A stretch of DNA of 64,000 bases, from the IMG/VR virus record IMGVR_UViG_651703075_000001, positions 1-64,000 of that record; one strand, 5' to 3'. Below the pieces are notes generated by a model. That model did no database searches. It saw only the letters and a program-made list of their open reading frames with translations, and was not told where the DNA came from. Made by a program: the position numbers and the translations under genes. This DNA is from a virus. Taxonomy: Duplodnaviria > Heunggongvirae > Uroviricota > Caudoviricetes. This document shows, in pieces, positions 1 to 64,000 of this stretch. Position 1 is the stretch's first letter, and the number at the start of each line of letters is the position of its first letter.

Positions 1-1
1 A

Positions 2-418
2 ATGGCTGAAGAAAACCAGCCGACTCCCAAAGAGGACGTGGTGAAGAGTGTTGACAAGGCCGAGCGCCGGGCACTCTTTGTCGTCCTGGCTCCGGATGAG
101 GTGGACCTTCACGGGGACATCTACTCCGCAGTCGAGGTGGAGAAGGCATGCATTCAGTTCAACCGGCACTGCATGAAAGCCAACCTGTTCCACGCCGTCG
201 AGACCGAGGCTGCCCAGATCGAGCAAAGCTTCATCAACCTGGCCGACTTCGACACCGACGATGGACGGACCATTACCAAAGGGACTTGGTGTACTTGGAT
301 GCACTTCCCGGAAGGTGATGCGCTGGCAGATGACCTGTGGGCAGGGGTGCTGGATGGATCGTTCAACGGCGTCAGTATCGGCGCCCGAGCAACTGTAGAG
401 GACCTCACCGATGAGTGA
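2..418 (+). CDS. prohead protease, XkdF-like (C-terminal part; gene starts upstream of window)
   Basis: ORF open to window edge; motifs D-x-HGD-x-YS-x-E-x-EKA, GTW, DDLW-x-V-x-DG-x-F-x-GVSIG resemble XkdF-type phage serine protease; directly precedes scaffold and capsid genes. Confidence 0.5.
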   Translation: MAEENQPTPKEDVVKSVDKAERRALFVVLAPDEVDLHGDIYSAVEVEKACIQFNRHCMKANLFHAVETEAAQIEQSFINLADFDTDDGRTITKGTWCTWMHFPEGDALADDLWAGVLDGSFNGVSIGARATVEDLTDE

Positions 419-1298
419 TCGAAAAGCCAAACGCCGGCTGACCGACATCTCTTTTGACCATGAAGGCGCTCATCTGGCGCTGGTCCATAAGGGACAAGGT
501 GGCCCTGCGAATGGGTATACGACCCTGGTAACCAAGGCACTTGACGCGGGAATCCCGCAAGACGTGCTGAAAGCCACCAAGGTCAAAGTGGAGCTGGAGT
601 TCCCGGAGTTCCTCCGGAAGTTCTTCAACATGTACTACAGCGATGCAGAGATGTTGTCTGCTGCCCTGGGGTACGGCACCACTGAAGGGAAAGATTGGCA
701 GATGGACGGAGAGTCGTACCAAGAGTACATCGAACGCCGCGTAGGTGGCATCGAGATTCTGAAGTCCCTGTACAAGAGCGAGGACCCCGTTGCCGGCTTG
801 AATAAGCTTGACGACGCGGCAATCGTCAGCATCGCGAAAGCTCGTGACCTGCTGGAACCCCATATGGCCACCGCTTCTGGGGCCGACCACACCAACAAAG
901 AGGAAAGCCCTGTGAGTCAAGAACTCATCGACAAAGCTGTACAGGCAGCCGAAGCAAAGCTGCAAGATGAACTCAAGAAGCAAGCCGACCTGCTGAAGGC
1001 TGCTACCGAACAAATCGCCGCCATGGAAGCCATCCAGAAGGCCGCTAAGGTAGAAGCTCGTAAGGCCGCTGTAGCCGGTTCCGGTGCTGACGCTGAAGCT
1101 CAGGTTGAGCTGATGAAAGCCATGGAAAGCCTGAGCGATGAAAGCTTCGCTGTCGTTCTCAAGCACATCACCAAAGCAAAAGAAGTTCCGGCTGGTCTGG
1201 ACCGTGAAGTCGGTCTGAGCGGTGCATCTGACGCTGAAAACGCTAGCCAGGTAGAGACCCTCAAGGCTCTGATGCTGGCCAAGTACACCAAGCAATAA
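411..1298 (+). CDS. capsid scaffolding protein
   Basis: 295 aa, Ala/Lys/Glu-rich predicted helical coiled-coil protein, overlaps protease stop, located before major capsid gene. Confidence 0.5.
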   Translation: MSDRKAKRRLTDISFDHEGAHLALVHKGQGGPANGYTTLVTKALDAGIPQDVLKATKVKVELEFPEFLRKFFNMYYSDAEMLSAALGYGTTEGKDWQMDGESYQEYIERRVGGIEILKSLYKSEDPVAGLNKLDDAAIVSIAKARDLLEPHMATASGADHTNKEESPVSQELIDKAVQAAEAKLQDELKKQADLLKAATEQIAAMEAIQKAAKVEARKAAVAGSGADAEAQVELMKAMESLSDESFAVVLKHITKAKEVPAGLDREVGLSGASDAENASQVETLKALMLAKYTKQ

Positions 1299-1314
1299 GG
1301 TATAGGAGCCCATC

Positions 1315-1689
1315 ATGCCCGTTATCGCTACCGACCATCAGCGCCTGAGCAACTGGCTCAAGTACGAATACGACCCGGCCTCCGGCGTAACCCGCGAAGT
1401 CATGCCGAAAACCTGGCTGGACCCGGCTGTGAAAGAGACCGGCTCGGTTCTGGACGCTGACGGCAAGCTGGTCACCAAGGCGACCGCTGCCAACGCTGCC
1501 TACATCCTGATCGATTGCGAGCACCGCGCCGCTGCTGACCAGTTTACTCAGGTCCTGCTTCTGGCACGTGGCTACGCCAAGATCGCCGACGAGGGTGTGA
1601 TCTTTGCGGACGATGTAGAAGCCGCAGACAAAGAAACCGCTTTCGCAGAACTGGCGAAGAAGAACATCTTCGCTGTACACCAGGTATAA
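1315..1689 (+). CDS. hypothetical head-module protein
   Basis: 124 aa ORF with RBS aggagcc upstream, between scaffold and capsid genes. Confidence 0.45.
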   Translation: MPVIATDHQRLSNWLKYEYDPASGVTREVMPKTWLDPAVKETGSVLDADGKLVTKATAANAAYILIDCEHRAAADQFTQVLLLARGYAKIADEGVIFADDVEAADKETAFAELAKKNIFAVHQV

Positions 1690-1699
1690 GGAAGGAACC

Positions 1700-2755
1700 A
1701 TGCGACCGATTCCCTCGCTTCAGAACAACTTCGAATACACCGACCTGACCGAGCCGATGATCCTGATCCCGAACGTGTGGGGTCTGACCCAACAGCTCGG
1801 CATCTTCGGTGTTGACCGCACCACCCAAGAGTCTGTGACTCTGGAAGAAATCACCAAGTCGTTCGGCCTGATGGAAGATATCCATCGTGGCGCTCGCCAC
1901 CAGGTTGGTCGTGACTATGATCGTCAAATGCGCACCTTCGCGGTTCCGCACTTCACCTACGACGATTACATCACCCCGCGTGACATCCAGGGCAAGCGTG
2001 CCTACGGCAAGCAAGAGCTGGAAACCCTGGACCAGGTTCGTATGCGCAAGCTGGAGCGTCTGCGTGGCACTCACGCCGCTACCATGGAGTTTGCTCGTAT
2101 GCACACCCTGGTTACCGGCAAGCCCTACACCCCCAACAACACCGTTGGTGGTGCTACCGGTTACGACTGGTACCAAGAGTTCGGTAAGACCCGTTTCGAA
2201 GTCAACTTCGAGCTGGACACCCCGACCACCAACATCCTGGAGAAGAGCGAGCTGGTTTACGCTCACATGCAGGACGAGGCCTACACTGGCGGCGTAGTTG
2301 GCGATGTTATCGCTATCTGCTCTCCGGAGTTCTTCAGCAAGCTGATCAGCCACCCGACCGTGGTTGAGGCGTACAAATACTACGCCAGCCAGCCGCAGAT
2401 TCTCCGTGAACGCCTGCGTGCCCGTGGCTTCGACGCCCGTTACCGTGAGTTCTACTTCGGCAACGTGCTGTACATCGAGTACCGTGGTGGCTTCCAAGGC
2501 CGTCCGGGTGGCGAGAAGCGCCGTTACGTTCCGGCTGGTGAAGCTGTCTTCATCCCCGGTAGCGGCACCGAAGACCTGTTCAAGACCTTCTTCGCTCCGG
2601 CGAGCAAGTTCGAACACGTCAACACCCCCGGCGAAGAAAGCTACGCGTTCGAGTACGTGGACCCGAAAGGTGAGTTCCTGGAGATTAACTCCGAGACCAA
2701 CTTCATCAACGTCCTGATGTACCCGCAACTGGTCGTGAAAGGCAAAGCGGCCTAA
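1700..2755 (+). CDS. major capsid protein
   Basis: 351 aa, RBS aaggaagga, position after scaffold, followed by strong terminator (highly expressed unit); size and order typical of XkdG-like capsid. Confidence 0.55.
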   Translation: MRPIPSLQNNFEYTDLTEPMILIPNVWGLTQQLGIFGVDRTTQESVTLEEITKSFGLMEDIHRGARHQVGRDYDRQMRTFAVPHFTYDDYITPRDIQGKRAYGKQELETLDQVRMRKLERLRGTHAATMEFARMHTLVTGKPYTPNNTVGGATGYDWYQEFGKTRFEVNFELDTPTTNILEKSELVYAHMQDEAYTGGVVGDVIAICSPEFFSKLISHPTVVEAYKYYASQPQILRERLRARGFDARYREFYFGNVLYIEYRGGFQGRPGGEKRRYVPAGEAVFIPGSGTEDLFKTFFAPASKFEHVNTPGEESYAFEYVDPKGEFLEINSETNFINVLMYPQLVVKGKAA

Positions 2756-2757
2756 GA

Positions 2758-2787
2758 AAACGGGGGCCTTCGGGCCCCCTTTTTTGG
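2758..2787 (+). terminator. rho-independent terminator (GGGGGCCTTCGGGCCCCC + T7)
   Basis: perfect GC hairpin with UUCG loop followed by TTTTTT. Confidence 0.75.
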
Positions 2788-2808
2788 TCCCGAGAAAAGG
2801 AGTAGGAT

Positions 2809-3294
2809 ATGCCCTACACAGGCGATCCGAAGAACAATGTGGTCGATCAGCTCCGCCTGATGGTGGGGGATATCTGGGACGACATTGAAATCTTGACGGA
2901 CGAAGATTACCAATATTTTATCGACATGTACAATGGCAATATCCGCAGGGCTTTCCTGGACGTTGTACGGTCAATCCTCTTCAAGCTGGCACGTTACGTC
3001 AGGGAACGGACTGGTGATATTGAGGTCTACGGAAGTGACTGGTGGAAGGCCTATAGGCAAACTCTCCAGGATATCTTGAAGGACCCGAACCTGACAACCG
3101 TGATTGCTCTGCCCTACGTTGGAGGTGTGTCAGCCAAAGACATGGCCATGAACAATGCCAACCCAGACAACGTGGCACGGAAGATTTTCATTGGATTCAA
3201 TCGTGATTTGCGGCTTTACGAGCAGCAGAACGTAGGGTACAACGACATGCCGAGAATCGGGAAGGCCCTAGATGCCCAGCCGAATCTCTGCTGA
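2809..3294 (+). CDS. hypothetical head-tail connector/neck protein
   Basis: 161 aa ORF with RBS aaaggag; position between capsid and sheath. Confidence 0.4.
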   Translation: MPYTGDPKNNVVDQLRLMVGDIWDDIEILTDEDYQYFIDMYNGNIRRAFLDVVRSILFKLARYVRERTGDIEVYGSDWWKAYRQTLQDILKDPNLTTVIALPYVGGVSAKDMAMNNANPDNVARKIFIGFNRDLRLYEQQNVGYNDMPRIGKALDAQPNLC

Positions 3295-3739
3295 CTTTCG
3301 GAAGCTAGACGCTCTGATTGCCCGGATGGAGGCCTTGGACGGTCTGACGCTGGAAGGAGGCTTCTTCCCTGAAGACCGGTACGGTCCAGAGAATGGTAAC
3401 CTCCCAGTCGCCCAGGTGGCAGCCTACAACGTTTTCGGCACGGAAACCAACCCGGAACGAGACTTCATGACTCCCAGCTTTAGTGACTGGGCCACGGTGA
3501 ACTACTACCGGAAAGCCATGAAGCAGGTGGTAGAGGCTACCATTCGAGATGGGCGGACCCAGAAGGGGCAGCTCAACAAGATGGGCCGAACCATGGTGGA
3601 GATTATCCAGGTCAACATTGACGACTTCCCAGGCCATAACAGCGCTCGCTGGGCCCAGGTGAAAGGCTTTGACGACCCCCTGACCCATACGGGCAAGATG
3701 CAGGATAGCGTCAAGTACAAGATCGTGAGGAGGAAGTGA
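3272..3739 (+). CDS. hypothetical head-tail joining protein
   Basis: 155 aa ORF overlapping upstream gene; neck module position. Confidence 0.4.
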   Translation: MPSRISADFRKLDALIARMEALDGLTLEGGFFPEDRYGPENGNLPVAQVAAYNVFGTETNPERDFMTPSFSDWATVNYYRKAMKQVVEATIRDGRTQKGQLNKMGRTMVEIIQVNIDDFPGHNSARWAQVKGFDDPLTHTGKMQDSVKYKIVRRK

Positions 3740-4110
3740 TGCTCACGCCACCCATGCTAAGCACTCACTTCGTCAAGAACGAGGTGATTCGCCGGCCCAG
3801 GAAGCGCCTGGTCCGAGGACGGCCTGTTCAAGACCCTCCGGAGATTTACATTGTCGAGGGAAGCTTCCAGCCTGTGCTGAAAAGCACGGACACGATGCAA
3901 CTCCCCGAGGGTGAACGGACCAAGAAGGCTTTGAAGGTTTATACCAGGAACCACACCACCCTGCGAGAAGCCAACGAGGCTGAGGATGGCTGGGATGCGG
4001 ACCAGTTCTGGTGGAAGGGCGAGCTGTACGAAGTCGTGAAGACCGCTTCCTACGACATGAGGGTCCTGGATCACGTCAAAGCCATGTGTGTTCGTGTGGA
4101 GGGTACCTGA
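3736..4110 (+). CDS. hypothetical neck/tail completion protein
   Basis: 124 aa, ATGA start-stop overlap with upstream gene. Confidence 0.4.
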   Translation: MMLTPPMLSTHFVKNEVIRRPRKRLVRGRPVQDPPEIYIVEGSFQPVLKSTDTMQLPEGERTKKALKVYTRNHTTLREANEAEDGWDADQFWWKGELYEVVKTASYDMRVLDHVKAMCVRVEGT

Positions 4111-4730
4111 TGGCCCTGACCATGGACGAGCTGAGGGCGAAATACCCCGGCATAGAGGACATTTACACCCAGTTGGAAGATGCCCTCTACAACGTGGCTG
4201 AGGCTGCTTTGGGGGATTTCCCTCTGGTGCTAAGCTACTGTGATAACCAACAGACCCAGACGCCTGCACTGTACATCGAGCCGATGGACATCAAATCGGT
4301 ATTCACCGAGCAGGTAGCAGGCACTCTGGAGATTGACCCAACAGACCCAGAGAGGGCTGTGCAAGAGGTCACCAAGTGGTACACCCTTAAAGCCCGTTTT
4401 ACAGGCCTGGGGAGTCCACACAACCACGCCATGGCAGCGGCAGCAGTCCAGCATTTGGAATTCTTCCTCAGCACTGAGGAGGGTTACCAGGCTTTGGAAT
4501 CCAACGGGTTTTCAAAGAATGGGGCCAATCCAATTCGTCGGATCAGGGATCAACGTCCCAATGAGCTGTACCAGCATTTCCGGTACGATGTTCATTTGTC
4601 CTACGCCATAACACGGAAAGAAGAGGTGACCTGGATCGAAGCTTTGGAGCTGGACGCGGTTTACACCAACGCCGGACGAGAGCCTGACCACGTTATCAAG
4701 AACCATATCTCACTCAACGAGGAACCCTGA
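4110..4730 (+). CDS. hypothetical tail terminator/neck protein
   Basis: 206 aa from internal ATG overlapping upstream stop (tgATG); track ORF 4011 has implausible N-extension. Confidence 0.4.
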   Translation: MALTMDELRAKYPGIEDIYTQLEDALYNVAEAALGDFPLVLSYCDNQQTQTPALYIEPMDIKSVFTEQVAGTLEIDPTDPERAVQEVTKWYTLKARFTGLGSPHNHAMAAAAVQHLEFFLSTEEGYQALESNGFSKNGANPIRRIRDQRPNELYQHFRYDVHLSYAITRKEEVTWIEALELDAVYTNAGREPDHVIKNHISLNEEP

Positions 4731-4732
4731 AG

Positions 4733-6055
4733 ATGACCCGTCTTACCGACATCATCCAGATCACCATTGATCGGCAAACGCAGCCGGTAGCCACCACTGC
4801 GTTCAACGTGCCGATGTTCCTGGCTACCCACTCCAACTTCTCCGAGCGGGCGCGGGAATATGCATCGACGGAAGCTGTCATGGCAGACTTCCCGAACAAT
4901 AGCTCCGTAATGCAGGCAGCTCGTATGGCCTTCGCACAGAACCCGCGCCCCAACCGCCTGGTTGTTGGTCGCCGCAACGTGCCAGGCGCCACTGTCTCCA
5001 TTGTAGAGGTTGCACCGCAGACCACCTACACCATGACCCTGAACGGTATTCCGGTGAGCTACCTGTCGAAACCGGAACCTGTGGATGAAGATGACGATCC
5101 GGCAGACACGGCAGTAACCATCTGCGCAGGCCTGGTAGCAGCTTTCAACGTCAGCCCGGTCGTTGGCATCACTCTGACCGACAATACCGACGGTACCATC
5201 ACCGTTCGCAGCTCCAGCACCTCCTGGTCGCTGACTACCTCGGCAAACCTGTCGAAGTCGAACATGCCGTCCACCGAGGGCTGGGGTGCCGCTATCCTGG
5301 CAGTAAGCGCTGCGAACAGCAAGTGGTACGGTGCTACCATCGAATCTCACGTCCCGGCAGATGTCCTGGAAGTGGCTGCTACCATCGAGTCGATGAGTGC
5401 GAAGAAAATCTTCGGTACCTCTACCAGCTCCGTGGCTGTGAAGAACGCCACTGCTGGCAACATCCTGGAGACCCTGAACAAGGCTGGCTACCATCGCACC
5501 TTCCTGCTCTGGAATGGTCGAGCTGACCAGGACTTCCCGGAACTGGGCTGGATGTCGAGCCAACTGCAAGAGCAGCCGGGCAGCAACACCTGGAGCTTCA
5601 AGGGCATCGCTGGAGCTACCTACGATGAGCTGGACGACCAAGAGTCGGCAAACATCCACGACCACAAAGGTAACACCTATGAGTTCGTCGGGGATGCCAA
5701 CAGCACCACGTTCGGTAGCATGGTGTCTGGCGAGTGGATCGATACCATGGTAGGCATTGACTGGTTCGAAGCCCGCCTCCGGGAGCGCCTGTGGTTCCGT
5801 CAGCGGAACAGCAAGAAAATCCCGTACACCAAGCAGGGTACCACCATCCTCGAAACGGATGTTCGAGCACAGCTCCAAGAGGGCATTCGAGTTCAACTGT
5901 TCACCGACACCCCGGCTCCCCGGGTCCGTGTACGGGACGCAAACAGCATGTCTCCGAATGATCGGGCTCGCCGGTTCTATGACGGTATCGAGTTCGAAGC
6001 TCAGCTCGCTGGTGCCATCCACATCATCGGTATCCGTGGCGTAGTCACGGCATAA
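4733..6055 (+). CDS. tail sheath-like protein (DUF3383-type)
   Basis: 440 aa, RBS, immediately followed by three tube-like paralogs; order sheath-tube-chaperone-tape measure. Confidence 0.5.
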   Translation: MTRLTDIIQITIDRQTQPVATTAFNVPMFLATHSNFSERAREYASTEAVMADFPNNSSVMQAARMAFAQNPRPNRLVVGRRNVPGATVSIVEVAPQTTYTMTLNGIPVSYLSKPEPVDEDDDPADTAVTICAGLVAAFNVSPVVGITLTDNTDGTITVRSSSTSWSLTTSANLSKSNMPSTEGWGAAILAVSAANSKWYGATIESHVPADVLEVAATIESMSAKKIFGTSTSSVAVKNATAGNILETLNKAGYHRTFLLWNGRADQDFPELGWMSSQLQEQPGSNTWSFKGIAGATYDELDDQESANIHDHKGNTYEFVGDANSTTFGSMVSGEWIDTMVGIDWFEARLRERLWFRQRNSKKIPYTKQGTTILETDVRAQLQEGIRVQLFTDTPAPRVRVRDANSMSPNDRARRFYDGIEFEAQLAGAIHIIGIRGVVTA

Positions 6056-6065
6056 GGAGTAGACA

Positions 6066-6587
6066 ATGGCAGGCCGTACTTCCACTTACGCCCCTAACCA
6101 GGTTACTATCGTAATCAACCACGCGGCTTCGGGTATCAGCCACACCCTGACCGGCTTCAGCGAAGACAGCATTGTCTCCGTTGAACGCCTGGTGGACACG
6201 TTCACTGAGTATGTTGGTGCTGATGACACTCACACCCGAGTGTTCAACGCCAACTCTGGTGCCCGGGCTACCGTAAGCCTGGCCCAGACCTCGGAGTCGA
6301 ACGATGTCCTGACCTTCCTTCACGAGTTTGACCGTGAAGCGATGTCCGCAGACGGTATGTTCGAGATGCTGATCAAGGACAACTCGGGCCGCTCCCTGTA
6401 CTTTTCGGACGAGGCGTACATTGCAGTGATCCCGCAGGGCGGTTTCAGCAACCAGATGAACACCCGTGATTGGGTCATTTCCATGACCAACACCACGTTC
6501 CAACATGGCGGCAACCAGAAGGTGAGCCCCGCTACCGCAGACACCCTGACGGCTCTTGGTGTGAACCTCGACGCCCGCTGGCTGTAA
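6066..6587 (+). CDS. tail tube protein paralog 1
   Basis: 173 aa; shares TYAP-x-V-x-I-x-I and LAQTS-x-NDVL motifs with the next two genes. Confidence 0.5.
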   Translation: MAGRTSTYAPNQVTIVINHAASGISHTLTGFSEDSIVSVERLVDTFTEYVGADDTHTRVFNANSGARATVSLAQTSESNDVLTFLHEFDREAMSADGMFEMLIKDNSGRSLYFSDEAYIAVIPQGGFSNQMNTRDWVISMTNTTFQHGGNQKVSPATADTLTALGVNLDARWL

Positions 6588-6595
6588 GCGACAAC

Positions 6596-6626
6596 CTGGC
6601 CGCCCCTCGTGGGCGGCCTTTTTTGT
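6596..6626 (+). terminator. rho-independent terminator
   Basis: GGCCGCCCCTCGTGGGCGGCC hairpin + TTTTTT. Confidence 0.7.
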
Positions 6627-6639
6627 ACCTGGAGGAAAT

Positions 6640-7143
6640 ATGAACACCTTGACTTACTCTCCAAGAGAGGTTACGATCCTGATCGCCGGAGCCCATGAAG
6701 TGACCGGATACGCGGAGGGGGAGTTCGTCACGATCCAGAAAGAGGTTCAAGCGACCCAGACTCAGCGAGCTATGGATGGATCAGTGGCCCGCCTCTACAC
6801 TAAGGATGACGGCTACCGGATGACCCTCACCTTGGCACAGTCCTCACCTACAAACGACTTCTTGGGCGCCGTTTACAACCTGGACGCAGCTACCCGCAAG
6901 GGGAAGTTCCCGCTAGTGGTGAAAGATACCCTGGGAAATACGAACTTCTTCGCAGGAACTGCCTGGATTGAGACCCCTCCGACCGTAGGGTTTGGGGGTA
7001 CTCTTCGAGAAAACGTGTGGCGATTCGCTTGCTACGACGCCACCCTCCGGATCGGTGGGAACAGCGACCTTACTGACTTCGAGAACTACCTGAGTCAGGG
7101 CGCAGCCATCCTTCCAATCCTTCGACAGTACGGACTTATCTGA
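6640..7143 (+). CDS. tail tube protein paralog 2
   Basis: 167 aa; TYSPREVTILI and LAQSSPTNDFL motifs paralogous to 6066 and 7143 genes. Confidence 0.5.
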   Translation: MNTLTYSPREVTILIAGAHEVTGYAEGEFVTIQKEVQATQTQRAMDGSVARLYTKDDGYRMTLTLAQSSPTNDFLGAVYNLDAATRKGKFPLVVKDTLGNTNFFAGTAWIETPPTVGFGGTLRENVWRFACYDATLRIGGNSDLTDFENYLSQGAAILPILRQYGLI

Positions 7144-7646
7144 TGACAAAGCGTGTGTTGACTTACGCCCCCGAGGATGTTAGACTGATAATCTCGGAGT
7201 TTGAATGCGTAGGTGTAGTCTCGGTTGAGGTTGTCTGGGACATGGAGGTCTACCGTAAAGTGGTGGGCATCCGGGGTCAGGTGACCCGAGTTCGAAACCT
7301 CAACCAGTCTGCACGTATGCGAGTAGAGCTTCTTCAGACCTCGGACACAAACGATGTCTTGTTCGACATCCTGACACAGGACCGCGTTAACCAGTCCGGC
7401 AGGCTAGACCTGGCCCTGGCTGACAACAACGGTGATACCATCATCTACACCAACAATGCCTGGATTTCAGGCCATCCCCAGACCCGTAGGAGCCTGGGGT
7501 TTGACAACCCTGTGTGGACGATTGAGATTGCCCGAGTAACGGACCGTGATCTGTCTGGTTCGAACAACCCCCTAGACTTCTTCAGCTTCGACGGGCTGAA
7601 GACGGCTGCGGGTAATGCAATCAACTCGGTCTTAGACCAATTCTAA
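7143..7646 (+). CDS. tail tube protein paralog 3
   Basis: 167 aa; TYAPEDVRLII and LLQTSDTNDVL motifs; ATGA overlap with upstream paralog. Confidence 0.5.
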   Translation: MTKRVLTYAPEDVRLIISEFECVGVVSVEVVWDMEVYRKVVGIRGQVTRVRNLNQSARMRVELLQTSDTNDVLFDILTQDRVNQSGRLDLALADNNGDTIIYTNNAWISGHPQTRRSLGFDNPVWTIEIARVTDRDLSGSNNPLDFFSFDGLKTAAGNAINSVLDQF

Positions 7647-7659
7647 AAGGAGAGCCCAA

Positions 7660-8046
7660 ATGGCACGCAAGCAACATTCCATTGAAATCAACGGTGACCG
7701 TTTCCTGATCACCTCCATGCCGGCCACCACTGGCCTGTCTCATCTGAAGATGCTCACCAAGCTTCTCGGCCCGGCTCTTGCAGAGGCAGGCGCCGGCTCG
7801 AAGGAGGGTGCAGGTTCGCTGGACATCGCCACCCTGGTCAGCAAGGTGGTTGAGCGGATCGACGAGGTTGAGGTGGAAAAGATGATCATCGGCATGATGA
7901 CCAGTGTGTCCAAGAACAACATGGAAATCAACTTCAACGAGGAGTTCTCGGCTGACTTTGGCAAGCTGTTCCAGTTGGTGACTGAGGTAGTGAAGCTGAA
8001 CTTCGGCTCGGTTTTTCAAGCACTCGGTTTCGACGGTCAACAGTAA
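7660..8046 (+). CDS. tail assembly chaperone (gpG-like)
   Basis: 128 aa ORF immediately upstream of tape measure; T5 run at 8012-8016 near its end with open -1 frame continuing to 8288. Confidence 0.45.
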   Translation: MARKQHSIEINGDRFLITSMPATTGLSHLKMLTKLLGPALAEAGAGSKEGAGSLDIATLVSKVVERIDEVEVEKMIIGMMTSVSKNNMEINFNEEFSADFGKLFQLVTEVVKLNFGSVFQALGFDGQQ

Positions 8047-8288
8047 GTGGGGAGGGGGGTGACCAGATGGTACACCCCCGCCTAAAGCGGCTCATGAAGG
8101 AGTTCCAAAAGGACTACGAGGTCTATCAGGTGTTGACGCACTCTCTGCGCCTGGCGAGCCTTCACGAGCTGCAAACGCTGTACGATACCGAGGATTTATA
8201 TGACCTCCTAGAGTACCAGGCAGCTCACGACGAAGCCGCAGACATCGCCCGAGAAATCGCCAAGCTGAGGCAACAAGATGGCAACTGA
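8016..8288 (+). CDS. -1 frame extension of tail assembly chaperone (gpGT-like); may also initiate independently at ATG 8067
   Basis: frame 0 open with no stop from 8016 through 8288, ends inside tape measure start; classic G/GT arrangement. Confidence 0.35.
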   Translation, partial: SSTRFRRSTVSGEGGDQMVHPRLKRLMKEFQKDYEVYQVLTHSLRLASLHELQTLYDTEDLYDLLEYQAAHDEAADIAREIAKLRQQDGN

Positions 8289-10614
8289 AGAGATTACAAA
8301 GCTCGTCGGGACGATCCAGTGGAGGGCGGATAACCGCCCCCTGCTGACGTTCAAGAAGAACCTGGAACAGGTCAGAGACCGCCTCAACGAAGTGGCTGGC
8401 CTGGCCAACAAGAAAGTGACGATGAGGGTTGACCTTGATGGTCGAAGCCTGGCAGCCAAGATCAAAATGGCTACCAATGCCCAGATTCGTCTCAAGAATG
8501 TGGACATCGCCCAGGACACGCTGGGAACGATGGTCAAGAAGCTCAGTGAGCGACTGGCAAACACTCCAGTCACGCTGAGCAATGTCCGTTTCAACATCAA
8601 GGATATCGCCCAACAGAAGCGATTCCTTCGCACGTTTATGCAAGGCTTGGCTCTGGAAATTCCCGTCTCGATTCGAGCGAGGAAGGCAGAGCAAGCCCTG
8701 TTGGCATGGAAGCGGCAGACTGAGCAACGCTTCACGCTTCACCTGAACGCCGACATCAGTCAATCCAAGTTCTACCGAAATGCTCGTCGGACCATCGACG
8801 CAGTGATTCAGCGGCTAGGCACTATCACTCTGCGGACGCCCAATATCAGGCTGTCGGTTGACAGGGCTCACCTCCGGCAAGAGATTGCGGATGTCCTGGC
8901 CCAGATTCGCCGAGAGGCTAGAATTAGAATCGATTTGCAAGGCCATGTCAACCAGGTAAGGGGCAGGAATGCCCATGCTGTGGGAGGTATGGCTGGTGCT
9001 GGTGCAGGGGCTGCTGTAGCCCATTGGGGACGAGGCTTTATCCCCGGCCTGGGGGGCGCGTTTGCCATCTCCCAGATGAACCAGATGGGTCAGCAAATGA
9101 TCGCCCAGCAGAACGCCATGGCTGCGGTAGGTGGTAGCCAGGAAGCTGGTCAAGCCACTATGGCACAGTTCAAGCAGATGGCCAACGAGGTCGGCTTCGA
9201 CTGGCGAGCTGTTGCACCTTCCTACACCAAGATGCTGGCCTCTGGACAGGGCGCCGGAATGGACAAAGATGTTGTTGACAGCATCTTCCGTTCCATGACA
9301 GAGTATGGTACAGTAATGGGCTTGGATACCGAGTCCATGAAAGGTTCTTTGCGCGCCGTCGAACAGATGATGAACAAAGAACAGGTGATGTCTGAGGAAC
9401 TGAAGCTTCAGTTGGGTGAACGGTTCCCGGCAGCTATGAGCCTTATGGCCCAGGCTGTTTCTGCGAAGGAAGGCAGGGAGATCAGCACCAAGGAACTTGG
9501 TGATATGATGGCGAAGGGGTTGGTCCGAACGGACGTGCTTCCCGAGTTCGCTCGTATCATTGCCGAGAAGGCCCGAGAAGGCGGTGCGTTGTCCAGGGCG
9601 CAGAACTCCACTGCTGCCCAACAGCAGCGCTTTAACAACGCCTGGTCGGACGCTGTGGGGCTGATCTACAACAACGGCATGGGCCAGGGCATGGCCAACC
9701 TGTTCAAGGAGATGGCTCGGACGCTGAATGATAACGAGGAGGCTGTAAAAGGCCTGGGTGCTGCGATGGAGTGGCTCCTTTCCCCGTTTGAGGCAGCCGC
9801 TATCTTGATTCGTCAGATGCTGCAACAACTACCCGACCTGGCCAGCAAGCTGGGACTGACATCTGGACAGTTGATGGCTTTGGCTGGAGCTATCGGCCTT
9901 GCGCTATTCCCGTTGGGGCAGATTGCCTTGGCTATTGGCGGCCTGTTCCTGGTGGTCGAGGATTTCGTCGGCTTCCTGCAAGGGAAGGATAGCGTAATTG
10001 GCGACTTCTTCAACCAACTGACGCCAGAGCAGCAAGCTGTGTGGCTGAAGATCGGTGGGGCAGTAGTCCAGACAGCAGAGGCGGTTGGTCGCCTGGCTGA
10101 AGCCATGGGAGAGCTGCTGGGAGGGTTCGCTGAGGGTGGTATGTTCTCCACTGCGCTGGACTTCTTCACGTCGAAGATTCTGGCCGTGCTGACAGTCATC
10201 ACCAAGCTGGTTCAGGCTGCTGAAGCCCTGAAGAATAAGGATTTTGGCAAGGCTGCGAAGCTTGCTGGAGACGCCGGGGCCGTAGCGCTGTCGAACAGCC
10301 CGGTAACCATGCTCCTCCGTGATGACCTCCGGCAGGACCTTGAGGCCCGAGCCCGACGTGCTCAGAATGACATGGGGCGGAACATAGATGAAGACGTTGT
10401 TCGCCGAGTCCCTGAGTACCTCAAAGCGGAGAACGGGGTGGGTGGTATGCCCAGTGTAGGGCAGATTACCCTGAACATCCCCATCCAGATTGAGAGCGCT
10501 CCTCAAATCCAGGATGAAAAGGAGTTCAGCGAGATGCTTCAAACCCGAATCATGGACAGCTTCCATGACACTCTTCGCCAGGCCATGGTGGATGCATCGG
10601 AGAACAAGAAATGA
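8278..10614 (+). CDS. tail tape measure protein
   Basis: 778 aa, helical, Ala/Gly/Met/Gln-rich with hydrophobic segment (LALAGAIGLALFPLGQIALAIGGLFLVV); follows chaperone pair. Confidence 0.75.
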   Translation: MATEEITKLVGTIQWRADNRPLLTFKKNLEQVRDRLNEVAGLANKKVTMRVDLDGRSLAAKIKMATNAQIRLKNVDIAQDTLGTMVKKLSERLANTPVTLSNVRFNIKDIAQQKRFLRTFMQGLALEIPVSIRARKAEQALLAWKRQTEQRFTLHLNADISQSKFYRNARRTIDAVIQRLGTITLRTPNIRLSVDRAHLRQEIADVLAQIRREARIRIDLQGHVNQVRGRNAHAVGGMAGAGAGAAVAHWGRGFIPGLGGAFAISQMNQMGQQMIAQQNAMAAVGGSQEAGQATMAQFKQMANEVGFDWRAVAPSYTKMLASGQGAGMDKDVVDSIFRSMTEYGTVMGLDTESMKGSLRAVEQMMNKEQVMSEELKLQLGERFPAAMSLMAQAVSAKEGREISTKELGDMMAKGLVRTDVLPEFARIIAEKAREGGALSRAQNSTAAQQQRFNNAWSDAVGLIYNNGMGQGMANLFKEMARTLNDNEEAVKGLGAAMEWLLSPFEAAAILIRQMLQQLPDLASKLGLTSGQLMALAGAIGLALFPLGQIALAIGGLFLVVEDFVGFLQGKDSVIGDFFNQLTPEQQAVWLKIGGAVVQTAEAVGRLAEAMGELLGGFAEGGMFSTALDFFTSKILAVLTVITKLVQAAEALKNKDFGKAAKLAGDAGAVALSNSPVTMLLRDDLRQDLEARARRAQNDMGRNIDEDVVRRVPEYLKAENGVGGMPSVGQITLNIPIQIESAPQIQDEKEFSEMLQTRIMDSFHDTLRQAMVDASENKK

Positions 10615-11378
10615 CGGTAGCTATTCAACGAGAGTCCGGGGATATCATCTGGTTCGATGCGATTCTGAACCTGAACATCTCCCGGGCTAACCAGGTGACT
10701 CAGCACGTGGTAGAATCGGGAGCTTCGGTTACCGACCATGTGATTGCTCAGAATCAGAAGATGACCCTTTCGGGGGTCGTCTCTGACGCTGACTTCAACC
10801 TGGACAGGCCAGTTATTACGGCTGCTGACGCACAGGCTTTCGGGATCACCCCTAAGCCTTTTGTCAATAGTACGCCAGTGACATCGGGCCCCATCATCAC
10901 CCCGGGGGCAGACACGGCCTGGACGAACTTCCTCCCGGAGACGGTCAACCAGTTCTTGGACCTGGACAGGCCCACCGTGGTGGTTCCAGCGGCTCCCAAG
11001 GAGAAGGGGGCAAACCTGATCCGAGAAGAACTGGACAGGATCACCAGGGACCGTGAGAGGATTGTCCTGCTGGACTTCGAAGGCTCTGCTGTGAGGACCA
11101 TCTTCCAGAACGTGGTGATCACCTCGATCAGCTTCAAGGAAGACCCGCAGAGCGGTGAGTCGTTGTATGTGGACCTGGCATTTGAGGTGATCAGGACAAC
11201 CACCTTCCAGACGGCAGCCATTCCTAAGAAGGTGAGCGAATCGATCAAGAACAAGGCTAGCGAGAAGCAGGCCAAGGGCAAGCAAGCCCCGAAAGATGAG
11301 AAGGTAACGGATGCAGACGGGAAGAACCCGAAAGGGGAAACCGTATTGCACAGGATGACTAACCGGGAGGTGCGATAG
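10611..11378 (+). CDS. tail/baseplate assembly protein
   Basis: 255 aa, ATGA overlap with tape measure; first gene of baseplate block. Confidence 0.45.
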   Translation: MTVAIQRESGDIIWFDAILNLNISRANQVTQHVVESGASVTDHVIAQNQKMTLSGVVSDADFNLDRPVITAADAQAFGITPKPFVNSTPVTSGPIITPGADTAWTNFLPETVNQFLDLDRPTVVVPAAPKEKGANLIREELDRITRDRERIVLLDFEGSAVRTIFQNVVITSISFKEDPQSGESLYVDLAFEVIRTTTFQTAAIPKKVSESIKNKASEKQAKGKQAPKDEKVTDADGKNPKGETVLHRMTNREVR

Positions 11379-11743
11379 TGGCTATCCGAGAGCGGGCCAG
11401 GCTGGTGGAGCTACCCACTTACCGAGACCCACAATACGCCTACCAAATGAAGCTGGGGGACCAAATTCGGTACCTCAGCTTTTCTTGGTCGGATAGGCAA
11501 CGATATTGGCACATGACCGTAGAAAACATGGACGGAGAGGTTATCATTCGGAACATGAAGTTGGTTCCGAACTACCCTCTAGGCTATGACTACGGATGGG
11601 CCAGGTACGGGCTGAACGGGTATTTTCTAGTTCTCCCCGACAACCACAAGAACGACATCTGTGAAGATATCTCTACTCTCAACGAGTTCTTCGAACTGTA
11701 CTACGTGGAGATTGAGGAATACGACGATAGCGAGGAGGTGTAA
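11378..11743 (+). CDS. hypothetical baseplate-module protein
   Basis: 121 aa, GTG/ATG overlap with upstream gene. Confidence 0.4.
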   Translation: MAIRERARLVELPTYRDPQYAYQMKLGDQIRYLSFSWSDRQRYWHMTVENMDGEVIIRNMKLVPNYPLGYDYGWARYGLNGYFLVLPDNHKNDICEDISTLNEFFELYYVEIEEYDDSEEV

Positions 11744-12625
11744 ATGGAACAGTTCGAACGGGTGTACTTGCTCACCGTTGGAGATTACCGGACAGGCAAG
11801 GGAGTCCTGATCAAGGATGTACACATGCGGTTCGACATCAGCAAGTCGGCAGACAACAAGAAGAAGTCCAACAGTGCCACGGTCGAACTGTACAACCTCT
11901 CAGCAAGCACCCGAGCAATGCTTGATACGGACTATTTGTCGGTCAAACTGGAAGTAGGGTATACGGCAGCCGGAACCCGGGTGGTACTGGAGGGCAACGT
12001 GGTTGAACGCCGGACTGCCCAGCAGGGCCCGGACATGGTGACTCAGCTCATCCTGGGTGAGGGGTACACCGACCTAAACCACATCCGGCTCAAGCAGACG
12101 ATTCCTCCGGGGCAGACTGCCAAGGATGTCATTGAAGCTGCTATGGGGCAACTGCCCGGCGTGGTACGGGGTGTTTTTTCAGGGACCAATATCAACAACC
12201 CCGTGGTGTTCGGGTACCCCATGGACGGGAGTGCAAAGGAAATCTTGAACGACATTTGCAGGGACAACAACATGGAGTGGCGGTGTGATGCAGGCGCCCT
12301 CTACGTCAACGATGTCAACGGGATTCACGACAAAAACATCAAGTCGGCCCCGGTACTGAACGAATCTACCGGACTGATCGGCATCCCCTACCGGACCTCC
12401 TCTGAAGGTAACCGGCAGAAGGGAGATAAGAGGCGGACGCAAGGTGTTCAATTCAAAGCCCTGTTGAACGCCGACTTTGCCCCTGGGCAAGTGGTTCGTA
12501 TCGAGTCAAAAGAGGTGACAGGCTGGTATCGGATCAACTCAGCCAGGTACTACGGGGGCTACGATGACCAGGAATGGTACGTTGATTGCTTCTGTGGCAT
12601 CATTATCGAGGAAGACCTCAGATGA
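11744..12625 (+). CDS. baseplate hub-like protein (Mu gp44 / XkdQ-like position)
   Basis: 293 aa, position and size in Mu/PBSX-like baseplate order. Confidence 0.4.
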   Translation: MEQFERVYLLTVGDYRTGKGVLIKDVHMRFDISKSADNKKKSNSATVELYNLSASTRAMLDTDYLSVKLEVGYTAAGTRVVLEGNVVERRTAQQGPDMVTQLILGEGYTDLNHIRLKQTIPPGQTAKDVIEAAMGQLPGVVRGVFSGTNINNPVVFGYPMDGSAKEILNDICRDNNMEWRCDAGALYVNDVNGIHDKNIKSAPVLNESTGLIGIPYRTSSEGNRQKGDKRRTQGVQFKALLNADFAPGQVVRIESKEVTGWYRINSARYYGGYDDQEWYVDCFCGIIIEEDLR

Positions 12626-13380
12626 TTGAACTAAGTTTCAGCAGCGTGGTGAACACGCTGATCGAGCAACAACTGAACAATGTGAGAACAGCTATCCCGG
12701 GAAGGGTCATCCGAGTCTACAAAGACCTTGAGACACTGATGATTGACGCTCAGCCCCTGGTTAACCGGCTCTACGATGACGGGACTTCAGAGGAGCAGCC
12801 TACCATTCTTTCTGTGCCTGTGCAAATGCCGGGAACTAGAAGGACCTTGGTCAGCTTCCCCTTGTTCCCCGGAGATGAGGTTCTACTGGTCTTCTGCGAG
12901 CGAGGCATTGATAACTTTAAAGCCGGTACCGGGAACCCCACCAAGCCCACGGGGTCTCGAACTTTCAGTGGACGTGATGCTGTGGCTATTCCTGGGGTCT
13001 TCCCCTTCGCAGTCAGCCCCAATAACCCTGCACACAGGAAGTTTCCTCACAGCACCTACGACCTGGTGGTAGCCCACAACCTGGCCACCGCAACTGAGTG
13101 CGAGGTGAGGCTGAAGGAGAATGGGAACATCGAACTCCTGACGGACCTAGACGTGAACGTCAAGGCCCGGAACATCACCTTGGAAGGGTCAGAAGGGATT
13201 ACCCTGAACACACCGGCCCTGAAAGTCCAGGCACAGAATACCACCTGGACAGGGAACATCACCCACTCTGGAAACTACACCCAGACAGGTGTATCGACAT
13301 TCAACGGCATTCCGTTCCACACCCACGTGCATGGAGGGGTTATGCCTGGCGGTGGTACTACTGCCGTCCCACAAGCGTGA
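12622..13380 (+). CDS. baseplate central spike protein (gpV-like)
   Basis: 252 aa from ATG overlapping upstream stop (ATGA); C-terminal Gly-rich GGVMPGGGTT apex-like tail. Confidence 0.45.
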   Translation: MIELSFSSVVNTLIEQQLNNVRTAIPGRVIRVYKDLETLMIDAQPLVNRLYDDGTSEEQPTILSVPVQMPGTRRTLVSFPLFPGDEVLLVFCERGIDNFKAGTGNPTKPTGSRTFSGRDAVAIPGVFPFAVSPNNPAHRKFPHSTYDLVVAHNLATATECEVRLKENGNIELLTDLDVNVKARNITLEGSEGITLNTPALKVQAQNTTWTGNITHSGNYTQTGVSTFNGIPFHTHVHGGVMPGGGTTAVPQA

Positions 13381-13386
13381 GGGATT

Positions 13387-13752
13387 ATGGACCTTCTACT
13401 GGATGAAAATAGTCACGACATCGTGTTCGTGAATGGGCAAACCCCTGTGACTCAGGGGCAAGTCCAGATTGTAGCTCAAAGGCTCAAAATCAAGCTCTGG
13501 ACGTTCCTGGGTGAGTGGTTCTTGAACCTGGACGTAGGGGTGCCCTACCGTCAAAGAATCCTCACCAAGGTGGCCCACAAGGCGACGGTGGACATCATCT
13601 TTCAACGCCTCTTGGCTGAGGACGAGGGGGTGAAGGAAATCCTGGAATACCGAAGCGAATACAACGCGCCCGCTCGGCGCTTCACCTTAGAATTCAAAGT
13701 GCGGACTTACTCCAACGAAGAAGTAGCCGTGCGACTGCCGCTGGAGGTATAA
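13387..13752 (+). CDS. baseplate wedge protein (gpW/gp25-like)
   Basis: 121 aa, size/position typical of gp25-like protein before baseplate J. Confidence 0.45.
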   Translation: MDLLLDENSHDIVFVNGQTPVTQGQVQIVAQRLKIKLWTFLGEWFLNLDVGVPYRQRILTKVAHKATVDIIFQRLLAEDEGVKEILEYRSEYNAPARRFTLEFKVRTYSNEEVAVRLPLEV

Positions 13753-15219
13753 ATGGCTGGATTGACTGACAAAGGACTGGAAATCCGGTACCTTCCTGAG
13801 GTACTGGAGCAGTACCACAACCGAGCCCAGGACATCTTCTCTGACGAAGTTGAACCTGGTGATGTAGTAGATACCAGTGAGAACTCTGCCCTGGGCCGGA
13901 TGATTGGCGTAGTAGCCCCAAGTGTGGCTGAGCTGTGGGAAGCCCTGCAAGAGGTGCATGACAGTTTCAACCCCAACGTGGCAACCGGCTACGCTCTGGA
14001 TAACGAAGTTGCTCTCTCGGGTATCATCCGATACGCTGAAGAGCCCACCAGGGCTCAAGTAGTGTTTGAGGGTAACTACAACATCGTGGTCAGCTCGGTA
14101 GGCTCTGTATCCTCCAGCGTCACCTTGAGGCAGTTCCGGGTGATTACCCCGGTATTGATGAACCTTCAACAAGCTTCAGGGGTAGCCTGGAGGGTCACGG
14201 CTGTTGAAGCTGGACACGAGTATAAGATCGGTTACTCGACGGATGGTGGCAGCAACTTTGTATATGCCACGTACACCGCGACACCCACGGACACTGCAAC
14301 GTCTATTCAGACCATGCTGGGTCAAAAGGTATCTCAGTCGTGGACCAGCTTCGAAACACAGACTGATGCCAAGAACAACTACAACTGGGCCCGTCGCAGG
14401 AATCGTCTCCAGATTGTCCACTTCGACCTGGACCCCCGCATCACCCCAATCAAGGTGGCCAAACCCGGGGTGGTAGAGGATACCCAAATGGGCCCATCGA
14501 CTCAACTTCCAGGGACGATTGACACCATCTCGGTGCCAATCCTGGGCTGGGATTCGGTGTACAACCCGACCAATGCCGTATCCGGCAGGTTCAGGGAGAC
14601 GGATGTCGAACTCCGGGAACGTTGGAGGAATTCTAAGTTCTACCAGGCCGCTGCCATCTTGGAAGCGATGCTGGATGGCATGCACCAAGTTCCTGGGGTG
14701 CGAGATGTGACCATCATTGAGAATGACACCAACAACCATGACTCGGTGCATAACGTTCCTCCCCACGCCTTCACGGTGATCACTCATGGGGGTGACGACT
14801 CTGACATCGGCAAGATGATTTGGCAGAAGAAGCCTACAGGTATCCAAGCCTTCGGGGACACGGTGGTGCAGATTGCGGACTCCCAGGGCAAGGTTCACTC
14901 CATTGGATTCCGCAGAGCCAAAGAGATTGAGGTCCAGGTCAACCTAAACATCTCTGCCATTGCAGGTCAGGTTCTTCCCGGGGATGTAAAGGAACAGGTC
15001 ACTGCTGCCATCCTGGCGTACCAAGATGGGCTGGACAAAATTGGTAAAGAGGTGGTATACTCTAGACTATACACTCCGATTAACAGCGTTCCAGGGTTCC
15101 AGGTTAACAGCTTGACCATTGGAAAGAAAGGGGGCACCCAGGCCATGGCGAACATCCCTGTAGGGTATGACGAGGTGGCTATTTTCGATGCCACCCGTAT
15201 TGCAATCACGGTGACCTGA
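13753..15219 (+). CDS. baseplate J-like protein
   Basis: 488 aa, follows gp25-like gene, precedes gpI-like and fiber genes. Confidence 0.5.
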   Translation: MAGLTDKGLEIRYLPEVLEQYHNRAQDIFSDEVEPGDVVDTSENSALGRMIGVVAPSVAELWEALQEVHDSFNPNVATGYALDNEVALSGIIRYAEEPTRAQVVFEGNYNIVVSSVGSVSSSVTLRQFRVITPVLMNLQQASGVAWRVTAVEAGHEYKIGYSTDGGSNFVYATYTATPTDTATSIQTMLGQKVSQSWTSFETQTDAKNNYNWARRRNRLQIVHFDLDPRITPIKVAKPGVVEDTQMGPSTQLPGTIDTISVPILGWDSVYNPTNAVSGRFRETDVELRERWRNSKFYQAAAILEAMLDGMHQVPGVRDVTIIENDTNNHDSVHNVPPHAFTVITHGGDDSDIGKMIWQKKPTGIQAFGDTVVQIADSQGKVHSIGFRRAKEIEVQVNLNISAIAGQVLPGDVKEQVTAAILAYQDGLDKIGKEVVYSRLYTPINSVPGFQVNSLTIGKKGGTQAMANIPVGYDEVAIFDATRIAITVT

Positions 15220-15220
15220 T

Positions 15221-15985
15221 ATGCTGGAAAAGAACCAGTTCCGGATGATTGACTTTCTGAAAGTCGCTCAAAGCCGGTACACAGAGCAATTCAAGAAGAA
15301 GCCGATCTTCGATAAGTTCGTAGAGCTGCTTCTTCAGGCTCAAATTGAACTGCAAGAGGTTATGCGCCAGGTCCAGCAAGAGCGGACCCTGGACACAGCA
15401 GTAGGGGCTCAATTGGACGTTCTGGGGGAGATTGTAGGTCTTCCCCGGAGTCTTGTCACTGCCGAGATATTCAAATTCTTCGGCTACAAAGACCGTCCTG
15501 ACAACCCAACCCCGCTACCGACCCCGGGCAACGCTGGACCTTACGGTTCCTTGAACGACCCTTCAGTCGGGGCACCTTGGTGGGGGTTGGGGCAAGCTAC
15601 TGAGATTTCCCGGGAGGCAACGGACGAAGAGTACCGCCTGATGATCAAGGCGAAGATTCTGAAGAACCGGACGCTATCTACCCCGGAGGATGTGATCGAA
15701 GCCTACAAGTTCCTGTTTGGGGCTAGCCAGATCATCATCGACGAACTGGGAAACGCCAACTGCCGTATCGGCATCGGGAAGATTCTTTCTACCGTGGAAA
15801 GAGGTTTGCTGTTCGAGCTGGGCAACGTGGCCAGCCTGTTGCCGAAGACCTTGGGTGTGAACTACACCTATTCGGAATTCTCTGCTGACCGCCCGTTTGC
15901 CACCGAAGGCTTCCAGGGAGGTTTTGGCACAGGTGACCTGAACGACCCCTCGGTAGGTGGTATTCTGTCGAACCTTCTAACGTAA
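15221..15985 (+). CDS. baseplate gpI-like protein (DUF2313-type position)
   Basis: 254 aa between baseplate J and tail fiber. Confidence 0.45.
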   Translation: MLEKNQFRMIDFLKVAQSRYTEQFKKKPIFDKFVELLLQAQIELQEVMRQVQQERTLDTAVGAQLDVLGEIVGLPRSLVTAEIFKFFGYKDRPDNPTPLPTPGNAGPYGSLNDPSVGAPWWGLGQATEISREATDEEYRLMIKAKILKNRTLSTPEDVIEAYKFLFGASQIIIDELGNANCRIGIGKILSTVERGLLFELGNVASLLPKTLGVNYTYSEFSADRPFATEGFQGGFGTGDLNDPSVGGILSNLLT

Positions 15986-15994
15986 GAGAGCAAA

Positions 15995-18016
15995 ATGGCC
16001 AATATCAACAAGATCAGTATGAACCTGATTTGGGGCGTCTCTGGTGATATCACCGCCCCAGGTCCGGAAAAGATGAACAAGGGCTGGGAGGTGGAGGTAG
16101 TCCCCCGGCAATGGTTGAACTACCTGCAAAACCGGTTGGACACCAACGTGGCCTACCTGCTCCAGAAGGGCTTGCCTGAGTGGGACAGTGAGACCGAGTA
16201 TCAGGCAAACACCTCCTATGTACAACGCAACGGTGTAGTGTACAAGGCCTCTCGGACAAATACCAACAGTGAGCCTGGCACGACTGCGGGAAACACCAAC
16301 TGGAACCGGGCTTTCCAAGAGTGGTCTCCAGCTCTGGAGTCCTTGACGGCGCTTACCCCGACTGCGTGGAGATTCCCGTTCTACAACGCTTCAGGACAAG
16401 CAACCCTGGGTGGAATCACCTCCTACACTGTAGGGCTTATGGGTCTTAGCTCCGATGTAGCCTGGCGGGCAGAGCTGAAAGCTCAAGCGAGTGCTTCCCA
16501 GCTCACGTGGCTGTCCAACCTGGCACCTGTAGCTGGAGCTATCCCGTATTTCAATACGGCTACCTCCATGGCCAACCTGGCAACGACCCCGTTTGGTCGA
16601 AACTGGATCGGCGTAGCAGATGCCGCAACGGGTAGGTCGCAGCTTCAACTCGGCAGCGCTGCTGTCATGACGGCCACGGCTATTAATCAGGCGAGCACAG
16701 TTGTTGCCAGGGATTCTACAGGAACTGCCGCCATCGGGACGGTGATTGGTAGCCTGACCGGTAATGCTTCAACTGCGACTCGACTGCAAACCGGGAGAAA
16801 CATCAACGGCGTCCTTTTTGATGGAACCCAGGATATCACTCTCCCGCCCCTGACAGCGGATTACGCAGGGATAGTGGCTCGCCTCCACATCAACGGGGCG
16901 AACATGTCAGGGACTGATAAAACAACCCAGTTGGCACTCCGAAATAAGTCCAACACGGATTGGATCAGTCTGGCTGTAATAGAAGATAACATCCTCCAGT
17001 TTGCTTTCCGAAACACTTCGAACCCCATCGTACAGGTCGGAGGAGAAGTCGTTCTCCACACAGGGAACCAGTTCTCCCTTGGACCAACCCTAAGCGATGC
17101 CCGTAGTCGTCTAGGACTTGACCGAGTGTCCCAAGGGTCGTCCGATACCGTGGTATTCGCTAGCACGTTGAATAACGGTCCGTATTTGACCGTCCAACCA
17201 ACCGCTGTTGGAGGTTTTAACGGGGGAACGCAGACTTGGATGTTCCGATTCGATGGGACTGGGACATTGACTCACGGGACGGTCCCAGTTGCAAGGGTAT
17301 CGGGGCTGGCCAACTCGGCTCAAATCCCTGCTGTAACTACCGCACAATCCAATTCTCTGGTTCAGAGGGATTCAAGCGGGAGCTTTAGTGCGGTAGGCAT
17401 CAACGCCTACGGAAGCATTATCGGGTATGGATCGAACATTTTCAGCCGCTCCTCTGGTACAGGGAATGCCCACATCGGTTTCCAGAAGTCCGATGGGAGT
17501 GAGTTGGGCCTGATTTGGGGTGCTCCGTCCAACGGGTCCATGAACTTCCGGACTCTGGGTGGATCAACAGGCATGACGCTGACAGGCCAAGATTTGACTG
17601 TAGTCGGAAGGGTCAATGCGGCTACGCTGAACGCCTCCGGGAACGCTAACGTTTCAGGCAACGTGAACGTGGGAAGTGCTACCCTCAATACGGCAGGTAA
17701 CATCACGGGTCCTGCCTACGGGGCGTACAATTCCCTGACCAACTGGGTGGATTCGGTATATGCCAAGAAGGGTGAGATTCCTAACGACATTGCCCGAGCT
17801 GGAGCAGCCTGGGACGCCGTAGGGCAGTACATCCTGGCAGGAGACCAGTCAGGCGGGTCGGGGGGCCCTGGCACCATTAGGGCAGGGAGCCAACTGAAAC
17901 CGTACTCTACCATCAGTTACACCGCAGGGGCACTTCCGGCAGCCGGGCAGTACCGTTGCATGGGAGCGTTTGCAGGGGGTGGTAACCAGATCACCCTGTG
18001 GCAACGCATTTCCTAA
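15995..18016 (+). CDS. tail fiber protein 1
   Basis: 673 aa, Gly/Ser/Thr/Asn-rich beta-type composition; N-terminus homologous to N-terminus of second fiber. Confidence 0.6.
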   Translation: MANINKISMNLIWGVSGDITAPGPEKMNKGWEVEVVPRQWLNYLQNRLDTNVAYLLQKGLPEWDSETEYQANTSYVQRNGVVYKASRTNTNSEPGTTAGNTNWNRAFQEWSPALESLTALTPTAWRFPFYNASGQATLGGITSYTVGLMGLSSDVAWRAELKAQASASQLTWLSNLAPVAGAIPYFNTATSMANLATTPFGRNWIGVADAATGRSQLQLGSAAVMTATAINQASTVVARDSTGTAAIGTVIGSLTGNASTATRLQTGRNINGVLFDGTQDITLPPLTADYAGIVARLHINGANMSGTDKTTQLALRNKSNTDWISLAVIEDNILQFAFRNTSNPIVQVGGEVVLHTGNQFSLGPTLSDARSRLGLDRVSQGSSDTVVFASTLNNGPYLTVQPTAVGGFNGGTQTWMFRFDGTGTLTHGTVPVARVSGLANSAQIPAVTTAQSNSLVQRDSSGSFSAVGINAYGSIIGYGSNIFSRSSGTGNAHIGFQKSDGSELGLIWGAPSNGSMNFRTLGGSTGMTLTGQDLTVVGRVNAATLNASGNANVSGNVNVGSATLNTAGNITGPAYGAYNSLTNWVDSVYAKKGEIPNDIARAGAAWDAVGQYILAGDQSGGSGGPGTIRAGSQLKPYSTISYTAGALPAAGQYRCMGAFAGGGNQITLWQRIS

Positions 18017-18019
18017 CCA

Positions 18020-18046
18020 ACAAGGGGCTTCGGCCCCTTACTTCTA
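18020..18046 (+). terminator. hairpin terminator/attenuator (AAGGGGCTTCGGCCCCTT)
   Basis: UUCG-loop GC hairpin directly after fiber 1 stop, weak T tract. Confidence 0.4.
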
Positions 18047-18060
18047 CCTGGAAGGTGAGG

Positions 18061-18438
18061 ATGAAATTCAGAAACGTTGTAAAGTATAAGATGGGGTATG
18101 AGTGTGAGATTAAACACCCGGAATGGGGGTGGTCACCGTACTTCGCCTGCGACTACGACGAGAATGCGAAAAAGATTTATGACGCCATTGTGTCTGCCAT
18201 TGAGGCGGGTGACATCCCAGTCCCGGAAGATGTGTCTGACCGGGATTTGGTCATTGATGCCCGTAACTGGAGAGATAATGAACTACGAGATGCAGATCGT
18301 CAAGTAGAAATGGCCATAGACGATGAAGATGCGGTCAAAGAGAAGGCCTGGCGAAAGTATCGCTCAGCTCTGAGAAAGTGGCCTGAAAAGGCGGGATTCC
18401 CTTCCGCAAAGAGCCGCCCGCGCCGCCCCAAGAATTGA
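18061..18438 (+). CDS. tail fiber assembly protein (Tfa-like)
   Basis: 125 aa from ATG with RBS aaggtgagg; C-terminal W-x-x-YR-x-ALR-x-x-P-x-x-x-GFP motif typical of Tfa chaperones. Confidence 0.5.
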   Translation: MKFRNVVKYKMGYECEIKHPEWGWSPYFACDYDENAKKIYDAIVSAIEAGDIPVPEDVSDRDLVIDARNWRDNELRDADRQVEMAIDDEDAVKEKAWRKYRSALRKWPEKAGFPSAKSRPRRPKN

Positions 18439-18447
18439 GGAAAGATT

Positions 18448-19940
18448 ATGCCGCTTCCAAAACCTGACGACCTGTCCGTGATCTGGGCATCTATTGGGCA
18501 GGCGACCAAGCCTGCTCCAAACAAGATCATGACAGGTTGGACCAACGAAATCCCTCCCTACCAGTGGCACAACTGGTATTTCCAGAGGGTAGATAAGGCC
18601 CTGGCTCACATTAACCAGCAAGGCATCGCCATGTGGGATGCTGCCACCACTTACGAAGGGGGCACCAGCCGGCCAAAGGGTCAGACGGAATGGTGTACAA
18701 GGCCAAACGGTCCAGCCGAGGTGTTGACCCAGTATCTCCGGCAAGCAACCTGGACTGGGAACCCGCATTCGAGAGGTACGGTGAGGCTGCGAAAGTAAAT
18801 TCTCAGCTTCAATCCTTGAAAAAGGATTATGAAACACTGGCCAATATCAGCAACATTGCCATGGCCAGGCAAAACCTCTCGGTATATTCCAAAGCCGAGA
18901 CGGATGTCCGATATGCCTTCAAGGCTGGGGCAGCCGGGCAGGTGTTTGCTGTAGCCCCTGCCACCGCAGGGAGCCATGCAGTACCAAGGGATCAGTTGCC
19001 ATCCTTGTACCCCCGAGCAGGCGCGGCGCCGGGTATTATCGCCCTGGCAAGCCAAGCGGAAGGATACGCAGGCACCGTTGAGAACAAGGCGATTGCACCG
19101 AGTGTCCTGAAAGCACTCACCCTGTATAAGAGCCAGAATCTGGCGGACCTCCCGGATAAGCAGCTTGCCCGGGCGAACCTGGGCCTGGCCAGCTCTGCTG
19201 TGTTGCCGGAAAACACCTGGTTGAAAACTGCTAGCAACCTGGCTGATGTCCCCAACAAAGCCGCAGCCCGTGCCAACTTGGGGATCACGTCTTCAGCGCT
19301 CCTCCCCGAGAGCACCTGGTTGAAAACTGCTAGCAACCTGGCTGATGTTCCTAACAAGCCCGCAGCACGGGCTAACCTGGAGATCACAGACACTGCTACG
19401 CTGCCGGTTGGCGACGTGATGCGTAAGAGTCAGAACCTGGCAGGGTTGACCAACGTTCCTCAAGCCCGTGCCAACTTGGGTTTGGGGACTATGGCAACTG
19501 CCAACTCGGGAGACTTCCTAACCTCGGCGAACAACCTTGGAGATGTCAGGGATGCACAAGCAGCCCGGAACAACCTGGGCTTGAAAGGATGTGCTACTCT
19601 GGACGCTCTGGGTCTACCGAACGGAGCAACTGGCCTAGACTTCCAATCGGAACAATCCTCCAGCGCATCCGGCTGGGCAGCTCTTCCGAACGGGTTGATC
19701 CTTCAGTGGGGTCAAGGCCCTGCACTGTACGATGATCGGTCTACGATTGTCCGGCTGCCACGCCAGGCTCGAATCCTGAACGTGAGCGTAACTGTGATGG
19801 GCACTTTCAACGCCTCTATCGGGCCTGGCGCCTACATGACGGACCAGTGGAGTAATACTCAGTTCCGTGTATCGTGCAACTGGGGCAACTGGGCGTATCC
19901 GTTCTGCTGGTTCGCTATCACCACCATCTACGGGATGTAG
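18448..19940 (+). pseudogene. tail fiber protein 2, reading frame interrupted at G5 run 18658-18662 (sequencing error, frameshift mutation, or recoding)
   Basis: N-terminal 70 aa in frame 1 and remaining 426 aa in frame 0 both align with fiber 1 N-terminus (IWxxxG..P.P.K...GW, then GxVYKAxR); contains NL-x-D-x-x-x-x-x-x-AR-x-NLGL fiber repeats and a 102-nt tandem duplication. Confidence 0.5.
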
Positions 19941-19941
19941 T

Positions 19942-20505
19942 ATGATCACCGACAGAGAGTATCAGCAAGCTGCTGAGATGTTGGGGGTAGATGTCCCAGC
20001 GATCAAGGCAGTGACCAAGGTGGAGGCCCCGGTAGGGGGCTTCCAGCCTACAGGAGAGCCAACGATCCTCTACGAGCGTCACCAGATGTACCGACAGCTC
20101 CAGGCCAAAGGGCTCCCAACGGAAGGTCATCCCCCAGACCTGGTAAATAAGGTAGCTGGTGGGTATGGAAAATACAGCGAGCAACACGCTAAACTGGCCC
20201 GCGCCGTAAAGATCGACAGGGACAGCGCCCTGGAGTCCTGCTCCTGGGGGATGTTCCAGATCATGGGCTACCACTGGAAGCTGATGGGGTACCCTACCCT
20301 TCAAGCTTTCGTAAACGCCATGTACGCCAGCGAAGGAGCCCAGATGGACGCCTTCTGCCGGTTCATCAAGGCACAACCCACCACGCATGCTGCCTTGAAA
20401 GCCCACGATTGGGCCAAGTTTGCCAGACTGTACAACGGTCCAGGCTACGCCAAGAACAAGTATGACGTGAAATTGGAGAAAGCATATGCTGAAGCTAGTG
20501 GCTGA
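19942..20505 (+). CDS. endolysin, N-acetylmuramidase family (DUF3380/PF11860-like)
   Basis: 187 aa; motifs GGFQPTGEP, ILYERH, WGMFQIMGYHW, EGAQMDAF, YNGPGYAKNKYD match phage muramidase endolysins. Confidence 0.65.
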   Translation: MITDREYQQAAEMLGVDVPAIKAVTKVEAPVGGFQPTGEPTILYERHQMYRQLQAKGLPTEGHPPDLVNKVAGGYGKYSEQHAKLARAVKIDRDSALESCSWGMFQIMGYHWKLMGYPTLQAFVNAMYASEGAQMDAFCRFIKAQPTTHAALKAHDWAKFARLYNGPGYAKNKYDVKLEKAYAEASG

Positions 20506-20752
20506 AAAGGCCAAGCTGCACCGTAGCAGTACAGTGGTGCTGAGCATCTTCCTCTTCATCCTCTCGATGCTGATCATCTTCGAGCCGCTGATCCCAGGGC
20601 TTGCAGGTGTTCTCGGTCCCGACCTATACCCCAAGGTCGTGGCAGGCGTCTCCATGCTGATTGCAGCAGGCCGGTACATCGTCCAAACCTCCCTCCGGGG
20701 CATGGTAGTTCAAGTATCGGATGAGATTCCCAAGGAGGAAGAGGAAAAATGA
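20486..20752 (+). CDS. holin (class II-like, two TMDs)
   Basis: 88 aa, two hydrophobic segments (VVLSIFLFILSMLIIF; VVAGVSMLIAAG), charged C-tail EEEEK, overlaps endolysin end. Confidence 0.45.
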   Translation: MLKLVAEKAKLHRSSTVVLSIFLFILSMLIIFEPLIPGLAGVLGPDLYPKVVAGVSMLIAAGRYIVQTSLRGMVVQVSDEIPKEEEEK

Positions 20753-21166
20753 AACTGATGACTGCCATGCGGATAGCGTTGGTAGTCCCTCGTTCTGGGG
20801 CTCTCCTGGCTTCTCCGGGAGAGTCATCAGAAAATCGACAGGCTGGAGCAGAGCCTGGCTTCTCTGGAGGCCAGCTACGCAGAAGCATCGGCATCGTACC
20901 GATCCTTCCGAAAGCAATGTCTGTCCGTGTTCTCAATGAACGAGGAACTGGTGATTCAAAACAAGACCCTGGAGGCCTCTGTGGGCTCCGTGGTACAACG
21001 TTTGGATCGGACCCCTACACTGACCCTACCCGAGGTGAAAGATGCGCCTACGAGCGTTCCTGGGCATGTGGCTGCTGAGCGTCTCTCTCCTGGGACTATG
21101 GAGTTGCTCAACGAAGCCTTCTGTGCCGCAGCCCCCGCAGGTCATCCTGCCTGTGCTCCCAAATGA
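20749..21166 (+). pseudogene. i-spanin (Rz)-like gene needing +1 frame change near 20786-20800
   Basis: frame 1 start MKLMTAMRIALVVP (20749) and frame 2 continuation SLVLGLSWLL + coiled coil IDRLEQSLASLEASYAEA... to stop 21166 together give TMD + periplasmic coiled coil; frame 2 has no start codon of its own. Confidence 0.35.
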
Positions 21167-21614
21167 GTGGACAACCCCCTGCGTAATCTTCCCGGTGGAA
21201 GAGGACACGGTAAAGGCCTTGGCCAAGGGGTACGTCCTGAACACTGGTGCAGCAGGTTGCGCCAACAACAAACTCCACTTCATCCAGCAGGGTACAAAGA
21301 CCTGGAGGCCCAGTATGGCAGCCGCACGCAGTAACAACGAAGACTCCCAGTGGAAGTATGTACTGGACCTGGCAGCAAAGTTCCTCCTACCCCTGCTGAT
21401 GGCATGGGCCACCTGGCAACAGACGCAGATTGGTAAGGTAGAGGATAGGCTGTATGCCCTCCAAGCTGTTGCTGTGACCGAGCAAAAACTGGTTGCCACG
21501 GAAAGCCGTATCCTGAACTACCTGGATGTTCGGCTAGGGGACCTGGACAAGAAGATGGAGGTCAATCAGAAATACTCCGAAATGATCATCCAGATGATGA
21601 AGCAGGAGCGGTAA
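21042..21614 (+). CDS. lipoprotein, o-spanin-like N-terminus fused to coiled-coil C-terminal region
   Basis: signal peptide + LGLWSC lipobox-like site, Pro-rich SVPQPPQVILPVLP, start embedded in Rz-like ORF (Rz1-like arrangement); 190 aa is long for o-spanin. Confidence 0.45.
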   Translation: MRLRAFLGMWLLSVSLLGLWSCSTKPSVPQPPQVILPVLPNEWTTPCVIFPVEEDTVKALAKGYVLNTGAAGCANNKLHFIQQGTKTWRPSMAAARSNNEDSQWKYVLDLAAKFLLPLLMAWATWQQTQIGKVEDRLYALQAVAVTEQKLVATESRILNYLDVRLGDLDKKMEVNQKYSEMIIQMMKQER

Positions 21615-21629
21615 ACGAGAGGTGTCCTC

Positions 21630-21917
21630 ATGACGAAGGCCCACGAAATCACCGTCCTGGGGATGCTCTTCGCTACACTGCTGACTCTGGTGGTCGGTTT
21701 GGGAGTTCTGGTCTACTACGCTCAACGAGTGACCAGCACCGAGTACCAGTTCGACATCATCCGGAAGGAGTACCGGCTCAGCCTGGAAGAGATGCGGCGA
21801 GACTTCGATATCCGAACAAACAGACTGCAAGAGCAAATCAATGCCATGCAGTATACCACGTCTAAGCAGATGCGGCTGCTTCAAGAAGAGCAGGACAACC
21901 TCAAGCGGAAAAGATGA
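21630..21917 (+). CDS. membrane coiled-coil protein (i-spanin-like / lysis-associated)
   Basis: 95 aa, N-terminal TMD ITVLGMLFATLLTLVVGLGVLVYY followed by charged coiled coil; last gene before terminator. Confidence 0.45.
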   Translation: MTKAHEITVLGMLFATLLTLVVGLGVLVYYAQRVTSTEYQFDIIRKEYRLSLEEMRRDFDIRTNRLQEQINAMQYTTSKQMRLLQEEQDNLKRKR

Positions 21918-21950
21918 GCCCCACTGGCCACAAGCTGGTGGGGCTTTTTC
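21917..21950 (+). terminator. rho-independent terminator
   Basis: GCCCCACTGGCCACAAGCTGGTGGGGC hairpin + TTTTT. Confidence 0.7.
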
Positions 21951-21968
21951 ACGCCCGGAGAAAAGTAG

Positions 21969-21997
21969 TTGACATCCCCCACAACACCCTATACAGT
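21969..21997 (+). promoter_or_regulatory. sigma70-like promoter TTGACA-N17-TACAGTGGCC
   Basis: same extended consensus as early promoter family; sits right after terminator and before 22026 gene. Confidence 0.55.
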
Positions 21998-22025
21998 GGC
22001 CGCATCAACAACTTGAGGAGGTTCC

Positions 22026-22445
22026 ATGGATAAGGTTTCCATCGACGCAACATTTGACATTGAATCGGTGATCACCGAGCCGGATGGGATAGTATACTCG
22101 GACTACCACAAAGGAACTCCCTTAGGAGTAACCGCCACTCTCCGTGTGAACATGCCCAAACGGGACTCCCGCAGGGTGTGGAAGACTCTCTTGGCCATGG
22201 ATTTCTCGGCCCTGGAGCAGCGTGTATTGGCAGCCATGCTGACTTCTGGAGGGTTGGTTATGCTTCTAGAGGATGGTAAGCTGTACGATCAGAACGGCGC
22301 CCAGATAGAGCACCCCCGTGATAAGCTCGTGGTGATCTTCGATGAGTGGGACAAGCTTTCCAAAAATCAGCGCCACCTTCGCGCCAAGAAGCACCGTACA
22401 GCCCCCAAGAACCCTCAACTGCGAAAGAATCACTGGAACCGTTGA
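22026..22445 (+). CDS. hypothetical protein
   Basis: 139 aa, RBS gaggagg. Confidence 0.5.
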   Translation: MDKVSIDATFDIESVITEPDGIVYSDYHKGTPLGVTATLRVNMPKRDSRRVWKTLLAMDFSALEQRVLAAMLTSGGLVMLLEDGKLYDQNGAQIEHPRDKLVVIFDEWDKLSKNQRHLRAKKHRTAPKNPQLRKNHWNR

Positions 22446-22468
22446 CACAGGAATATAAAGGAGGAACA

Positions 22469-22678
22469 ATGAAGAACAGTACAGCAGCCCTCGGACTGGC
22501 ATGTGCGCTGGCAACAATGCTCACCCTGCCATCCCCGTACCCTGCTACGCTGAACAGCCGGTGGGAGGTTGAAGTCCCGGCCCAGGAGGAATCGACCGAC
22601 AAGAAGAAGGCCAAGAAAAAGAAACTGAAGGCCCTTCAAGCTGAAGCTGTTAAGTCGCGTAAGGGAGGTAAGAAGTGA
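22469..22678 (+). CDS. small secreted basic protein
   Basis: 69 aa from ATG with RBS aaggagga; N-terminal signal-like LGLACALATMLTL; Lys-rich tail. Confidence 0.45.
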   Translation: MKNSTAALGLACALATMLTLPSPYPATLNSRWEVEVPAQEESTDKKKAKKKKLKALQAEAVKSRKGGKK

Positions 22679-23052
22679 CTAAACCGCTCGATCCGCCTCC
22701 GACAGTGGAGTATGTTCGAACGACTCGGAAGGACCCTCCACCGCCTCCTCCAGGCCCTGCTGTGAGGTGGGTGAAAGAAGGGACGACTTTGGATGAACTA
22801 GCGAGGGATTTGAAATTGCAACATATGAAAGCATGGTTTGTCGTGGTTTTAGCAGTTATCCTGGCACTCACCATGATGTTTTCCTTCCTGGGCATGATGC
22901 AGCGCTTGGAAGAGAACCAAGTGAAGCTCGAATCTGAGCGGGTGCAAGCCGTGAAAGAGGCAATCACCAAATGCGAGGCGGGAGCTGGAGTGTTGGAAGT
23001 GACTCTGAAAGGAGACCGGCTGACTTCCTACACTTGCAAGTTCTCGAAGTAG
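22675..23052 (+). CDS. membrane protein
   Basis: 125 aa, central TMD WFVVVLAVILALTMMFSFLGMM, ATGA overlap upstream. Confidence 0.45.
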   Translation: MTKPLDPPPTVEYVRTTRKDPPPPPPGPAVRWVKEGTTLDELARDLKLQHMKAWFVVVLAVILALTMMFSFLGMMQRLEENQVKLESERVQAVKEAITKCEAGAGVLEVTLKGDRLTSYTCKFSK

Positions 23053-23057
23053 CTGTT

Positions 23058-23279
23058 ATGATTCCAGACCTCAAGGAGGCTTACCAGAAAGCCTCCAAGA
23101 GGACTAAGCTGTTGATACTGGCTGCCCTGGTTAGCCAAGCAGCGATAGCCCTCTACGAACAAGATAGAAGGTCTTTAAAAGACCCCCACCTGTCCAGGAT
23201 GTGTTTCGTACAACAAGGGGTTTTTGAAGTTACCCGAACAGGCCCTATCACCCGAATCTATTGCAAGAAAGGAGAGTAA
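23058..23279 (+). CDS. hypothetical protein
   Basis: 73 aa from internal ATG of track ORF 22971. Confidence 0.35.
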   Translation: MIPDLKEAYQKASKRTKLLILAALVSQAAIALYEQDRRSLKDPHLSRMCFVQQGVFEVTRTGPITRIYCKKGE

Positions 23280-23281
23280 AG

Positions 23282-23482
23282 ATGGTAATTTTCACTAAAG
23301 AACGGAACAACTTGGCCAACAGTGAGACGATCGCTATCAACGCCAAACACGTCACTGCTCTGGAAATCCCCGCGTCGAAGGAGGAAATCCGGGTAGGCCT
23401 CACAAGCGGGGTTATTATCCTGGACTTCCTCACCGCCCAGGATGCCAAACAAGCCTTCGAAACTCTGACTTTCGCCTGCTAA
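23282..23482 (+). CDS. hypothetical protein
   Basis: 66 aa, strong RBS aaaggagag. Confidence 0.45.
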   Translation: MVIFTKERNNLANSETIAINAKHVTALEIPASKEEIRVGLTSGVIILDFLTAQDAKQAFETLTFAC

Positions 23483-23492
23483 GGAGGTACCA

Positions 23493-23759
23493 ATGGAACT
23501 CGACATCCGCCAACCCAACCCTCCCTTCGATACCATCCGGATTGCGGATATCAGCGACGATATGAGCAATGTGTGCCTGATCACGTGCAAAGAGGCCCCT
23601 CCCGGAGCTGTGCGCTTGGTGTACCCGGACGAAGGCCAGGCTACATTTGGAATGCCAGGAGATATCGTGCAACAAGAGCTTCTGGTGGAGGACAAGATGC
23701 ACGCCAACTTCCTTATCATGGCGCTGGAGAAGGCTATCGAGTTGGGGTGGCTGAAATGA
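23493..23759 (+). CDS. hypothetical protein
   Basis: 88 aa, RBS aaggaggtacc. Confidence 0.5.
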   Translation: MELDIRQPNPPFDTIRIADISDDMSNVCLITCKEAPPGAVRLVYPDEGQATFGMPGDIVQQELLVEDKMHANFLIMALEKAIELGWLK

Positions 23760-24124
23760 TGGGACTGCCGATCTACCTGAGCGTTAGCGTCTACCACTTG
23801 GCAGGCCTTATCGCAGTCGCCTGCCTGGTCTACTGGGGTATCATCAAGATGACCCGGAGCGAGGTTGAACGAGGAAACATGACCAAGCCGCAAGCGTCCT
23901 GGTGGCGTAAGTGGTACCCCGTGTGGGCTATCGTCTGCATCTCGGTCTCGTGCCTGGGCTTCGGCTACAAGGTGGAAGAGATTCGCCCGGTGGGCACGTT
24001 CCAATCCCATCCCACAACTGTTGACACAGGGGAGAAGAAGGAGTATCGTGCATACCGTGAAAAGGCAGAAGAGCGGTTCAACAAGACCCTCGAAGCCATC
24101 GAAACGAAAAACAACCTGAAGTAA
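23756..24124 (+). CDS. membrane protein, two TMDs (possible partner of SPFH protein)
   Basis: 122 aa from ATG overlapping upstream stop; TMDs LSVSVYHLAGLIAVACLVYWGII and VWAIVCISVSCLGFG; directly upstream of SPFH gene. Confidence 0.45.
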   Translation: MMGLPIYLSVSVYHLAGLIAVACLVYWGIIKMTRSEVERGNMTKPQASWWRKWYPVWAIVCISVSCLGFGYKVEEIRPVGTFQSHPTTVDTGEKKEYRAYREKAEERFNKTLEAIETKNNLK

Positions 24125-24133
24125 GGAGGAAAG

Positions 24134-24985
24134 ATGTTCAAGAACCTGATGCGTGGCGTCGCCATTGTCCTGGCCCTGGCCCTGGTTGCAGGCTGCTCTG
24201 ATGTGGTACCGCCTGCCATGAAAGGCAAGCACCTCAGCGGTAGTGGCTACAGCACCAACGTCCTCGAACCTGGCCGTCACTGGCGCGCCCCGTGGACTCG
24301 TATCGTGATGCTGGATGTCTCCACCCAGACCGTCGCCGAGCCCCTGAAAGTGAAGATGGCCGACAATCTGGACCTGACGTTCGTGGTACGCTTCCGTACT
24401 CGAATCGCAGGCACCGAGCGAACCATCAATGCCATGTTCAACGATATCCGGGTGGAGAATGACCGAGTAACTCTCCAGCAGGTGTATGGTGTCTACGGTA
24501 AGGATGTGGTACAACGTGTCAGCCGCTCGGTCCTGGGCAAGTACCGCACCCAGGATGTGGCAGCCAACTTCGACAAGATCAACCAAGCCCTACACTCCCA
24601 ACTGGTAGCAGCAATGGAGGGTAGCCCTTTGGAGGTGAGCAACATCACCCTGGCTGACCTGCAATACCCGGAAGTGATTACGAAGGCTATCGAAGCTCAG
24701 AACGAGCGAGAGCTGGCTATCAAGACCGCCGAGAACGAACAGGCTATCGAGATGGTCAAGCGTGAGAACGCCCTGAAACTGGCCGAGGCGGATCGTGAAA
24801 TCGAACTGACCAAAGCACGTACTCTGGCTGACCAGAACGAAATCACGAACCGTGGCCTGTCGGAGCGGCTGCTCCAGTACAAGGCGCTGGAAGTCCAGAT
24901 GGAAATGACCAAGAATTCCTCTGCGGTGTTCGTACCCTACGAGGCTCTGACCAGCCCCGGCTTCCAGAACCGCGTCTACAAGTGA
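24134..24985 (+). CDS. SPFH/band-7 (stomatin/prohibitin/HflK-C-like) domain lipoprotein
   Basis: 283 aa; signal peptide + LVAGC lipobox; L-x-PG-x-H-x-x-x-P...V-x-VD-x-x-x-Q core and C-terminal Ala/Glu-rich coiled coil AIEAQNERELAIKTAENEQAIEMVKRENALKLAEADREIELTKA typical of SPFH proteins. Confidence 0.6.
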   Translation: MFKNLMRGVAIVLALALVAGCSDVVPPAMKGKHLSGSGYSTNVLEPGRHWRAPWTRIVMLDVSTQTVAEPLKVKMADNLDLTFVVRFRTRIAGTERTINAMFNDIRVENDRVTLQQVYGVYGKDVVQRVSRSVLGKYRTQDVAANFDKINQALHSQLVAAMEGSPLEVSNITLADLQYPEVITKAIEAQNERELAIKTAENEQAIEMVKRENALKLAEADREIELTKARTLADQNEITNRGLSERLLQYKALEVQMEMTKNSSAVFVPYEALTSPGFQNRVYK

Positions 24986-24989
24986 CCAA

Positions 24990-25021
24990 CAGGGGCCAGC
25001 CAGGCTGGCCCCATTTCTTTT
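24990..25021 (+). terminator. rho-independent terminator
   Basis: GGGGCCAGCCAGGCTGGCCCC hairpin + ATTTCTTTT. Confidence 0.65.
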
Positions 25022-25033
25022 GAAGGAGGATGC

Positions 25034-25354
25034 ATGGAACATAAAGCGTTGGAAGGTGTTAAACACAGAACGTGGGAAGTGGTGGATAGCGAGTTTGACG
25101 GAGTTTACATCCGAGAAGCCCTCCCTAAAGTGAGGGGTGGATACCTGATCGAGTACGTGATTGCCTCTGATGTTAAGGAAGAGCATGTTGCTACCCTGTG
25201 TGCTGCCCGGGAGCTGAAAGCGGAGCTGGAGCGCCTGTGCCGGATGAGTGAGTCCAGCTTTATCCTCTTGGGCTGGGAAGAAAAGGACATTGAAAGCGTC
25301 CTCGCTCCCGCAAAAGCAGCCCTGGCCTTGGCCAACAAAAACTGGGAGAAGTGA
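25034..25354 (+). CDS. hypothetical protein
   Basis: 106 aa, RBS gaaggagga. Confidence 0.5.
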   Translation: MEHKALEGVKHRTWEVVDSEFDGVYIREALPKVRGGYLIEYVIASDVKEEHVATLCAARELKAELERLCRMSESSFILLGWEEKDIESVLAPAKAALALANKNWEK

Positions 25355-25355
25355 G

Positions 25356-25727
25356 ATGGACGTGATGGACGACGATTTTGAGTTCCCTGATATCCTGCCG
25401 GAGTGGGCTGAAGAGTTTCATCCCTCGGAAGGAAAGCACCAGATAGGGGCGCAGTTGGCGACTAAGGATGGACGAGTAACTGGGAATGGGGTGATATTCT
25501 GTGCTGTGCCGTGGAAATTCTACCCTAAGCTTGACCTGTTCCTTGTGGTGACGGATGCAGGAAACGTTCTCAAGTTGACCGAGTACGAGTTGAACAGCCT
25601 CTTCCACTGGCCACAATATATTGCCGACCTCAACCAACCGACTCCGGCTGAGGTGATGTATACGGTAAAGACAGGACCAATTGGGGACCTTATTCAAGAC
25701 TTCAAGGAGGAAAACGGACATGCGTAA
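25356..25727 (+). CDS. hypothetical protein
   Basis: 123 aa from ATG with RBS gggaga just after upstream stop. Confidence 0.45.
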   Translation: MDVMDDDFEFPDILPEWAEEFHPSEGKHQIGAQLATKDGRVTGNGVIFCAVPWKFYPKLDLFLVVTDAGNVLKLTEYELNSLFHWPQYIADLNQPTPAEVMYTVKTGPIGDLIQDFKEENGHA

Positions 25728-26940
25728 ACTATCTTCAATTCGTCAAGTGTCAGGTATCGAACCCATCGAGGGTGCAGACCGGATCGAGAAGGCCTTCTTC
25801 GGGGGCTGGACCACCATCGTTCCAAAAGGTGTGCTGTCCCCCGGCGACCTGGCAGTCTACTTCGAGATTGACAGCCTGCTGCCTGTGGCAGACCCAGCAT
25901 TCTCTCACCTCACCAAGAACCTGGTGAAGGTTACCCGGAAGAAAGAGTCCTGTTCCCTGGGGATGGGTTGCGAGGTGGTGGGAGCCTGTTATGCCTCGTC
26001 GCAAGGTTGCCCTAGTGAGTGCGGTGGCGAAGAGGAGGTGGTATACTCTCGCCTGCGGACTATGAAAATGCGAGGTGTAACCTCCCAGGGTTTGGCCCTT
26101 CCTCTACGAGCCTTCCCAGGCCGCCTGGCACAGTTGGAAGCTGGCATCCTTCGCCGGCTACAGAAAGCACCCGTGCAAGAGGTGTTGGACGACCTGAATG
26201 AGAAGATGCCGCTGGATGAAATGCTCGGCGTGCTGAAGTACGAGAAACCTGAAGAGGTGGAGGCAGGGAATAGTAATGTCTCCCGCGTCAGCACGTTCCC
26301 CTCATACATCCCGAAGACGGACCAGGAAAGGGTCCAGAACATCCCGCTGGAGAAGGTCATTGCAGATGGACCATATCAGGTAACCATCAAGATGGATGGC
26401 TCCAGTTGCACCGTATGGGTGAATGAAGAGGGTGTGGGCATGGCCAGCCGAAATCAAACACTCGTGGAGCCCACCTGGACGAATTTCCCCAGCTTCGAGG
26501 ATTGCAATCACTTTGGGCAGGCCGTCCTGGACCAGGACATCCCGCGCAAGTTGGCAGAGTTCTATGAACTCAGCAAACAGCCGTTCGCAATTCAAGGCGA
26601 GGTGTGTGGCCCGGCTATTCAGGGCAACAAGGAGAAACTGGAGAAACCTACCTTCTTCTTGTTCAGTGTCTTCAACATCAAGGAGGGTGCCTACGAGTCC
26701 CCAGAGTATTGCAGGATGCTGGCGGAAACTCTCGATATTAAGCATGTGCCTGTGCTCTCGACTCAGCATGTGTTTGAAGATGTCACTTATGCCGACATCC
26801 TTGCCATGGCTGAAGGTAAGAGCTATAATCCTGCCACCAACAGGGAAGGCCTTGTTTTCACAGCGGTAGACAAGAACCGCTACGGTCACTACCCCCATTT
26901 CAAAGCTATCAGCCAATCTTGGCTGGCGAAACACGAGTAA
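25720..26940 (+). CDS. ATP-dependent RNA ligase (Rnl5/DraRnl-like: N-terminal OB-like region + nucleotidyltransferase)
   Basis: 406 aa, RBS aaggagga; motif I TIKMDGSS (KxDG), motif IV EGLVF, motif V HFKAIS; Cys-rich insert CSLGMGCEVVGACYASSQGCPSECGG. Confidence 0.55.
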   Translation: MRKLSSIRQVSGIEPIEGADRIEKAFFGGWTTIVPKGVLSPGDLAVYFEIDSLLPVADPAFSHLTKNLVKVTRKKESCSLGMGCEVVGACYASSQGCPSECGGEEEVVYSRLRTMKMRGVTSQGLALPLRAFPGRLAQLEAGILRRLQKAPVQEVLDDLNEKMPLDEMLGVLKYEKPEEVEAGNSNVSRVSTFPSYIPKTDQERVQNIPLEKVIADGPYQVTIKMDGSSCTVWVNEEGVGMASRNQTLVEPTWTNFPSFEDCNHFGQAVLDQDIPRKLAEFYELSKQPFAIQGEVCGPAIQGNKEKLEKPTFFLFSVFNIKEGAYESPEYCRMLAETLDIKHVPVLSTQHVFEDVTYADILAMAEGKSYNPATNREGLVFTAVDKNRYGHYPHFKAISQSWLAKHE

Positions 26941-26949
26941 GGAGAGTCC

Positions 26950-27135
26950 ATGCAGTCGCAGTTCCAAAACATCCTGAAATCCCTGGAAATCGCTCGTCAG
27001 ATTCGGGATGACGAAGAGTTCGCCCGGCTGGTTGAGCTGGGCATGGTTCAGGCGGACATCATGAATGAGTCGTTCTACTGGGTTGACATGCAGGGCCGTT
27101 TCAGGCAGTATACTCCTCACGGCTTCGAACACTGA
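26950..27135 (+). CDS. hypothetical protein
   Basis: 61 aa, RBS aaggagag. Confidence 0.4.
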   Translation: MQSQFQNILKSLEIARQIRDDEEFARLVELGMVQADIMNESFYWVDMQGRFRQYTPHGFEH

Positions 27136-27175
27136 TCAACATGGCCCGGCTAGTCCGGGCCTTACAGGAGGAAAC

Positions 27176-27571
27176 ATGAGCGAAATCAACTTTTATCCCG
27201 TATCTGCTGAGAATATTTACCCCGGCCTGACCCAGGCGGCAAAGATCGTCCTGCTGATGGTTCTGCCTGAGCTTCGAGGAATCATCTGCCCAGACACAGG
27301 TGAACGTCTGCGGGAGGGCTTGGGAATGCATGGTATCCTGGAGTGCGTATGGGAAAGCCGCCACAAGGTTCATGCCATGGACCAGTGGGCCAACTTCATG
27401 CAAGGGTACAAGTCCGAAATGCCGGGCTCCAGCGACATGTATGACCAAATTCAACGAGTGTTGCCTTCCCGGAACATGCTGAAACAAATGATCTTACCGT
27501 ACCTGGAGGCTTGCAAACGTCAAACCCGCGAAGAGCGTATCGCACAGGAGAAGTACCATGAGCAAATTTGA
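27176..27571 (+). CDS. hypothetical protein
   Basis: 131 aa from ATG with RBS caggagga. Confidence 0.45.
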   Translation: MSEINFYPVSAENIYPGLTQAAKIVLLMVLPELRGIICPDTGERLREGLGMHGILECVWESRHKVHAMDQWANFMQGYKSEMPGSSDMYDQIQRVLPSRNMLKQMILPYLEACKRQTREERIAQEKYHEQI

Positions 27572-28094
27572 AACTCTTGACCTGGTGTGCATTCATCCGG
27601 ACCCGGAAGTGTCTGGGAGCAAGGGAACTCTATTCGGAGACTTCCGGGAAAAAGGCGCCATAGGCATCGTGTTCTACGTCCCCCATGGGATAAGCACAAC
27701 GGGCAACGTGAAGGCCCTTGGGAATGAAAAAGGATACGGGGTCGTCTGGCATGTGGAAGGGCGCCTACGCGTTATGTACGGAGTGCCAGAAACTGACCTG
27801 GTACGCTACAAAGGCCTTCGCCAGGAAGATGAGTTCCCGTGGGCTGAACTACCTCTTCCTGGGGAGGTCATCTACTTCCGAGAGGAGGGGTACGTGAACG
27901 GGGTAGGCGGTACTGCAAAGAAAGCCCCGTATGACACCATTTCAACTGGAGCCGTGTATGGCTACTCCTCAGACCTGAAGCTTCTGCTGGTATCGGTACT
28001 CCCGCACGGAGATGAGGAGGAGGTTCCGGTAGAGAACGTGGTGGGCCTGAAGCTGGGGATCACAGACCGTATGATAGAGGAGGGCTACCTCTAA
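27558..28094 (+). CDS. hypothetical protein
   Basis: 178 aa, overlaps upstream gene end. Confidence 0.45.
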   Translation: MSKFETLDLVCIHPDPEVSGSKGTLFGDFREKGAIGIVFYVPHGISTTGNVKALGNEKGYGVVWHVEGRLRVMYGVPETDLVRYKGLRQEDEFPWAELPLPGEVIYFREEGYVNGVGGTAKKAPYDTISTGAVYGYSSDLKLLLVSVLPHGDEEEVPVENVVGLKLGITDRMIEEGYL

Positions 28095-28360
28095 TGGCAA
28101 AGCTGAAGCTAGATGGGAACATCCTCACCGTGATGGAACTGACGGCAGGTCAGGCCGTCAAGAAGGTGAAGCAACGCATTCGGATGGATGTTGACTTTAC
28201 CCAGGTAACTGTGGTACAGTCTGGTCCTGGAGTATTCCAAGTCTCTTACCCTCTGAACAAGGGTGAGCGTGGAAGCTACAAGCACCTCTATGACAAGCAG
28301 GAGAAGGAGCGTAAGGCGAACAACCCGCCTCCCGAGCCACCACCCCTCCTGCTGGCGTAA
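28094..28360 (+). CDS. hypothetical protein
   Basis: 88 aa, TAATG overlap. Confidence 0.45.
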   Translation: MAKLKLDGNILTVMELTAGQAVKKVKQRIRMDVDFTQVTVVQSGPGVFQVSYPLNKGERGSYKHLYDKQEKERKANNPPPEPPPLLLA

Positions 28361-28363
28361 CCC

Positions 28364-28390
28364 TCAGGGCCCTCCGTGGGCCCTTTTTAT
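28364..28390 (+). terminator. rho-independent terminator (GGGCCCTCCGTGGGCCC + TTTTT)
   Basis: GC hairpin plus T tract. Confidence 0.7.
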
Positions 28391-28407
28391 TGCAGAAGGA
28401 GTAGGAA

Positions 28408-30360
28408 GTGCTGATTGGGAAGTTCGCCTGTGTCCTGCCAGGATGTGATAGCAGCGACGCTATGGCGGTCTACGAGGACGAGCCGGGGGTCTTCGGTGGA
28501 CGCTGTTTCAGTTGTGATCGGATGGTTTCGAACAACACCCTGGCAAGGTCTCCCCTGGGGGAAGAGTTGGGAGCAGTGATCATCAAAGGTGATCGACGTG
28601 CCCAGGCCCAGAGGAGGAAAGAGGAGAAAGAAGTGAGAGAGATTCAACGCAAGCCCGTCATCACTGCCGAAGACCGGGAGAAAATCCAAGGCAACGGCGG
28701 GGCTGACACGACCCTGTTCCGGGGCATAGCCCGGCAGACCAACGAGAAGTACGGGTGTATCACACACTACGCAGACAACGAGCCTGTGGTGCGATATTAT
28801 CCGATCCATGACCACGGTGAGCTGGTAGGATACAAGGTTCGTCAGGTTCCCAAGTCCTTCTATGCCATCGGTCGGAACGACAAACACTGCGAGCTTTATG
28901 GTCAACACCTGTTCCCTGCCGGAGGCAAATACCTCCTCATTGTAGGCGGAGAGGAGGATGCTCATGCAGCTTACCAGATGCTCCGAGTTGATCAGCTCCA
29001 GCGCTGGAAGAAGAAGAACCCTTACGCGGACATCGCAGATGCACCGTTGCCGTATCCAGTCGTAAGTCCGACTGTGGGTGAAACCTCGGCAGCCAGCCAG
29101 TTGGCTGCCAACTATGAGTACATCAACTCTTTCGACGAAATCATCCTCATGTTCGACGCGGATGAGAAGGGAGAGCAGGGTGCTCAGGCGGCGCTGGAAG
29201 TGCTGCCCATGGGGAAGGTACGGATTGCCAACCTCCCAGGGAAGGACCCCAACAAGATGTTGGAGGACAAGCAGGCCAAGGCGTTCATCAATGCCTTCTT
29301 CGACGCCCGCAAGGCATCCCCAGCAGGCATTGTGGGGTCGGGGCAGATTCGAGAGGCTATGCTGAACAAGGCAATGGCGCCTAAGCTGCCTCTGCCTTCG
29401 TTCCTGTACGAGCTGTCCAGGAAAACCGCTGGAGGGTTCCCGCTGAACTCCATCGTCAACCTGATCGCCGGTTCTGGCATCGGTAAGACCACCTGGGTCA
29501 ACGAATTGGTGTACCATTGGATTTTCAACAGTCCGTACAAGATGGGCATCGTTACCCTGGAGGCCGACATCGCAGAGTACGGGGGCTACCTGCTGTCCCG
29601 GCACCTGGGCCAGAAGCTGGCCTTGATTGAGGACCCTCAGGAGTACCTGGCAACAATCGAATCTGACAGGGTAGAGCAGGCGAGTAACGAGCTGTTCCTC
29701 AATGCCGACGGGTCTGACCGGTTCCTGCTGGTGGATGATCGGGGGGACCACGATGCGATCAAGCAGAAGATTGAGCAGATGATCATTTCGGGGGGCATCC
29801 AGGTGATCGTCCTTGACCCAATGTCAGACCTGATTGACGGGATGGACACAGGTGAACAGGCGTTGTTCATGAAGTGGCAGAAGCAGATGGTGAAGGCTTA
29901 CGACGTAATCTTCATCAACGTCAACCACACCCGTAAGGGCAAGGACAACAAGACTGCTGCAAGCCGGGGCGCTGAGCTGAGCGAGGAAGACATCATTGGC
30001 TCCTCGACCATCTACAAGTCGGGCAACATCAACATCACCCTGGTGCGCAACAAGCACGCGGAGGACGATTTGGAACGGAACACCACCCTGGTGACCCTTA
30101 CCAAATGCCGCCACACAGGGTACACCGGACCAGCGGGTAGGGTCCTGTACAACATCAAGACACACACTTTGATTTCCCTGACGGACTTCCTCAACCAGCA
30201 GGTGGAGGAGTACAACCAGGAACACGGAGAGTCTGAAGGGTTAGAGCAATACCCTGAAGCAGAGTGTGTCGAGCAAGTTCATTCGCCGGAAGATGTGGCT
30301 CCCGTCTACCCTCAGTTGGACGGCCCACCGCCGACCGGGGACGATGATATTCCGTTCTGA
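28408..30360 (+). CDS. bifunctional DNA primase-helicase (T7 gp4-like)
   Basis: 650 aa; N-terminal Zn ribbon C-x2-C...C-x2-C, TOPRIM-like acidic core, Walker A GSGIGKTTW, DnaB-family helicase region; C-terminus ends DDDIPF. Confidence 0.8.
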   Translation: MLIGKFACVLPGCDSSDAMAVYEDEPGVFGGRCFSCDRMVSNNTLARSPLGEELGAVIIKGDRRAQAQRRKEEKEVREIQRKPVITAEDREKIQGNGGADTTLFRGIARQTNEKYGCITHYADNEPVVRYYPIHDHGELVGYKVRQVPKSFYAIGRNDKHCELYGQHLFPAGGKYLLIVGGEEDAHAAYQMLRVDQLQRWKKKNPYADIADAPLPYPVVSPTVGETSAASQLAANYEYINSFDEIILMFDADEKGEQGAQAALEVLPMGKVRIANLPGKDPNKMLEDKQAKAFINAFFDARKASPAGIVGSGQIREAMLNKAMAPKLPLPSFLYELSRKTAGGFPLNSIVNLIAGSGIGKTTWVNELVYHWIFNSPYKMGIVTLEADIAEYGGYLLSRHLGQKLALIEDPQEYLATIESDRVEQASNELFLNADGSDRFLLVDDRGDHDAIKQKIEQMIISGGIQVIVLDPMSDLIDGMDTGEQALFMKWQKQMVKAYDVIFINVNHTRKGKDNKTAASRGAELSEEDIIGSSTIYKSGNINITLVRNKHAEDDLERNTTLVTLTKCRHTGYTGPAGRVLYNIKTHTLISLTDFLNQQVEEYNQEHGESEGLEQYPEAECVEQVHSPEDVAPVYPQLDGPPPTGDDDIPF

Positions 30361-30380
30361 CGGATGAAAGGAGGAGTAAC

Positions 30381-33038
30381 GTGGAAGAGGTACAGAAACG
30401 CCGGGTAGTATTCGATATCGAGGCTACCGGGCTGATCGGGGAGGGGACGGTGGATTACACCGCCTCACCCTGGCGCCTGAAAGAGGATTTCAAGCTACAC
30501 TGTGCTGTAGCTCGGGACATTGACACCGACGAGGTGTTCAAGTGGGGTCCTGACGAGGTGATGGACTTCGCCAAATGGCTGGGTGAAGAGTGCTCGGTCG
30601 TAATTGGCCACAACATTATCAACTACGACTTGCTGGCTCTGAAGCTGACATGCGGGCTGGAGTACACCATCGGGTGGGGAGAGACCAAGGACACCATCAA
30701 CGGTAACCCCGTCAAGATCGTGGACACCCTGGTAATCTCCAAAGCCCTTAACCCTGACCGTCGCCCTGGCCACGGCATTGGGGCTTGGGGTGACAAGCTG
30801 GGCCTGGCCAAGATCGATTGGCGTGCGAAGGCTGTCGAACTGGGATTGATTACCGAGAACGCCCCTCGTGGTGCAGAGTTCAAGACGTATCACCCGGAGA
30901 TGCTGGAGTACAACGTCCGAGACGTGGATGTCAACCTGCTGGTCTACAAAGCTCTGATGGCAGAGTGGGGTGCATGGAACTGGGCTCCGGCAGTCCAGAC
31001 CGAAAGCTACGTGGCTTGGGTGGTGACCCGTCAAAGTCACAGGGGGTTCTTCTTCGACGAGCGCCTGGCCCAGGCCAACGTCCGGGAGCTGGATCAACTG
31101 ATGGAGGAGTGTCGTGCCATTGTTGAACCGATCCTTCCCCCGAAGAAGCCGACCAAGACGGAAGCTGCCAAGTATTGCTTCCCGAAGACCCAGGAGAAGA
31201 AGATCAAGGGCGGTCTGGGACTCTCCAGCAACATGGAGAAGTTCCTGGAGAAGATGGGCGGTAAGCACCTTCCACGTTCGGGGCCGGATGCTCCCAACTA
31301 CGTGGAAATCAACGGCAGGACGTATGGCCTACCGTTCGATCATACGGTAAGCTTGCTTACCGAGGTGCCTGCCAAGATCAGCGATACAACCCACATCAAG
31401 GGTTGGCTGGTGGACATGGGATGGGACCCGACTTCGTGGAAGGAGCGTGATCTTTCGTCGGATCAGAAGACGAAGGCCCAGCTACCTTTCGAGAAGTTCG
31501 AAAAGGTGGTTACCTCGTACATCGAGCAAACCTATGCAAGCCCGTTCAAGAAGTACCGCCTGGAGCACCTGAAAGAGAAGCTGCGTGCTAAGTGGTCCCT
31601 GGCCTTCATGATGGACAACCCAGATATCGTTCTGGAGTACATCCTGGAGCGAGGCAATGATCGTCAGTTGAAGGTGTGGACCAACCCGGAGTTCACCGTA
31701 GGTCAGGACAAGGACCTCTGTCCCGCCCTGGAACGAATCTCCGAGAAGTTCCCTCACGTTCGGCACGTGACCAACTACCTGACGTATCGCCATCGGCGGA
31801 ACTCGATCCTAGGTGGTGGGTATGACCCGGACGACCTGGACGAAGACGGCATGCCTGTCAAGGGGTACATGGCCTACCAGCGTGAAGATGGTCGGATTGC
31901 AACTCCGGCAGACAGTTGTGGTGCTGGTACCAGCCGGTTCAAACACAAGCAGGTGGCCAACATTCCTCGTGTGACCTCGCTGTACGGGGTACCGATGCGA
32001 AACCTGTTCGGCGTGGACACCAACAAGTGTTGGCAGATTGGCTACGACTTTGACTCCCTGGAAGCGAAGATCGAAGCCCACTACTGCCTGAGCACGGCAA
32101 TGCGTCTCAGCCCTGCTGCGGCACAGAAGCTCAAGATCAAGTTTGGGTCCAACTTCGCCAAGTACCGGGAAGCGTGCATCCAGGCAGCGCAAGAGTATGC
32201 GGTAGCGCTTGTGGCTGAGAAGCCCAACGATATTCACACGGTGACGGCGGCGAAGATTTCCACCATCATCGGAGGAGACTTCAGTCGTACCAATGCCAAG
32301 TCGGTCAAGTATGGCTGCTCCTACGGGGCTCAGGTGGCACGTGTAGCGAAGATCGTCGGCTGCTCTATGCAGGAGGCCCAGGCCATCTTCGACGCCTTCT
32401 GGGAGGCTGCTAGCCCCCTTGCGCTGCTGAAGACGGTTCTCACCGACTTCTGGAAGGAGAAGGGGAACAAGAAGTTCATCGTTGGGATCGATGGCCGCCA
32501 GATTCCTACCCGTTCGGAGCATGCTCTGGTCAACAGCCTGTTCCAATCGGCAGGTGTTATCTGCGCCAAGGTGGCGATGATCATGCACGACCAGAAGCTG
32601 ATGGCTGAAGGTCTGCTGGTAGACTTCTGGAAGGACGACTGGAAGAACAAGTCGTACTGCCAGCAGCTCATTGCTTACCACGATGAGAGCCAGTTGGAAG
32701 TGACCAAGGATTTGGTCAAGTTCAAGATGTTCTCCAAGGAAGCCTTGGGCTGGCAAGAGATGCAGCACGAGGACCCAGAGGAGCAGAAGAAGCTTCAGAA
32801 GAAGGAAGACGCTCGATGCAAGGCCCTGGTCCAGAAGTGGAAGGACGAGATGGAAGAGTCCTCGGGTCAAATCTGGAGCGACATCGGAGAGTCCCCGAAG
32901 GGTGGTTGGTTCGTAGGCTACAGTCGAGCAGGGGAGACGGCTATCGAGGCTGTCAAAGCTGCTGGTGAACACTTCAAGCTGCGAGTAGACCTGTCCGCAG
33001 GGTACATGTTGGGAACTACGTGGGGCACCTGCCACTAA
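30381..33038 (+). CDS. DNA polymerase, family A (T7 gp5-like) with 3'-5' exonuclease domain
   Basis: 885 aa; Exo I VVFDIEATG, Exo II/III motifs, pol motif A DYDSLEAKI, motif B KxxxxxxxYG (KSVKYGCSYG), motif C YHDESQ. Confidence 0.85.
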   Translation: MEEVQKRRVVFDIEATGLIGEGTVDYTASPWRLKEDFKLHCAVARDIDTDEVFKWGPDEVMDFAKWLGEECSVVIGHNIINYDLLALKLTCGLEYTIGWGETKDTINGNPVKIVDTLVISKALNPDRRPGHGIGAWGDKLGLAKIDWRAKAVELGLITENAPRGAEFKTYHPEMLEYNVRDVDVNLLVYKALMAEWGAWNWAPAVQTESYVAWVVTRQSHRGFFFDERLAQANVRELDQLMEECRAIVEPILPPKKPTKTEAAKYCFPKTQEKKIKGGLGLSSNMEKFLEKMGGKHLPRSGPDAPNYVEINGRTYGLPFDHTVSLLTEVPAKISDTTHIKGWLVDMGWDPTSWKERDLSSDQKTKAQLPFEKFEKVVTSYIEQTYASPFKKYRLEHLKEKLRAKWSLAFMMDNPDIVLEYILERGNDRQLKVWTNPEFTVGQDKDLCPALERISEKFPHVRHVTNYLTYRHRRNSILGGGYDPDDLDEDGMPVKGYMAYQREDGRIATPADSCGAGTSRFKHKQVANIPRVTSLYGVPMRNLFGVDTNKCWQIGYDFDSLEAKIEAHYCLSTAMRLSPAAAQKLKIKFGSNFAKYREACIQAAQEYAVALVAEKPNDIHTVTAAKISTIIGGDFSRTNAKSVKYGCSYGAQVARVAKIVGCSMQEAQAIFDAFWEAASPLALLKTVLTDFWKEKGNKKFIVGIDGRQIPTRSEHALVNSLFQSAGVICAKVAMIMHDQKLMAEGLLVDFWKDDWKNKSYCQQLIAYHDESQLEVTKDLVKFKMFSKEALGWQEMQHEDPEEQKKLQKKEDARCKALVQKWKDEMEESSGQIWSDIGESPKGGWFVGYSRAGETAIEAVKAAGEHFKLRVDLSAGYMLGTTWGTCH

Positions 33039-33054
33039 GGTGCCTGGAGGAAAT

Positions 33055-33261
33055 ATGAGCAAGAAAGGTAATACCGAACCGACAGGGATGGCGATCCTGG
33101 ATTACGTGAACATGCGTCACCAGGAATTGGAAGACTTCCTCCTCTACTGGGTAGAGAACCATGCCAAGGGGAAGAACTTTCCTTTGGAGATGCCCAACGA
33201 TGCGGAGTGGTTTGAGCATGAGCTGGCCTACCTGACGGTGGAAGGTATCCGAGAGGCTTGA
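33055..33261 (+). CDS. hypothetical protein
   Basis: 68 aa from ATG with RBS ctggagga. Confidence 0.4.
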   Translation: MSKKGNTEPTGMAILDYVNMRHQELEDFLLYWVENHAKGKNFPLEMPNDAEWFEHELAYLTVEGIREA

Positions 33262-33286
33262 CATTGCCTCTGGATTGTGCTTCAAT
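33258..33286 (+). promoter_or_regulatory. promoter-like element TTGACA-N17-TTCAATAG
   Basis: one of two copies of identical architecture in the 33.26-33.4 kb intergenic region. Confidence 0.4.
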
Positions 33287-33354
33287 AGGCTCCTCGCTGC
33301 AACAATGCGCGGGGAGCTAGCAACCTGAAGTATGTGAGTTTTTGATAAAAGTCC

Positions 33355-33383
33355 TTGACTTTCAATAGCTTATATGCTTCAAT
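33355..33383 (+). promoter_or_regulatory. promoter-like element TTGACT-N17-TTCAATAG
   Basis: second copy; the TTCAATAG octamer occurs three times within 100 nt. Confidence 0.4.
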
Positions 33384-33407
33384 AGCGTTCCAAATGAGGA
33401 GGACATC

Positions 33408-33593
33408 ATGTCTATTCAAGTAGAGGAGACCACCGAATATGTGGTCTGCAACAAGTACAACCTGACCAGCCGGTCCTACGCCTTCAGCCTCCGGGAAGAC
33501 GCCCGGAAGATGAAAGCTCAACTGGGTGGCAAGCAGCTAGGGTGGATCATCGAGCGAATTACTCGCAAGATTGTCACCGAAGAAGTTCGCTAA
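33408..33593 (+). CDS. hypothetical protein
   Basis: 61 aa, strong RBS tgaggagga. Confidence 0.45.
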   Translation: MSIQVEETTEYVVCNKYNLTSRSYAFSLREDARKMKAQLGGKQLGWIIERITRKIVTEEVR

Positions 33594-33660
33594 CAAGCGA
33601 CAAACCCCCCGATTAGGGGCAACTACCGCCCGATAGGGTAATTGATAGGAGAAGTAAAAC

Positions 33661-34554
33661 ATGGCACTGCGTCCCAAAAGCACTGGCAACACCGGCACCC
33701 CGCGTGAGTTCGTCAACCTCCCCGAGCCGACCCCGGGCAACCACGAAGCCCGCGTCTCGCTGATCGTCTACCTGGGCGAGCAAAACCGGGAAGACTTCGT
33801 TGATGATAACGGTGAGAGCAAAGCTCAGAAGCCTGTGGATCAGGTGGCAGTATTCGCCGACCTGGTGGAAGAAGTAGTGGACTACGGTGGTGACATCGGT
33901 GAGCAACAGTACCGCCTGATGCTGAACAAGTCCTTCCGTGGTGAAGTGAGTGGTATCACCCTCCAGGCGACCCCGCCGCGTGACGGCGAAGGCCGTATCG
34001 TAGAAGGTGGCATCTGGACCTACCACCCGAACAGCCCGCTGACCAAGCTGGCGAAAGCAATGCAACCGGGTGCAGCAACCGCGATCCTGGACGGTACCGA
34101 CCTGGATATCGAGCCGCTGCTCAACCAGCCGTTCATGTGCACTGTGAACGTCAAGAAGACCCCGGCGAAGAACGACAAGAAGGACAAAGACGGCAACCCG
34201 CTCGTCTACACCAACGTCAGCTTCGGTGGCGCGACCCAGGTACCGGCCAAGATGATGCGTGCAGGTGTAGCTGAGCTGCGTCAGAAGCCGCTCCTGATCG
34301 ACTTCGACAACGTGACTATCGAGACCGCCCGCCTGCTCCGTCGCGATGTGATCCGCAAGATTCAGCAGGCTAACAACCTGGCTGGCACCCGCATGGAAGC
34401 CGTTCTCCGTGAACTGGCCAAGGAACGCGGCGACAAGGCACCGGAAGCCAAAGAAGCTCCCGCACCGCGCCCCGTAGCAACCCAGCAGAGCGCTCCCCCG
34501 GCTCAGGGTCCTGCTTCGGACGTGGACAGCTTCGACGACGATATTCCGTTCTAA
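33661..34554 (+). CDS. ssDNA-binding protein candidate (gp2.5-like role) with bacterial SSB-type C-terminal tail DDDIPF
   Basis: 297 aa, RBS gataggag; acidic/Pro-rich linker then terminal DVDSFDDDIPF identical to E. coli SSB tip; located in replication module. Confidence 0.5.
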   Translation: MALRPKSTGNTGTPREFVNLPEPTPGNHEARVSLIVYLGEQNREDFVDDNGESKAQKPVDQVAVFADLVEEVVDYGGDIGEQQYRLMLNKSFRGEVSGITLQATPPRDGEGRIVEGGIWTYHPNSPLTKLAKAMQPGAATAILDGTDLDIEPLLNQPFMCTVNVKKTPAKNDKKDKDGNPLVYTNVSFGGATQVPAKMMRAGVAELRQKPLLIDFDNVTIETARLLRRDVIRKIQQANNLAGTRMEAVLRELAKERGDKAPEAKEAPAPRPVATQQSAPPAQGPASDVDSFDDDIPF

Positions 34555-34561
34555 GACGGAA

Positions 34562-34592
34562 CCCTCAGGGCCCTTCGGGGCCCTTTCTTTTA
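34562..34592 (+). terminator. rho-independent terminator (GGGCCCTTCGGGGCCC + TTTCTTTT)
   Basis: UUCG-loop GC hairpin + T tract. Confidence 0.7.
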
Positions 34593-34606
34593 CTCCAAAG
34601 GAGGAG

Positions 34607-34807
34607 ATGAGAATGGAAGATTACGTGGTGATCAAGTGCCGCGTTAACACTGGTTTCGCAGGCGGTGTTCATGAAGATGAAGAGCACATGCCACGAGACG
34701 AGTGGGAAGAGATGTCAGAGAAAGAGAGGGAGCGGTTCCTGGAGGGGTTCGCCCAGGACATGGTAAGCAACTACATTGATGCCCACGCTTGGGTGGAGGA
34801 AGAGTAA
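34607..34807 (+). CDS. hypothetical acidic protein
   Basis: 66 aa, RBS aaaggaggag. Confidence 0.45.
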   Translation: MRMEDYVVIKCRVNTGFAGGVHEDEEHMPRDEWEEMSEKERERFLEGFAQDMVSNYIDAHAWVEEE

Positions 34808-35083
34808 ATGGCACAGAGCAACACCCTGGTCCTGAATGACATGCACAACGTCTACGTCCTGCGACTGCCGAGCGTCTACTTTGGCAAGGACATCCCGGAA
34901 ACCATGAAAGAGGACTTCAAGCACTGGAAAGGGCAGCTCCATGCCATTGCCCAGGGCACCCAGAATTCGCTGATGCTTCCCAGCACCACTGATCCGGAGT
35001 CCCGCCAACCCTTGTTCGACTTCCAAATCCTGCCACGGAAGACTGAACAGGCTGCCCCAAGCACCATCACTATTCAAAACTGA
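34808..35083 (+). CDS. hypothetical protein
   Basis: 91 aa, TAAATG overlap. Confidence 0.45.
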   Translation: MAQSNTLVLNDMHNVYVLRLPSVYFGKDIPETMKEDFKHWKGQLHAIAQGTQNSLMLPSTTDPESRQPLFDFQILPRKTEQAAPSTITIQN

Positions 35084-35094
35084 AGGAGAGAGAA

Positions 35095-35361
35095 ATGGAA
35101 AACTACAACGACGAGCGTGAAGGTCAAATGACCGAGAAGGAACTGTTCGACCGCCTGGTGACTCTGCACCGTGAAAAGCTGACCAACGCAGACGACCGTT
35201 CGCAGCTCAAGAAGGATGCCAAGGAGCACGGCCTGGACAAGGACCGTATCAAGCTGATCGACAAGGCAGCAGCCCACGACGCGAAGCGCGACTTCGAGGA
35301 GAAAGACTATGAATTCTCCCAGCTTCGTCAGGTTTACGAGGAACTTTCGGAGGACGCATAA
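35095..35361 (+). CDS. hypothetical charged helical protein
   Basis: 88 aa, RBS gaaggagag. Confidence 0.45.
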   Translation: MENYNDEREGQMTEKELFDRLVTLHREKLTNADDRSQLKKDAKEHGLDKDRIKLIDKAAAHDAKRDFEEKDYEFSQLRQVYEELSEDA

Positions 35362-36449
35362 TGTCCCAACCGGCAGATACAATTGCCGTAATCGACGGTG
35401 ACGAGTGGGCCTTTAAGGCCTGCTCTGCCGCAGAGGGGCGTGCTATCATAGCGAAGCACATCCCCAGCGGTAGGGAGAAGGAATTCAACCATCGCACGGA
35501 ATTCCGAGACTTCCTGAAGACCCAGCACGGTGGGAAGTTCACTGAGGATCAGTTCGAAATTCGGGATGTCCAGTACCCTGAACCCATCGAGAACGTCCTG
35601 TTCACCCTCAAGCAGATGATTGCCGGGGTGTGTGCTGAGGTGAATGCCACGGGCTACCAGGTTCTGATTTCGGGCCCGGACAACTTCCGACTCGATATCG
35701 ACCTTCCCAAGCGCTACCGTACCCCTCCAAACAAGCGAGCGCCGAACGGCACTGAGAAGGCGGGACGCTACAAAGAGTCCCGAGGGGATTCCCTCCGTCC
35801 GGTACACCTGAGCGACGCCAAGAAGTACCTGATCAAAAAGCACGGGGCACTGACCACTTATCGCTGTGAGGCCGACGATGCTCTGGCAACCCGAGGGTAC
35901 GCCGGGCGTATTGCCGAGCTGAAGGGTGCTGCTCAGTGGATCATCCCCTGCACACAGGACAAGGATGCGATGGGTGTGGAGAGTCGTCTCTACAACCCCA
36001 ACAAGCCTGGCCTGGGCATCATGGATAACAGGGGGTTTGGCCAGCTCGTCGAGATGGGTAAGGATATCAAGGGGCATGGTCGGATGTGGCTGTACTTCCA
36101 GATTCTCCTGGGCGACAGTACGGACAACTACAACCCTCGTGACATTCTGGAGTGGGCCACCTACCAGGCCGGAGGAACTCCTAAACCCTTCGGAGAGAAG
36201 AAGGTCTACTCTATCCTGAAGGACTGCCAGGACGACCGGGATGCCTGGAAGGCAATGTACGATCAATACAAGCTCTGGTATCCGGAGGAAGTGGAGTACG
36301 TGAGCTGGACCGACGAGGTTATGCGAAAGGACGCCATTGACATCATGCAGATGTACGTGGACTGCGCCCACATGCAGCGTTGGGAAAACGACCGAATCAA
36401 TGTCCGGCAGACGCTGGAGAAAATGGGAGTGATAGAATGCAGCAAGTAA
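35361..36449 (+). CDS. 5'-3' exonuclease / flap endonuclease (T7 gp6-like, PIN-FEN fold)
   Basis: 362 aa; N-terminal IAVIDGDEWAFKA resembles FEN motif; CEADDALATRG acidic motif; overlaps upstream stop. Confidence 0.6.
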   Translation: MSQPADTIAVIDGDEWAFKACSAAEGRAIIAKHIPSGREKEFNHRTEFRDFLKTQHGGKFTEDQFEIRDVQYPEPIENVLFTLKQMIAGVCAEVNATGYQVLISGPDNFRLDIDLPKRYRTPPNKRAPNGTEKAGRYKESRGDSLRPVHLSDAKKYLIKKHGALTTYRCEADDALATRGYAGRIAELKGAAQWIIPCTQDKDAMGVESRLYNPNKPGLGIMDNRGFGQLVEMGKDIKGHGRMWLYFQILLGDSTDNYNPRDILEWATYQAGGTPKPFGEKKVYSILKDCQDDRDAWKAMYDQYKLWYPEEVEYVSWTDEVMRKDAIDIMQMYVDCAHMQRWENDRINVRQTLEKMGVIECSK

Positions 36450-36598
36450 GTCTTACAGATTGGCTGGAAGAGTTGGACCTGGTTCTCGAAAGTCGCGGCC
36501 TGCCGTCAGCCCATGCGTACTTCCTGGAAGGCCTGTACGGGGACTACTACGACCAAGGCCTGACTCCCGAGGAGGCAGTCGAAGAGGAGTTCGGCTGA
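36437..36598 (+). CDS. hypothetical small protein
   Basis: 53 aa from ATG with RBS gggagtga; overlaps exonuclease end by 13 nt. Confidence 0.35.
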   Translation: MQQVSLTDWLEELDLVLESRGLPSAHAYFLEGLYGDYYDQGLTPEEAVEEEFG

Positions 36599-36771
36599 TG
36601 GAGACGGTCACCGAGAAAGGCAAGTTGTGGGGGTGGTTCCCCCACCTGTACTTCGTTCGGGCGGGTGTCATCTGTGTGATCCAACTAGGACCCCTGAAGC
36701 TGTCCAAGGTGGGGGCTATCTACGGCATGGGCCTGTTCAACCGGCTGTTGTTCCAGTGGGGTGGGAGATGA
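36598..36771 (+). CDS. hypothetical small hydrophobic protein
   Basis: 57 aa, ATGA overlap, hydrophobic core LYFVRAGVICVIQLGPL. Confidence 0.35.
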   Translation: METVTEKGKLWGWFPHLYFVRAGVICVIQLGPLKLSKVGAIYGMGLFNRLLFQWGGR

Positions 36772-37331
36772 GTGTTCGTCGCCGACCCTGGGAAGAGCTT
36801 CCAGAGGTTTGGAAGACTGAGGCTTCATTCCTGTCCTGGCTGCGAGGAGGTATCCGTCGCGCCATGTGGATGAGGCACCCGGTCAAGCTGGAGTTCATCA
36901 AGAACAACTCTGTGGAGATGGTGAACACCAACCCACGAAGCATGAAGCGGTTCCCAACCGTAAAAGGCGCTCAGTGCTCCAAATGTGGGGAGGTGAAGCG
37001 TGCAGCGGACATGGAAGTCGATCACCGGACAGGGGAGTTCAGCCTTCGATCTATTGAGGACCTACAAAGGTTCATCGAAGGAGTGGTGCTGGTAGGTATG
37101 GACGACCTGGCATGGCTTTGTAAGCCGTGCCATGAAATCAAGACTCACATGGAGCGGCAAGGTTTCCATACCTGGGGAGAAGCCCGAGCTGACAAGGAAG
37201 CCATCGCCATTGGCAAGAAAGGCGTGAGTGTTGTCAAGGCATGGCTGAAAGAGCGAGGGGTAGAGCCTGGCACCACAACAGCTAAGCGTCGGGATCAAAT
37301 CTTCGCTATCCTGAAGGAGGAGTACAAGTGA
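36768..37331 (+). CDS. HNH endonuclease
   Basis: 187 aa; C-x2-C (CSKCG) ... EVDHRTGEF ... C-x2-CH (CKPCHEIKTH) HNH-type metal-binding motif. Confidence 0.55.
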   Translation: MSVRRRPWEELPEVWKTEASFLSWLRGGIRRAMWMRHPVKLEFIKNNSVEMVNTNPRSMKRFPTVKGAQCSKCGEVKRAADMEVDHRTGEFSLRSIEDLQRFIEGVVLVGMDDLAWLCKPCHEIKTHMERQGFHTWGEARADKEAIAIGKKGVSVVKAWLKERGVEPGTTTAKRRDQIFAILKEEYK

Positions 37332-37543
37332 CCCAACGATGCATGTTCCGGCAGGATGATTCCTGCCACTGGTACCTGGTCCCGGAAGCAGAGTGCAGGC
37401 GGTTCGATGAGCTGTGTGCCCTGATCACCGGAGAATTAGAGCCGGACTCGGAAGAGTGGTTTGACGCCATCTGCGAGTTCGACAACAGCTATGGCCACCT
37501 ACGTTGTGGTCACCCGTCCAATTACGTCATCACGGCGCACTAA
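37328..37543 (+). CDS. hypothetical protein
   Basis: 71 aa, GTGA overlap. Confidence 0.4.
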   Translation: MTQRCMFRQDDSCHWYLVPEAECRRFDELCALITGELEPDSEEWFDAICEFDNSYGHLRCGHPSNYVITAH

Positions 37544-37552
37544 GGAGATTTC

Positions 37553-38470
37553 ATGAAACCGTGGCACAATACCGCTCTAGAACTGGCAGCAGCCGGGAAG
37601 TCCTGGCGTCAGATTGCCGTGGAGCTGGGCATGGCCAAGTCCACTGTGAGCGACTTCCTACGAACTCAGAAGATCAACGAGAACAAGCCGATGCCCAAAG
37701 TGCTGATCCTCGACATCGAGACGGCTCCGGCTATCGGCTATTACTGGAGCCGCTGGAAGACTACGGTGGGCCAGAACCAGGTGTTGCAAGAGGGTTATTT
37801 GCTCACCTTCTCGGCCAAGTGGCTGGGCAGCGATGATATCCTGGAGTGCAAGCTTCCGGATTTCGACCTCTACAACACCGAGCCGAAGAATGACCGAGAG
37901 CTTCTCAAGGTCCTGGCAGGCCTGCTGGACGAGGCAGATTTCGTGGTGGCGCACAATGGCCGCAAGTTCGACCTGCCGACGATCAATGCTCACCTGGTGA
38001 AGCACGACATCTTGCCTCCCAGCCCGTACAAGATCATCGACACGTGCGACATTGCCAAGAAGGTGTTCAAATTCCCGAGCAACTCCCTGAAGTCCCTGGC
38101 GATTTTCCTGAAGTGTCAGCACGATAAGCTTGATACTGGCGGTTTCGAGCTGTGGGCGAGAGTCATGGATGGAGACCCCGAGGCTTGGGACCACATGATG
38201 GAGTACAACGTCTTCGACGTGATTGTCCTGGAGGAGGTTTACTTGAAGCTGCGTGCGTGGTATAATACCCACCCGTCGCTCTCTGCGTTGATCCCTCAGA
38301 AGGTCACTCCCCATTGCCCTGTGTGCTGCTCGGACGACTTGCGTCCAACGGGCAAACTGTACTACACCGCAGTGTCGGCCTTCGAGGTTCTCCGCTGCCA
38401 TAGTTGTGGGAAGCACTCCCGCACTCGTCAGAATGTCTTGGACCGGGAACACCTGGTAGTCGGCATCTGA
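37553..38470 (+). CDS. DEDD-family 3'-5' exonuclease (DnaQ/RNase T-like) with N-terminal HTH and C-terminal Zn ribbon
   Basis: 305 aa; HTH-like WRQIAVELGMAKSTVSDFLRTQ; Exo I ILDIETAP, Exo II VAHNGRKFDLP, Exo III YNVFDVIVLEEVY; C-terminal CPVCC...CHSCG. Confidence 0.55.
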   Translation: MKPWHNTALELAAAGKSWRQIAVELGMAKSTVSDFLRTQKINENKPMPKVLILDIETAPAIGYYWSRWKTTVGQNQVLQEGYLLTFSAKWLGSDDILECKLPDFDLYNTEPKNDRELLKVLAGLLDEADFVVAHNGRKFDLPTINAHLVKHDILPPSPYKIIDTCDIAKKVFKFPSNSLKSLAIFLKCQHDKLDTGGFELWARVMDGDPEAWDHMMEYNVFDVIVLEEVYLKLRAWYNTHPSLSALIPQKVTPHCPVCCSDDLRPTGKLYYTAVSAFEVLRCHSCGKHSRTRQNVLDREHLVVGI

Positions 38471-38473
38471 CTC

Positions 38474-38502
38474 AAAGCCCACCTTCGGGTGGGCTCTTTC
38501 AT
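38474..38502 (+). terminator. rho-independent terminator (AGCCCACCTTCGGGTGGGCT + CTTTCAT)
   Basis: GC hairpin with TTCG loop. Confidence 0.6.
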
Positions 38503-38523
38503 ATCTACAAGGAGAATTCACGC

Positions 38524-38748
38524 ATGATCATGAGCGATCTGCTCGACGCCCCAGAGAAGCCCGAAACCACCGAGATGGAAGTGTCCATCGATCAGGAGCT
38601 GGGGGCTGACCTGCTGATGTGGTTGGAAAAGAACTACCCCGACACCCCGATGATCACTGTGTATGTCACTCTGCTGGCTGCCACGCAGATGATTGCCGAA
38701 ACTATGAAGGTGGCCTCCACCTCCCTGGACGAAGGAGTCAAGCTGTGA
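38524..38748 (+). CDS. hypothetical protein
   Basis: 74 aa from ATG with RBS aaggagaa. Confidence 0.45.
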   Translation: MIMSDLLDAPEKPETTEMEVSIDQELGADLLMWLEKNYPDTPMITVYVTLLAATQMIAETMKVASTSLDEGVKL

Positions 38749-39158
38749 AACTGGGACCCTCTGTAATGATCACTGCCAGCGAGTATGTCGCTTCCAAAGA
38801 AGCGGCAGAGATGTTCAAAACTATAGGAAGCCCGCCTGGATGGGTAAACCCTGTAGCCCCTACCGAAGAGGAGGGGGAACACACGGGAGGTTCTTCCAGC
38901 TACTACCAGGTAGAGGTCCGAAACCCCACCTCTGGCGGGGAGCCCTACATAGGGGAGTGCAACGATTTTATCGAAGCACTGGGCATGACCTTCGCCGAAG
39001 CGAACGTGTTCAAGGCAATCTGGCGAAAAGCAGCCGAGCGCACCTTGGGTAAGAAAAAGAAGGGCAACAACGCTGTCTATGACGCCGAGAAGATGGTATT
39101 CTTCTCTCAGCGGGAGCTGATTCAGACCCGTGCCAAAGAAGAAACGAAGAAGGAGTAA
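38745..39158 (+). CDS. hypothetical protein
   Basis: 137 aa from GTG overlapping upstream stop (GTGA) with RBS aaggag; alternative ATG at 38766. Confidence 0.45.
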   Translation: MKLGPSVMITASEYVASKEAAEMFKTIGSPPGWVNPVAPTEEEGEHTGGSSSYYQVEVRNPTSGGEPYIGECNDFIEALGMTFAEANVFKAIWRKAAERTLGKKKKGNNAVYDAEKMVFFSQRELIQTRAKEETKKE

Positions 39159-39161
39159 CCA

Positions 39162-40061
39162 ATGAAAGCGAGCGTGATCGCCAAAAGCATTTCCTACCCA
39201 GGTACATCACAGTTCCCGGTAACAATCACCACCTTCGAGCTGGAGTATCCCCGGTTCATCCACGCCGAGCTGATGACGCACCACGCTCTCTTCAAGAACT
39301 GTGCCTCCAGCCGGGCTATCCCAACCAAGAAGCTCATTGAGCAGGTGCGGAATAACCCAGCTATGCCAGTCCATTGGGGTGCTAACCAGGCCGGCATGCA
39401 AGCTCACAAGGAGCTGTCGAAGCCTCTTCAGGTGGCAGCCAAGTATCTCTGGATCAAAGCTGCCAAGGCCGCCGCTGGGATGGCCCTGGCCATGCACAAG
39501 GTTGGACTGCACAAGCAGATTGTCAACCGGGTGCTTGAGCCTTTCCAGATGATGAAGACGGTAGTGACCGCTACCGAGTGGGAGAACTTCTACTGGCTCC
39601 GTGATCACGAAGACGCCCAGCCGGAGTTCCAGCACCTGGCTCGAATGATGAAGGAGGCCACTGCCGGGGTGGCCCCTGAATTACTGGTCCCTGGTCAATG
39701 GCACGTTCCCTATGTGAAAACAGAGTTCATCCCGGGCATGGGCCGGCAATACTTCGATGAGAACGGGGAGATCATCTCTGTAGAGCAAGCGTTGAAGCTT
39801 TCTGCAAGCTGCTGTGCTCAGACCAGCTACCGGGCCACTGACAAGAGCCAGGACAAGGCTGAAGTGGTCTTCGGCAAGCTGATCAATAGCGAGCCAGTTC
39901 ACGCCAGTCCTACCGAGCACCAGGCCACCCCCATGCATATAGCAGGTGGCTGGGAGAAGGGTGTGACTCACCAGGACCGTGATGGTTGTTACTGGTCCTC
40001 CGGCCTGCGAGGTTGGATTCAGCATCGTCAACTAATTCCGAACAATTGCAAGAAGGGGTAA
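39162..40061 (+). CDS. ThyX-like (flavin-dependent thymidylate synthase fold) protein with divergent active-site motif
   Basis: 299 aa; ELMTHHALFKNCASSRA in place of canonical RHR-x7-S-x-RY, and FYWLRDHEDAQPEFQ resembling the ThyX LR-x-x-x-HAQ-x-EIR motif. Confidence 0.4.
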   Translation: MKASVIAKSISYPGTSQFPVTITTFELEYPRFIHAELMTHHALFKNCASSRAIPTKKLIEQVRNNPAMPVHWGANQAGMQAHKELSKPLQVAAKYLWIKAAKAAAGMALAMHKVGLHKQIVNRVLEPFQMMKTVVTATEWENFYWLRDHEDAQPEFQHLARMMKEATAGVAPELLVPGQWHVPYVKTEFIPGMGRQYFDENGEIISVEQALKLSASCCAQTSYRATDKSQDKAEVVFGKLINSEPVHASPTEHQATPMHIAGGWEKGVTHQDRDGCYWSSGLRGWIQHRQLIPNNCKKG

Positions 40062-40064
40062 ACT

Positions 40065-40439
40065 GTGAGTCAAGGTAAGGTCGAGTTTTCGCTGTCCGTG
40101 TCGGACCTGCGACTGGTAACTGGTTTCAAAGAGGCGTTCGCTGCTTACCAGGCAGGTAACCCCAAGGTCTTGGCAGCCCTGCTGTACCGCAACGGCATGG
40201 ACACCACACAACCCTACGAAGTGGTTCACCGGGAACACCGGAACCTCCGTGGGCAACATATCTCCGGCGAACGTTTCGAAGGCTATGAGCGACTGGACGA
40301 GAGCTGGATCAAGAAGGGGGCACCGAGCGAGGAGGCAATCATCGCCTCTGCCAAGGACGGTAGCCTCCGTGACGAGCTGATCCACATGGGTCGGCGACTA
40401 AACCCTGCACAGGCTATGGTGGATTTCCTGAATGAGTGA
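40065..40439 (+). CDS. hypothetical protein
   Basis: 124 aa, GTG start per ORF track, overlaps NrdA start. Confidence 0.4.
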   Translation: MSQGKVEFSLSVSDLRLVTGFKEAFAAYQAGNPKVLAALLYRNGMDTTQPYEVVHREHRNLRGQHISGERFEGYERLDESWIKKGAPSEEAIIASAKDGSLRDELIHMGRRLNPAQAMVDFLNE

Positions 40440-42288
40440 GAGTGTTCAGCCGTATAACGGCATTCTGATTGATTATTCCCTGGACCGGACGATCCCGGAA
40501 CAAGGATTGGCGATGCTCACCTCGGACGGCTTCTACAAGAAGGAACACGAGACATCGCCTCAACAAACGCTGTCACGAGCAGCGGTGAGCTATTGCTTCG
40601 GTGACTACGATTTTGCTCAGCGGATGTATGGTTATTTCAGCCGGCAGTGGGCAGTGCCTGCAAGCCCGGTACAAACCAACGCCCTGGACATCGAGTGGCC
40701 CAATTTCACCGAAGAGCAGTTTGACGAAGCAGGGGACTGGCTTCAAGAAAACATCGATACCACCGGGATGCCCATCAGTTGCTTCCTATCGATGATCGCG
40801 GACAGCCGTAAAGGCCTCACAACGGCCTCTGGTGAAGCGAAAGAGTTGAGCATGGCTGGTGGTGGGGTAGGCGTCTACGCAGGCATCAGGGCCCCGGATG
40901 AGCTGTCTACGGGCGTCATTGAGCACGCTGGGGACTACGATGTCATGTGCCGGGCTTACCGTCAGACCCGTACTCGTCGTGGCAGCATGGCCATGTACTT
41001 GGACGTGGCTCACCCCGAGTTCCCTGTGTTCCTCCAAATGCGGAACCCGGTAGGCGGTGACCCGAAGCTGAAGCGCTTCAACCTGAACAACGGTGCTAAC
41101 ATCCCGGACGCCTTCATGGAGGCGGTCATCAAGGGTGAGGATTGGGAGTTCGTTGATCCCAAACACGGTAAGACTGGACGTAAGGTTCCGGCACGTGAGC
41201 TATGGGAAGAGATGCTTCAGGTTCGTAAGGACACGGGCGAGCCGTTCATGTTGTTCGTGGACACGGTGAACCGTAACCTACCGGAATGCATCACTCATCC
41301 GCTGTACCGGGTACGACAGAGCAACCTGTGCTCCGAAATCACCCTGTACACCAGCTTCAAGCGTACTGCGGTGTGCTGCCTGTCGAGTGTTAACCTGGGC
41401 ACCTACGATGAGTGGAAGGACGACCCCCTGTTTATCGCAGACATGGTTCGGTTCCTGGACAACGTGCTGGAGTTCTTCATCCGCCTGGCACCTCCGAGCA
41501 TGCACCGGGCCGTACACTCCGCCTCCAAGGAGCGTGCAATCGGCTTGGGAACCATGGGCTTCCATACTCTGCTACAACAGCGTATGATCCCGTTCGAATC
41601 TGGTGGCATGGGTGGCATGCAGCAGCTCAACTACCAGGTTTACAAGCAAATCAAGGAGCAGGCCGTACAGGCCAGCTTGGAGCTGGGACGCTCCCGTGGG
41701 GAGGCTCCGGACTGCCAGGGAAGCGGGCGTCGGAATAGCCATTTGCTGGCGATTGCTCCGAATGCCAACAGCTCCAGCCTGGTCAACGTATCTCCGTCCA
41801 CTGAACCCTGGGCAGGCAACTGCTTCAACGCTCAAGGCCGGGCGGGGAGCTTCCTGATCAAAAACGAATACCTCCGGCGAGAGCTGGAAAAAGTCGGCCT
41901 GGACACCAAGGAAACCTGGCGTTCGATCAACGATGCTGAAGGTTCTTGCCAGCACATCGAAGGTTTGAGCGACGAGGTGAAAGCGGTGTTCAAGACGATC
42001 CGGGAGATTAGCCCAATGTGGTTGATTGAGGCAGCAGCAGGGCGTCAACCCTTCATCTGCCAGTCTCAGTCGGTCAACTTGTACGTTCACCCGGACATCA
42101 CGCTGCAAGAGATGTCGGACATCCACATCTATGCGTGGCACAAGGGGCTGAAGAGCCTCTACTACTGCCGCTCCAAGGCGGCGAAGAGCATGAAGGTTGG
42201 TACCGGGGGCGCTGAGCCTCTGAATGCCCTCCCAGTGCGATACACAATCTCCCTGGACGAGGACACTTGCCTGTCCTGCCAAGGGTAA
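40432..42288 (+). CDS. nrdA: ribonucleotide reductase large (catalytic) subunit
   Basis: 618 aa; catalytic SNLCSEITL motif; C-terminal redox Cys pair CLSCQG. Confidence 0.7.
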   Translation: MSESVQPYNGILIDYSLDRTIPEQGLAMLTSDGFYKKEHETSPQQTLSRAAVSYCFGDYDFAQRMYGYFSRQWAVPASPVQTNALDIEWPNFTEEQFDEAGDWLQENIDTTGMPISCFLSMIADSRKGLTTASGEAKELSMAGGGVGVYAGIRAPDELSTGVIEHAGDYDVMCRAYRQTRTRRGSMAMYLDVAHPEFPVFLQMRNPVGGDPKLKRFNLNNGANIPDAFMEAVIKGEDWEFVDPKHGKTGRKVPARELWEEMLQVRKDTGEPFMLFVDTVNRNLPECITHPLYRVRQSNLCSEITLYTSFKRTAVCCLSSVNLGTYDEWKDDPLFIADMVRFLDNVLEFFIRLAPPSMHRAVHSASKERAIGLGTMGFHTLLQQRMIPFESGGMGGMQQLNYQVYKQIKEQAVQASLELGRSRGEAPDCQGSGRRNSHLLAIAPNANSSSLVNVSPSTEPWAGNCFNAQGRAGSFLIKNEYLRRELEKVGLDTKETWRSINDAEGSCQHIEGLSDEVKAVFKTIREISPMWLIEAAAGRQPFICQSQSVNLYVHPDITLQEMSDIHIYAWHKGLKSLYYCRSKAAKSMKVGTGGAEPLNALPVRYTISLDEDTCLSCQG

Positions 42289-42297
42289 GGAGCACAC

Positions 42298-42663
42298 ATG
42301 GCGTTAACCGTGGAAAACTGTCTGGCGTTGCAGTACAAGTACGTCAACTTCAGTTATCCGATCACGATGAACGAAGACATGATGTTCGTGGTGCCAATTC
42401 CACCATACAACACCTACTTCCTCATCGACGCAATGGACCATTCCTCCACTCACGGAGGTTCCCAACTCAAGCTGCTGATTGCGGGCTGGTTCCTGTTCCC
42501 GCCCACCGCCAGCTATGAGTGGAACATCATGGGCGTTGCGGAGGCTGAAAAAAACGAGCTGTTCATCCCCCATGAGGTGGAAGAGGCAGACATCATCCTC
42601 AACCCGATGCAACCCCCGCCAGAAGGCCAGATGTGGCCGCATGAAATCTGGACTGGGCAGTAA
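42298..42663 (+). CDS. hypothetical protein
   Basis: 121 aa, RBS aaggagcacac, between RNR subunit genes. Confidence 0.45.
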   Translation: MALTVENCLALQYKYVNFSYPITMNEDMMFVVPIPPYNTYFLIDAMDHSSTHGGSQLKLLIAGWFLFPPTASYEWNIMGVAEAEKNELFIPHEVEEADIILNPMQPPPEGQMWPHEIWTGQ

Positions 42664-42667
42664 AACA

Positions 42668-42692
42668 GAGGGGCCTTCGGGCCCCTTCTTTG
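42668..42692 (+). terminator. hairpin terminator (GGGGCCTTCGGGCCCC + TTCTTT)
   Basis: UUCG-loop GC hairpin shared with other terminators here. Confidence 0.55.
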
Positions 42693-42704
42693 AAAGGAGA
42701 GATT

Positions 42705-43724
42705 GTGAGCGTATTTGTTGAAAGCACCAGTTACCGTCCCTTTGTTTACCCTTGGGCAGTCGAGGCAGCTCGGGTCCATGCCATCGATATGCATTGGGAT
42801 GTTCACCAGGCAGACCTGACAGACGACAAGCAGCAGTATTTCAGCACCTCAGGGCTCGGGACCAACCAGGTTCCCCACGAGAACCACAAGTGGCTGCTGG
42901 ACAAAACCCTGTCCATGTTCACCGAGATGGACCGGACAGTCGGCGAGGGCTACACCAAGCTCCTCCCGTACATCAAGAACAATGAGATTCGAAACTGGCT
43001 CATTACTGCCGCCTCCCGTGAGGTGGTTCACCAGCGAGCTTATGCCCTGGCAGCCGAGGAGTTCGGGTTCACCGATGGCGATTGGAAAGCTTTTGCCTCC
43101 TACAAGGAGATGCGAGACAAACTGGAGGTGATGGGAGAGAATCGGATAGACGCAAGCTGGTCCGAGCCCCTCCAGGCCGCTTGCATCCTGGCCCAACTTC
43201 TGACCGGCGAAGGTGTAGGCCTGTTCGGTGCGTTCACTGTGCTGCTGAACATGAAGCGTTGCGGCAAGCTGATCGGGTTCAACGACATCAACCAGTGGAG
43301 CCTGGCGGATGAGACCGACCACGTGGAGAAGAATATCCGCGTCCTGAAAGCCATGCGTAAGGACCTTACCCCGGAAGAGAATGCGATCCTGGACCAGGAA
43401 ATCCGATACCTGATCGAAGACTATCGGGAAGCCGAGGTCAAGTATCTGGTCCTGGCTTTCGAGAAGGGCCCTCAGCATGACCTGACCTTCGAGCAGACTG
43501 TCGAGTACATCGACTACCTGTGCCGCCTGAGGCTCTTCGAATGCGAGCTTCTCAAGGAGCACCAGGTGGGTGAGAACCCGTTGCCCTGGATGGAATGGAT
43601 GATCAACGCCGCCCGACACGACAACTTCTTCGAGAAGAAGGTGACGGACTATAGCCACTCCAAGCTGAGCGGTGATGTGGATTACTCCAAGTACAATTTC
43701 ATGTTGACTAGCCGAGCTGGTTGA
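42705..43724 (+). CDS. nrdB: ribonucleotide reductase small subunit-like (ferritin-like di-iron)
   Basis: 339 aa from GTG with RBS aaaggagag; E-x-x-H motifs (SREVVHQRAY, ADETDHV). Confidence 0.55.
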   Translation: MSVFVESTSYRPFVYPWAVEAARVHAIDMHWDVHQADLTDDKQQYFSTSGLGTNQVPHENHKWLLDKTLSMFTEMDRTVGEGYTKLLPYIKNNEIRNWLITAASREVVHQRAYALAAEEFGFTDGDWKAFASYKEMRDKLEVMGENRIDASWSEPLQAACILAQLLTGEGVGLFGAFTVLLNMKRCGKLIGFNDINQWSLADETDHVEKNIRVLKAMRKDLTPEENAILDQEIRYLIEDYREAEVKYLVLAFEKGPQHDLTFEQTVEYIDYLCRLRLFECELLKEHQVGENPLPWMEWMINAARHDNFFEKKVTDYSHSKLSGDVDYSKYNFMLTSRAG

Positions 43725-43731
43725 CCTATCA

Positions 43732-43769
43732 TAGCCCCCATGAGCTGAAGAGCCGTGGGGGCTTTTTCG
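43732..43769 (+). terminator. rho-independent terminator
   Basis: AGCCCCCATGAGCTGAAGAGCCGTGGGGGCT hairpin + TTTTT. Confidence 0.7.
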
Positions 43770-43784
43770 TACCTGGAGGATTTT

Positions 43785-44267
43785 ATGGCATCTCTTTTCA
43801 TTCTTCGAATCGAAACCGTGTGTGGCAAGGGTATGTATGCCGACGCACTGAGCAGCAAGGTGCAATCCAAGACCCTGGAGGGCCTGGGATACCCTCGGTG
43901 GCAGGCTACTGGCCTCTATATCGATCTTTGCATGTGCTTAGACAAGGAGAAGGAACTTCATCCAGTCCCCGAGGAAGACATCCCCGGGTGGGAAGACCTT
44001 GCCAAGAATGAAAAAGAGATGCTCACTTACTATTTCGGCTTCAGTTCCTGGGAGCAAGCACGAGAGTGGGTAGGCTTGCGTGCTTTCAACGAGATGGGTA
44101 TGCTAGGGGCCAACCTTTGCATTTACGAAATGAAAGAGGAAGATGTCCTGCTGGGAGGGAAACAGGCCGCCTTCAAAATGGGCAACGCTCTCCGGGTATT
44201 GAAGATGCCCATTAACAAGGACATGCAAGATTTGATATGGGAGGAGATTGAAGGGTATGACGACTAA
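43785..44267 (+). CDS. hypothetical protein
   Basis: 160 aa from ATG with RBS ctggagga. Confidence 0.45.
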   Translation: MASLFILRIETVCGKGMYADALSSKVQSKTLEGLGYPRWQATGLYIDLCMCLDKEKELHPVPEEDIPGWEDLAKNEKEMLTYYFGFSSWEQAREWVGLRAFNEMGMLGANLCIYEMKEEDVLLGGKQAAFKMGNALRVLKMPINKDMQDLIWEEIEGYDD

Positions 44268-44520
44268 GCTGCTACGTTTCCAGGCAGAGAGCCCTAAAGG
44301 GGAGAAGATCACATTTTCCTTGAACTGGTGGACAGACGGGAGTACAATCTGGTATCGTATCCAGGCGGATCGGGGAGCTTCCCGGGCTTACACCGACATC
44401 CCTTGCCAGCAGGAGGCCATGAAGGACCTCATGGAGGCTCGGGAGGTGTGGATCAGGGAAGGGTTCCTAGACAAGTTCACCTCATTTACAACGAAAGGAG
44501 GAGTTGGATTCCATGAGTAA
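44257..44520 (+). CDS. hypothetical protein
   Basis: 87 aa. Confidence 0.4.
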   Translation: MTTKLLRFQAESPKGEKITFSLNWWTDGSTIWYRIQADRGASRAYTDIPCQQEAMKDLMEAREVWIREGFLDKFTSFTTKGGVGFHE

Positions 44521-44743
44521 AGAAATCGAAGCGTTTGACGTGGCAGGCCGCCGACTGCATGTGGGCGACCAGGTGGCTATCGCCAGCACCGCAGGGAAGG
44601 CTACTGAGATGGTAGTCACCACTGTGGAAGCTGTCCGGGCGAAGACGGTAATCCTGAAACATCCGACTGCCTGGGGTGCTCAAACCTCTCGGCGTCACTC
44701 GGCTGTGTGCAAGATTCCCGAAATGAATGGAAAGGAGGTGTAA
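44513..44743 (+). CDS. hypothetical protein
   Basis: 76 aa, RBS aaaggaggag. Confidence 0.4.
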   Translation: MSKEIEAFDVAGRRLHVGDQVAIASTAGKATEMVVTTVEAVRAKTVILKHPTAWGAQTSRRHSAVCKIPEMNGKEV

Positions 44744-44744
44744 A

Positions 44745-44978
44745 GTGAACAAGACTATTCGTGCTCAGCTCAACAACCACTACGACCGGCAGGGGCTGAC
44801 GGGCAATCATCGCCGTCTGGCGATGAAGGCTGACCTCCGGCTGGTCAGGGAGCGAACTGACCAGGACATGGCGGAGTGGTTGCAGACGGAAGAAGGCATG
44901 TTCGTGGGTTTGAAGAGCGCCTTTGTGTGGAGTAACACCCCGGAAGGCCATGACTTCTGGCTGGATAAGAACGGCTAA
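44745..44978 (+). CDS. hypothetical protein
   Basis: 77 aa from GTG with RBS aaaggaggtg. Confidence 0.4.
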   Translation: MNKTIRAQLNNHYDRQGLTGNHRRLAMKADLRLVRERTDQDMAEWLQTEEGMFVGLKSAFVWSNTPEGHDFWLDKNG

Positions 44979-44983
44979 AGCTG

Positions 44984-45012
44984 TTGACATTGCTTACAGG
45001 GGCAGGCATACT
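44984..45012 (+). promoter_or_regulatory. sigma70-like promoter TTGACA-N17-CATACT
   Basis: canonical -35 and 17-nt spacer, upstream of 45039 gene. Confidence 0.5.
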
Positions 45013-45038
45013 GTCCCTATTTCAACCGGGAGGTAAAG

Positions 45039-45593
45039 ATGAACGATCAAAACTACGATTTTCATGCAGAGGGGAAATTCCCCGCCCATTGCGACGAACG
45101 GGCTGAACGCTTCTTCTCTCTGGTTTTCGTAGGGAAGAGCGTCAAGGGTGCGGATAAGTACGGCTACACCTACAGTTGGAACTCCCGCCACGCCGACCTT
45201 CAACCTACTTCCACCCTTCAACAGCGCGGGGCCCACTCCTGCTCCTTCTGTGGTCGTGCTGCTCTACCTGTCCAGAACAGAGGGGATCGATTTGCAGGGT
45301 ACGACTACTCCGTCGAGGGGTACACCTGCATCTGCTCCGGCGCCATGGACGAGCTTGACTGGATTGTTCAGGCCCAGAGGATGAAGAAACGTCACCAGGA
45401 GGAAGTGGAAGAGATGTTGCTTCAACGTCCGGTACCTCCAAAAGATGTCCGCCAGGAGCTGACAAAAAATCGTCTGATGAGGTTGCTTTCTGACGTGGAG
45501 AATAGTAACCTTGTCTCCGCAATGAGGCTCCTGGAGATAACCTCCAACCGCCCCTCAGTATGGAACGAAAGCTATGAACACTTGGGCAGCTAA
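45039..45593 (+). CDS. hypothetical protein (Cys-containing)
   Basis: 184 aa, RBS gggaggtaaag. Confidence 0.5.
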   Translation: MNDQNYDFHAEGKFPAHCDERAERFFSLVFVGKSVKGADKYGYTYSWNSRHADLQPTSTLQQRGAHSCSFCGRAALPVQNRGDRFAGYDYSVEGYTCICSGAMDELDWIVQAQRMKKRHQEEVEEMLLQRPVPPKDVRQELTKNRLMRLLSDVENSNLVSAMRLLEITSNRPSVWNESYEHLGS

Positions 45594-45606
45594 ACGCCAG
45601 GAAGAG

Positions 45607-45747
45607 ATGGTAGCCTGCGGGTACTCTTTCAAAAAGCACGAAGATGGGTATTGGGAGTGCCGGGACGAAGAGGGCACCCTCATCGAGACTCACCGCCAAC
45701 TGGGCAAACTGATTTCACTGATGGCCAGCTCCCTGGGCATCGATTAG
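45607..45747 (+). CDS. hypothetical small protein
   Basis: 46 aa, fills the gap between genes, RBS aggaag. Confidence 0.3.
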   Translation: MVACGYSFKKHEDGYWECRDEEGTLIETHRQLGKLISLMASSLGID

Positions 45748-45756
45748 GAGGATTCC

Positions 45757-46077
45757 ATGCAAGACCTGTATAGCCAACACCGTGCCGCTGTCAAGAAACT
45801 CCTCCAAGAGGGGCGAAAGCTGAAGGCGACCTACGTCATGACCCTCTACATGGAGGGTTCCAGCCCGAAGGATGAAGACCCTATGGTAGCCCACCTCACG
45901 TTGGGTAAAACCTATGATGTTATCACAGACGGCCTGTACAAGGATGGTTCCTTCTACGTGGTGGACGATGAGGGCTGGGATCACCTGTTTACCCTGGATA
46001 TCCTGCCCGAAGAAGATGGATGCCCACGGTTCGATGTGTTCGATCACTTTGTGTTTAATGTGGAGGGTCCTCTCTGA
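45757..46077 (+). CDS. hypothetical protein
   Basis: 106 aa, RBS ttaggagga. Confidence 0.5.
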   Translation: MQDLYSQHRAAVKKLLQEGRKLKATYVMTLYMEGSSPKDEDPMVAHLTLGKTYDVITDGLYKDGSFYVVDDEGWDHLFTLDILPEEDGCPRFDVFDHFVFNVEGPL

Positions 46078-46244
46078 TGTACGAGATTCAGTTGATCAAC
46101 GACTGCAACGGTTGCACTGCTACTCTACAGGTTGCCGATGAAGAGGCAGCTCTGGATTTGATGGAGGAGATGGAGTATGCCTGGACCCGCTATGGCAGTG
46201 ATTGGATGCCGTCTTGGTTAGGGTTTAATCCGAAACTCTCTTGA
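46077..46244 (+). CDS. hypothetical small acidic protein
   Basis: 55 aa, TGATG overlap, stop overlaps the -35 of next promoter. Confidence 0.35.
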   Translation: MYEIQLINDCNGCTATLQVADEEAALDLMEEMEYAWTRYGSDWMPSWLGFNPKLS

Positions 46245-46269
46245 CAACACCGGAGGGCTCTTATACACT
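46241..46269 (+). promoter_or_regulatory. sigma70-like promoter TTGACA-N17-TACACT
   Basis: consensus -35, 17-nt spacer, upstream of 46297 gene. Confidence 0.5.
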
Positions 46270-46296
46270 GAGCCCTCAACCACCTTTGGAGGATTT

Positions 46297-46794
46297 ATGA
46301 ACACTGCTCAAACCATCGCAGACATCCTGATTCACCTCGCTGACCGTCTGTACACTCAGAAGGGTCGATGCCTCATCGACGGGCGCTGCAACTATGTAGA
46401 TGGCCAGGGAAATCACTGTGCTGTTGGGCACCTCCTAAGCTCCCAGTCGTGGGAGTTCGCTTCCAAGTGCCACGGCGGCGTGCCATCCCTGGAGAACGAC
46501 TGGGCGCGGCGTAAAGATGGAAGTGTGGAGACTCTCTATGACGAGAAGTTCTTCATCGCAGACATCGGTGTTCGCCGCCGTCTGTTGGACTCTTTGCAGT
46601 TCTACCATGATGAGCCGTCTATGTACTGGACAGTGGCTAAAAGCCCGTCATTCTCAAAGGTAAGCCTCCTGTTGTCTATGGTGGATTTCCTGAACACTCA
46701 AGGCCTGGACTTTGTTGAGCGCCCCCAATCTAGTGTTAAGGGTTTCTGGTCGGAAGCTAAAGGAATTCTTCGCAATCGGGGGTACCACGTATGA
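46297..46794 (+). CDS. hypothetical protein
   Basis: 165 aa, RBS tttggagga. Confidence 0.5.
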   Translation: MNTAQTIADILIHLADRLYTQKGRCLIDGRCNYVDGQGNHCAVGHLLSSQSWEFASKCHGGVPSLENDWARRKDGSVETLYDEKFFIADIGVRRRLLDSLQFYHDEPSMYWTVAKSPSFSKVSLLLSMVDFLNTQGLDFVERPQSSVKGFWSEAKGILRNRGYHV

Positions 46795-47270
46795 ACAAGG
46801 CTCTCCTTCTGAAAGACCAGTTGGCAGCAGCCCTACGATGTGAAGACCATACCCTGCAAGGTGTTGTCAGTTCTATCGTGTTCGGCCCTACCCAGGGGCT
46901 TGATCATAACGGTATTGCGATCCGTGGGCCGGGGCTTCTAAGTGATCACCGGGAACTGGTACAGCGAGCCGACAGGGTATGGATGAACATCGCCTACCGT
47001 CGAGAAGGTTTGCTAGTCAACATGAATGGCTTTACCCGGTCTGTGGTAGATGTGTTTATTCTCAAAGACAGGTATCACGGGCTGACAGGGTTGAGGTCCG
47101 TGGGTGTGGGTGAGGGATGGGCAAATGCCCTGGCCATCGACTGTGCCCTGCTGAAGAAGCAGTTCGAAGTTATTGTCGAAATCCCTTACCAGTACGAGGG
47201 GTGGGCAACCGACCTGGTACGGGCAGGTGAGATTCCTGAAGGTGTGACCATCATGTCCTCGGGGGTGTAG
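46791..47270 (+). CDS. hypothetical protein
   Basis: 159 aa, ATGA overlap. Confidence 0.5.
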   Translation: MNKALLLKDQLAAALRCEDHTLQGVVSSIVFGPTQGLDHNGIAIRGPGLLSDHRELVQRADRVWMNIAYRREGLLVNMNGFTRSVVDVFILKDRYHGLTGLRSVGVGEGWANALAIDCALLKKQFEVIVEIPYQYEGWATDLVRAGEIPEGVTIMSSGV

Positions 47271-47345
47271 ATATTTGAGGGGCTGGGGATATTTGCTCTA
47301 GATATTTGGGTGGCCCCCTATTTCGAGCTAGATATTTGAAGGGGC
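47268..47345 (+). repeat. direct repeats CTAGATATTTG(A/G)(A/G)GGG x3 (plus partial GATATTTG copy), ~30-nt period
   Basis: copies at ~47268, 47298, 47328 in intergenic DNA. Confidence 0.7.
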
Positions 47346-47440
47346 CTCCCAGCCTCGCTATCACATTTTAAGCCGGCCCCTGACTCACGGCCTAGGTTAG
47401 GGGAGAAATCGTCTCCTAGGCCCATCAGAGGAGCTTACAA

Positions 47441-47653
47441 GTGCATATCAACATCACGCTTACAGTCGGTCCTGAGATTCGTTGTAAGAAGTGCGACTCC
47501 CCCACCCCTGCCCGGGATATCGTAGAAGGCCTCTGCCCTTCCTGCCGGACACTCAAGGCCTGGGAGGCGCTTGGGCAGGCTGCTCAAGAGCTGTGGGCTT
47601 CCACTTTCAAGAGCGTCAAGATCGATTCCGTTCGGCTTGAGCAAGGTACCTGA
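47441..47653 (+). CDS. small Zn-ribbon protein (candidate DNA-binding regulator)
   Basis: 70 aa from GTG with RBS gaggag; CKKC...CPSC; flanked on both sides by direct-repeat arrays. Confidence 0.4.
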   Translation: MHINITLTVGPEIRCKKCDSPTPARDIVEGLCPSCRTLKAWEALGQAAQELWASTFKSVKIDSVRLEQGT

Positions 47654-47730
47654 CAGATTTTCACAGCCGGGCGTAAGGTACTCGACAGATTTTCACCGAG
47701 CGCCCAAGGTACTCGACAGATTTTTACAGA
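47644..47730 (+). repeat. direct repeats AAGGTACYYGACAGATTTT(T)YACMG x3, 31-nt period
   Basis: three 24-nt copies starting at ~47644, 47675, 47706. Confidence 0.75.
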
Positions 47731-47790
47731 GACAGGTATCAAAAGAACTGTCAAGTTTCCCTCCCCAGGCGGCCCGACCCCTCGGCCTCT

Positions 47791-47830
47791 TGTAGCACGT
47801 CAACTCCCCGCTGTAGCACGTCACTTCCCC
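47791..47830 (+). repeat. direct repeat TGTAGCACGTCA(A/C)(C/T)TCCCC x2
   Basis: two 19-nt copies 21 nt apart in the same non-coding region. Confidence 0.65.
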
Positions 47831-48098
47831 GGTAAGTAGCTCCCTATCTATCCCTCCCTCACCGAAACTACCTTTCACATGCAATCTCCATGCCAACCTT
47901 GAAAAGCGCGCAGGGGCGGTGTTTGTCTCCGGCGCCCGGCCCCTCCGGCCTGCTTTCCCGCATGCCTCCAGAATGCCAGGATGAGCCTGGAGTGTCAAGC
48001 CTTGTGCCAGGATTTTTCATCGCCGACCTGGCATGTTCCTTGCTACGCTTGCGCGTTCCTCTACCTGGCGTTGCCAGAGCAATTTCTTAAAAAGGGGG

Positions 48099-48126
48099 TT
48101 GACTTCTAACCGTGCCACCGTAGAAT
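48099..48126 (+). promoter_or_regulatory. early promoter TTGACT-N16-TAGAATGACC
   Basis: member of the TAGAATGGCC promoter family with conserved CAAGCAAGGCAAAC leader. Confidence 0.55.
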
Positions 48127-48165
48127 GACCCTCAAGCAAGGCAAACAACCTGTAGGAAGGTAACC

Positions 48166-48435
48166 ATGCAAAAAGCTCTCTGCAATCAACGTGACCTGTA
48201 CGCTGCCTATAACCGTGGTGAGTATGACCGCGTGGCCGTAGACCTGAATCGGTACTTCCCCATTGAGCGGGATAATCAGTGGGAAGATGGAGATGCGAAC
48301 CTGCGTCGTCGCACCTATCTGGTGAAGCACTCGAAGGGCGTGGCCAGGTGGCACACTCTCTATCGTAATGGTCAGGTTCACGGCGTCGGCGTTATCTTCG
48401 ACGTAAAGCCGGACGAACCCTTCCGAACTGCCTGA
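48166..48435 (+). CDS. hypothetical protein
   Basis: 89 aa, RBS ggaaggtaacc. Confidence 0.45.
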   Translation: MQKALCNQRDLYAAYNRGEYDRVAVDLNRYFPIERDNQWEDGDANLRRRTYLVKHSKGVARWHTLYRNGQVHGVGVIFDVKPDEPFRTA

Positions 48436-48446
48436 GGAGAGACAAG

Positions 48447-48680
48447 ATGCCTGTCAAAATAGGGGATATAGTAGCCATCCGGGGCGACCTTCGGAAAAAG
48501 CTCGACGGAACGTGTCAGTACCTGCCCGAACAGTTGGTAGGTGGTAAGTTCCTCAAGCATGCCGGCACGGGAGAAATATGGACTGGCCGAGTGAGTAAGA
48601 TACGAGGTGATATGGCCAAGGTGGGAGGTGCATGGCGCGGGATCGAATTCTATGTTCCGGTTGACGAAATAAACGCTTGA
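48447..48680 (+). CDS. hypothetical protein
   Basis: 77 aa, RBS tgaggagag. Confidence 0.45.
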   Translation: MPVKIGDIVAIRGDLRKKLDGTCQYLPEQLVGGKFLKHAGTGEIWTGRVSKIRGDMAKVGGAWRGIEFYVPVDEINA

Positions 48681-48706
48681 CAACCTGATGCACTAGCAGC
48701 ACAATA
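48677..48706 (+). promoter_or_regulatory. promoter TTGACA-N17-CACAAT
   Basis: -35 overlaps stop of upstream gene. Confidence 0.45.
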
Positions 48707-48738
48707 GCACCCACAAACCCCGACAGAGGTAACACACG

Positions 48739-48942
48739 ATGCAAATTCATTTCTCCTCCCGTACCGCAGCCCGTGCTTTCGTGAAGGGCTCTTCCGTTCC
48801 TCGCCAGGTAACCGATAACGGCGCGGAAGCTTCCCGCCGCTGGGGAGTCAAGCTGAATATCTCCCCCAGCGTCCGAGTGCTGGGCTGCGAATACCTCGCC
48901 TTTGGCAAGGCTGGCAATGCGGTGCCTGTATACGTCAAGTAA
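48739..48942 (+). CDS. hypothetical protein
   Basis: 67 aa. Confidence 0.4.
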   Translation: MQIHFSSRTAARAFVKGSSVPRQVTDNGAEASRRWGVKLNISPSVRVLGCEYLAFGKAGNAVPVYVK

Positions 48943-49017
48943 CAGCAGAGTGCTTTTAGGGCTGCCCCTGGACGCCGGGGGCAGCTTGCCTAAATCCACT
49001 CCGTAGGAGATAACACG

Positions 49018-49566
49018 ATGAACACTGTTCAAAAAACCGTCCTGGCTTTCGTTCTGACCACTCCCCTGTCCCTGGCTGCTGGCGCCATGATCGGCAAGGC
49101 CGTTGCCCTCCCTCCCGCACTGAAAGCTCAAGCTGTCAGCCTGGAGATGGCGCATGCCAAGGACCTGGCAGACAATTACGTTCCCAAAATGAACATCATC
49201 CATACCGCTACAGGTGCTATCGAGCTGGGCCAGGTGTACGGGGACCGCCTGGCGGGCGAGGTTAAAATGATCGTTAAGGGCAAAGTGCTGGCCAGTACGC
49301 ACATTAACGGTCGCAGCGTTCAGCAAGCCCTGGAGGAGGCAGCAGGTGGCACTATCGAAGATCGCGTGCTGAATAAGGATGTCACTTTCCGAATCACCAT
49401 GGATCGCCTGTACCAGTCCGAAAACTTCCCGCAGTTCACAGTAGTGATGCTGAACTCCTCTGTCTATGGCAAAGACGGTGACAGCCTAACCGCACTGGCT
49501 GCCCGCCTGGAAAAACAGCGCCTGGCCACGGTGAAGTTGTTCGAAGAAACCCGAATCCTGAAATAA
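49018..49566 (+). CDS. secreted/periplasmic protein
   Basis: 182 aa; N-terminal signal peptide KTVLAFVLTTPLSLAAGAMIG. Confidence 0.5.
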   Translation: MNTVQKTVLAFVLTTPLSLAAGAMIGKAVALPPALKAQAVSLEMAHAKDLADNYVPKMNIIHTATGAIELGQVYGDRLAGEVKMIVKGKVLASTHINGRSVQQALEEAAGGTIEDRVLNKDVTFRITMDRLYQSENFPQFTVVMLNSSVYGKDGDSLTALAARLEKQRLATVKLFEETRILK

Positions 49567-49570
49567 AGTG

Positions 49571-49598
49571 TTGACACGGCATCTCGTGTCTGTAGAAT
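49571..49598 (+). promoter_or_regulatory. early promoter TTGACA-N16-TAGAATAGGC
   Basis: family consensus. Confidence 0.55.
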
Positions 49599-49646
49599 AG
49601 GCATCACAGAGGGGGACGGTCCCCCTCCTCCTAAAAGGATATCAGC

Positions 49647-50045
49647 ATGACCACTCTCGACCCTAAAGAACTGGCACGTCAAGGCATGATCAAGGAAGCT
49701 GTTCAAGCTTTCAAAGATATGGGCGTAGATTCTCCCTGGAATGCCGAGAATGTGGCAACATTCCGAAACTACGATGTCACCCTGGGCGAGGTGGACTTGT
49801 CCGAAGAGGAGTTCGTGGAAGAGTTGGATTCCATCCACGAAGGGGTTAAGATAGCCAACATCTCTTTCTCTGCCGGCCAAGTGCTGCTAAAAATGGACCC
49901 CATAGCTTTCCGTTGCGCATGCGGGGAGTATGAGTCTCAATTGACCGAGGAGTTGGAGGAGGCGCTGCGAGTCGAAGACGACGATTGTATCGAATTCTTC
50001 ATCGACCCCATCGATTGGGAAGCGGTTGAAGAAGAGGAAGAATAA
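49647..50045 (+). CDS. highly acidic protein (candidate DNA mimic / anti-restriction-like)
   Basis: 132 aa, Asp/Glu-rich throughout, C-terminal EEEEE. Confidence 0.45.
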   Translation: MTTLDPKELARQGMIKEAVQAFKDMGVDSPWNAENVATFRNYDVTLGEVDLSEEEFVEELDSIHEGVKIANISFSAGQVLLKMDPIAFRCACGEYESQLTEELEEALRVEDDDCIEFFIDPIDWEAVEEEEE

Positions 50046-50048
50046 GGG

Positions 50049-50077
50049 TTGACAAGGGGCCAGGAAACTCATAAACT
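50049..50077 (+). promoter_or_regulatory. promoter TTGACA-N17-TAAACT
   Basis: consensus -35, 17-nt spacer. Confidence 0.45.
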
Positions 50078-50111
50078 GGCCCCAACACCAACGCACTGAG
50101 GGTAACACAAC

Positions 50112-50501
50112 ATGGTCAAGTTCGAAGAGATTGCACAACGTTTCAAGAATTCCCAACGCCGCTGGGACAAGCCAGGCGTCATGGCTGCCATGCAAGAGGC
50201 TGTCAATAACGCTCCCGTCAAGGTAGTGGTAGAGTCCACCAGCAAGGCGCTCAAGCCCGACACCCCTACCGTTCGGATCATCGTCCGGGAGTGGATCAAA
50301 GCTCGGCTCGGCGAGGAGTTCACAGTGTACGATATCATCCCCTACGTCCACCACCTGGCCACCCCTAGTGATGTGAACAACGCCCTCAAGCACTGGAAAC
50401 TGCAAGGCGTGCAAATCCCGACCATTCGCCAGCAGCAGAGGGAAGCGGGGAAAGCTGGCCGCCCGATCAATGTGTATCGTTGCGATGAGTTCGCAGCCTA
50501 A
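50112..50501 (+). CDS. hypothetical protein
   Basis: 129 aa, RBS gagggtaacac. Confidence 0.5.
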   Translation: MVKFEEIAQRFKNSQRRWDKPGVMAAMQEAVNNAPVKVVVESTSKALKPDTPTVRIIVREWIKARLGEEFTVYDIIPYVHHLATPSDVNNALKHWKLQGVQIPTIRQQQREAGKAGRPINVYRCDEFAA

Positions 50502-50525
50502 CCTTTCACTCTGAGGAGATATATC

Positions 50526-50639
50526 ATGCGTACTGACAAATCCGGCGCCCGTTCCGAACGTAAAGAAGCCATCAAGGCGAGCCGTGAGCTTCGCAACCTG
50601 CGAAAGAACAAGCGTAACCAGTGGGTCAGCAAGGACTAA
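50526..50639 (+). CDS. hypothetical small basic protein
   Basis: 37 aa, Arg/Lys-rich, RBS tgaggagat. Confidence 0.3.
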   Translation: MRTDKSGARSERKEAIKASRELRNLRKNKRNQWVSKD

Positions 50640-50663
50640 CCTGGCGCCTGGGGCGCCTTCCCT

Positions 50664-50690
50664 AAACCCTGGACATTCTCCAGGGTTTAC
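50664..50690 (+). terminator. hairpin (AAACCCTGGA-CATTC-TCCAGGGTTT)
   Basis: 10-bp perfect stem; weak T tract. Confidence 0.3.
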
Positions 50691-50739
50691 GAAAGATGCT
50701 CTAGATGTTACCCTGCAACCCCACATTTGAGGTTTAATC

Positions 50740-50874
50740 ATGGTCATTGAATGTCATCCTGGACCCGTAGAGTATTGCTTTTCCCTGGCGCTGTGCCTGG
50801 CTAAGGCGGGGGTTAAAGTGAAACTGTTCCGAACCGGTAAAGAGTGGGGAGTGATTCCGTGCCGAGACGTTTAA
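50740..50874 (+). CDS. hypothetical small protein
   Basis: 44 aa, RBS tgagg. Confidence 0.25.
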   Translation: MVIECHPGPVEYCFSLALCLAKAGVKVKLFRTGKEWGVIPCRDV

Positions 50875-51251
50875 GAGCCATTCCGACCTGGGTATCTGGG
50901 GGAGATGAAGAAGACACCCCGCGCAAGCCTGTCCTTTCCGTGATAGACCGGGCTTGCCCTATTCAGCGGAAGTTAAATGCCCTGGACCGAGATTGCGAGG
51001 AGTTACGGCGCAAGCAAGACACCCTAGAGCCTGCCACTTTTGACCAACTGGCCAATAGCCTGGAAGAGCGCCGGCAAGCCTTGTGGAAGGCCTTCGAATC
51101 CAAGTATGGCGCAGAGCCTGAGGGGGACAGCCACGACACTATCAAGGCTTTGGCCGATGCCAGTATCCAGCCTGCGCAACATGTGGACATCGGGGCACTG
51201 CTGTTGCTAGGACTGGTGGCGTTACTCTTCGCCGCGTGGCTGTTCAAATAA
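50859..51251 (+). CDS. tail-anchored membrane protein
   Basis: 130 aa from GTG; C-terminal TMD IGALLLLGLVALLFAAWLF. Confidence 0.4.
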   Translation: MPRRLRAIPTWVSGGDEEDTPRKPVLSVIDRACPIQRKLNALDRDCEELRRKQDTLEPATFDQLANSLEERRQALWKAFESKYGAEPEGDSHDTIKALADASIQPAQHVDIGALLLLGLVALLFAAWLFK

Positions 51252-51266
51252 AAGATCAAAAAGGGC

Positions 51267-51295
51267 TTGACGTGCGCAACGGGTGGCCCTAGTAT
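51267..51295 (+). promoter_or_regulatory. promoter TTGACG-N17-TAGTAT
   Basis: good -10, 17-nt spacer. Confidence 0.5.
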
Positions 51296-51339
51296 CTCTC
51301 TCAGAAACACAACCCCTTACTTACAAGGTAGATCGAAAC

Positions 51340-51603
51340 ATGAACACCAATGCAAACCCCGCGCAAACCCTTACTCCCGCCGACGCTTTGGAAGCGGTGG
51401 AACTTCTGATGATCCTGGGAATCGAGGCGTACCAGTCCGGTGCATGGTTGAATGAAAGTGATTCAACTGTTCAGGTTACTGACAGCGCTATTGCGTTGTG
51501 GAGCAGCACTCTTAACCGCTACAAGCTGCTGGACCTGGCACGGACGTTTGCTGAAGAAGCCAGCTTGTTAGAACTTCAAATCAAAGCCCGGGAGGTTTGC
51601 TAA
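51340..51603 (+). CDS. hypothetical protein
   Basis: 87 aa from ATG with RBS aaggtag; track ORF start lies inside promoter. Confidence 0.45.
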   Translation: MNTNANPAQTLTPADALEAVELLMILGIEAYQSGAWLNESDSTVQVTDSAIALWSSTLNRYKLLDLARTFAEEASLLELQIKAREVC

Positions 51604-51839
51604 TGATCAGTCTCGTTCTCACTCTCTGCACTGCCCTGGCATGTGATGATTATGTGATCGCGCAAGACAGCGATGCTGACATCATCAATCACACCCTGTA
51701 CGTTGAATCTGAAGAGTTAGGCGATGCCTGGGTGGCCCCTAACGCCAACGACCGCATTGGCCGCTACCTGGCACGGTTCAACATCTCCACTCCCCCGGCT
51801 ATGGTAGTGGACTACGACTACACTGTGGAGGGTAACTGA
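51603..51839 (+). CDS. small secreted/lipoprotein-like protein
   Basis: 78 aa, RBS ggagg, N-terminal ISLVLTLCTALAC signal with Cys. Confidence 0.45.
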   Translation: MISLVLTLCTALACDDYVIAQDSDADIINHTLYVESEELGDAWVAPNANDRIGRYLARFNISTPPAMVVDYDYTVEGN

Positions 51840-51840
51840 A

Positions 51841-52119
51841 ATGCATTGGAACATTCTCGACGATGTACGCGCCAGCCTGGCAATGGTTTTCCTGTTCGAA
51901 GCGGTCCATGATGTGGCTGCCTGGACCCTGCTAGGCCATAAGCATGGCTTTGCCATTGAAGACGTGGCCGCCCTGTCCGCCGAGTTCTACCTACCTCTGA
52001 CGGAAGTATTCCAAGCCCTGGAGGAAGCATCTGGCGATGTGGAAGAGGTAAGGGAAACCCTGCAACAGGCCGCCGCAAGTCGATTAGTCGATGACTCCCT
52101 GGACTACTACAGTCGCTAA
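51841..52119 (+). CDS. hypothetical acidic protein
   Basis: 92 aa, RBS ggagggtaac. Confidence 0.45.
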   Translation: MHWNILDDVRASLAMVFLFEAVHDVAAWTLLGHKHGFAIEDVAALSAEFYLPLTEVFQALEEASGDVEEVRETLQQAAASRLVDDSLDYYSR

Positions 52120-52122
52120 CAC

Positions 52123-52151
52123 CAGCCCCGCTCATGCGGGGCTTTTGTTTG
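52123..52151 (+). terminator. rho-independent terminator (AGCCCCGCTCATGCGGGGCT + TTTGTTT)
   Basis: GC hairpin + T tract. Confidence 0.7.
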
Positions 52152-52165
52152 CCTGAAATAAAGTG

Positions 52166-52193
52166 TTGACACTATAGGCCCTTCCTGTAGAAT
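52166..52193 (+). promoter_or_regulatory. early promoter TTGACA-N16-TAGAATGGCC
   Basis: family consensus. Confidence 0.6.
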
Positions 52194-52242
52194 GGCCGCC
52201 ATACACAAGGAAAATGTTCCACAACATCCTCTGGAGATAATC

Positions 52243-52479
52243 ATGCGTTCGATCAAATCCCTCGCACGAGAAGCCTACAAAAACCGCTATGCGTTTGCAC
52301 GTGTAACCGTTGCCCGTGATGGAAATATGCTCGGGCATTGGGCTGAGGAGGGTTTTGACCCGGTGAAGCTGGGGAACATCCACGATTGTTCCACCACGGT
52401 GAATCCGAGAAAGACTGGCGTTTGCTTCCGAAACCGTGACTTTCTGGTATTCACTTTCGGGATGGAGGTCCTTAAATAA
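52243..52479 (+). CDS. hypothetical protein
   Basis: 78 aa from ATG with RBS ctggag; track ORF start is inside promoter -10. Confidence 0.45.
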   Translation: MRSIKSLAREAYKNRYAFARVTVARDGNMLGHWAEEGFDPVKLGNIHDCSTTVNPRKTGVCFRNRDFLVFTFGMEVLK

Positions 52480-52557
52480 CCGCTCGCAAATCTCCTTTAC
52501 CAGCCCGGCTGTGCCGGGCTTCACAGTAAAACCGCAGGCAGAGCAGAATCCCGGGGC

Positions 52558-52585
52558 TTGACACCAGCGATAGCCCCGGTAGAAT
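52558..52585 (+). promoter_or_regulatory. early promoter TTGACA-N16-TAGAATAGCC
   Basis: family consensus with CATCAAGCAAGACAAAC leader. Confidence 0.6.
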
Positions 52586-52623
52586 AGCCATCAAGCAAGA
52601 CAAACTCACCTGGAGAAAGCAAA

Positions 52624-53115
52624 ATGACTGGTAGCAACCCTAACATCGACCCGAACACTGTGGCCCTGTTCACTGAGATACGTTTCTACATGGCGCGCGC
52701 CTTCTTTGCCCATGCATTCGCAGATCAAGCTGAAGACGCCGGACAGCCCTTGCAAGGGGAGATTCTCGACCAATTGCCGCAGGGTTGGAGCGCGGATTGG
52801 GCACCCTTCCATGCGGCGGACACTCTTATTGCACAACTGGTCACAGGCGTGAAGGCTGGGTACCGTTCTGAAAAAGTTCAGAAAGCCACCCCTGTAGAGA
52901 TCATCGGTGCCCTGTTCAAGGCTTGCAAGAGTCGTCATGGTGGGCGCGCCTATGACCGTGAAGCGACCGCCGAGAACTTCGGGCATTACCTGGCAATGGG
53001 CGCCATGGGAACGGGGGTAGGTATGGAGTGCTTCGGCCCGGACGTGGCAAAGTATTTCGAAGGGCTGCCCTATGTAGAGTTCGGCTCGCACAGCCTGAGC
53101 AAAGATTATTTCTGA
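52624..53115 (+). CDS. hypothetical protein
   Basis: 163 aa, RBS ctggagaaag. Confidence 0.5.
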   Translation: MTGSNPNIDPNTVALFTEIRFYMARAFFAHAFADQAEDAGQPLQGEILDQLPQGWSADWAPFHAADTLIAQLVTGVKAGYRSEKVQKATPVEIIGALFKACKSRHGGRAYDREATAENFGHYLAMGAMGTGVGMECFGPDVAKYFEGLPYVEFGSHSLSKDYF

Positions 53116-53125
53116 GGAGAACACT

Positions 53126-53485
53126 GTGGCAACTCACAAGGCAATTCGTGACATCCTGTCTGCTGCAACCGCCCTGGCATTTGCCGAGGTTGAACGCCTG
53201 GCGCGGGAAGTGTTCCGGGAAGACCCCAACTGTATGAATTTCTGCATGTCTATGGGTAGTGCATCCTTCTATCGGGAGTGGATCGATTGTAACGATCCGG
53301 ACGGGGATTGGCCCATGAACGAGTACCTGAGAGCCGAGGAAGTTTATGAAATGTCAGGCAGCCAGGCCGCCAAACACCTCGACAGCCTCCTGACAGAGTT
53401 CGGGGAGGCGCTTCGTCTAACTGGCCACCCTCTGAAGTTGACCCGGATGACTGAAGACAGTATCCTTCGACAAACGGACTGGTAA
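53126..53485 (+). CDS. hypothetical protein
   Basis: 119 aa, RBS tgaggagaac. Confidence 0.45.
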   Translation: MATHKAIRDILSAATALAFAEVERLAREVFREDPNCMNFCMSMGSASFYREWIDCNDPDGDWPMNEYLRAEEVYEMSGSQAAKHLDSLLTEFGEALRLTGHPLKLTRMTEDSILRQTDW

Positions 53486-53510
53486 CCACCTACATCGGGA
53501 GTCTCCCTCA

Positions 53511-53978
53511 ATGAAGCAAGTGTCCCCCAAATTCATCATTCACGATTCGCACCTCTACCGTGCTGCCATCCTGCCCAAGGTGGAAAAGGACTCTTTGGGC
53601 AACTGGTACACTGCCCGATATGTCTGGACTAAGGCAGGGATTCCTCTTGCCAGGTTGATCGCGGGAGAAGATCAAAACCCCCTGGAAAGCTTCCTGCTGG
53701 CAGAGGGCGCTGTTATGGACCTTGGCCAGGCCGAGGAGACGACTGTGGAGCCTGCTACTCCCTGGATTGTCTTTGTAGGTGATGATCCGGTAGCAGCCTG
53801 CACTACCAACGCCAGGGCGCATCTCCACATCGCGGAGCAATGGCTAAACGGAAACTCTACCGCCAAGGTGATGCATTGGGATGAAGTCAATCCGGATGTG
53901 CTGGCGCCTATCCTGCGTAAACTGGCTAATCGCGGCATCTACCTGGCGACGGACGGTCAGAACATCGTGACCGTATAA
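53511..53978 (+). CDS. hypothetical protein
   Basis: 155 aa. Confidence 0.45.
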   Translation: MKQVSPKFIIHDSHLYRAAILPKVEKDSLGNWYTARYVWTKAGIPLARLIAGEDQNPLESFLLAEGAVMDLGQAEETTVEPATPWIVFVGDDPVAACTTNARAHLHIAEQWLNGNSTAKVMHWDEVNPDVLAPILRKLANRGIYLATDGQNIVTV

Positions 53979-53980
53979 AG

Positions 53981-54009
53981 TTGACAAGACCCTTTTGGGT
54001 TTGTAAGAT
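53981..54009 (+). promoter_or_regulatory. promoter TTGACA-N17-TAAGAT
   Basis: consensus -35, 17-nt spacer. Confidence 0.5.
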
Positions 54010-54061
54010 GCGTGTCAAAGGGAAGGCATAAAGCCTTCCCGCTTCAGGAAGGTGAACAGGA

Positions 54062-54307
54062 ATGAACATCATTGACCGGACCCAAGGCCACGAGAGTCCC
54101 AATCACTGCTATATCGTCACTGGCAGCATTGGGCCGGAGTTCGAACCCCTTCTTTTCACGTCTAAGAGTCTTGCTGTTCAATACGCCAAGCAAATCATCA
54201 AGCACGGAAAAGCGCACGACGTTTTCCCACCCTTTACGCCTGTTATCGAGACCCGCCACAAGGTGGATATGCACCGGTTCACCGTCCACGACAAAATCCC
54301 TGAATAA
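54062..54307 (+). CDS. hypothetical protein
   Basis: 81 aa, RBS ggaaggtgaac. Confidence 0.45.
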   Translation: MNIIDRTQGHESPNHCYIVTGSIGPEFEPLLFTSKSLAVQYAKQIIKHGKAHDVFPPFTPVIETRHKVDMHRFTVHDKIPE

Positions 54308-54311
54308 AAGC

Positions 54312-54339
54312 TTGACTTCCCTCCCGCTTCCCGTAGAAT
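54312..54339 (+). promoter_or_regulatory. early promoter TTGACT-N16-TAGAATAGGC
   Basis: family consensus. Confidence 0.55.
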
Positions 54340-54373
54340 AGGCTTCAAAGGGCAAGGGCCCTCTTTCATAAAG

Positions 54374-54916
54374 GTGACACAAATGAAAAATATCGAACTG
54401 AACATCGGCGGCAAAGACTTCACTTTCAAGGTGGAGGTGGTGAGAGATGATGAGCATGGGGCGCCTTGGGAAGAGCAAGATGGGCATGGCCCTGTGAGCG
54501 ATTGGACCTGTCGAGATAAGCGCCCTGGCGAGTTAGTCTTGAACAGTGACGGAGCCAGGAAGCGTTTCTATGACTTCTCCGAGGCCTGCCGGATTGCCCT
54601 CCGTGATGGTTGGGATTCTTATCCTCACAACCTCTTTGGCGAGCAATCCAAACGCCAGCAAGCTGCAAAGGCCGCCCGTGCCGACTTCGAAAATCTTCGT
54701 GCATGGTGCCAGGATGAATGGTATTGGGTCGGCGTTATTGTCACCCTGCTGGACGAAGAGGGGAATAAAACGGACATCATCGACTCTTTGTGGGGAATGG
54801 CCAGTAACGACGAAGACGGCATATCCCATGAGGCTGGAATCCTCGCCGATGACCTGGCAAGAGGCTATGGCGTCCGCTGGGGCGAGACAGCAAAAACTAC
54901 TTACGAATTCTTCTAA
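54374..54916 (+). CDS. hypothetical protein
   Basis: 180 aa, RBS aaaggtgacac. Confidence 0.5.
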   Translation: MTQMKNIELNIGGKDFTFKVEVVRDDEHGAPWEEQDGHGPVSDWTCRDKRPGELVLNSDGARKRFYDFSEACRIALRDGWDSYPHNLFGEQSKRQQAAKAARADFENLRAWCQDEWYWVGVIVTLLDEEGNKTDIIDSLWGMASNDEDGISHEAGILADDLARGYGVRWGETAKTTYEFF

Positions 54917-54922
54917 AATCGC

Positions 54923-54950
54923 TTGACAGCTTAGGCCATTCGAGTAGAAT
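54923..54950 (+). promoter_or_regulatory. early promoter TTGACA-N16-TAGAATGGCC
   Basis: family consensus with CAAGCAAGACAAAC leader. Confidence 0.6.
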
Positions 54951-54999
54951 GGCCCCAAGCAAGACAAACCACCAACAGGCAAACCCAAGGAACTAAATC

Positions 55000-55506
55000 A
55001 TGACTACTGAAAACCTTACCTCTCAAGAGATCGAAACTTCTGTTGACGAATTCCTGAAGTCAATCGACGTTACCCTGGCCACCGTGCATCGCGGCGAGCG
55101 CAAGGAGGGGGATTGGGTGCATGACCTGTGGAGTGTAAGCTTCATCCATGAGCATGGCGTTCTCGATACTGAATTCCGCACTGGCATCGGGCACCGCAAA
55201 GCCACGATTCCCATGCCTGTTGACATCCGCCGTCTGGCTCCGAACATCCTGGCACGGGTGGAGTGGGAAAAACGTCACATCAAGCCTGTAGCTCCTAAGG
55301 CCGCCTGTATCCTGTCCAGTTTGGTTCGAGATTGTGATGTCGGTGGTTCCACCTTCGAGGAGTTCTGCGGCGACTTCGGTTATGACAAAGATAGCCGGAA
55401 AGCCCTGGACACTTACATGGCATGTCAAGAGATTACATCCAAGCTTCGCCGATTCTTCTCTCAGGAAGAGGTCGAAACCATCCGTAGTCTGGTAGAGCAT
55501 TACTGA
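55000..55506 (+). CDS. hypothetical protein
   Basis: 168 aa, RBS caaggaac. Confidence 0.5.
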   Translation: MTTENLTSQEIETSVDEFLKSIDVTLATVHRGERKEGDWVHDLWSVSFIHEHGVLDTEFRTGIGHRKATIPMPVDIRRLAPNILARVEWEKRHIKPVAPKAACILSSLVRDCDVGGSTFEEFCGDFGYDKDSRKALDTYMACQEITSKLRRFFSQEEVETIRSLVEHY

Positions 55507-55628
55507 TGCTTCGCGTGTGCTACAAGTGTCTACATGTTGGGTATCCTGTTAGAACCCTAAGCCGGAAAACCAAGGTCTGGTACCTAGGCTGCCCCCTCTG
55601 CCGTTCTGGAGTCTTCTTTTCCTGAACC

Positions 55629-55657
55629 CAAGCCCCCAATCCGGGGGCTTTCTTTTT
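55629..55657 (+). terminator. rho-independent terminator (AGCCCCCAATCCGGGGGCT + TTCTTTTTT)
   Basis: GC hairpin + long T tract. Confidence 0.75.
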
Positions 55658-55668
55658 TCCTAAAGGGC

Positions 55669-55696
55669 TTGACCTGGCCCCCTCTTCCTGTAGAAT
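55669..55696 (+). promoter_or_regulatory. early promoter TTGACC-N16-TAGAATGCGC
   Basis: family consensus. Confidence 0.55.
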
Positions 55697-55716
55697 GCGC
55701 ATCAAAGGGAAGCACA

Positions 55717-55956
55717 ATGCTCCCCAGGCATGAGACAAGACCCATGAGCCAGATCAAGATTCAAGAGTACATTATCGCAGAGGTCAAGGTTAACCATTGT
55801 GCCCACCTGCGCAAGGGCCAGACCATCCAAGCCCGCGATGCTAGTAGCAGTGAAAAGTGGATTGCATTCATGGTGGAACGTGGGTATAGTGCCTCTGAAG
55901 CCGCTATCCTGTTCAAAGATGCACATGATGTGGCAATGCTCGAACTGGCAGCCTAA
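55717..55956 (+). CDS. hypothetical protein
   Basis: 79 aa from ATG with RBS aaggga (alt ATG 55744). Confidence 0.4.
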   Translation: MLPRHETRPMSQIKIQEYIIAEVKVNHCAHLRKGQTIQARDASSSEKWIAFMVERGYSASEAAILFKDAHDVAMLELAA

Positions 55957-55981
55957 CACTCGACCTTAATAGGAGTTACCA

Positions 55982-56371
55982 ATGTCTAATGTGACCGTTT
56001 GGACCGAAGAATTTGAAAAAGCGGCAGCGGCTGAGGGCTGGCTTATCTCTAGTACGTTCTCTGAATCAAGCCCCTACGAAGTGCAGGCGATAGATAACCC
56101 GGAAGCCTACAGCATGGATAAGGGGGTCCCCTGCCCTCCTCGTTTGTCGGGTGACCGTGCCGCATGGGCGTTGTTCCTCTCTGGCAAAGAACCCCATCAC
56201 AGTGCGGCCCGCAGCTTCATATCCCAGCACTCCCCTGTAGAATGGAGGCTGATACTGGAAAGCGTCTGCAAAGACTGTCAAGGGCTGGGCCGGGGAGGCC
56301 CTAACACCACGGACGGAGGGGAGCACGACGATTGCTGTTCCTGCTCTGGCACAGGTAGCTCCATTCTCTGA
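55982..56371 (+). CDS. hypothetical protein with DnaJ-type zinc-finger repeats (CxxCxGxG)
   Basis: 129 aa; CKDCQGLG and CCSCSGTG motifs near C-terminus. Confidence 0.45.
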   Translation: MSNVTVWTEEFEKAAAAEGWLISSTFSESSPYEVQAIDNPEAYSMDKGVPCPPRLSGDRAAWALFLSGKEPHHSAARSFISQHSPVEWRLILESVCKDCQGLGRGGPNTTDGGEHDDCCSCSGTGSSIL

Positions 56372-56378
56372 AAAACAT

Positions 56379-56408
56379 CTTGACGGGGGTCCCTGGCTTC
56401 GGCATAAT
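56379..56408 (+). promoter_or_regulatory. promoter TTGACG-N18-CATAATGACC
   Basis: family-like -10 and CAAGCAAACAAAC leader; spacer contains inverted repeat GGGGGTC/GACCCCC. Confidence 0.5.
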
Positions 56409-56443
56409 GACCCCCGTCAAGCAAACAAACCCCGGAGATTCCC

Positions 56444-56959
56444 ATGAACACCTTCGCATACGCCCACTACGTCGCCCGCATGGACAAGGCCTCGGGTTCG
56501 AGCCTTCCCTACTCCACCCTGTTCCGCATTGCCCTTCGTAACGCCTACCGCAAGCCTGGCGTCCGCCAATATGATTACACTGCCCTCGCCGAGGATGTCA
56601 AAGGCCTCGAACTGGCCCAAAAGCGCACCCGTGCTGAAAAGGCTGTCGTGATGGCTGCGGTAATGCGAGGGATTCGCATGGGCTTCACCGTGAGCGTGAA
56701 AGACGGCAGCGATGGCGAATGGGTGGTTCGTCAGTCTACCGATGTCAAGGAAATTTCCGACAGCCTGCAATCCACCTGTGACGATGTTATCCGATTCCGC
56801 AAAGGGTCTGGCCCTGAGAACGTTGTCGGCTCCCTGTGGGCAATCTACGGCAACAGCGCTGGCGAAGTGATCGCGGATTGGTCGGACAATGACACCATGG
56901 CTATGGTGATGGCTCCCGCAGAACGCAAGATGGAAAAATACGCTGAGATGGGGATTTAA
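56444..56959 (+). CDS. hypothetical protein
   Basis: 171 aa, RBS ccggag. Confidence 0.5.
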   Translation: MNTFAYAHYVARMDKASGSSLPYSTLFRIALRNAYRKPGVRQYDYTALAEDVKGLELAQKRTRAEKAVVMAAVMRGIRMGFTVSVKDGSDGEWVVRQSTDVKEISDSLQSTCDDVIRFRKGSGPENVVGSLWAIYGNSAGEVIADWSDNDTMAMVMAPAERKMEKYAEMGI

Positions 56960-57028
56960 TGCTTTACGGGGCCCGGCAAGGGCCCCATAATGCACCCATG
57001 CCAAACAACAGCCCTGGAGGGCAATACA

Positions 57029-57211
57029 ATGAAAACTGGATACCTGAAGAAGGACAGTCAAGAACGTTTCAACCTGAAACGGGCGTGGACAGTGAATGCA
57101 TGGCGCATCGTGGACGCCCTGGGCCGCGACATGGTTCAGCCCTGGGCAAACACAAAGACCGAGGCGCGCCAGACCGCAAAAGCTCTTGGCATCAAGCTTA
57201 TCGAGGTATAA
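57029..57211 (+). CDS. hypothetical small protein
   Basis: 60 aa from ATG with RBS ctggaggg. Confidence 0.4.
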   Translation: MKTGYLKKDSQERFNLKRAWTVNAWRIVDALGRDMVQPWANTKTEARQTAKALGIKLIEV

Positions 57212-57255
57212 TCCTCCAGCGGTAATCGCCAAGGGACGCCAAACAGGAGAAGAAA

Positions 57256-57543
57256 ATGAAGAGCAAGTATGGAAAAAACATCGCTGCGGAATATAACCTT
57301 TCCTGCCGAGTTCGCCGGATTACTTTTGAAAGCGCCCGGCGCCACCCTGACAGTCGCATTGTGAAGCTCGCAGCATCCTACGCCTGTGCTGCCTATGGCC
57401 GTCCTTACAAGGACTGTATCGGTGCCTACAAGGCCGCCAAGCGGCGAGAGAAGGCAATGCGAAACCCCGCCACATGGAAGCTCAACCGGGAAGCTAAGCG
57501 GGCCGTGCAGTGGCTACAAGCTGCCATGAACAAACGCAAATAA
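57256..57543 (+). CDS. hypothetical basic protein
   Basis: 95 aa, RBS caggagaag, Lys/Arg-rich. Confidence 0.45.
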   Translation: MKSKYGKNIAAEYNLSCRVRRITFESARRHPDSRIVKLAASYACAAYGRPYKDCIGAYKAAKRREKAMRNPATWKLNREAKRAVQWLQAAMNKRK

Positions 57544-57548
57544 AGTTG

Positions 57549-57576
57549 TTGACAGCTTAGGCCATTCCTGTAGAAT
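57549..57576 (+). promoter_or_regulatory. early promoter TTGACA-N16-TAGAATGGCC
   Basis: near-identical to 54923 promoter including AGCTTAGGCCATTC spacer. Confidence 0.6.
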
Positions 57577-57626
57577 GGCCATCAAGCAAAGGGAATCACC
57601 CTGAGCAACTGAATAGGTAAAAGACG

Positions 57627-57821
57627 ATGCAAGCAACCTACCAAGCCCTGAAAACTCTGCGCGATGCTTGTGAAGCTGTCAAGGATGAAAAAGGCACCAT
57701 CAACGGAAACAAATTGAATGCACTGCGTAACAAGGCTGTCAAGGAAATGCAAGCTGGTGGTGAAACCTACTCTGACGCCATTAGCATGGCTCACGACTTG
57801 ATTAAGAAGTATCGCAAGTAA
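57627..57821 (+). CDS. hypothetical protein
   Basis: 64 aa, RBS ggtaaaag. Confidence 0.45.
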   Translation: MQATYQALKTLRDACEAVKDEKGTINGNKLNALRNKAVKEMQAGGETYSDAISMAHDLIKKYRK

Positions 57822-57871
57822 CCGTAACCCCGGTTCGCCGGGTCATCACAGAGCATGACCGAGGAGACAAC

Positions 57872-58009
57872 ATGAATAACTCGCCTGTAGTTGTATGTCT
57901 TAAGTGCGGAGCCGTAAATGGCGGACAGAGCAAGCACAATGTTGTAGTAGCTCTGGGTAAGAAGTGGTGCGGACACTGTGGGTCTAATCTCGCAACCCTT
58001 CGTCGCTAA
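57872..58009 (+). CDS. small Zn-ribbon protein
   Basis: 45 aa, RBS gaggag, CLKC...CGHC; preceded by conserved hairpin leader. Confidence 0.3.
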   Translation: MNNSPVVVCLKCGAVNGGQSKHNVVVALGKKWCGHCGSNLATLRR

Positions 58010-58053
58010 CCCAGCCCAGCCCCGGTTCCCCGGGGCATCACCGAGGAAAGATC

Positions 58054-58215
58054 ATGAACGCCACCCTGGCACGTCTTCAGAACGAACGCTGTGCAACTCT
58101 TCGATTGATGCTGCTCCCGGAGCATCGTGGGTACAAGTTCACTGGCCACCCCTGGGCCGAGCGAATTCGCAATCTCCACGATGAAGCCCGGTGCATCCGC
58201 AGCCATCACAACTAA
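58054..58215 (+). CDS. hypothetical small protein
   Basis: 53 aa, RBS gaggaaag; preceded by second copy of the conserved hairpin leader. Confidence 0.3.
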   Translation: MNATLARLQNERCATLRLMLLPEHRGYKFTGHPWAERIRNLHDEARCIRSHHN

Positions 58216-58223
58216 CCCCCTTC

Positions 58224-58250
58224 CCAGCCCGGCACAGCCGGGCTTTCTCT
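58224..58250 (+). terminator. rho-independent terminator (AGCCCGGCACAGCCGGGCT + TTCTCT)
   Basis: GC hairpin + pyrimidine tract. Confidence 0.55.
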
Positions 58251-58263
58251 CATAGGAGGAACC

Positions 58264-58482
58264 ATGAAAGTTCAGATCGGTCAGCATACCCTGGAAGTCG
58301 TAGCTCCCGCCCATAATGTCCCCAAGAGCGACGGGTGTTGCAGTGTGCTTTTGAACGGGACACTTCTCTACGTTGGTTTCAACCCTCGTGACGCTTGGGG
58401 GCTGTTCGAAGACCTGGAGAAAGCCCTACTCAGCGTCGAAGCTCAGTCGGTAGAGTCTGAGGAGGCCTTGCATGACTGGTAA
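58264..58482 (+). CDS. hypothetical protein
   Basis: 72 aa, strong RBS taggagga. Confidence 0.5.
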   Translation: MKVQIGQHTLEVVAPAHNVPKSDGCCSVLLNGTLLYVGFNPRDAWGLFEDLEKALLSVEAQSVESEEALHDW

Positions 58483-58696
58483 CGCCCTGGGGCATTCTCC
58501 ATTCATCCCCTATGCCTCAGTGCCAGGACCTATGTTTGAATTCGAGTGGTTCGACGTAGGGAATGCCGTCATAGAGCTAGAGCCAGGATGGCTAGTAGGG
58601 GTAGGGTTTGGAGTGGATAGCTTGTTTGTACTCACCTGGGTTGAAGGGGAACCATTCGCCGAGCGGCGACCCTGGACCCCTAACCTCAGGTCATAG
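58472..58696 (+). CDS. hypothetical protein
   Basis: 74 aa, ATGA overlap. Confidence 0.4.
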   Translation: MTGNALGHSPFIPYASVPGPMFEFEWFDVGNAVIELEPGWLVGVGFGVDSLFVLTWVEGEPFAERRPWTPNLRS

Positions 58697-59976
58697 ATTC
58701 TCTGCCAGGTGGTCACAAGTTTCTATTCGGTCGCCATAATAATGACCCTGGGGAGGGTCCTACGGACCGTCACGATAACAGGGGAATTATGGCCATGTTA
58801 ACAGGGCCTATAGGCTTCGTAGAAGCCAGTTTAGCTTAGGCAGTACCCTAGTATAGGAAAGGCCTTGAAAAGGCCGTATGCGCGCCCCCAGGGGGCCTAT
58901 CGGGGAGGGAGTGGGCAAGTGCCCCCTCCCCGTGTCTAAGCCTTATCAACTGGACTCTTCGAGTCCATTCCAACAGGCTTCTACGAAGCCATATAATCAC
59001 CAGTCATAATACCAATCATGCGCAGAGCATCCGGGTAGGATGATCAAGCCATTGGTCTCTCCTCTCTGTCAAGAATTCTGTAACAATCACTAGGTCACGT
59101 CGTGACCCATTGTGTAACAGTCGGCAGACTGTCATTCGGGCAGGGGCATTTGCCCCCTTCCTGCCCTCCTAAACTAGCTGGCTTCGACGAAGCCTTCCCA
59201 TGCCACCAACCCAATTATGTAACAGCCTGGCCATGGTCATGGCCCATTGTGTAACGGCATTGCATGCCAGGATCACCAGACAGCCCCAGCCAGTCCAATT
59301 GTGTAACCATTCCCCATCCCAGCAGCAGAATATCCCCAGCCAGGAAGCCCATGACCCTCCCCATTGCATCCTAGGTGCTCAGCCCCTGGAATACGTCGAT
59401 TGTGTAACCCATGACCACCCATGCCCTAGTAGGCCTCTTCGAGGCGAGCTAATGCCGGCGTCTCTCTACCCTCACGGGAAGAGTTCCCCCTTTATTATGG
59501 CGACCGAATAGAGAATGCCCGGTTCATGCGGCCTGTAGGCCATTACAATGGCCAGCCCGGGTAAGGATTGCATTACACAATAGGCTTACCCTCACCCCTG
59601 AATTGACAGGCCTCGAAGAGGCTAGCCAGGCTCAGACAGACAGCTTGAGTTACACAATTCCCCCTCACATATTGCCCCACTCCCCATGCCACACCCCTGA
59701 CATTCAACCCCACGCCCCAGCCTCAGCAGATACATTTGCTTCGACGAAGCCTGGATATTTCCAGATCATGACGGCGCCTCATGGCCACCCTCGGGTCTTG
59801 TTAAATACCCCGGCTGCCTATCTGGAATTTCAGAATCATGATGCCCCTCCCCAGTCACACCCCCAGGCCCGTTCCCCAGGATTCCCCCAGATATATTTCC
59901 CAGGCTGGTGCCCAGGAAGGGTGCCCCCATGTACCCCTGAAATTTTGGCGGGGGTGGGTTTCTGAATTGAAAAATG
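58697..59976. repeat. 1.3 kb non-coding hub with dispersed ATTGTGTAAC repeats (both orientations) and GGCTTCG-N-CGAAGCC / GGTCACG-N-CGTGACC palindromes
   Basis: no ORF with RBS on either strand; at least 5 forward and 2 reverse copies of (A)ATTGTGTAAC; several 7-bp-arm palindromes. Confidence 0.6.
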
Positions 59977-60006
59977 TTGACAGGCCCCTGCCGGGGCTTC
60001 ACAATG
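59977..60006 (+). promoter_or_regulatory. promoter TTGACA-N17-CACAATGGCC driving the paralog array
   Basis: family-type extended -10 (AATGGCC); track ORF 59974 ATG lies inside it. Confidence 0.55.
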
Positions 60007-60039
60007 GCCCCATATTCGCTGCCAGAGAGGAGGCACCCC

Positions 60040-60471
60040 ATGGTTTTGTTTATGTATGATGTTGACCCCGGCTCCCTGCCTGTAGGCTGCTACGGGGCTT
60101 TCCTGAAGACTCCCCACGCCATCCGTGTTGCCCTGTGTGAGCTGGCTAGCTGGGCTAAGGAAGGATGTCCCCAGCATCCCGTGTTTGAAAGACAGAAACG
60201 AATCTGCAACAACGTGGGGAAGTACCTTCTTACCCATGGCAACTACACTCACCTGGCGATGGTGAACTGGAAGCTGGAATACCTTATGTCCTGGGCTGGG
60301 TTTTCCAGAGGGCACCCCCTTCCCTTCGAGCTAGGGGGTAAGCGGGATGAGAAGGGAGAGTATTACGAGAACCCCAACAGGTTGCATTTCCTGGACATGG
60401 TGGTTATGATGTCCAAGATGTATTACAACGATGAGATGAAGCGTTTGGAAGGAGGGAAGAATGATGTGTGA
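60040..60471 (+). CDS. paralog-family protein 1 (W..G.P / R.C.N / AG / YPFE / Y.NP.R..F family)
   Basis: 143 aa from ATG with RBS gagaggagg; motifs SWAKEGCP, RICNN, LPFELGG, YYENPNRLHFL. Confidence 0.5.
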   Translation: MVLFMYDVDPGSLPVGCYGAFLKTPHAIRVALCELASWAKEGCPQHPVFERQKRICNNVGKYLLTHGNYTHLAMVNWKLEYLMSWAGFSRGHPLPFELGGKRDEKGEYYENPNRLHFLDMVVMMSKMYYNDEMKRLEGGKNDV

Positions 60472-60802
60472 GAATGTGCGTTTTGTACTGGCTGTGAAGC
60501 TCCTCCACCCAAAGGTGAAGGCAGGGTTGGCCAGGATGGTCAAGTGGTACAAGGAAGGTATGCCTGGTGACCGCACCTTTTCCAAGTACACCCGGCTATG
60601 CTCCAACATCTTTCTTGAGACAGGTGTTGCGTATGCCCTGGTTGATCTGTTCACAGCTTACGGGCTGTCCTTCACCTCCTCGTACCCCTTCGAGGGTGGT
60701 CAGCGGATAGAGGTCCCTGAGGACATCTACAAGAACCCTCTCCGGGTCAAGTTCCTGCTGGATGTTGGTGCTGTGTTGAAGGAGGAAGGATATGATTGCT
60801 GA
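60461..60802 (+). CDS. paralog-family protein 2
   Basis: 113 aa; WYKEGMP, RLCSN, YPFEGG, IYKNPLRVKFL. Confidence 0.5.
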   Translation: MMCENVRFVLAVKLLHPKVKAGLARMVKWYKEGMPGDRTFSKYTRLCSNIFLETGVAYALVDLFTAYGLSFTSSYPFEGGQRIEVPEDIYKNPLRVKFLLDVGAVLKEEGYDC

Positions 60803-61166
60803 TCTGACATATGCTGAACGTGTTGCTGATTTGAAGTGGGCCTGGGACAGGACTGATAAGGGTCTCCAGGAGGTGCTGAGGGAGTTCGTAGCCTGGTACA
60901 CGGACGGGTGCAGGAATAGTGACCGATTCACCCGCTACTGGCGTATCTGCACCAACGTGAATAACCACTGGGATAGTGGGCCCTATGATGACTTCGAAAT
61001 GGGCAACCTGTTCATCGCTGCCGGGTACCACTACGTCTGCTTCCCGTTTGAGCAAGGGGAGCGCCTGGATACCTCGGACAACATCTACGATAACCCTCAC
61101 CGCAGGGAGTTCCTGGACCTGCTCCATGAGGTGATCCAGCAGGAGGCCCAGAATGAAGCTGTCTAA
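60792..61166 (+). CDS. paralog-family protein 3
   Basis: 124 aa; WYTDGC, RICTN, AAGY, FPFEQG, IYDNPHRREFL. Confidence 0.5.
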   Translation: MIADLTYAERVADLKWAWDRTDKGLQEVLREFVAWYTDGCRNSDRFTRYWRICTNVNNHWDSGPYDDFEMGNLFIAAGYHYVCFPFEQGERLDTSDNIYDNPHRREFLDLLHEVIQQEAQNEAV

Positions 61167-61515
61167 GCAGTTCGTTGCCACCCTGATGGGTGTGCCCATG
61201 CCTGTGAAAGAAGCCCTCTTCGAGCTTGGCAAGTGGAAGCAGGAGGGGTTTCCTGATGGCCATAAGGTGTTCAAGAAGACGTACCGGCTGTGCGATAACC
61301 TGGTAGGTTTCCTGGAGTATCGGTCTCTGGACCAATCCCTCCTTGCACCATGGTGGTCCTACACGTCAGCGTTGTTCCTGGCTGCGGGGTACCCGGGAGG
61401 GTCGTATCCCTTTGAGAATGGAGAATACCTTGACTGGGCGGATGAGCTGTACGATAATCCGAAGCGTCTGAAATTCATCGACATGTGTTGGGAGGTTTTG
61501 AATGGAAATGGGTGA
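61153..61515 (+). CDS. paralog-family protein 4
   Basis: 120 aa; WKQEGFP, RLCDN, AAGY, YPFENG, LYDNPKRLKFI. Confidence 0.5.
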   Translation: MKLSKQFVATLMGVPMPVKEALFELGKWKQEGFPDGHKVFKKTYRLCDNLVGFLEYRSLDQSLLAPWWSYTSALFLAAGYPGGSYPFENGEYLDWADELYDNPKRLKFIDMCWEVLNGNG

Positions 61516-61843
61516 TTATGTGTGGAAAGAGCTTGCACCAGAAGTGAAAGAGGGGCTGTTGGCCCTGGTGAAATGGAAGGATGAAGGCTTCTCCGAGCAT
61601 CCTTGCTTTGACCGAAGGGTCCGTCTGTGTAAGAATTTGGCCTCTTTCTTGGAGGCTAAAGGTATGCGTCGGGTAGAATCTATGGTACTGGTAATCAACT
61701 CCATGTCAGGTTTATTTCTCGCTGAAGGTTTTAAAAAAGGGGCGTACCCTTTCGAGAAGGGGAAGGGAGACCTTCAGCCCATGATCTACACTAACCCCCA
61801 TCGTCTCGAATTCATTGAAACTTGCAGGAGGAAACTGGCATGA
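61502..61843 (+). CDS. paralog-family protein 5
   Basis: 113 aa; WKDEGF, RLCKN, AEGF, YPFEKG, IYTNPHRLEFI. Confidence 0.5.
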   Translation: MEMGDYVWKELAPEVKEGLLALVKWKDEGFSEHPCFDRRVRLCKNLASFLEAKGMRRVESMVLVINSMSGLFLAEGFKKGAYPFEKGKGDLQPMIYTNPHRLEFIETCRRKLA

Positions 61844-62742
61844 CCCTAGACCTAAACAGAGCACCTGCTTCGGCTACCCACTACTCCGTTCGGACGGACT
61901 CTCCCTTTACAACCTTCTGGAGAAAGGAAGGTGATCTGTTTACCCGTATATGGGTAGCTGATGCAGAGGGTTTACGTCTCCCAGAAGGGCGTACTCCCAC
62001 CCCTTACGAGAAAGATGTTGCGAGTGTTTATGCCAAGCCCTTACCATCCCCTCCTCAGGGTGTAGTGGATAATCCTGTCGTGGCTTCATACCGGGAAGCG
62101 TTCAGCCCCGCCCCTCAGGTTGAGTCGGGAGAAACCCGGGCACGTGGGAAAGTGGACTATAGCAGTCTGGACAGCTACATATGGAGCCAGGCCCCCCTTC
62201 AGGCCAACTTCTTCTCCCTGGGGCTGAACGGGGAGTTGAACTGCTGGCTGCGCGTTGAAGAAGACAAGATCGTAACGGTTTGGACGGAGCAGGGTACGGT
62301 GTATAACTATCGATCATCCGACCGACAACCTTCGGTACCTGGTCCGAGATTCCCCCGCCCCCAGAAGAAGGAAGAGGCCTCCCCTCAAGAGTGGGACGGT
62401 GAAGGACTCCCTCCTGTCGGCTGCACCGTCCAACTGGTGGACATCTCTTCTCCTGTGAGCCCGCCTTTCGATGAGTGGTTGCTTGGGGACTACCTGGAGG
62501 TGATCGCCCACAAGGAGGTTTGTGGAACCGTTCGTCCTGTCGTGTGGAATGACAGGAAGCAGACGGGATCGTCCATCCTTCCAAGGCTGATTAGCCCTGT
62601 GTCCCAAGAGACTCTGGCTGCCGAGAAGGAACGCCAGCAAGGTATCCAGGAAATGGTCTCTTTGGTGAGCAGCATGGACCTTGCCCGTGCCCTGGAAGTG
62701 CTGTATGATGCAGGCTATCGTAAACAGGAGGACACCGAATGA
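61840..62742 (+). CDS. hypothetical protein (Pro-rich, not family member) embedded in paralog array
   Basis: 300 aa from ATG overlapping upstream stop with RBS ggagga; lacks YPFE/NP-R motifs. Confidence 0.45.
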   Translation: MTLDLNRAPASATHYSVRTDSPFTTFWRKEGDLFTRIWVADAEGLRLPEGRTPTPYEKDVASVYAKPLPSPPQGVVDNPVVASYREAFSPAPQVESGETRARGKVDYSSLDSYIWSQAPLQANFFSLGLNGELNCWLRVEEDKIVTVWTEQGTVYNYRSSDRQPSVPGPRFPRPQKKEEASPQEWDGEGLPPVGCTVQLVDISSPVSPPFDEWLLGDYLEVIAHKEVCGTVRPVVWNDRKQTGSSILPRLISPVSQETLAAEKERQQGIQEMVSLVSSMDLARALEVLYDAGYRKQEDTE

Positions 62743-63092
62743 ACACCCATGAACGACTGCTACGTGCTGTGCAAGCTCTGCCTCGGGACCTGATCCCGTC
62801 CCTGCATGACCTGGTGGCCTGGTACCACTCAGGCTGCCCGGATGGGTCCCCGTTTAACACCTCCCGTAGGATATGCGGGAACGTATACCGACACCTCATC
62901 TGCAAAAGAGGGGTGAGTCCTGAAAGGGCCTGTGATCTGGAGGACTGCCTGTACTCTCTTTACGAGGCCTTCCTGGATGTTGACCTCAGCGACGAGGGGT
63001 TCCCATTCGACGACGAAGCGACAATCTACAAGAACCACTACGACAACCCGCTCCGCATGGCCTTCCTCAAGTGTCTGTCGGAGGTGCTGTGA
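62739..63092 (+). CDS. paralog-family protein 6
   Basis: 117 aa; WYHSGCP, RICGN, FPFDDE, YDNPLRMAFL. Confidence 0.5.
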   Translation: MNTHERLLRAVQALPRDLIPSLHDLVAWYHSGCPDGSPFNTSRRICGNVYRHLICKRGVSPERACDLEDCLYSLYEAFLDVDLSDEGFPFDDEATIYKNHYDNPLRMAFLKCLSEVL

Positions 63093-63772
63093 TGCGACTC
63101 AAGAGGATTGAACATATAAACTTCGAGAAGTTCTCCTGGCAGACTCAGGTTGCCTTGAAGGAGCTGGCTCGTTGGGTGTTTAAGGACATGGGTCCGTGGA
63201 CTGAGGGTAAGACCCATCCAGCCTTCTACCGGGGGTATCGTGTCTGCACCAACCTCCGCTTGTGGGAGTTGCATTACGGGTGGGGGGATAAGCATGGTCG
63301 GACGATCCAGACAGAGTTATCCGAAGAGTTCGTTCGTGTTGGCCTGGACAGGGACCTCCCCTTCGAAGGCCGTCTCTCGGATGACGGGATATTCGTTCTG
63401 GACGAAGATGCTGTCGAAGAACTCTACGACAACCCCCTTCGTCAGCGGTTCCTCCGACTAGCCCTGGAGAAGCTTTCAGCGCCCAAGGTGGAGGTCAGTG
63501 AGATGGTGGAAGACGCGCTCACAGCCGTGGCCCGCTGGGCTATTTTGAAGGAGTCCTTCTCCTGCTTCGAACCTCGGTTCCGAATCTGCTGGAACGTGGA
63601 GAACTACCTTACCTGGTTAGGGAAGAGCGAGGTAGAGGTCGCCAAAGCTTATCAGGAGTTGTCCAAAGTCTTCGGCGTCATGTACCCCTTTGAAAGTGAG
63701 GAAGGGTTTGACACAGAGGAAGAGATTTGGAAGAATGATCGCCGACTCTCTTTCCTGGCTCAATTTATCTGA
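63092..63772 (+). CDS. paralog-family protein 7 (tandem double domain)
   Basis: 226 aa from ATG overlapping upstream stop; domain 1 RVCTN...LPFEGR...LYDNPLRQRFL; domain 2 RICWN...YPFESEEG...IWKNDRRLSFL. Confidence 0.5.
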   Translation: MRLKRIEHINFEKFSWQTQVALKELARWVFKDMGPWTEGKTHPAFYRGYRVCTNLRLWELHYGWGDKHGRTIQTELSEEFVRVGLDRDLPFEGRLSDDGIFVLDEDAVEELYDNPLRQRFLRLALEKLSAPKVEVSEMVEDALTAVARWAILKESFSCFEPRFRICWNVENYLTWLGKSEVEVAKAYQELSKVFGVMYPFESEEGFDTEEEIWKNDRRLSFLAQFI

Positions 63773-63781
63773 GGAGGTGAT

Positions 63782-64000
63782 ATGCGTGATGTGACCTGCT
63801 TTACTCAAAAGGAAGCCCACCTCTACGGTGGACGGTTGGGGATTCAAGACCTCCAATTGTACCTCCAAGGTCAAGGGATGAGCGCTGACGAGGCATCCCG
63901 TAAGGTTCGATTCCTCGTCTCCAGCTCTGGTGTGTCCTTGCACCACTCCACGGTTCGAGCCATTGCAGGCTACTGCTGGAGTGCGGGGTTCACTTTCGTG
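63782..64000 (+). CDS. hypothetical protein (3' end beyond window)
   Basis: open frame from ATG with RBS gaggaggtg to window edge. Confidence 0.35.
   Translation, partial: MRDVTCFTQKEAHLYGGRLGIQDLQLYLQGQGMSADEASRKVRFLVSSSGVSLHHSTVRAIAGYCWSAGFTFV

What the first reader, a model, noticed from the sequence alone, without database searches (positions are those of the whole stretch)
47268..48165. Iteron-like direct-repeat arrays flanking a small Zn-ribbon gene
Two different families of direct repeats lie within ~900 bp of mostly non-coding DNA. The first is 3x CTAGATATTTGRRGGG at ~30-nt spacing (47268-47345). The second is 3x 24-nt AAGGTACYYGACAGATTTTYACMG at 31-nt spacing (47644-47730), followed by 2x TGTAGCACGTCAMYTCCCC (47791-47830). 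A 7-bp inverted repeat GCCTAGG...CCTAGGC at ~47390-47423 lies ahead of a 70-aa CxxC...CxxC protein gene (47441-47653). That gene sits between the two arrays, which may place both arrays in position to be bound by its product. Periodic arrays at roughly three helical turns are typical of iteron origins or cooperative operator sites.
Basis: seen in the sequence. Interest (0 to 1): 0.65.

Follow-up and report, generated by a model that had tools for sequence, protein, structure and literature searches.

The report
Conserved silent control region in phage KPP10
The repeat arrays are real and belong to a gene-free control region conserved across a whole group of Pseudomonas phages used in therapy; in a close relative the upstream early transcripts end at the arrays, and nothing points to a replication origin.

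Summary
The window is Pseudomonas phage KPP10 (Nankokuvirus), bases 1-64000. All the repeats exist at the stated places and occur nowhere else in the 88-kb genome.

They belong to a non-coding module found in at least five phage groups (Nankokuvirus, Pakpunavirus, Otagovirus, Flaumdravirus and unclassified relatives). Its order is: array A, a small variable ORF, array B (consensus CTCGACAGATTTTTACAG), a pair of TGTAGCACGTCA sites, a sigma54-type -24/-12 element on the opposite strand, then a strong sigma70 early promoter.

In PAK_P3, published ONT-cappable-seq places two non-intrinsic transcript 3' ends at arrays A and B. It finds no start site until the sigma70 promoter about 425 nt further on.

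The module lies about 11-13 kb upstream of the terminal repeat. It has no AT-rich unwinding element and no DnaA, IHF or Rep features. The genome's only AT-rich spot is at 81.6 kb. ORF77 is a real zinc-ribbon gene but is not conserved together with the arrays.

Best reading (confidence 0.45): clustered DNA sites for unidentified protein(s) that form a transcription boundary and control region inside the early gene block. This region may be one anchor of the Hi-C loop reported for PAK_P3. An iteron origin is unlikely.

The parts
47268..47344 (+). Array A. Three copies of TAGATATTTG(N6) at 47268, 47299 and 47329, plus half-copies at 47286-47295 and 47316-47325. Copy 1 contains the ORF76 stop codon.
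   Evidence: It is 96.2% identical to PAK_P3. Analogous arrays (TTAYTTTG, CTTACTTTTG) occupy the same slot in other genera.
47341..47362 (+). KPP10 position equivalent to PAK_P3 transcript 3' end T021 (PAK_P3 50279, about KPP10 47362). It lies just after a weak 5-bp G/C stem, GGGGC..GCCTC. It is a partial stop.
   Evidence: Putzeys et al., supplementary tables; not classed as intrinsic. Mapped through alignment A1. The scan found no terminator-like site.
47389..47422 (+). Inverted repeat GGCCTAGG..CCTAGGCC with an inner GGAGA/TCTCC pair. It would form an RNA hairpin in the 5' leader of ORF77.
   Evidence: The single PAK_P3 change in an arm (A to G at 47394) keeps a G-U pair.
47441..47653 (+). 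ORF77, a 70-aa zinc-ribbon protein (CxxC-x13-CxxC), phrog_11927, function unknown. It is probably a lineage-specific insert between the arrays.
   Evidence: AlphaFold2 on the single sequence gave a low-confidence model, pLDDT 64.
47643..47731 (+). Array B. Three 26-nt copies at 47643, 47675 and 47706; family consensus CTCGACAGATTTTTACAG.
   Evidence: It is 98.9% identical to PAK_P3, and there is no substitution at all between 47591 and 47719. It is present on the same strand in 14 lineages.
47708..47708 (+). KPP10 position equivalent to PAK_P3 transcript 3' end T022 (PAK_P3 50625), at the junction of array B copies 2 and 3. Transcripts from the upstream promoters end here.
   Evidence: mapping through. 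No hairpin plus T-run is present. The RNA fold of the array is not unusual, z = -1.7.
47791..47831 (+). Motif C. Two direct copies of TGTAGCACGTCA, 21 nt apart.
   Evidence: The same 12-mer occurs as an inverted pair in phiPsa374, VCM, Pyxpy01 and KIL5, and as direct copies in UNO-G1W1. NoPa and XD2 carry TGTTCCAC twice at the same 21-nt spacing.
47836..47849 (+). GTAGCTCCCTATCT block, shared with Pakpunavirus and the NoPa, XD2 and metagenomic relatives, where it is repeated.
47880..47895 (-). Sigma54-type -24/-12 element TGGCATGGAGATTGCA on the minus strand, facing array B.
   Evidence: It lies 262-294 nt from the next gene start in 9 lineages. The GG and GC blocks never change while the 5-nt spacer varies freely. 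No start site was mapped here in PAK_P3.
48029..48044 (+). Second sigma54-type match, TGGCATGTTCCTTGCT. It is found only in the Nankokuvirus clade and overlaps the right arm of the inverted repeat TGCCAGG (48005-48011) / CCTGGCA (48027-48033).
   Evidence: The PAK_P3 changes fall only in the spacer.
48099..48133 (+). Strong sigma70 early promoter TTGACT-16-TAGAAT with an A/T-rich upstream stretch. Equivalent to PAK_P3 P035, start site 51049, about KPP10 48133.
   Evidence: PAK_P3 differs mainly in the spacer between the two hexamers.
48166..48435 (+). ORF79 (DUF7449), the first gene of the transcription unit downstream of the module.

Best explanation
The two arrays are parts of one conserved, non-coding, cis-acting control region of about 900 bp, interrupted in KPP10 by the small gene ORF77. 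The region sits inside the early gene block, about 11-13 kb upstream of the genome's terminal repeat.

Most likely the repeats act on the DNA as clustered sites for one or more sequence-specific proteins. These could be phage or host proteins and are not identified. The bound region marks where the first early transcripts stop, first partially after array A and then inside array B. It also keeps about 425 bp ahead of the strong sigma70 promoter free of incoming transcription, and it carries further regulatory sites: the TGTAGCACGTCA pair and an opposite-strand sigma54-type element.

Shown: the repeats, their conservation, the transcript ends and the lack of start sites in PAK_P3, and the position relative to the terminal repeat.

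Inferred: that protein binding rather than RNA is the working level, that binding causes the stops, and that ORF77 is a lineage-specific insert rather than the binder.
For: 1. The repeats are unique to this locus in the 88-kb genome.
2. The same ordered module occurs in Nankokuvirus, Pakpunavirus, Otagovirus, Flaumdravirus and unclassified Pseudomonas phages: gene-free gaps of 390-718 nt in the 11 GenBank loci tabulated (the module was also seen in Pakpunavirus EM and PAK_P4 and in two metagenomic contigs), and 143 GenBank records matched a 711-nt query from the Pakpunavirus EM module (array B to promoter).
3. In PAK_P3, ONT-cappable-seq places 3' ends T021 and T022 at arrays A and B. Neither is classed as intrinsic. 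The start-site list, which is ordered by position, jumps from 48439 to 51049.
4. KPP10 has no hairpin plus T-run here, and the arrays show no unusual RNA folding.
5. Motif C is direct in some phages and inverted in others. That fits DNA half-sites and does not fit a conserved RNA hairpin.
6. In NoPa, XD2, EM, PAK_P4 and a metagenomic contig an intrinsic terminator precedes array B or array A. In those phages the arrays are largely untranscribed yet still conserved.
7. The arrays are more conserved than the neighbouring coding DNA.
8. The antisense RNA as16 of PAK_P3 ends at 51063, the right edge of the gap, so transcription from both sides stops at the region's borders.
Against: - No binding protein is identified.
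- The 3' ends lie after or inside the arrays, not 15-20 nt upstream as a simple roadblock would give.
- Array B always has the same orientation as transcription, which would also suit an RNA-level or transcription-coupled signal.
- The transcript data come from PAK_P3, not KPP10, and the method misses RNAs shorter than about 80 nt.
- In PAK_P4 a small leftward RNA is made inside the homologous region, so the region is not silent everywhere.
Confidence: 0.45

Rival explanations
1. Architectural anchor or DNA-entry boundary. The protein-loaded, untranscribed region marks the inner border of the terminal early domain. [quoted passage not shown] It might pause or organise DNA entry, like the injection stop signal of phage T5.
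For: - The Hi-C preprint reports a 14-kb structure in the early region whose anchors are two sequences without genes or transcription.
- Across the annotated part of that view that was examined (47.1-76 kb), the two largest gene-free stretches by far are 50571-51080 (this module) and 62818-63738 (the terminal-repeat region); the next is 269 nt at 73.2 kb. They span 13.2 kb from outer edge to outer edge.
[quoted passage not shown] It lies 12.7 kb and about 10 kb from the record end in PaP1 and phage 254.
- The T5 injection stop signal is likewise a conserved, untranslated, repeat-dense region bounding a terminal block of early genes, and it is even split by an HNH gene in some relatives. Phage 254 and one metagenomic contig show the same kind of split here.
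Against: - The preprint gives no coordinates, so the match to the anchors is an inference.
- The module shares no repeat with the terminal-repeat region.
- It lies outside the 756-bp terminal repeat, and KPP10 has no DnaA boxes.
- Early genes are transcribed toward the end of the genome, and which end enters first is unknown.
- A strongly transcribed domain flanked by silent DNA could give the same Hi-C picture passively.
Confidence: 0.2
2. RNA-level elements. The repeats work in the transcript, as factor-dependent termination or 3'-end protection signals for the early mRNAs. Alternatively, read from the opposite strand, they are repeated motifs of a regulatory RNA driven by the sigma54-type promoter.
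For: - The 3' ends map at the arrays.
- The furthest read 3' ends are scattered (50630, 50787, 50897), as expected for termination followed by trimming.
- Array B has one fixed orientation in all 14 lineages.
- A leftward small RNA exists in the PAK_P4 module.
Against: - The arrays show no significant structure, z between -0.6 and +1.2, and there is no Rfam match.
- In several lineages the arrays lie downstream of an intrinsic terminator.
- Motif C changes orientation between phages.
- No leftward start site is seen in PAK_P3.
Confidence: 0.15
3. Iteron-type replication origin. An initiator binds the arrays and opens nearby DNA.
For: - There are direct repeats of 16-26 nt at about 3 helical turns in KPP10 and Boevelstad.
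- The region is gene-free and conserved.
- Boevelstad and phage 254 carry one or two DnaA-box-like 9-mers further downstream in the gap.
Against: - The region has no AT-rich unwinding element. The only AT-rich spot in the genome is 81611-81760, at the switch to divergent transcription, and cumulative GC skew peaks at 70.3 kb.
- KPP10 and PAK_P3 have no DnaA or IHF boxes here, and there is no Rep-like neighbour.
- The spacing is not conserved or phased.
- For phage 254, Ori-Finder placed the origin in an AT-rich region 14 kb away from the module.
[quoted passage not shown] That reads more naturally as an origin near the record ends than at 51 kb, but this is my reading of their text.
Confidence: 0.1
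4. Operator arrays for the ORF77 zinc-ribbon protein. The protein binds cooperatively to both flanking arrays to control its own expression or that of neighbouring genes.
For: - ORF77 is a real gene under purifying selection and sits between the arrays.
- Otagovirus has a different small protein in the same slot that also begins with CxxC-x12-CxxC/H.
- T021 upstream of ORF77 is only a partial stop, which could be a point of control.
Against: - The arrays persist in lineages where the slot holds unrelated proteins: a membrane protein, an HNH endonuclease and others.
- ORF77 and the Otagovirus protein show no significant similarity.
- ORF77 matches no DNA-binding family.
- The arrays lie about 370-830 nt from the only mapped promoter, and no start site is near them.
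Confidence: 0.1

Closest known systems
Injection stop signal (iss) region of phage T5 and its relatives
   Same: - Both are conserved, untranslated regions dense with several families of direct and inverted repeats.
- Both are better conserved than the neighbouring genes.
- Both bound a terminal block of the earliest genes, and both are split by an HNH gene in some relatives.
   Different: - The T5 region lies within the 10-kb terminal repeat and carries 8 ordered DnaA boxes.
- The KPP10 module lies about 11 kb outside a 756-bp repeat and has no DnaA box.
- Two-step DNA entry has not been reported for these phages.
Iteron origins of plasmids and phages (lambda ori, P1 oriR, P4 ori/crr)
   Same: Three or more direct repeats of about 20 nt at a regular spacing in a non-coding stretch.
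   Different: - There is no adjacent AT-rich unwinding element.
- There is no initiator gene and no host DnaA or IHF sites.
- Spacing varies from 18 to 53 nt among relatives.
Protein roadblock or insulator sites that stop RNA polymerase (for example, DNA-bound repressors causing roadblock termination)
   Same: Non-intrinsic transcript ends coincide with clustered sequence-specific repeats at the edge of an untranscribed stretch.
   Different: The binder is unknown, and the 3' ends lie within or after the arrays rather than upstream of them.
Sigma54 (-24/-12) promoters in Pseudomonas phages, such as the one reported in phage YuA
   Same: The TGGCAY-N5-TTGCW element has invariant GG and GC blocks and a freely varying spacer across 9 lineages. 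Use of sigma54 by a Pseudomonas phage has a precedent.
   Different: No start site was mapped here in PAK_P3. No activator protein or activator binding site has been identified. The element is absent from the Otagovirus modules.

Membership tests
Iteron-type replication origin | Three or more direct repeats of about 17-22 bp at a regular, helically phased spacing | tested here: inconclusive
   Met in KPP10, PAK_P3 and Boevelstad, with spacings of 30-33 nt. Across 14 lineages the spacing is 18-53 nt and not phased.
Iteron-type replication origin | An adjacent AT-rich DNA unwinding element | tested here: not met
   The gap has GC 0.555, and its lowest 150-nt window is 0.51. The only AT-rich spot in the genome (GC 0.26) is at 81611-81760.
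Iteron-type replication origin | A cognate initiator (Rep) gene next to or overlapping the iterons | tested here: not met
   ORF76, ORF77 and ORF79 match no Rep or DNA-binding family. The ORF between the arrays is not conserved.
Iteron-type replication origin | Host factor sites (DnaA boxes, IHF) | tested here: not met
   The KPP10 and PAK_P3 modules have none. TTWTNCACA is absent from the whole KPP10 genome.
Iteron-type replication origin | Replication starts there | not testable with these tools
   This needs marker-frequency data or a plasmid origin assay.
Intrinsic (Rho-independent) terminator | A G+C-rich hairpin followed by a run of T at the mapped 3' end | tested here: not met
   The scan found 0 terminator-like sites in 46700-48500. 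T021 and T022 are not classed as intrinsic by ARNold.
Sigma54-dependent promoter | GG-N10-GC elements matching TGGCAC-N5-TTGCW | tested here: met
   There are two exact matches in the 88-kb genome, and both lie in the 512-bp gap. 0.26 matches were expected by chance in the 64-kb window searched.
Sigma54-dependent promoter | The element is conserved in position among relatives | tested here: met
   The minus-strand element lies 262-294 nt from the next gene start in 9 lineages, and its spacer varies freely.
Sigma54-dependent promoter | A transcription start about 12 nt downstream, and dependence on an activator | tested here: not met
   PAK_P3 has no start site on either strand between 48439 and 51049. 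No Pfam domain was found in the large proteins ORF120 and gp127; gp127 is noted in its GenBank record as ClpV1-like. Only standard infection conditions were sampled.
T5-like injection stop signal | A conserved untranslated multi-repeat region bounding a terminal block of early genes | tested here: met
   distances to the terminal repeat.
T5-like injection stop signal | Ordered pairs of DnaA boxes, and a location inside the long terminal repeat | tested here: not met
T5-like injection stop signal | DNA entry pauses at the site | not testable with these tools
   This needs shearing or time-resolved entry experiments.
Promoter-proximal operator array | Repeats overlap or adjoin a promoter that they control | tested here: not met
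   Array B ends about 370 nt, and array A about 750 nt, upstream of the -35 hexamer of the only mapped promoter.

The most novel reading that the evidence does not exclude
The module is a dedicated architectural element of this phage family. It would be a transcription-free stretch loaded with host proteins. In different lineages the candidates are RNA polymerase carrying sigma54, Fur, or proteins that recognise sites resembling DnaA boxes or ParB half-sites. It would pair with the terminal-repeat region to fold off the terminal early domain within minutes of infection. That would make it the sequence basis of the unexplained Hi-C hairpin in PAK_P3, and perhaps a checkpoint in DNA entry.
Probability: 0.2. 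Interest if true: 0.8.

Novelty: new variant of a known kind. Interest (0 to 1): 0.6.

Why it matters
Nankokuvirus and Pakpunavirus phages are leading candidates for therapy against Pseudomonas aeruginosa, and PAK_P3 is their best-studied model.

No paper I found describes these arrays. Three data sets touch them without linking them to a sequence:
- promoter repeats (Henry 2015)
- two unclassified transcript ends (Putzeys 2024)
- two gene-free Hi-C anchors (Bignaud 2025)

Naming a conserved set of motifs gives concrete targets for several experiments:
- ChIP or pull-down to find the binding protein
- engineered deletions of the arrays
- a direct test of how the early programme, and possibly genome folding or DNA entry, is set up

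The module also marks a slot where unrelated small genes have been swapped in repeatedly.

Tried and rejected
- Genome terminus. Rejected. The predicted terminal repeat is at 59047-59802 and has different repeats.
- tRNA or a known RNA family. None found.
- RNA structure of the arrays. Not significant.
- Hidden coding genes in the gap (ORF78 and the ORFs annotated in the RP phages). Non-synonymous changes equal or exceed synonymous ones, so they are rejected.
- Phage-encoded sigma54 activator. No Pfam hit in the large proteins ORF120 and gp127.
- ORF77 structure. The single-sequence AlphaFold2 model had pLDDT 64, too poor for a fold search. There is no significant PDB sequence match.
- First IMG/VR scan with a loose two-copy pattern. 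It returned almost only chance matches.
- Second IMG/VR scan with a 15-mer. It added two metagenomic relatives.
- Gp160, proposed by the Hi-C authors as a virion DNA-binding protein. It is reported absent from PAK_P1-like phages, which do carry array B, so it cannot be the universal binder.
- Coordinates of the Hi-C anchors. They are not given in the text.
Full report
**Identity and context**

The window is identical to Pseudomonas phage KPP10 (AB472900.2, Nankokuvirus), bases 1-64000, with the same coordinates. The finding spans the DNA between ORF76 (ends 47270) and ORF79 (starts 48166). The only credible gene inside it is ORF77 (47441-47653).

**The observation**

All the repeats are present.

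- TAGATATTTG occurs exactly three times, at 47268, 47299 and 47329. With one mismatch allowed there is no other copy in the window. Two half-copies at 47286 and 47316 give a real sub-period of about 15-16 nt.
- The 26-nt array B has copies at 47643, 47675 and 47706. No shuffle produced a match. A position-weight matrix built from 14 lineages gives only these three strong hits (scores 24.6-29.2) in the whole 88,322-bp genome, plus four weak minus-strand hits scoring 9.9-15.0.
- TGTAGCACGTCA occurs twice, 21 nt apart, and nowhere else.
- The 8-bp inverted repeat at 47389-47422 is real.
- ORF77 has a GAGGAG ribosome-binding site and CxxC-x13-CxxC. It differs from its PAK_P3 homologue at 15 synonymous and 3 non-synonymous codons, so it is a real gene.
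- ORF78 and the other ORFs that some records annotate in the gap show the opposite pattern (1-5 synonymous against 6-9 non-synonymous changes). They are probably not genes.

**What it is not**

- Not the genome terminus. Henry et al. (PMC4309531, Table S1) placed the high-coverage region of about 750 bp in PAK_P3 at 62771-63516, with boundaries AGCCATT and CTTGTT. The KPP10 equivalent is 59047-59802, which is 11.4 kb downstream of array B. That region has different repeats of its own.
- No tRNA and no Rfam family.
- No hairpin plus T-run terminator, and only one sigma70-like promoter, TTGACT-16-TAGAAT at 48099-48126.

**Experimental data from the close relative PAK_P3** (92.5% identical by blastn over 47200-48200; 96% mean column identity in the MAFFT alignment of 47230-48170)

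The supplementary tables of Putzeys et al. (bioRxiv 10.1101/2023.10.13.562163) list two plus-strand transcription termination sites in this locus.

- T021 at 50279 maps to about KPP10 47362, some 18 nt after the last copy of array A.
- T022 at 50625 maps to KPP10 47708, the junction of array B copies 2 and 3.
- Neither site is classed as intrinsic.
- Transcription units from promoters P031, P033 and P034 end at one or the other. The furthest read ends are at 50630, 50787 and 50897.
- The start-site list, which is ordered by position and covers both strands, jumps from P034 (48439) to P035 (51049). P035 is the sigma70 promoter ahead of gp81.

About 425 nt is therefore gene-free and lacks any mapped start. 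On the other strand, the annotated antisense RNA as16 ends at 51063, the right edge of the same stretch. Chevallereau et al. (PMC4933390) define the early region as gp74-gp112, running up to the untranscribed terminus at gp113. The module therefore lies inside the early block, between its first transcription unit (gp74-gp80) and the rest.

**Comparative evidence**

A 54-nt blastn hit to array B in phage Boevelstad, which infects P. poae, led to a series of searches. Thirteen further loci were then inspected. All share one ordered, gene-free module:

1. Array A: 3-7 copies of a short T-rich unit (GATATTTG, CTTACTTTTG or GTTATTTG). In several phages it begins with, or follows, an intrinsic terminator.
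2. A small ORF.
3. Array B: 2-5 copies, consensus CTCGACAGATTTTTACAG.
4. Motif C.
5. Further conserved blocks.
6. A strong sigma70 promoter with an A/T-rich upstream stretch.

The module occurs in Nankokuvirus, Pakpunavirus (EM, PAK_P1, PAK_P2, PAK_P4, PaP1), Otagovirus (phiPsa374, UNO-G1W1, VCM), Flaumdravirus (KIL5), unclassified phages (Boevelstad, vB_PseuGesM_254, Pyxpy01, NoPa, XD2) and two metagenomic contigs of about 98 kb. A 711-nt query taken from the Pakpunavirus EM module (array B to promoter) matched 143 GenBank records.

Four points bear on mechanism.

- The ORF in the slot is not conserved. It is a zinc ribbon in Nankokuvirus. In Otagovirus it is a different small protein with an N-terminal CxxC-x12-CxxC/H and no significant similarity to ORF77. 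It is a membrane protein in NoPa and XD2, an HNH endonuclease in phage 254 and one contig, and unrelated elsewhere. ORF77 therefore looks like one of several genes inserted into a pre-existing non-coding region, not its cognate binder.
- Array B spacing ranges from 18 to 53 nt with no helical phasing. Its orientation is always the same.
- Motif C is a direct pair in KPP10 and UNO-G1W1, but an inverted pair with a 9-10-nt spacer in phiPsa374, VCM, Pyxpy01 and KIL5. NoPa and XD2 have TGTTCCAC twice at the same 21-nt spacing as KPP10. A change of orientation fits protein half-sites on DNA and does not fit a conserved RNA hairpin.
- In NoPa, XD2, EM, PAK_P4 and one contig a canonical terminator precedes array B or array A. 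In those phages the arrays are largely untranscribed yet retained.

Within the genus, the arrays are better conserved than their surroundings. Identity between KPP10 and PAK_P3 is 96.2% for array A, 98.9% for array B and 97.6% for motif C. It is 91.1% for ORF77 and 91-94% for the spacers. No substitution occurs between 47591 and 47719.

**An unexpected feature**

The pattern TGGCAY-N5-TTGCW, the sigma54 -24/-12 consensus (from my own knowledge), has only two exact matches in the whole KPP10 genome on both strands. Both lie in the 512-bp gap, at 47880-47895 (minus strand) and 48029-48044 (plus strand) (0.26 expected by chance in the 64-kb window searched).

The minus-strand element recurs 262-294 nt from the next gene start in nine lineages. 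Its GG and GC blocks never change, and the 5-nt spacer differs each time. Five lineages have a second copy about 170 nt further away. KPP10 and PAK_P3 differ here only in the spacer and at position 6 of the -24 block, which the consensus itself leaves as C or T.

The Otagovirus, Pyxpy01 and Flaumdravirus modules lack this element. They carry one to three Fur-box-like palindromes instead (one each in KIL5 and Pyxpy01). Use of sigma54 has been reported for Pseudomonas phage YuA. No start site was mapped at this place in PAK_P3. If the element is functional, it is silent under the conditions tested, or it serves as a binding site only. In PAK_P4 a 201-nt leftward RNA (as16) and a near-consensus leftward sigma70 promoter lie inside the homologous region. 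KPP10 lacks that segment.

**Origin of replication?**

The evidence is against it.

- The region has average base composition (GC 0.555; lowest 150-nt window 0.51).
- The only AT-rich spot in the genome (GC 0.26) is at 81611-81760, where transcription diverges. Cumulative GC skew peaks at 70.3 kb, where transcription converges.
- The KPP10 and PAK_P3 modules have no DnaA or IHF boxes and no Rep-like neighbour.
- For phage 254, PhageTerm gave a 628-bp terminal repeat and Ori-Finder placed the origin in an AT-rich region at 70.5-70.9 kb. The module in that phage sits at 84.3-85.4 kb.
[quoted passage not shown] I read that as an origin near the record ends, but I could not see the figure.

**Link to genome folding (inference)**

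Bignaud et al. (bioRxiv 10.64898/2025.12.15.694284) report that 3 min after infection a 14-kb part of the PAK_P3 early region forms a hairpin or loop. [quoted passage not shown] No coordinates are given.

Across the annotated part of their 45-75 kb view that I examined (47.1-76 kb), the two largest gene-free stretches by far are 50571-51080 (this module) and 62818-63738 (the terminal-repeat region); the next is 269 nt at 73.2 kb. From outer edge to outer edge they span 13.2 kb. The module keeps a similar distance from the terminal repeat in other phages:

| Phage | Distance from module to terminal repeat or record end |
|---|---|
| KPP10 | 11.4 kb |
| PAK_P3 | 12.2 kb |
| PAK_P1 | 12.3 kb |
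| PAK_P2 | 11.2 kb |
| PAK_P4 | 11.5 kb |
| PaP1 | 12.7 kb (record end) |
| Phage 254 | about 10 kb (record end) |

The closest described analogue is the injection stop signal of phage T5. It is a conserved, untranslated region dense with repeats that bounds a terminal block of early genes, and in some relatives it is split by an HNH gene. KPP10 fails two of its defining features, the DnaA boxes and the location inside the terminal repeat.

**Verdict**

It is wrong in its specifics, the origin and ORF77 as the binder.

The best-supported reading is a conserved, largely untranscribed boundary and control region of the early gene block, at 0.45 confidence. The architectural or entry-anchor reading (0.2) is the most interesting possibility still open.

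No paper I searched describes these arrays. The finding is a previously unnamed family-wide element whose binding protein and exact role still need experiments.

Noticed in passing
window 59047-59802 (flanks 58900-59990): This is the KPP10 equivalent of the predicted direct terminal repeat, with boundaries AGCCATT and CTTGTT. It is gene-free and packed with its own repeats. ATTGTGTAAC occurs about 6 times in direct orientation, with 2-3 inverted copies (TTACACAAT). The palindrome GGCTTCGACGAAGCC occurs 3 times. GC skew dips to -0.20 here. A TTGACA promoter-like site follows at about 59976.
   Followed up: partly
window 47880-47895 (minus strand) and 48029-48044 (plus strand): These are the only two exact sigma54-type -24/-12 matches (TGGCAY-N5-TTGCW) in the 88-kb genome, and both lie in the gene-free gap. 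The minus-strand one is conserved in position in nine phage lineages, with a freely varying spacer. No start site is mapped there in PAK_P3.
   Followed up: partly
window 58903-58930 and KPP10 81651-81678 (L134 17651-17678): The same 28-nt hairpin-forming sequence, GGGAGGGAGTGGGCAAGTGCCCCCTCCC, occurs twice. One copy is just upstream of the terminal repeat. The other is in the middle of the genome's only AT-rich stretch (81611-81760, GC 0.26), at the switch to divergent transcription. That stretch is a better candidate origin than the finding.
   Followed up: partly
L127 2384-2396 and 2459-2471; L128 1782-1794; L129 1655-1667; L131 1566-1578: The Otagovirus and Flaumdravirus versions of the module carry palindromes that resemble Fur boxes (GAGAATCATTCTC, GATAATCATTCGC). 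They occupy the place where other lineages have the sigma54-type elements. PAK_P4 is reported to alter iron-related host genes, but no link was tested.
   Followed up: no
L198 1712-1912 (PAK_P4 55650-55850, minus strand): In Pakpunavirus PAK_P4 the homologous gene-free region holds an RNA-seq-annotated leftward RNA (as16). It also has a near-consensus leftward sigma70 promoter (TTGACA-16-TAGAAT) and a palindrome formed by two face-to-face sigma54-type elements (TGGCACAGTCTTTGCAATTGCAATTAGCGTGCCA). KPP10 lacks this segment.
   Followed up: partly
L126 1897-2442; the L185 segment shown: An HNH/AP2-type endonuclease gene sits between arrays A and B in phage vB_PseuGesM_254 and in one metagenomic contig. 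In phage 254, repeats resembling array A lie inside its coding sequence. T5 relatives show the same kind of HNH insertion splitting the repeat regions of the injection stop signal.
   Followed up: no
L132 1533 and 1554; L133 1476 and 1497: NoPa and XD2 carry TGTTCCAC twice, 21 nt apart, at the position of KPP10 motif C. As far as I recall, this 8-mer equals the left half of the Pseudomonas parS site (TGTTCCACGTGGAACA). It is a lead toward ParB or SMC involvement and was not tested.
   Followed up: no
L005 3281-3289 and 3333-3341; L126 2781-2789: Boevelstad and phage 254 have one or two 9-mers matching the DnaA-box pattern (TTATACACA, TTATTCACA) in the conserved block upstream of the early promoter. 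KPP10 has no such match anywhere in its genome.
   Followed up: partly

What the first reader, a model, noticed from the sequence alone, without database searches (positions are those of the whole stretch)
58697..59976. 1.3 kb non-coding hub with ATTGTGTAAC repeats and 7-bp-arm palindromes
This is the largest ORF-free stretch in the window. It carries at least five direct and two inverted copies of (A)ATTGTGTAAC at ~59108, 59246, 59297, 59399 (forward) and 59572, 59648 (reverse). It also has a family of palindromes with a 1-nt centre: GGCTTCG-A-CGAAGCC at ~59183 and ~59743, relatives GGCTTCGTAGAAGCC at ~58813 and GGCTTCTACGAAGCC at ~58975, and GGTCACG-T-CGTGACC at ~59128. A near-palindromic GGCCATTACAATGGCC sits at ~59540. 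This density of short repeats is what one expects at a replication origin, a packaging (pac/cos or terminal-repeat) region, or an early regulatory hub bound by a host or phage factor.
Basis: seen in the sequence. Interest (0 to 1): 0.6.

Follow-up and report, generated by a model that had tools for sequence, protein, structure and literature searches.

The report
Phage KPP10 genome ends (terminal repeat)
This gene-free stretch is where the two physical ends of the phage KPP10 chromosome meet in the database record: a 756-bp repeat present at both ends plus its flanks, already known for this phage group, though the conserved short motifs packed inside it have not been described.

Summary
The window is Pseudomonas phage KPP10 (AB472900.2, same coordinates). 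The hub is the collapsed direct terminal repeat (DTR) of the genome plus both flanks. Window 59047-59802 (756 bp) aligns end-to-end with the annotated terminal repeat of phage Ab03, and the same boundaries recur in PS24, G1, Ab06 and CHA_P1. Published read pile-ups give a DTR of 771/756 bp in KPP10-like phages. PhageTerm and capsid Hi-C place T7-like DTR termini in the homologous stretch of PAK_P3, where RNA-seq found negligible expression of the ORF once annotated there. The KPP10 record is therefore a permuted, single-copy representation.

New detail: all 8 ATTNTGTAAC copies lie inside the DTR and are more conserved than the rest of it. An 8-member GGCYTC-N3-GARGCC hairpin family keeps its arms while its centres drift. 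A 21-nt perfect inverted repeat bridges the left boundary. The 350 nt before the repeat fold unusually well as a single strand.

I read these as protein-recognition and processing elements for end cutting or repeat duplication, with some hairpins acting as terminators. That part is inference. An iteron-type origin is not supported. The kind is already known; interest is modest.

The parts
58697..59046 (.). Last unique, non-coding 350 nt of the right genome end, immediately before the right copy of the terminal repeat. Dense in hairpins.
   Evidence: As single-stranded DNA it folds at -73 kcal/mol against -45.5 +/- 4.4 for shuffles (z = -6.2, 0 of 100 shuffles as good). It lies after the stop of ORF105. 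By homology it is the end of the early block gp74-gp112 of PAK_P3.
59047..59802 (.). Direct terminal repeat (DTR), 756 bp, present once in this permuted record. Left physical end = 59047. Right physical end = 59802, or 59800 by the CHA_P1 record.
   Evidence: It aligns end-to-end with the Ab03 repeat_region 1-771 / 85476-86246 and with position 1 of PS24. The G1, Ab06, Ab17, Ab04 and Ab11 records end at the base matching 59802. CHA_P1 carries it twice in tandem. Published evidence: DTR of 771/756 bp from read peaks; PhageTerm T7-like DTR 'around 63 kb' in PAK_P3, which corresponds to this window stretch.
59075..59408 (+). Six forward ATTNTGTAAC copies at 59075, 59109, 59214, 59246, 59298 and 59399.
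   Evidence: Spacings are 34, 105, 32, 52 and 101 nt. Two copies directly follow a hairpin: GGTCACGTCGTGACC-C-motif and GGCCATGGTCATGGCC-C-motif (family D4).
59572..59658 (-). Two reverse ATTGTGTAA(C/T) copies at 59572-59581 and 59649-59658.
   Evidence: Across 12 genomes only 3 of 80 motif positions vary, against 101 of 676 in the rest of the DTR (Fisher p = 0.003).
58813..59751 (.). GGCYTC-N3-GARGCC hairpin/palindrome family: 58813-58827, 58976-58990, 59180-59194, 59433-59445, 59610-59622 and 59737-59751, with looser members at 58861-58875 and 58951-58967.
   Evidence: For 17 palindromes, arms vary at 10 of 206 positions and centres at 15 of 43 (p = 3e-7). One compensatory double change is seen: GCCTC..GAGGC to GCTTC..GAAGC in Ab03. 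Each DTR boundary lies 51-56 nt 3' of a family member: 58990 to 59047, and 59751 to 59802.
58722..58742 (+). Left arm of a 21-nt perfect inverted repeat (TCTATTCGGTCGCCATAATAA), outside the DTR.
   Evidence: I2. It is 100% conserved in the relatives checked by blastn.
59492..59512 (-). Right arm of the same 21-nt inverted repeat, inside the DTR and 749 nt from the left arm.
59093..59244 (.). Other conserved-arm hairpins in the left half of the DTR: 59093-59107, 59117-59132, 59138-59166 and 59229-59244.
   Evidence: Substitutions fall in the centres, for example CAGTC[GG/AT/TT/CG/AG]CAGACTG.
59530..59553 (.). Overlapping palindromes GGCCTGTAGGCC and GGCCATTACAATGGCC. They sit near the centre of a larger imperfect dyad: 59399-59461 against 59594-59658.
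   Evidence: I1, I16; invariant in 12 genomes.
59752..59841 (+). Two copies of TGGAWATTTCMAGAWTCATGA (59752-59771 and 59822-59841) that bracket the right DTR boundary.
   Evidence: D14. Ab03, VL12 and PAK_P5 carry an extra copy as an insertion at ~59819.
59803..60039 (+). First unique sequence of the left genome end. It holds a C-rich tract, then a sigma-70-like promoter (TTGACA-17-CACAAT, 59977-60005), a GAGAGGAGG ribosome site and the ORF107 start at 60040.
   Evidence: 10 of 12 consensus matches; promoter invariant in 12 genomes; GC skew down to -0.6.
59273..59422 (-). Annotated ORF106. Not a real gene.
   Evidence: It is frameshifted in PAK_P3, NCVTCBPA170, LSL4 and VL12. The ORF once annotated in this stretch of PAK_P3, gp113, showed negligible expression and was deleted from that annotation.

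Best explanation
The hub is the junction of the two physical ends of the linear KPP10 chromosome, written as if circular. It has three parts: the last 350 non-coding nt of the right end (58697-59046), one collapsed copy of the 756-bp direct terminal repeat (59047-59802), and the 237-nt leader of the left end with the promoter of ORF107 (59803-60039).

Shown (in close relatives): virions carry the repeat at both ends, and the ends are fixed and non-permuted.

Inferred for the life cycle: after entry the repeats let the genome circularise or form concatemers by recombination. At packaging, a T7-like terminase cuts at the two fixed sites, 59046/59047 and about 59802/59803. The repeat is duplicated so that each head receives a copy at both ends.

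Inferred for the internal elements: the eight ATTNTGTAAC copies and the GGCYTC-N3-GARGCC hairpins are recognition or processing elements for this end chemistry. They could serve terminase or an end-binding protein, or act as single-strand hairpins during repeat duplication. The hairpins in the left flank probably also stop early transcription at the genome end.
For: Identity of the window: 100% match to AB472900.2 at the same coordinates.

Boundaries: the Ab03 terminal repeat_region, position 1 of PS24, the ends of the G1 and Ab06 records, the CHA_P1 tandem copy and the RP14 repeat all map to 59047 and 59800-59802.

Literature: a putative DTR of 771 bp (756 in Ab06) from read peaks, with nucleotide one differing from the KPP10 record (PMC4482731). 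[quoted passage not shown] PhageTerm gives T7-like DTR termini around 63 kb, and capsid Hi-C shows a linear, non-permuted genome with later circularisation (PMC13510664). PAK_P3 62421-63676 equals window 58697-59976. Sister genera also have DTRs: 1190 bp by run-off sequencing, 1165 bp and 628 bp.

Selection on the elements: motif positions vary at 3/80 against 101/676 (p = 0.003). Palindrome arms vary at 10/206 against centres at 15/43 (p = 3e-7). One compensatory change was seen. The motif is confined to the DTR genome-wide. The 21-nt inverted repeat is perfectly conserved. The left flank folds at z = -6.2. There are 6 terminator-like sites against 1.6 expected.

Cut-site contexts resemble those of Pakpunavirus Adele. 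Each falls in the top 2% of all positions scored.

TerL is a Terminase_6N/6C protein.
Against: No KPP10 virion reads or end-sequencing data were available, so the KPP10 ends are placed by homology (93-98% identity) rather than measured. The right boundary differs by 2 nt between records (59800 vs 59802).

Nothing here shows which protein, if any, binds ATTNTGTAAC or the hairpins. The Pakpunavirus DTR has no ATTGTGTAAC array, so the motif is genus-specific and its link to packaging is only positional. The DTR itself does not fold better than shuffles as a single strand (z = -0.7).
Confidence: 0.85

Rival explanations
1. Replication origin: the ATTNTGTAAC copies are iterons for a phage or host initiator, and the palindromes help unwinding. 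The origin could coincide with the terminal repeat.
For: There are eight conserved short repeats in both orientations, confined to one non-coding, untranscribed stretch. A large imperfect dyad is centred near 59528 (I1 and I16). Strand composition is strongly asymmetric.
Against: No AT-rich unwinding element exists: the minimum G+C in 100-nt windows is 0.47. No DnaA box at <=1 mismatch lies in 58697-60039. The core is 10 nt, not 17-22, and the spacings of 32-105 nt are irregular. No initiator-like gene is adjacent: ORF104, 105, 107 and 108 have no Pfam family. The primase/helicase and polymerase genes lie 26-30 kb away. The published Hi-C coverage skew indicates a single start site, but the text read does not place it.
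Confidence: 0.12
2. Transcription insulator: the hairpins are bidirectional terminators. They end the early transcripts at the right genome end and keep RNA polymerase from running across the joined ends in circles or concatemers.
For: In PAK_P3 the early block gp74-gp112 runs up to this point and the repeat itself is silent. Stems are conserved while loops are free. There are 6 terminator-like sites against 1.6 expected. Palindromic hairpins work on either strand.
Against: Most hairpins lack a T-run. The same family sits deep inside a stretch that is not transcribed at all, where terminators would have nothing to stop. This reading does not explain the ATTNTGTAAC array or the 21-nt inverted repeat. 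It is compatible with the best explanation rather than exclusive of it.
Confidence: 0.35
3. Architectural anchor: the motif array is bound by a nucleoid-associated-like protein, possibly packaged in the virion. That protein holds the ends and organises the early-gene loop right after injection.
For: [quoted passage not shown] The preprint version proposed a virion-borne DNA-binding protein, Gp160. Multiple conserved sites in a silent region suit such an anchor.
Against: No binding data exist. The loop may simply be a transcription-induced domain that ends at a chromosome end. The figures were not available, so the anchor coordinates are unverified.
Confidence: 0.15
4. The stretch encodes small proteins (ORF106 and others) or a non-coding RNA.
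For: GenBank records annotate 1-6 short CDSs here. ORFs of up to 120 aa exist.
Against: No frame is conserved: ORF106 is broken in 4 of 12 genomes, and the 103-aa and 120-aa ORFs in 6 or more of 12. Different records annotate different ORFs. PAK_P3 gp113 has negligible expression. No Rfam family or tRNA was found in the window.
Confidence: 0.03

Closest known systems
Direct terminal repeat of KPP10-like phages (Nankokuvirus: Ab03/04/06/11/17, PAK_P3, CHA_P1)
   Same: It is the same sequence at 93-98% identity, with the same boundaries and length (756 bp here and in Ab06, 771 in Ab03, 754 in CHA_P1). It is non-coding and untranscribed.
   Different: The KPP10 record is permuted, holds one copy and does not annotate the repeat. 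The internal motif and hairpin architecture described here is not mentioned in the papers read.
Phage T7 concatemer junction. From memory (Dunn & Studier 1983; Chung, Nardone & Hinkle 1990): a 160-bp terminal repeat, flanking arrays of short repeats, pac elements, and a hairpin intermediate formed left of the junction.
   Same: Short, exact, non-permuted terminal repeat, and PhageTerm calls the PAK_P3 termini 'T7-like'. Short repeat arrays are associated with the repeat. A strongly hairpin-prone segment lies immediately left of the junction.
   Different: The repeat is about five times longer. The arrays lie inside the repeat, not beside it. The phage is a myovirus with a Terminase_6-type TerL and no phage RNA polymerase. 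No sequence similarity was found. The T7 details are recalled, not checked here.
Pakpunavirus terminal repeat (PaP1 1190 bp by run-off sequencing; Adele 1165 bp by PhageTerm)
   Same: Related phage group with the same end type. It has a comparable palindrome family, GATAGC-N3-GCTATC, with members outside and inside the repeat. Cut-site contexts are similar...GATG(A)T(C/T)A|AGC... and ...GGGT..TG.TT|.
   Different: No nucleotide homology (one search found only Nankokuvirus). No ATTGTGTAAC array. That repeat contains a gene annotated in RefSeq and other Pakpunavirus records as an HNH endonuclease, whereas this one is gene-free.
Terminase recognition arrays at packaging sites (lambda cosB R-sites, P1 pac hexamers, SPP1 pacL/pacR). 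From memory.
   Same: Several copies of a short motif, in both orientations, close to the cut site.
   Different: Those belong to cos or headful systems. Here the ends are exact repeats, the candidate small terminase is unidentified, and binding is untested.
Iteron-type origins (lambda ori, theta plasmids)
   Same: Clustered short repeats plus dyad symmetry in a non-coding stretch.
   Different: There is no AT-rich element, no DnaA boxes, no regular spacing, a short core and no adjacent initiator gene.

Membership tests
Short exact direct terminal repeat (T7-like DTR) genome ends | The same sequence is present at both physical ends of virion DNA. | tested here: met
   In relatives: Ab03 1-771 equals 85476-86246 and both align to window 59047-59802. 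The CHA_P1 tandem copies are identical. For KPP10 itself this rests on homology only.
Short exact direct terminal repeat (T7-like DTR) genome ends | Fixed, non-permuted ends, seen as read-start pile-ups, PhageTerm calls or run-off sequencing. | not testable with these tools
   No reads are held. The literature reports read peaks for the Ab phages, and PhageTerm plus capsid Hi-C for PAK_P3.
Short exact direct terminal repeat (T7-like DTR) genome ends | Independent records break or duplicate at the same two positions. | tested here: met
   Left boundary 59047 is found in Ab03, PS24, CHA_P1 and RP14. Right boundary is 59802 in Ab03, G1, Ab06, Ab17, Ab04 and Ab11, and 59800 in CHA_P1.
Short exact direct terminal repeat (T7-like DTR) genome ends | Large terminase falls in a clade of DTR-packaging phages. 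| not tested
   Only the Pfam domains were determined (Terminase_6N/6C). No phylogeny was made.
Iteron-type replication origin | Three or more direct repeats of about 17-22 bp at regular spacing. | tested here: not met
   The core is 10 nt. Flanks are not shared beyond two copies. Spacings are 34, 105, 32, 52 and 101 nt.
Iteron-type replication origin | Adjacent AT-rich unwinding element and/or DnaA boxes. | tested here: not met
   Minimum G+C is 0.47 per 100 nt. No TTATCCACA at <=1 mismatch lies in the hub.
Iteron-type replication origin | Replication starts here (marker frequency, 2D gels). | not testable with these tools
   the published coverage skew is described, but its position is not given in the text.
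Intrinsic terminator cluster | G+C-rich hairpin followed by a T-run, at mapped transcript 3' ends. | tested here: inconclusive
   There are 6 consensus sites against 1.6 expected, but most hairpins lack a T-run.
cos (cohesive-end) or headful pac site | Single-stranded cohesive ends, or circular permutation. | not testable with these tools
   The literature argues against both: DTR ends and 'absence of circular permutation'.
Known RNA families | Match to an Rfam model at its gathering score. | tested here: not met
   0 matches in the whole window and 0 tRNAs.

The most novel reading that the evidence does not exclude
The silent, gene-free terminal repeat acts as more than a redundancy device. 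Its eight ATTNTGTAAC sites and conserved-arm hairpins would be a dedicated binding platform for a phage, possibly virion-borne, end-binding protein. That protein would pair or protect the two ends, anchor the early-gene loop seen by Hi-C at 3 min, and later mark the concatemer junction for cutting. The hairpin-rich 350 nt on the left and the 21-nt inverted repeat would prime duplication of the repeat.
Probability: 0.2. Interest if true: 0.55.

Novelty: already known. Interest (0 to 1): 0.3.

Why it matters
The practical value is for annotation. The KPP10 reference record (also RefSeq NC_015272) is permuted, lacks the second repeat copy and carries a spurious ORF106. The true ends are at 59047 and about 59802. 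Nankokuviruses are phage-therapy candidates and PAK_P3 is a model for infection biology. Knowing exactly which conserved elements sit at the ends gives concrete targets for studying how myoviruses with short exact repeats cut and duplicate their ends, which has been worked out mainly in T7. It also gives targets for testing what anchors the early chromosome loop. None of this changes the known picture of DTR phages.

Tried and rejected
(1) Collection scans for ATTGTGTAAC-N25-55-ATTGTGTAAC in viral, metagenome and genome contigs. They returned only Ab03 plus unrelated tandem repeats or CRISPR-like arrays and an assembly duplicate in P. mandelii. No distant relatives carrying the array were found.

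(2) tblastn with ORF107 to reach other genera through the first gene after the repeat. It hit only Nankokuvirus. The one divergent hit, Epa18, is an assembly that lacks the whole end region.

(3) The same motif in the Pakpunavirus repeat: absent.

(4) Supplementary TSS/TTS tables of the PAK_P3 ONT-cappable-seq study: not held.

(5) Literature search for the motif string: only unrelated primer hits.

(6) A link between the hub and the other gene-free gap at 70.3-70.8 kb. That gap carries one ATTGTGTAAG between convergent terminators and is 100% identical in PAK_P3, so conservation says nothing.

(7) Coding and RNA readings: rejected.

(8) Long-range pairing of the 58813 and 58976 palindromes. 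Ab03 flips the centre of one only, which favours local hairpins or half-sites.

(9) Similarity between the two boundary contexts beyond the shared palindrome: not significant (8 of 500 shuffles score as high).

Full report
IDENTITY AND CONTEXT

The window is Pseudomonas phage KPP10, AB472900.2 / NC_015272.2, with window coordinates equal to record coordinates (100% match; the first 64,000 bases are identical). KPP10 is the type of the genus Nankokuvirus. Forty records in the phage collection carry the stretch at 93-100% identity, and all are Nankokuvirus. The finding lies between ORF105 (stop at 58696) and ORF107 (start at 60040). The only annotated feature inside is ORF106 on the minus strand. 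By annotation this is the largest gene-free gap in the 88-kb genome.

ATTGTGTAAC occurs five times exactly and three more times with one mismatch between 59075 and 59658. Six copies are forward and two are reverse. The window as a whole has nine hits at this stringency, against 2.4 expected. In the complete genome all exact copies are here.

One other palindrome, GGTCACGTCGTGACC, is at 59093, not 59128.

Relaxed to GGCYTC-N3-GARGCC, the family has six members at one mismatch or less (0.7 expected) and two looser ones. Perfect palindromes are five times denser here than in the window overall, and sliding-window counts at that level occur only in windows overlapping this stretch.

None of the open frames in the stretch is conserved. 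ORF106 is frameshifted in 4 of 12 relatives. The 103-aa and 120-aa frames are broken in most.

WHAT IT IS

Several related records begin or end inside the stretch, always at the same two places.

- Ab03 annotates a repeat_region at 1-771 and again at 85476-86246. Both copies align to window 59047-59802, and PS24 starts at the base matching 59047.
- The G1, Ab04, Ab06, Ab11 and Ab17 records end at the base matching 59802.
- CHA_P1 carries the segment twice head-to-tail, with a note giving 61954-62707 and 62708-63461. The two copies are identical, the left boundary is the same, and the right boundary is 2 nt shorter.
- The assembler-detected repeat in RP14 starts at the same base.

The literature explains this.

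- Essoh et al. 2015 found read peaks that define a putative direct terminal repeat of 771 bp (756 in Ab06) in five KPP10-like phages. They noted that nucleotide one differs from the KPP10 record.
- Chevallereau et al. [quoted passage not shown]
- The 2026 Science Advances Hi-C study ran PhageTerm and obtained T7-like DTR termini 'around 63 kb'. It showed a linear, non-permuted genome in capsids and circularisation after entry. PAK_P3 62421-63676 is the homologue of window 58697-59976.
- Sister groups have the same end type. PaP1 has 1190 bp by run-off sequencing, Adele 1165 bp and PseuGes_254 628 bp.

So 59047-59802 is the single collapsed copy of a 756-bp DTR. The stretch 58697-59046 is the last unique DNA of the right end. 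The stretch 59803-60039 is the first unique DNA of the left end.

ANATOMY BEYOND WHAT IS PUBLISHED

I aligned 12 distinct genomes over 58650-60060.

(i) All eight motif copies lie inside the repeat. Only 3 of their 80 positions vary, against 101 of 676 for the rest of the repeat (p = 0.003).

(ii) For 17 hairpin-type palindromes the arms vary at 10 of 206 positions and the centres at 15 of 43 (p = 3e-7). Centres are often fully replaced, for example GAA, TTC, TAC, GCA and TTT at 59615-59617. Ab03 shows one compensatory double change, GCCTC..GAGGC to GCTTC..GAAGC. The symmetry itself is therefore under selection. This fits either stem-loops or dimer half-sites.

(iii) A 21-nt perfect inverted repeat has one arm 305 nt outside the left boundary (58722-58742) and one inside the repeat (59492-59512). 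It is intact in all relatives checked.

(iv) As single-stranded DNA the left flank folds far better than shuffles (z = -6.2). The repeat (z = -0.7) and the right flank (z = +1.4) do not.

(v) Each boundary lies 51-56 nt downstream of a GCTTC-N3-GAAGCC member. A 20-nt unit, TGGAWATTTCMAGAWTCATGA, brackets the right boundary.

(vi) The plus strand is C-rich from 59100 to 59950.

(vii) The right flank ends in a fully conserved TTGACA-17-CACAAT promoter and a strong ribosome site for ORF107.

(viii) The Pakpunavirus repeat has no ATTGTGTAAC. It does have an analogous GATAGC-N3-GCTATC palindrome family. Its cut-site contexts resemble those of KPP10, each falling in the top 2% of all positions scored.

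HOW IT MOST LIKELY WORKS

Shown, in relatives: both virion ends carry the repeat, the ends are fixed, the repeat is transcriptionally silent, and the genome circularises after entry.

Inferred from established knowledge of exact-DTR phages (T7 as the worked example, from memory): recombination or annealing between repeats yields circles and concatemers. Terminase then cuts at two fixed sites, and the repeat is copied so that each genome leaves with two.

Inferred from position and conservation only: the motifs and hairpins are the recognition and processing elements for these steps. The hairpin-prone left flank plays the part of the T7 'hairpin end' region.

The early block, gp74-gp112 in PAK_P3, is transcribed toward this end. 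The left-flank hairpins therefore probably also terminate early transcripts. Terminator-like sites number 6 against 1.6 expected.

RIVALS

An iteron origin fails the tests I could run. There is no AT-rich element and no DnaA boxes. The core is short and the spacing irregular. No initiator gene is adjacent. It is not excluded, because replication starts were not mapped in text I could read.

A pure terminator or insulator role explains the flank hairpins but not the motif array.

An architectural-anchor role is suggested by the Hi-C loop, whose one side is the termini, but it has no binding evidence.

Coding and RNA readings are rejected.

VERDICT

The feature is an already known kind and is already published for this genus, although the KPP10 record neither annotates it nor starts at the true end.

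The added value here has three parts. First, exact KPP10 coordinates for the repeat. Second, removal of ORF106 as a gene. Third, a conserved internal architecture whose function is open: the motif array, the hairpin family, the bridging inverted repeat and the structured left flank. Interest is modest at 0.3.

Noticed in passing
L010 (PAP-JP) 1008-1135; window 58977-59104: PAP-JP carries a 128-bp tandem duplication that spans the left terminal-repeat boundary, taking in a palindrome, the cut site and the first motif copy. It could be a real variant or an assembly artefact at the repeat edge.
   Followed up: partly
L015 (CHA_P1) 1826-3333: The CHA_P1 GenBank record holds the terminal repeat twice head-to-tail in the middle of the record (754 bp x 2, identical). 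In effect it depicts a concatemer junction with a duplicated repeat.
   Followed up: yes
L002 (RP14) 4510-5095: After the repeat, the RP14 record continues with a run of N and then a fragment annotated as similar to the host intramembrane protease RasP. This is most likely a scaffolding artefact.
   Followed up: partly
L041/L042 (Epa18 record ends): The Epa18 'complete genome' (83,260 bp) lacks the whole end region, from the ORF101 homologue to the ORF109 homologue including the repeat. The assembly is broken at the repeat.
   Followed up: partly
KPP10 70681 (L019 25681), outside the window: The only other near-perfect motif copy in non-coding DNA, ATTGTGTAAG, sits between the two convergent terminators where the plus-strand and minus-strand gene blocks meet. 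The region is 100% identical in PAK_P3, so conservation says nothing.
   Followed up: partly
window 60040-60802 and beyond: ORF107 and ORF108 are paralogues (both phrog_2176), and tblastn with ORF107 finds 4-5 places per genome. A small paralogous gene family of unknown function starts right after the terminal repeat.
   Followed up: no
KPP10 84008-84826 and 82012-82368 (L019), outside the window: ORF155 (272 aa) matches the N-terminal ATPase part of large terminases and lies upstream of the real TerL, ORF157. ORF152 carries DUF5681. No small terminase is annotated.
   Followed up: no
window 59100-59950: There is strong strand asymmetry: GC skew falls to -0.6 and the plus strand is C-rich. G-runs therefore lie on the minus strand between the end of the repeat and the ORF107 promoter. 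The cause is unknown.
   Followed up: no
window ~59819 (alignment): Ab03, VL12 and PAK_P5 have a 37-49-nt insertion just outside the right repeat boundary. It adds another copy of the CTGGAATTT(C/G)A(G/A)A unit, so this boundary-flanking unit varies in copy number.
   Followed up: partly
window 46000-48200: This is the only stretch of the window with negative AT skew before 55 kb. It holds a lone minus-strand ORF78 and short gaps. By homology with PAK_P3 RNA-seq, the early block (gp74-gp112) would begin about here and run to the terminal repeat.
   Followed up: no
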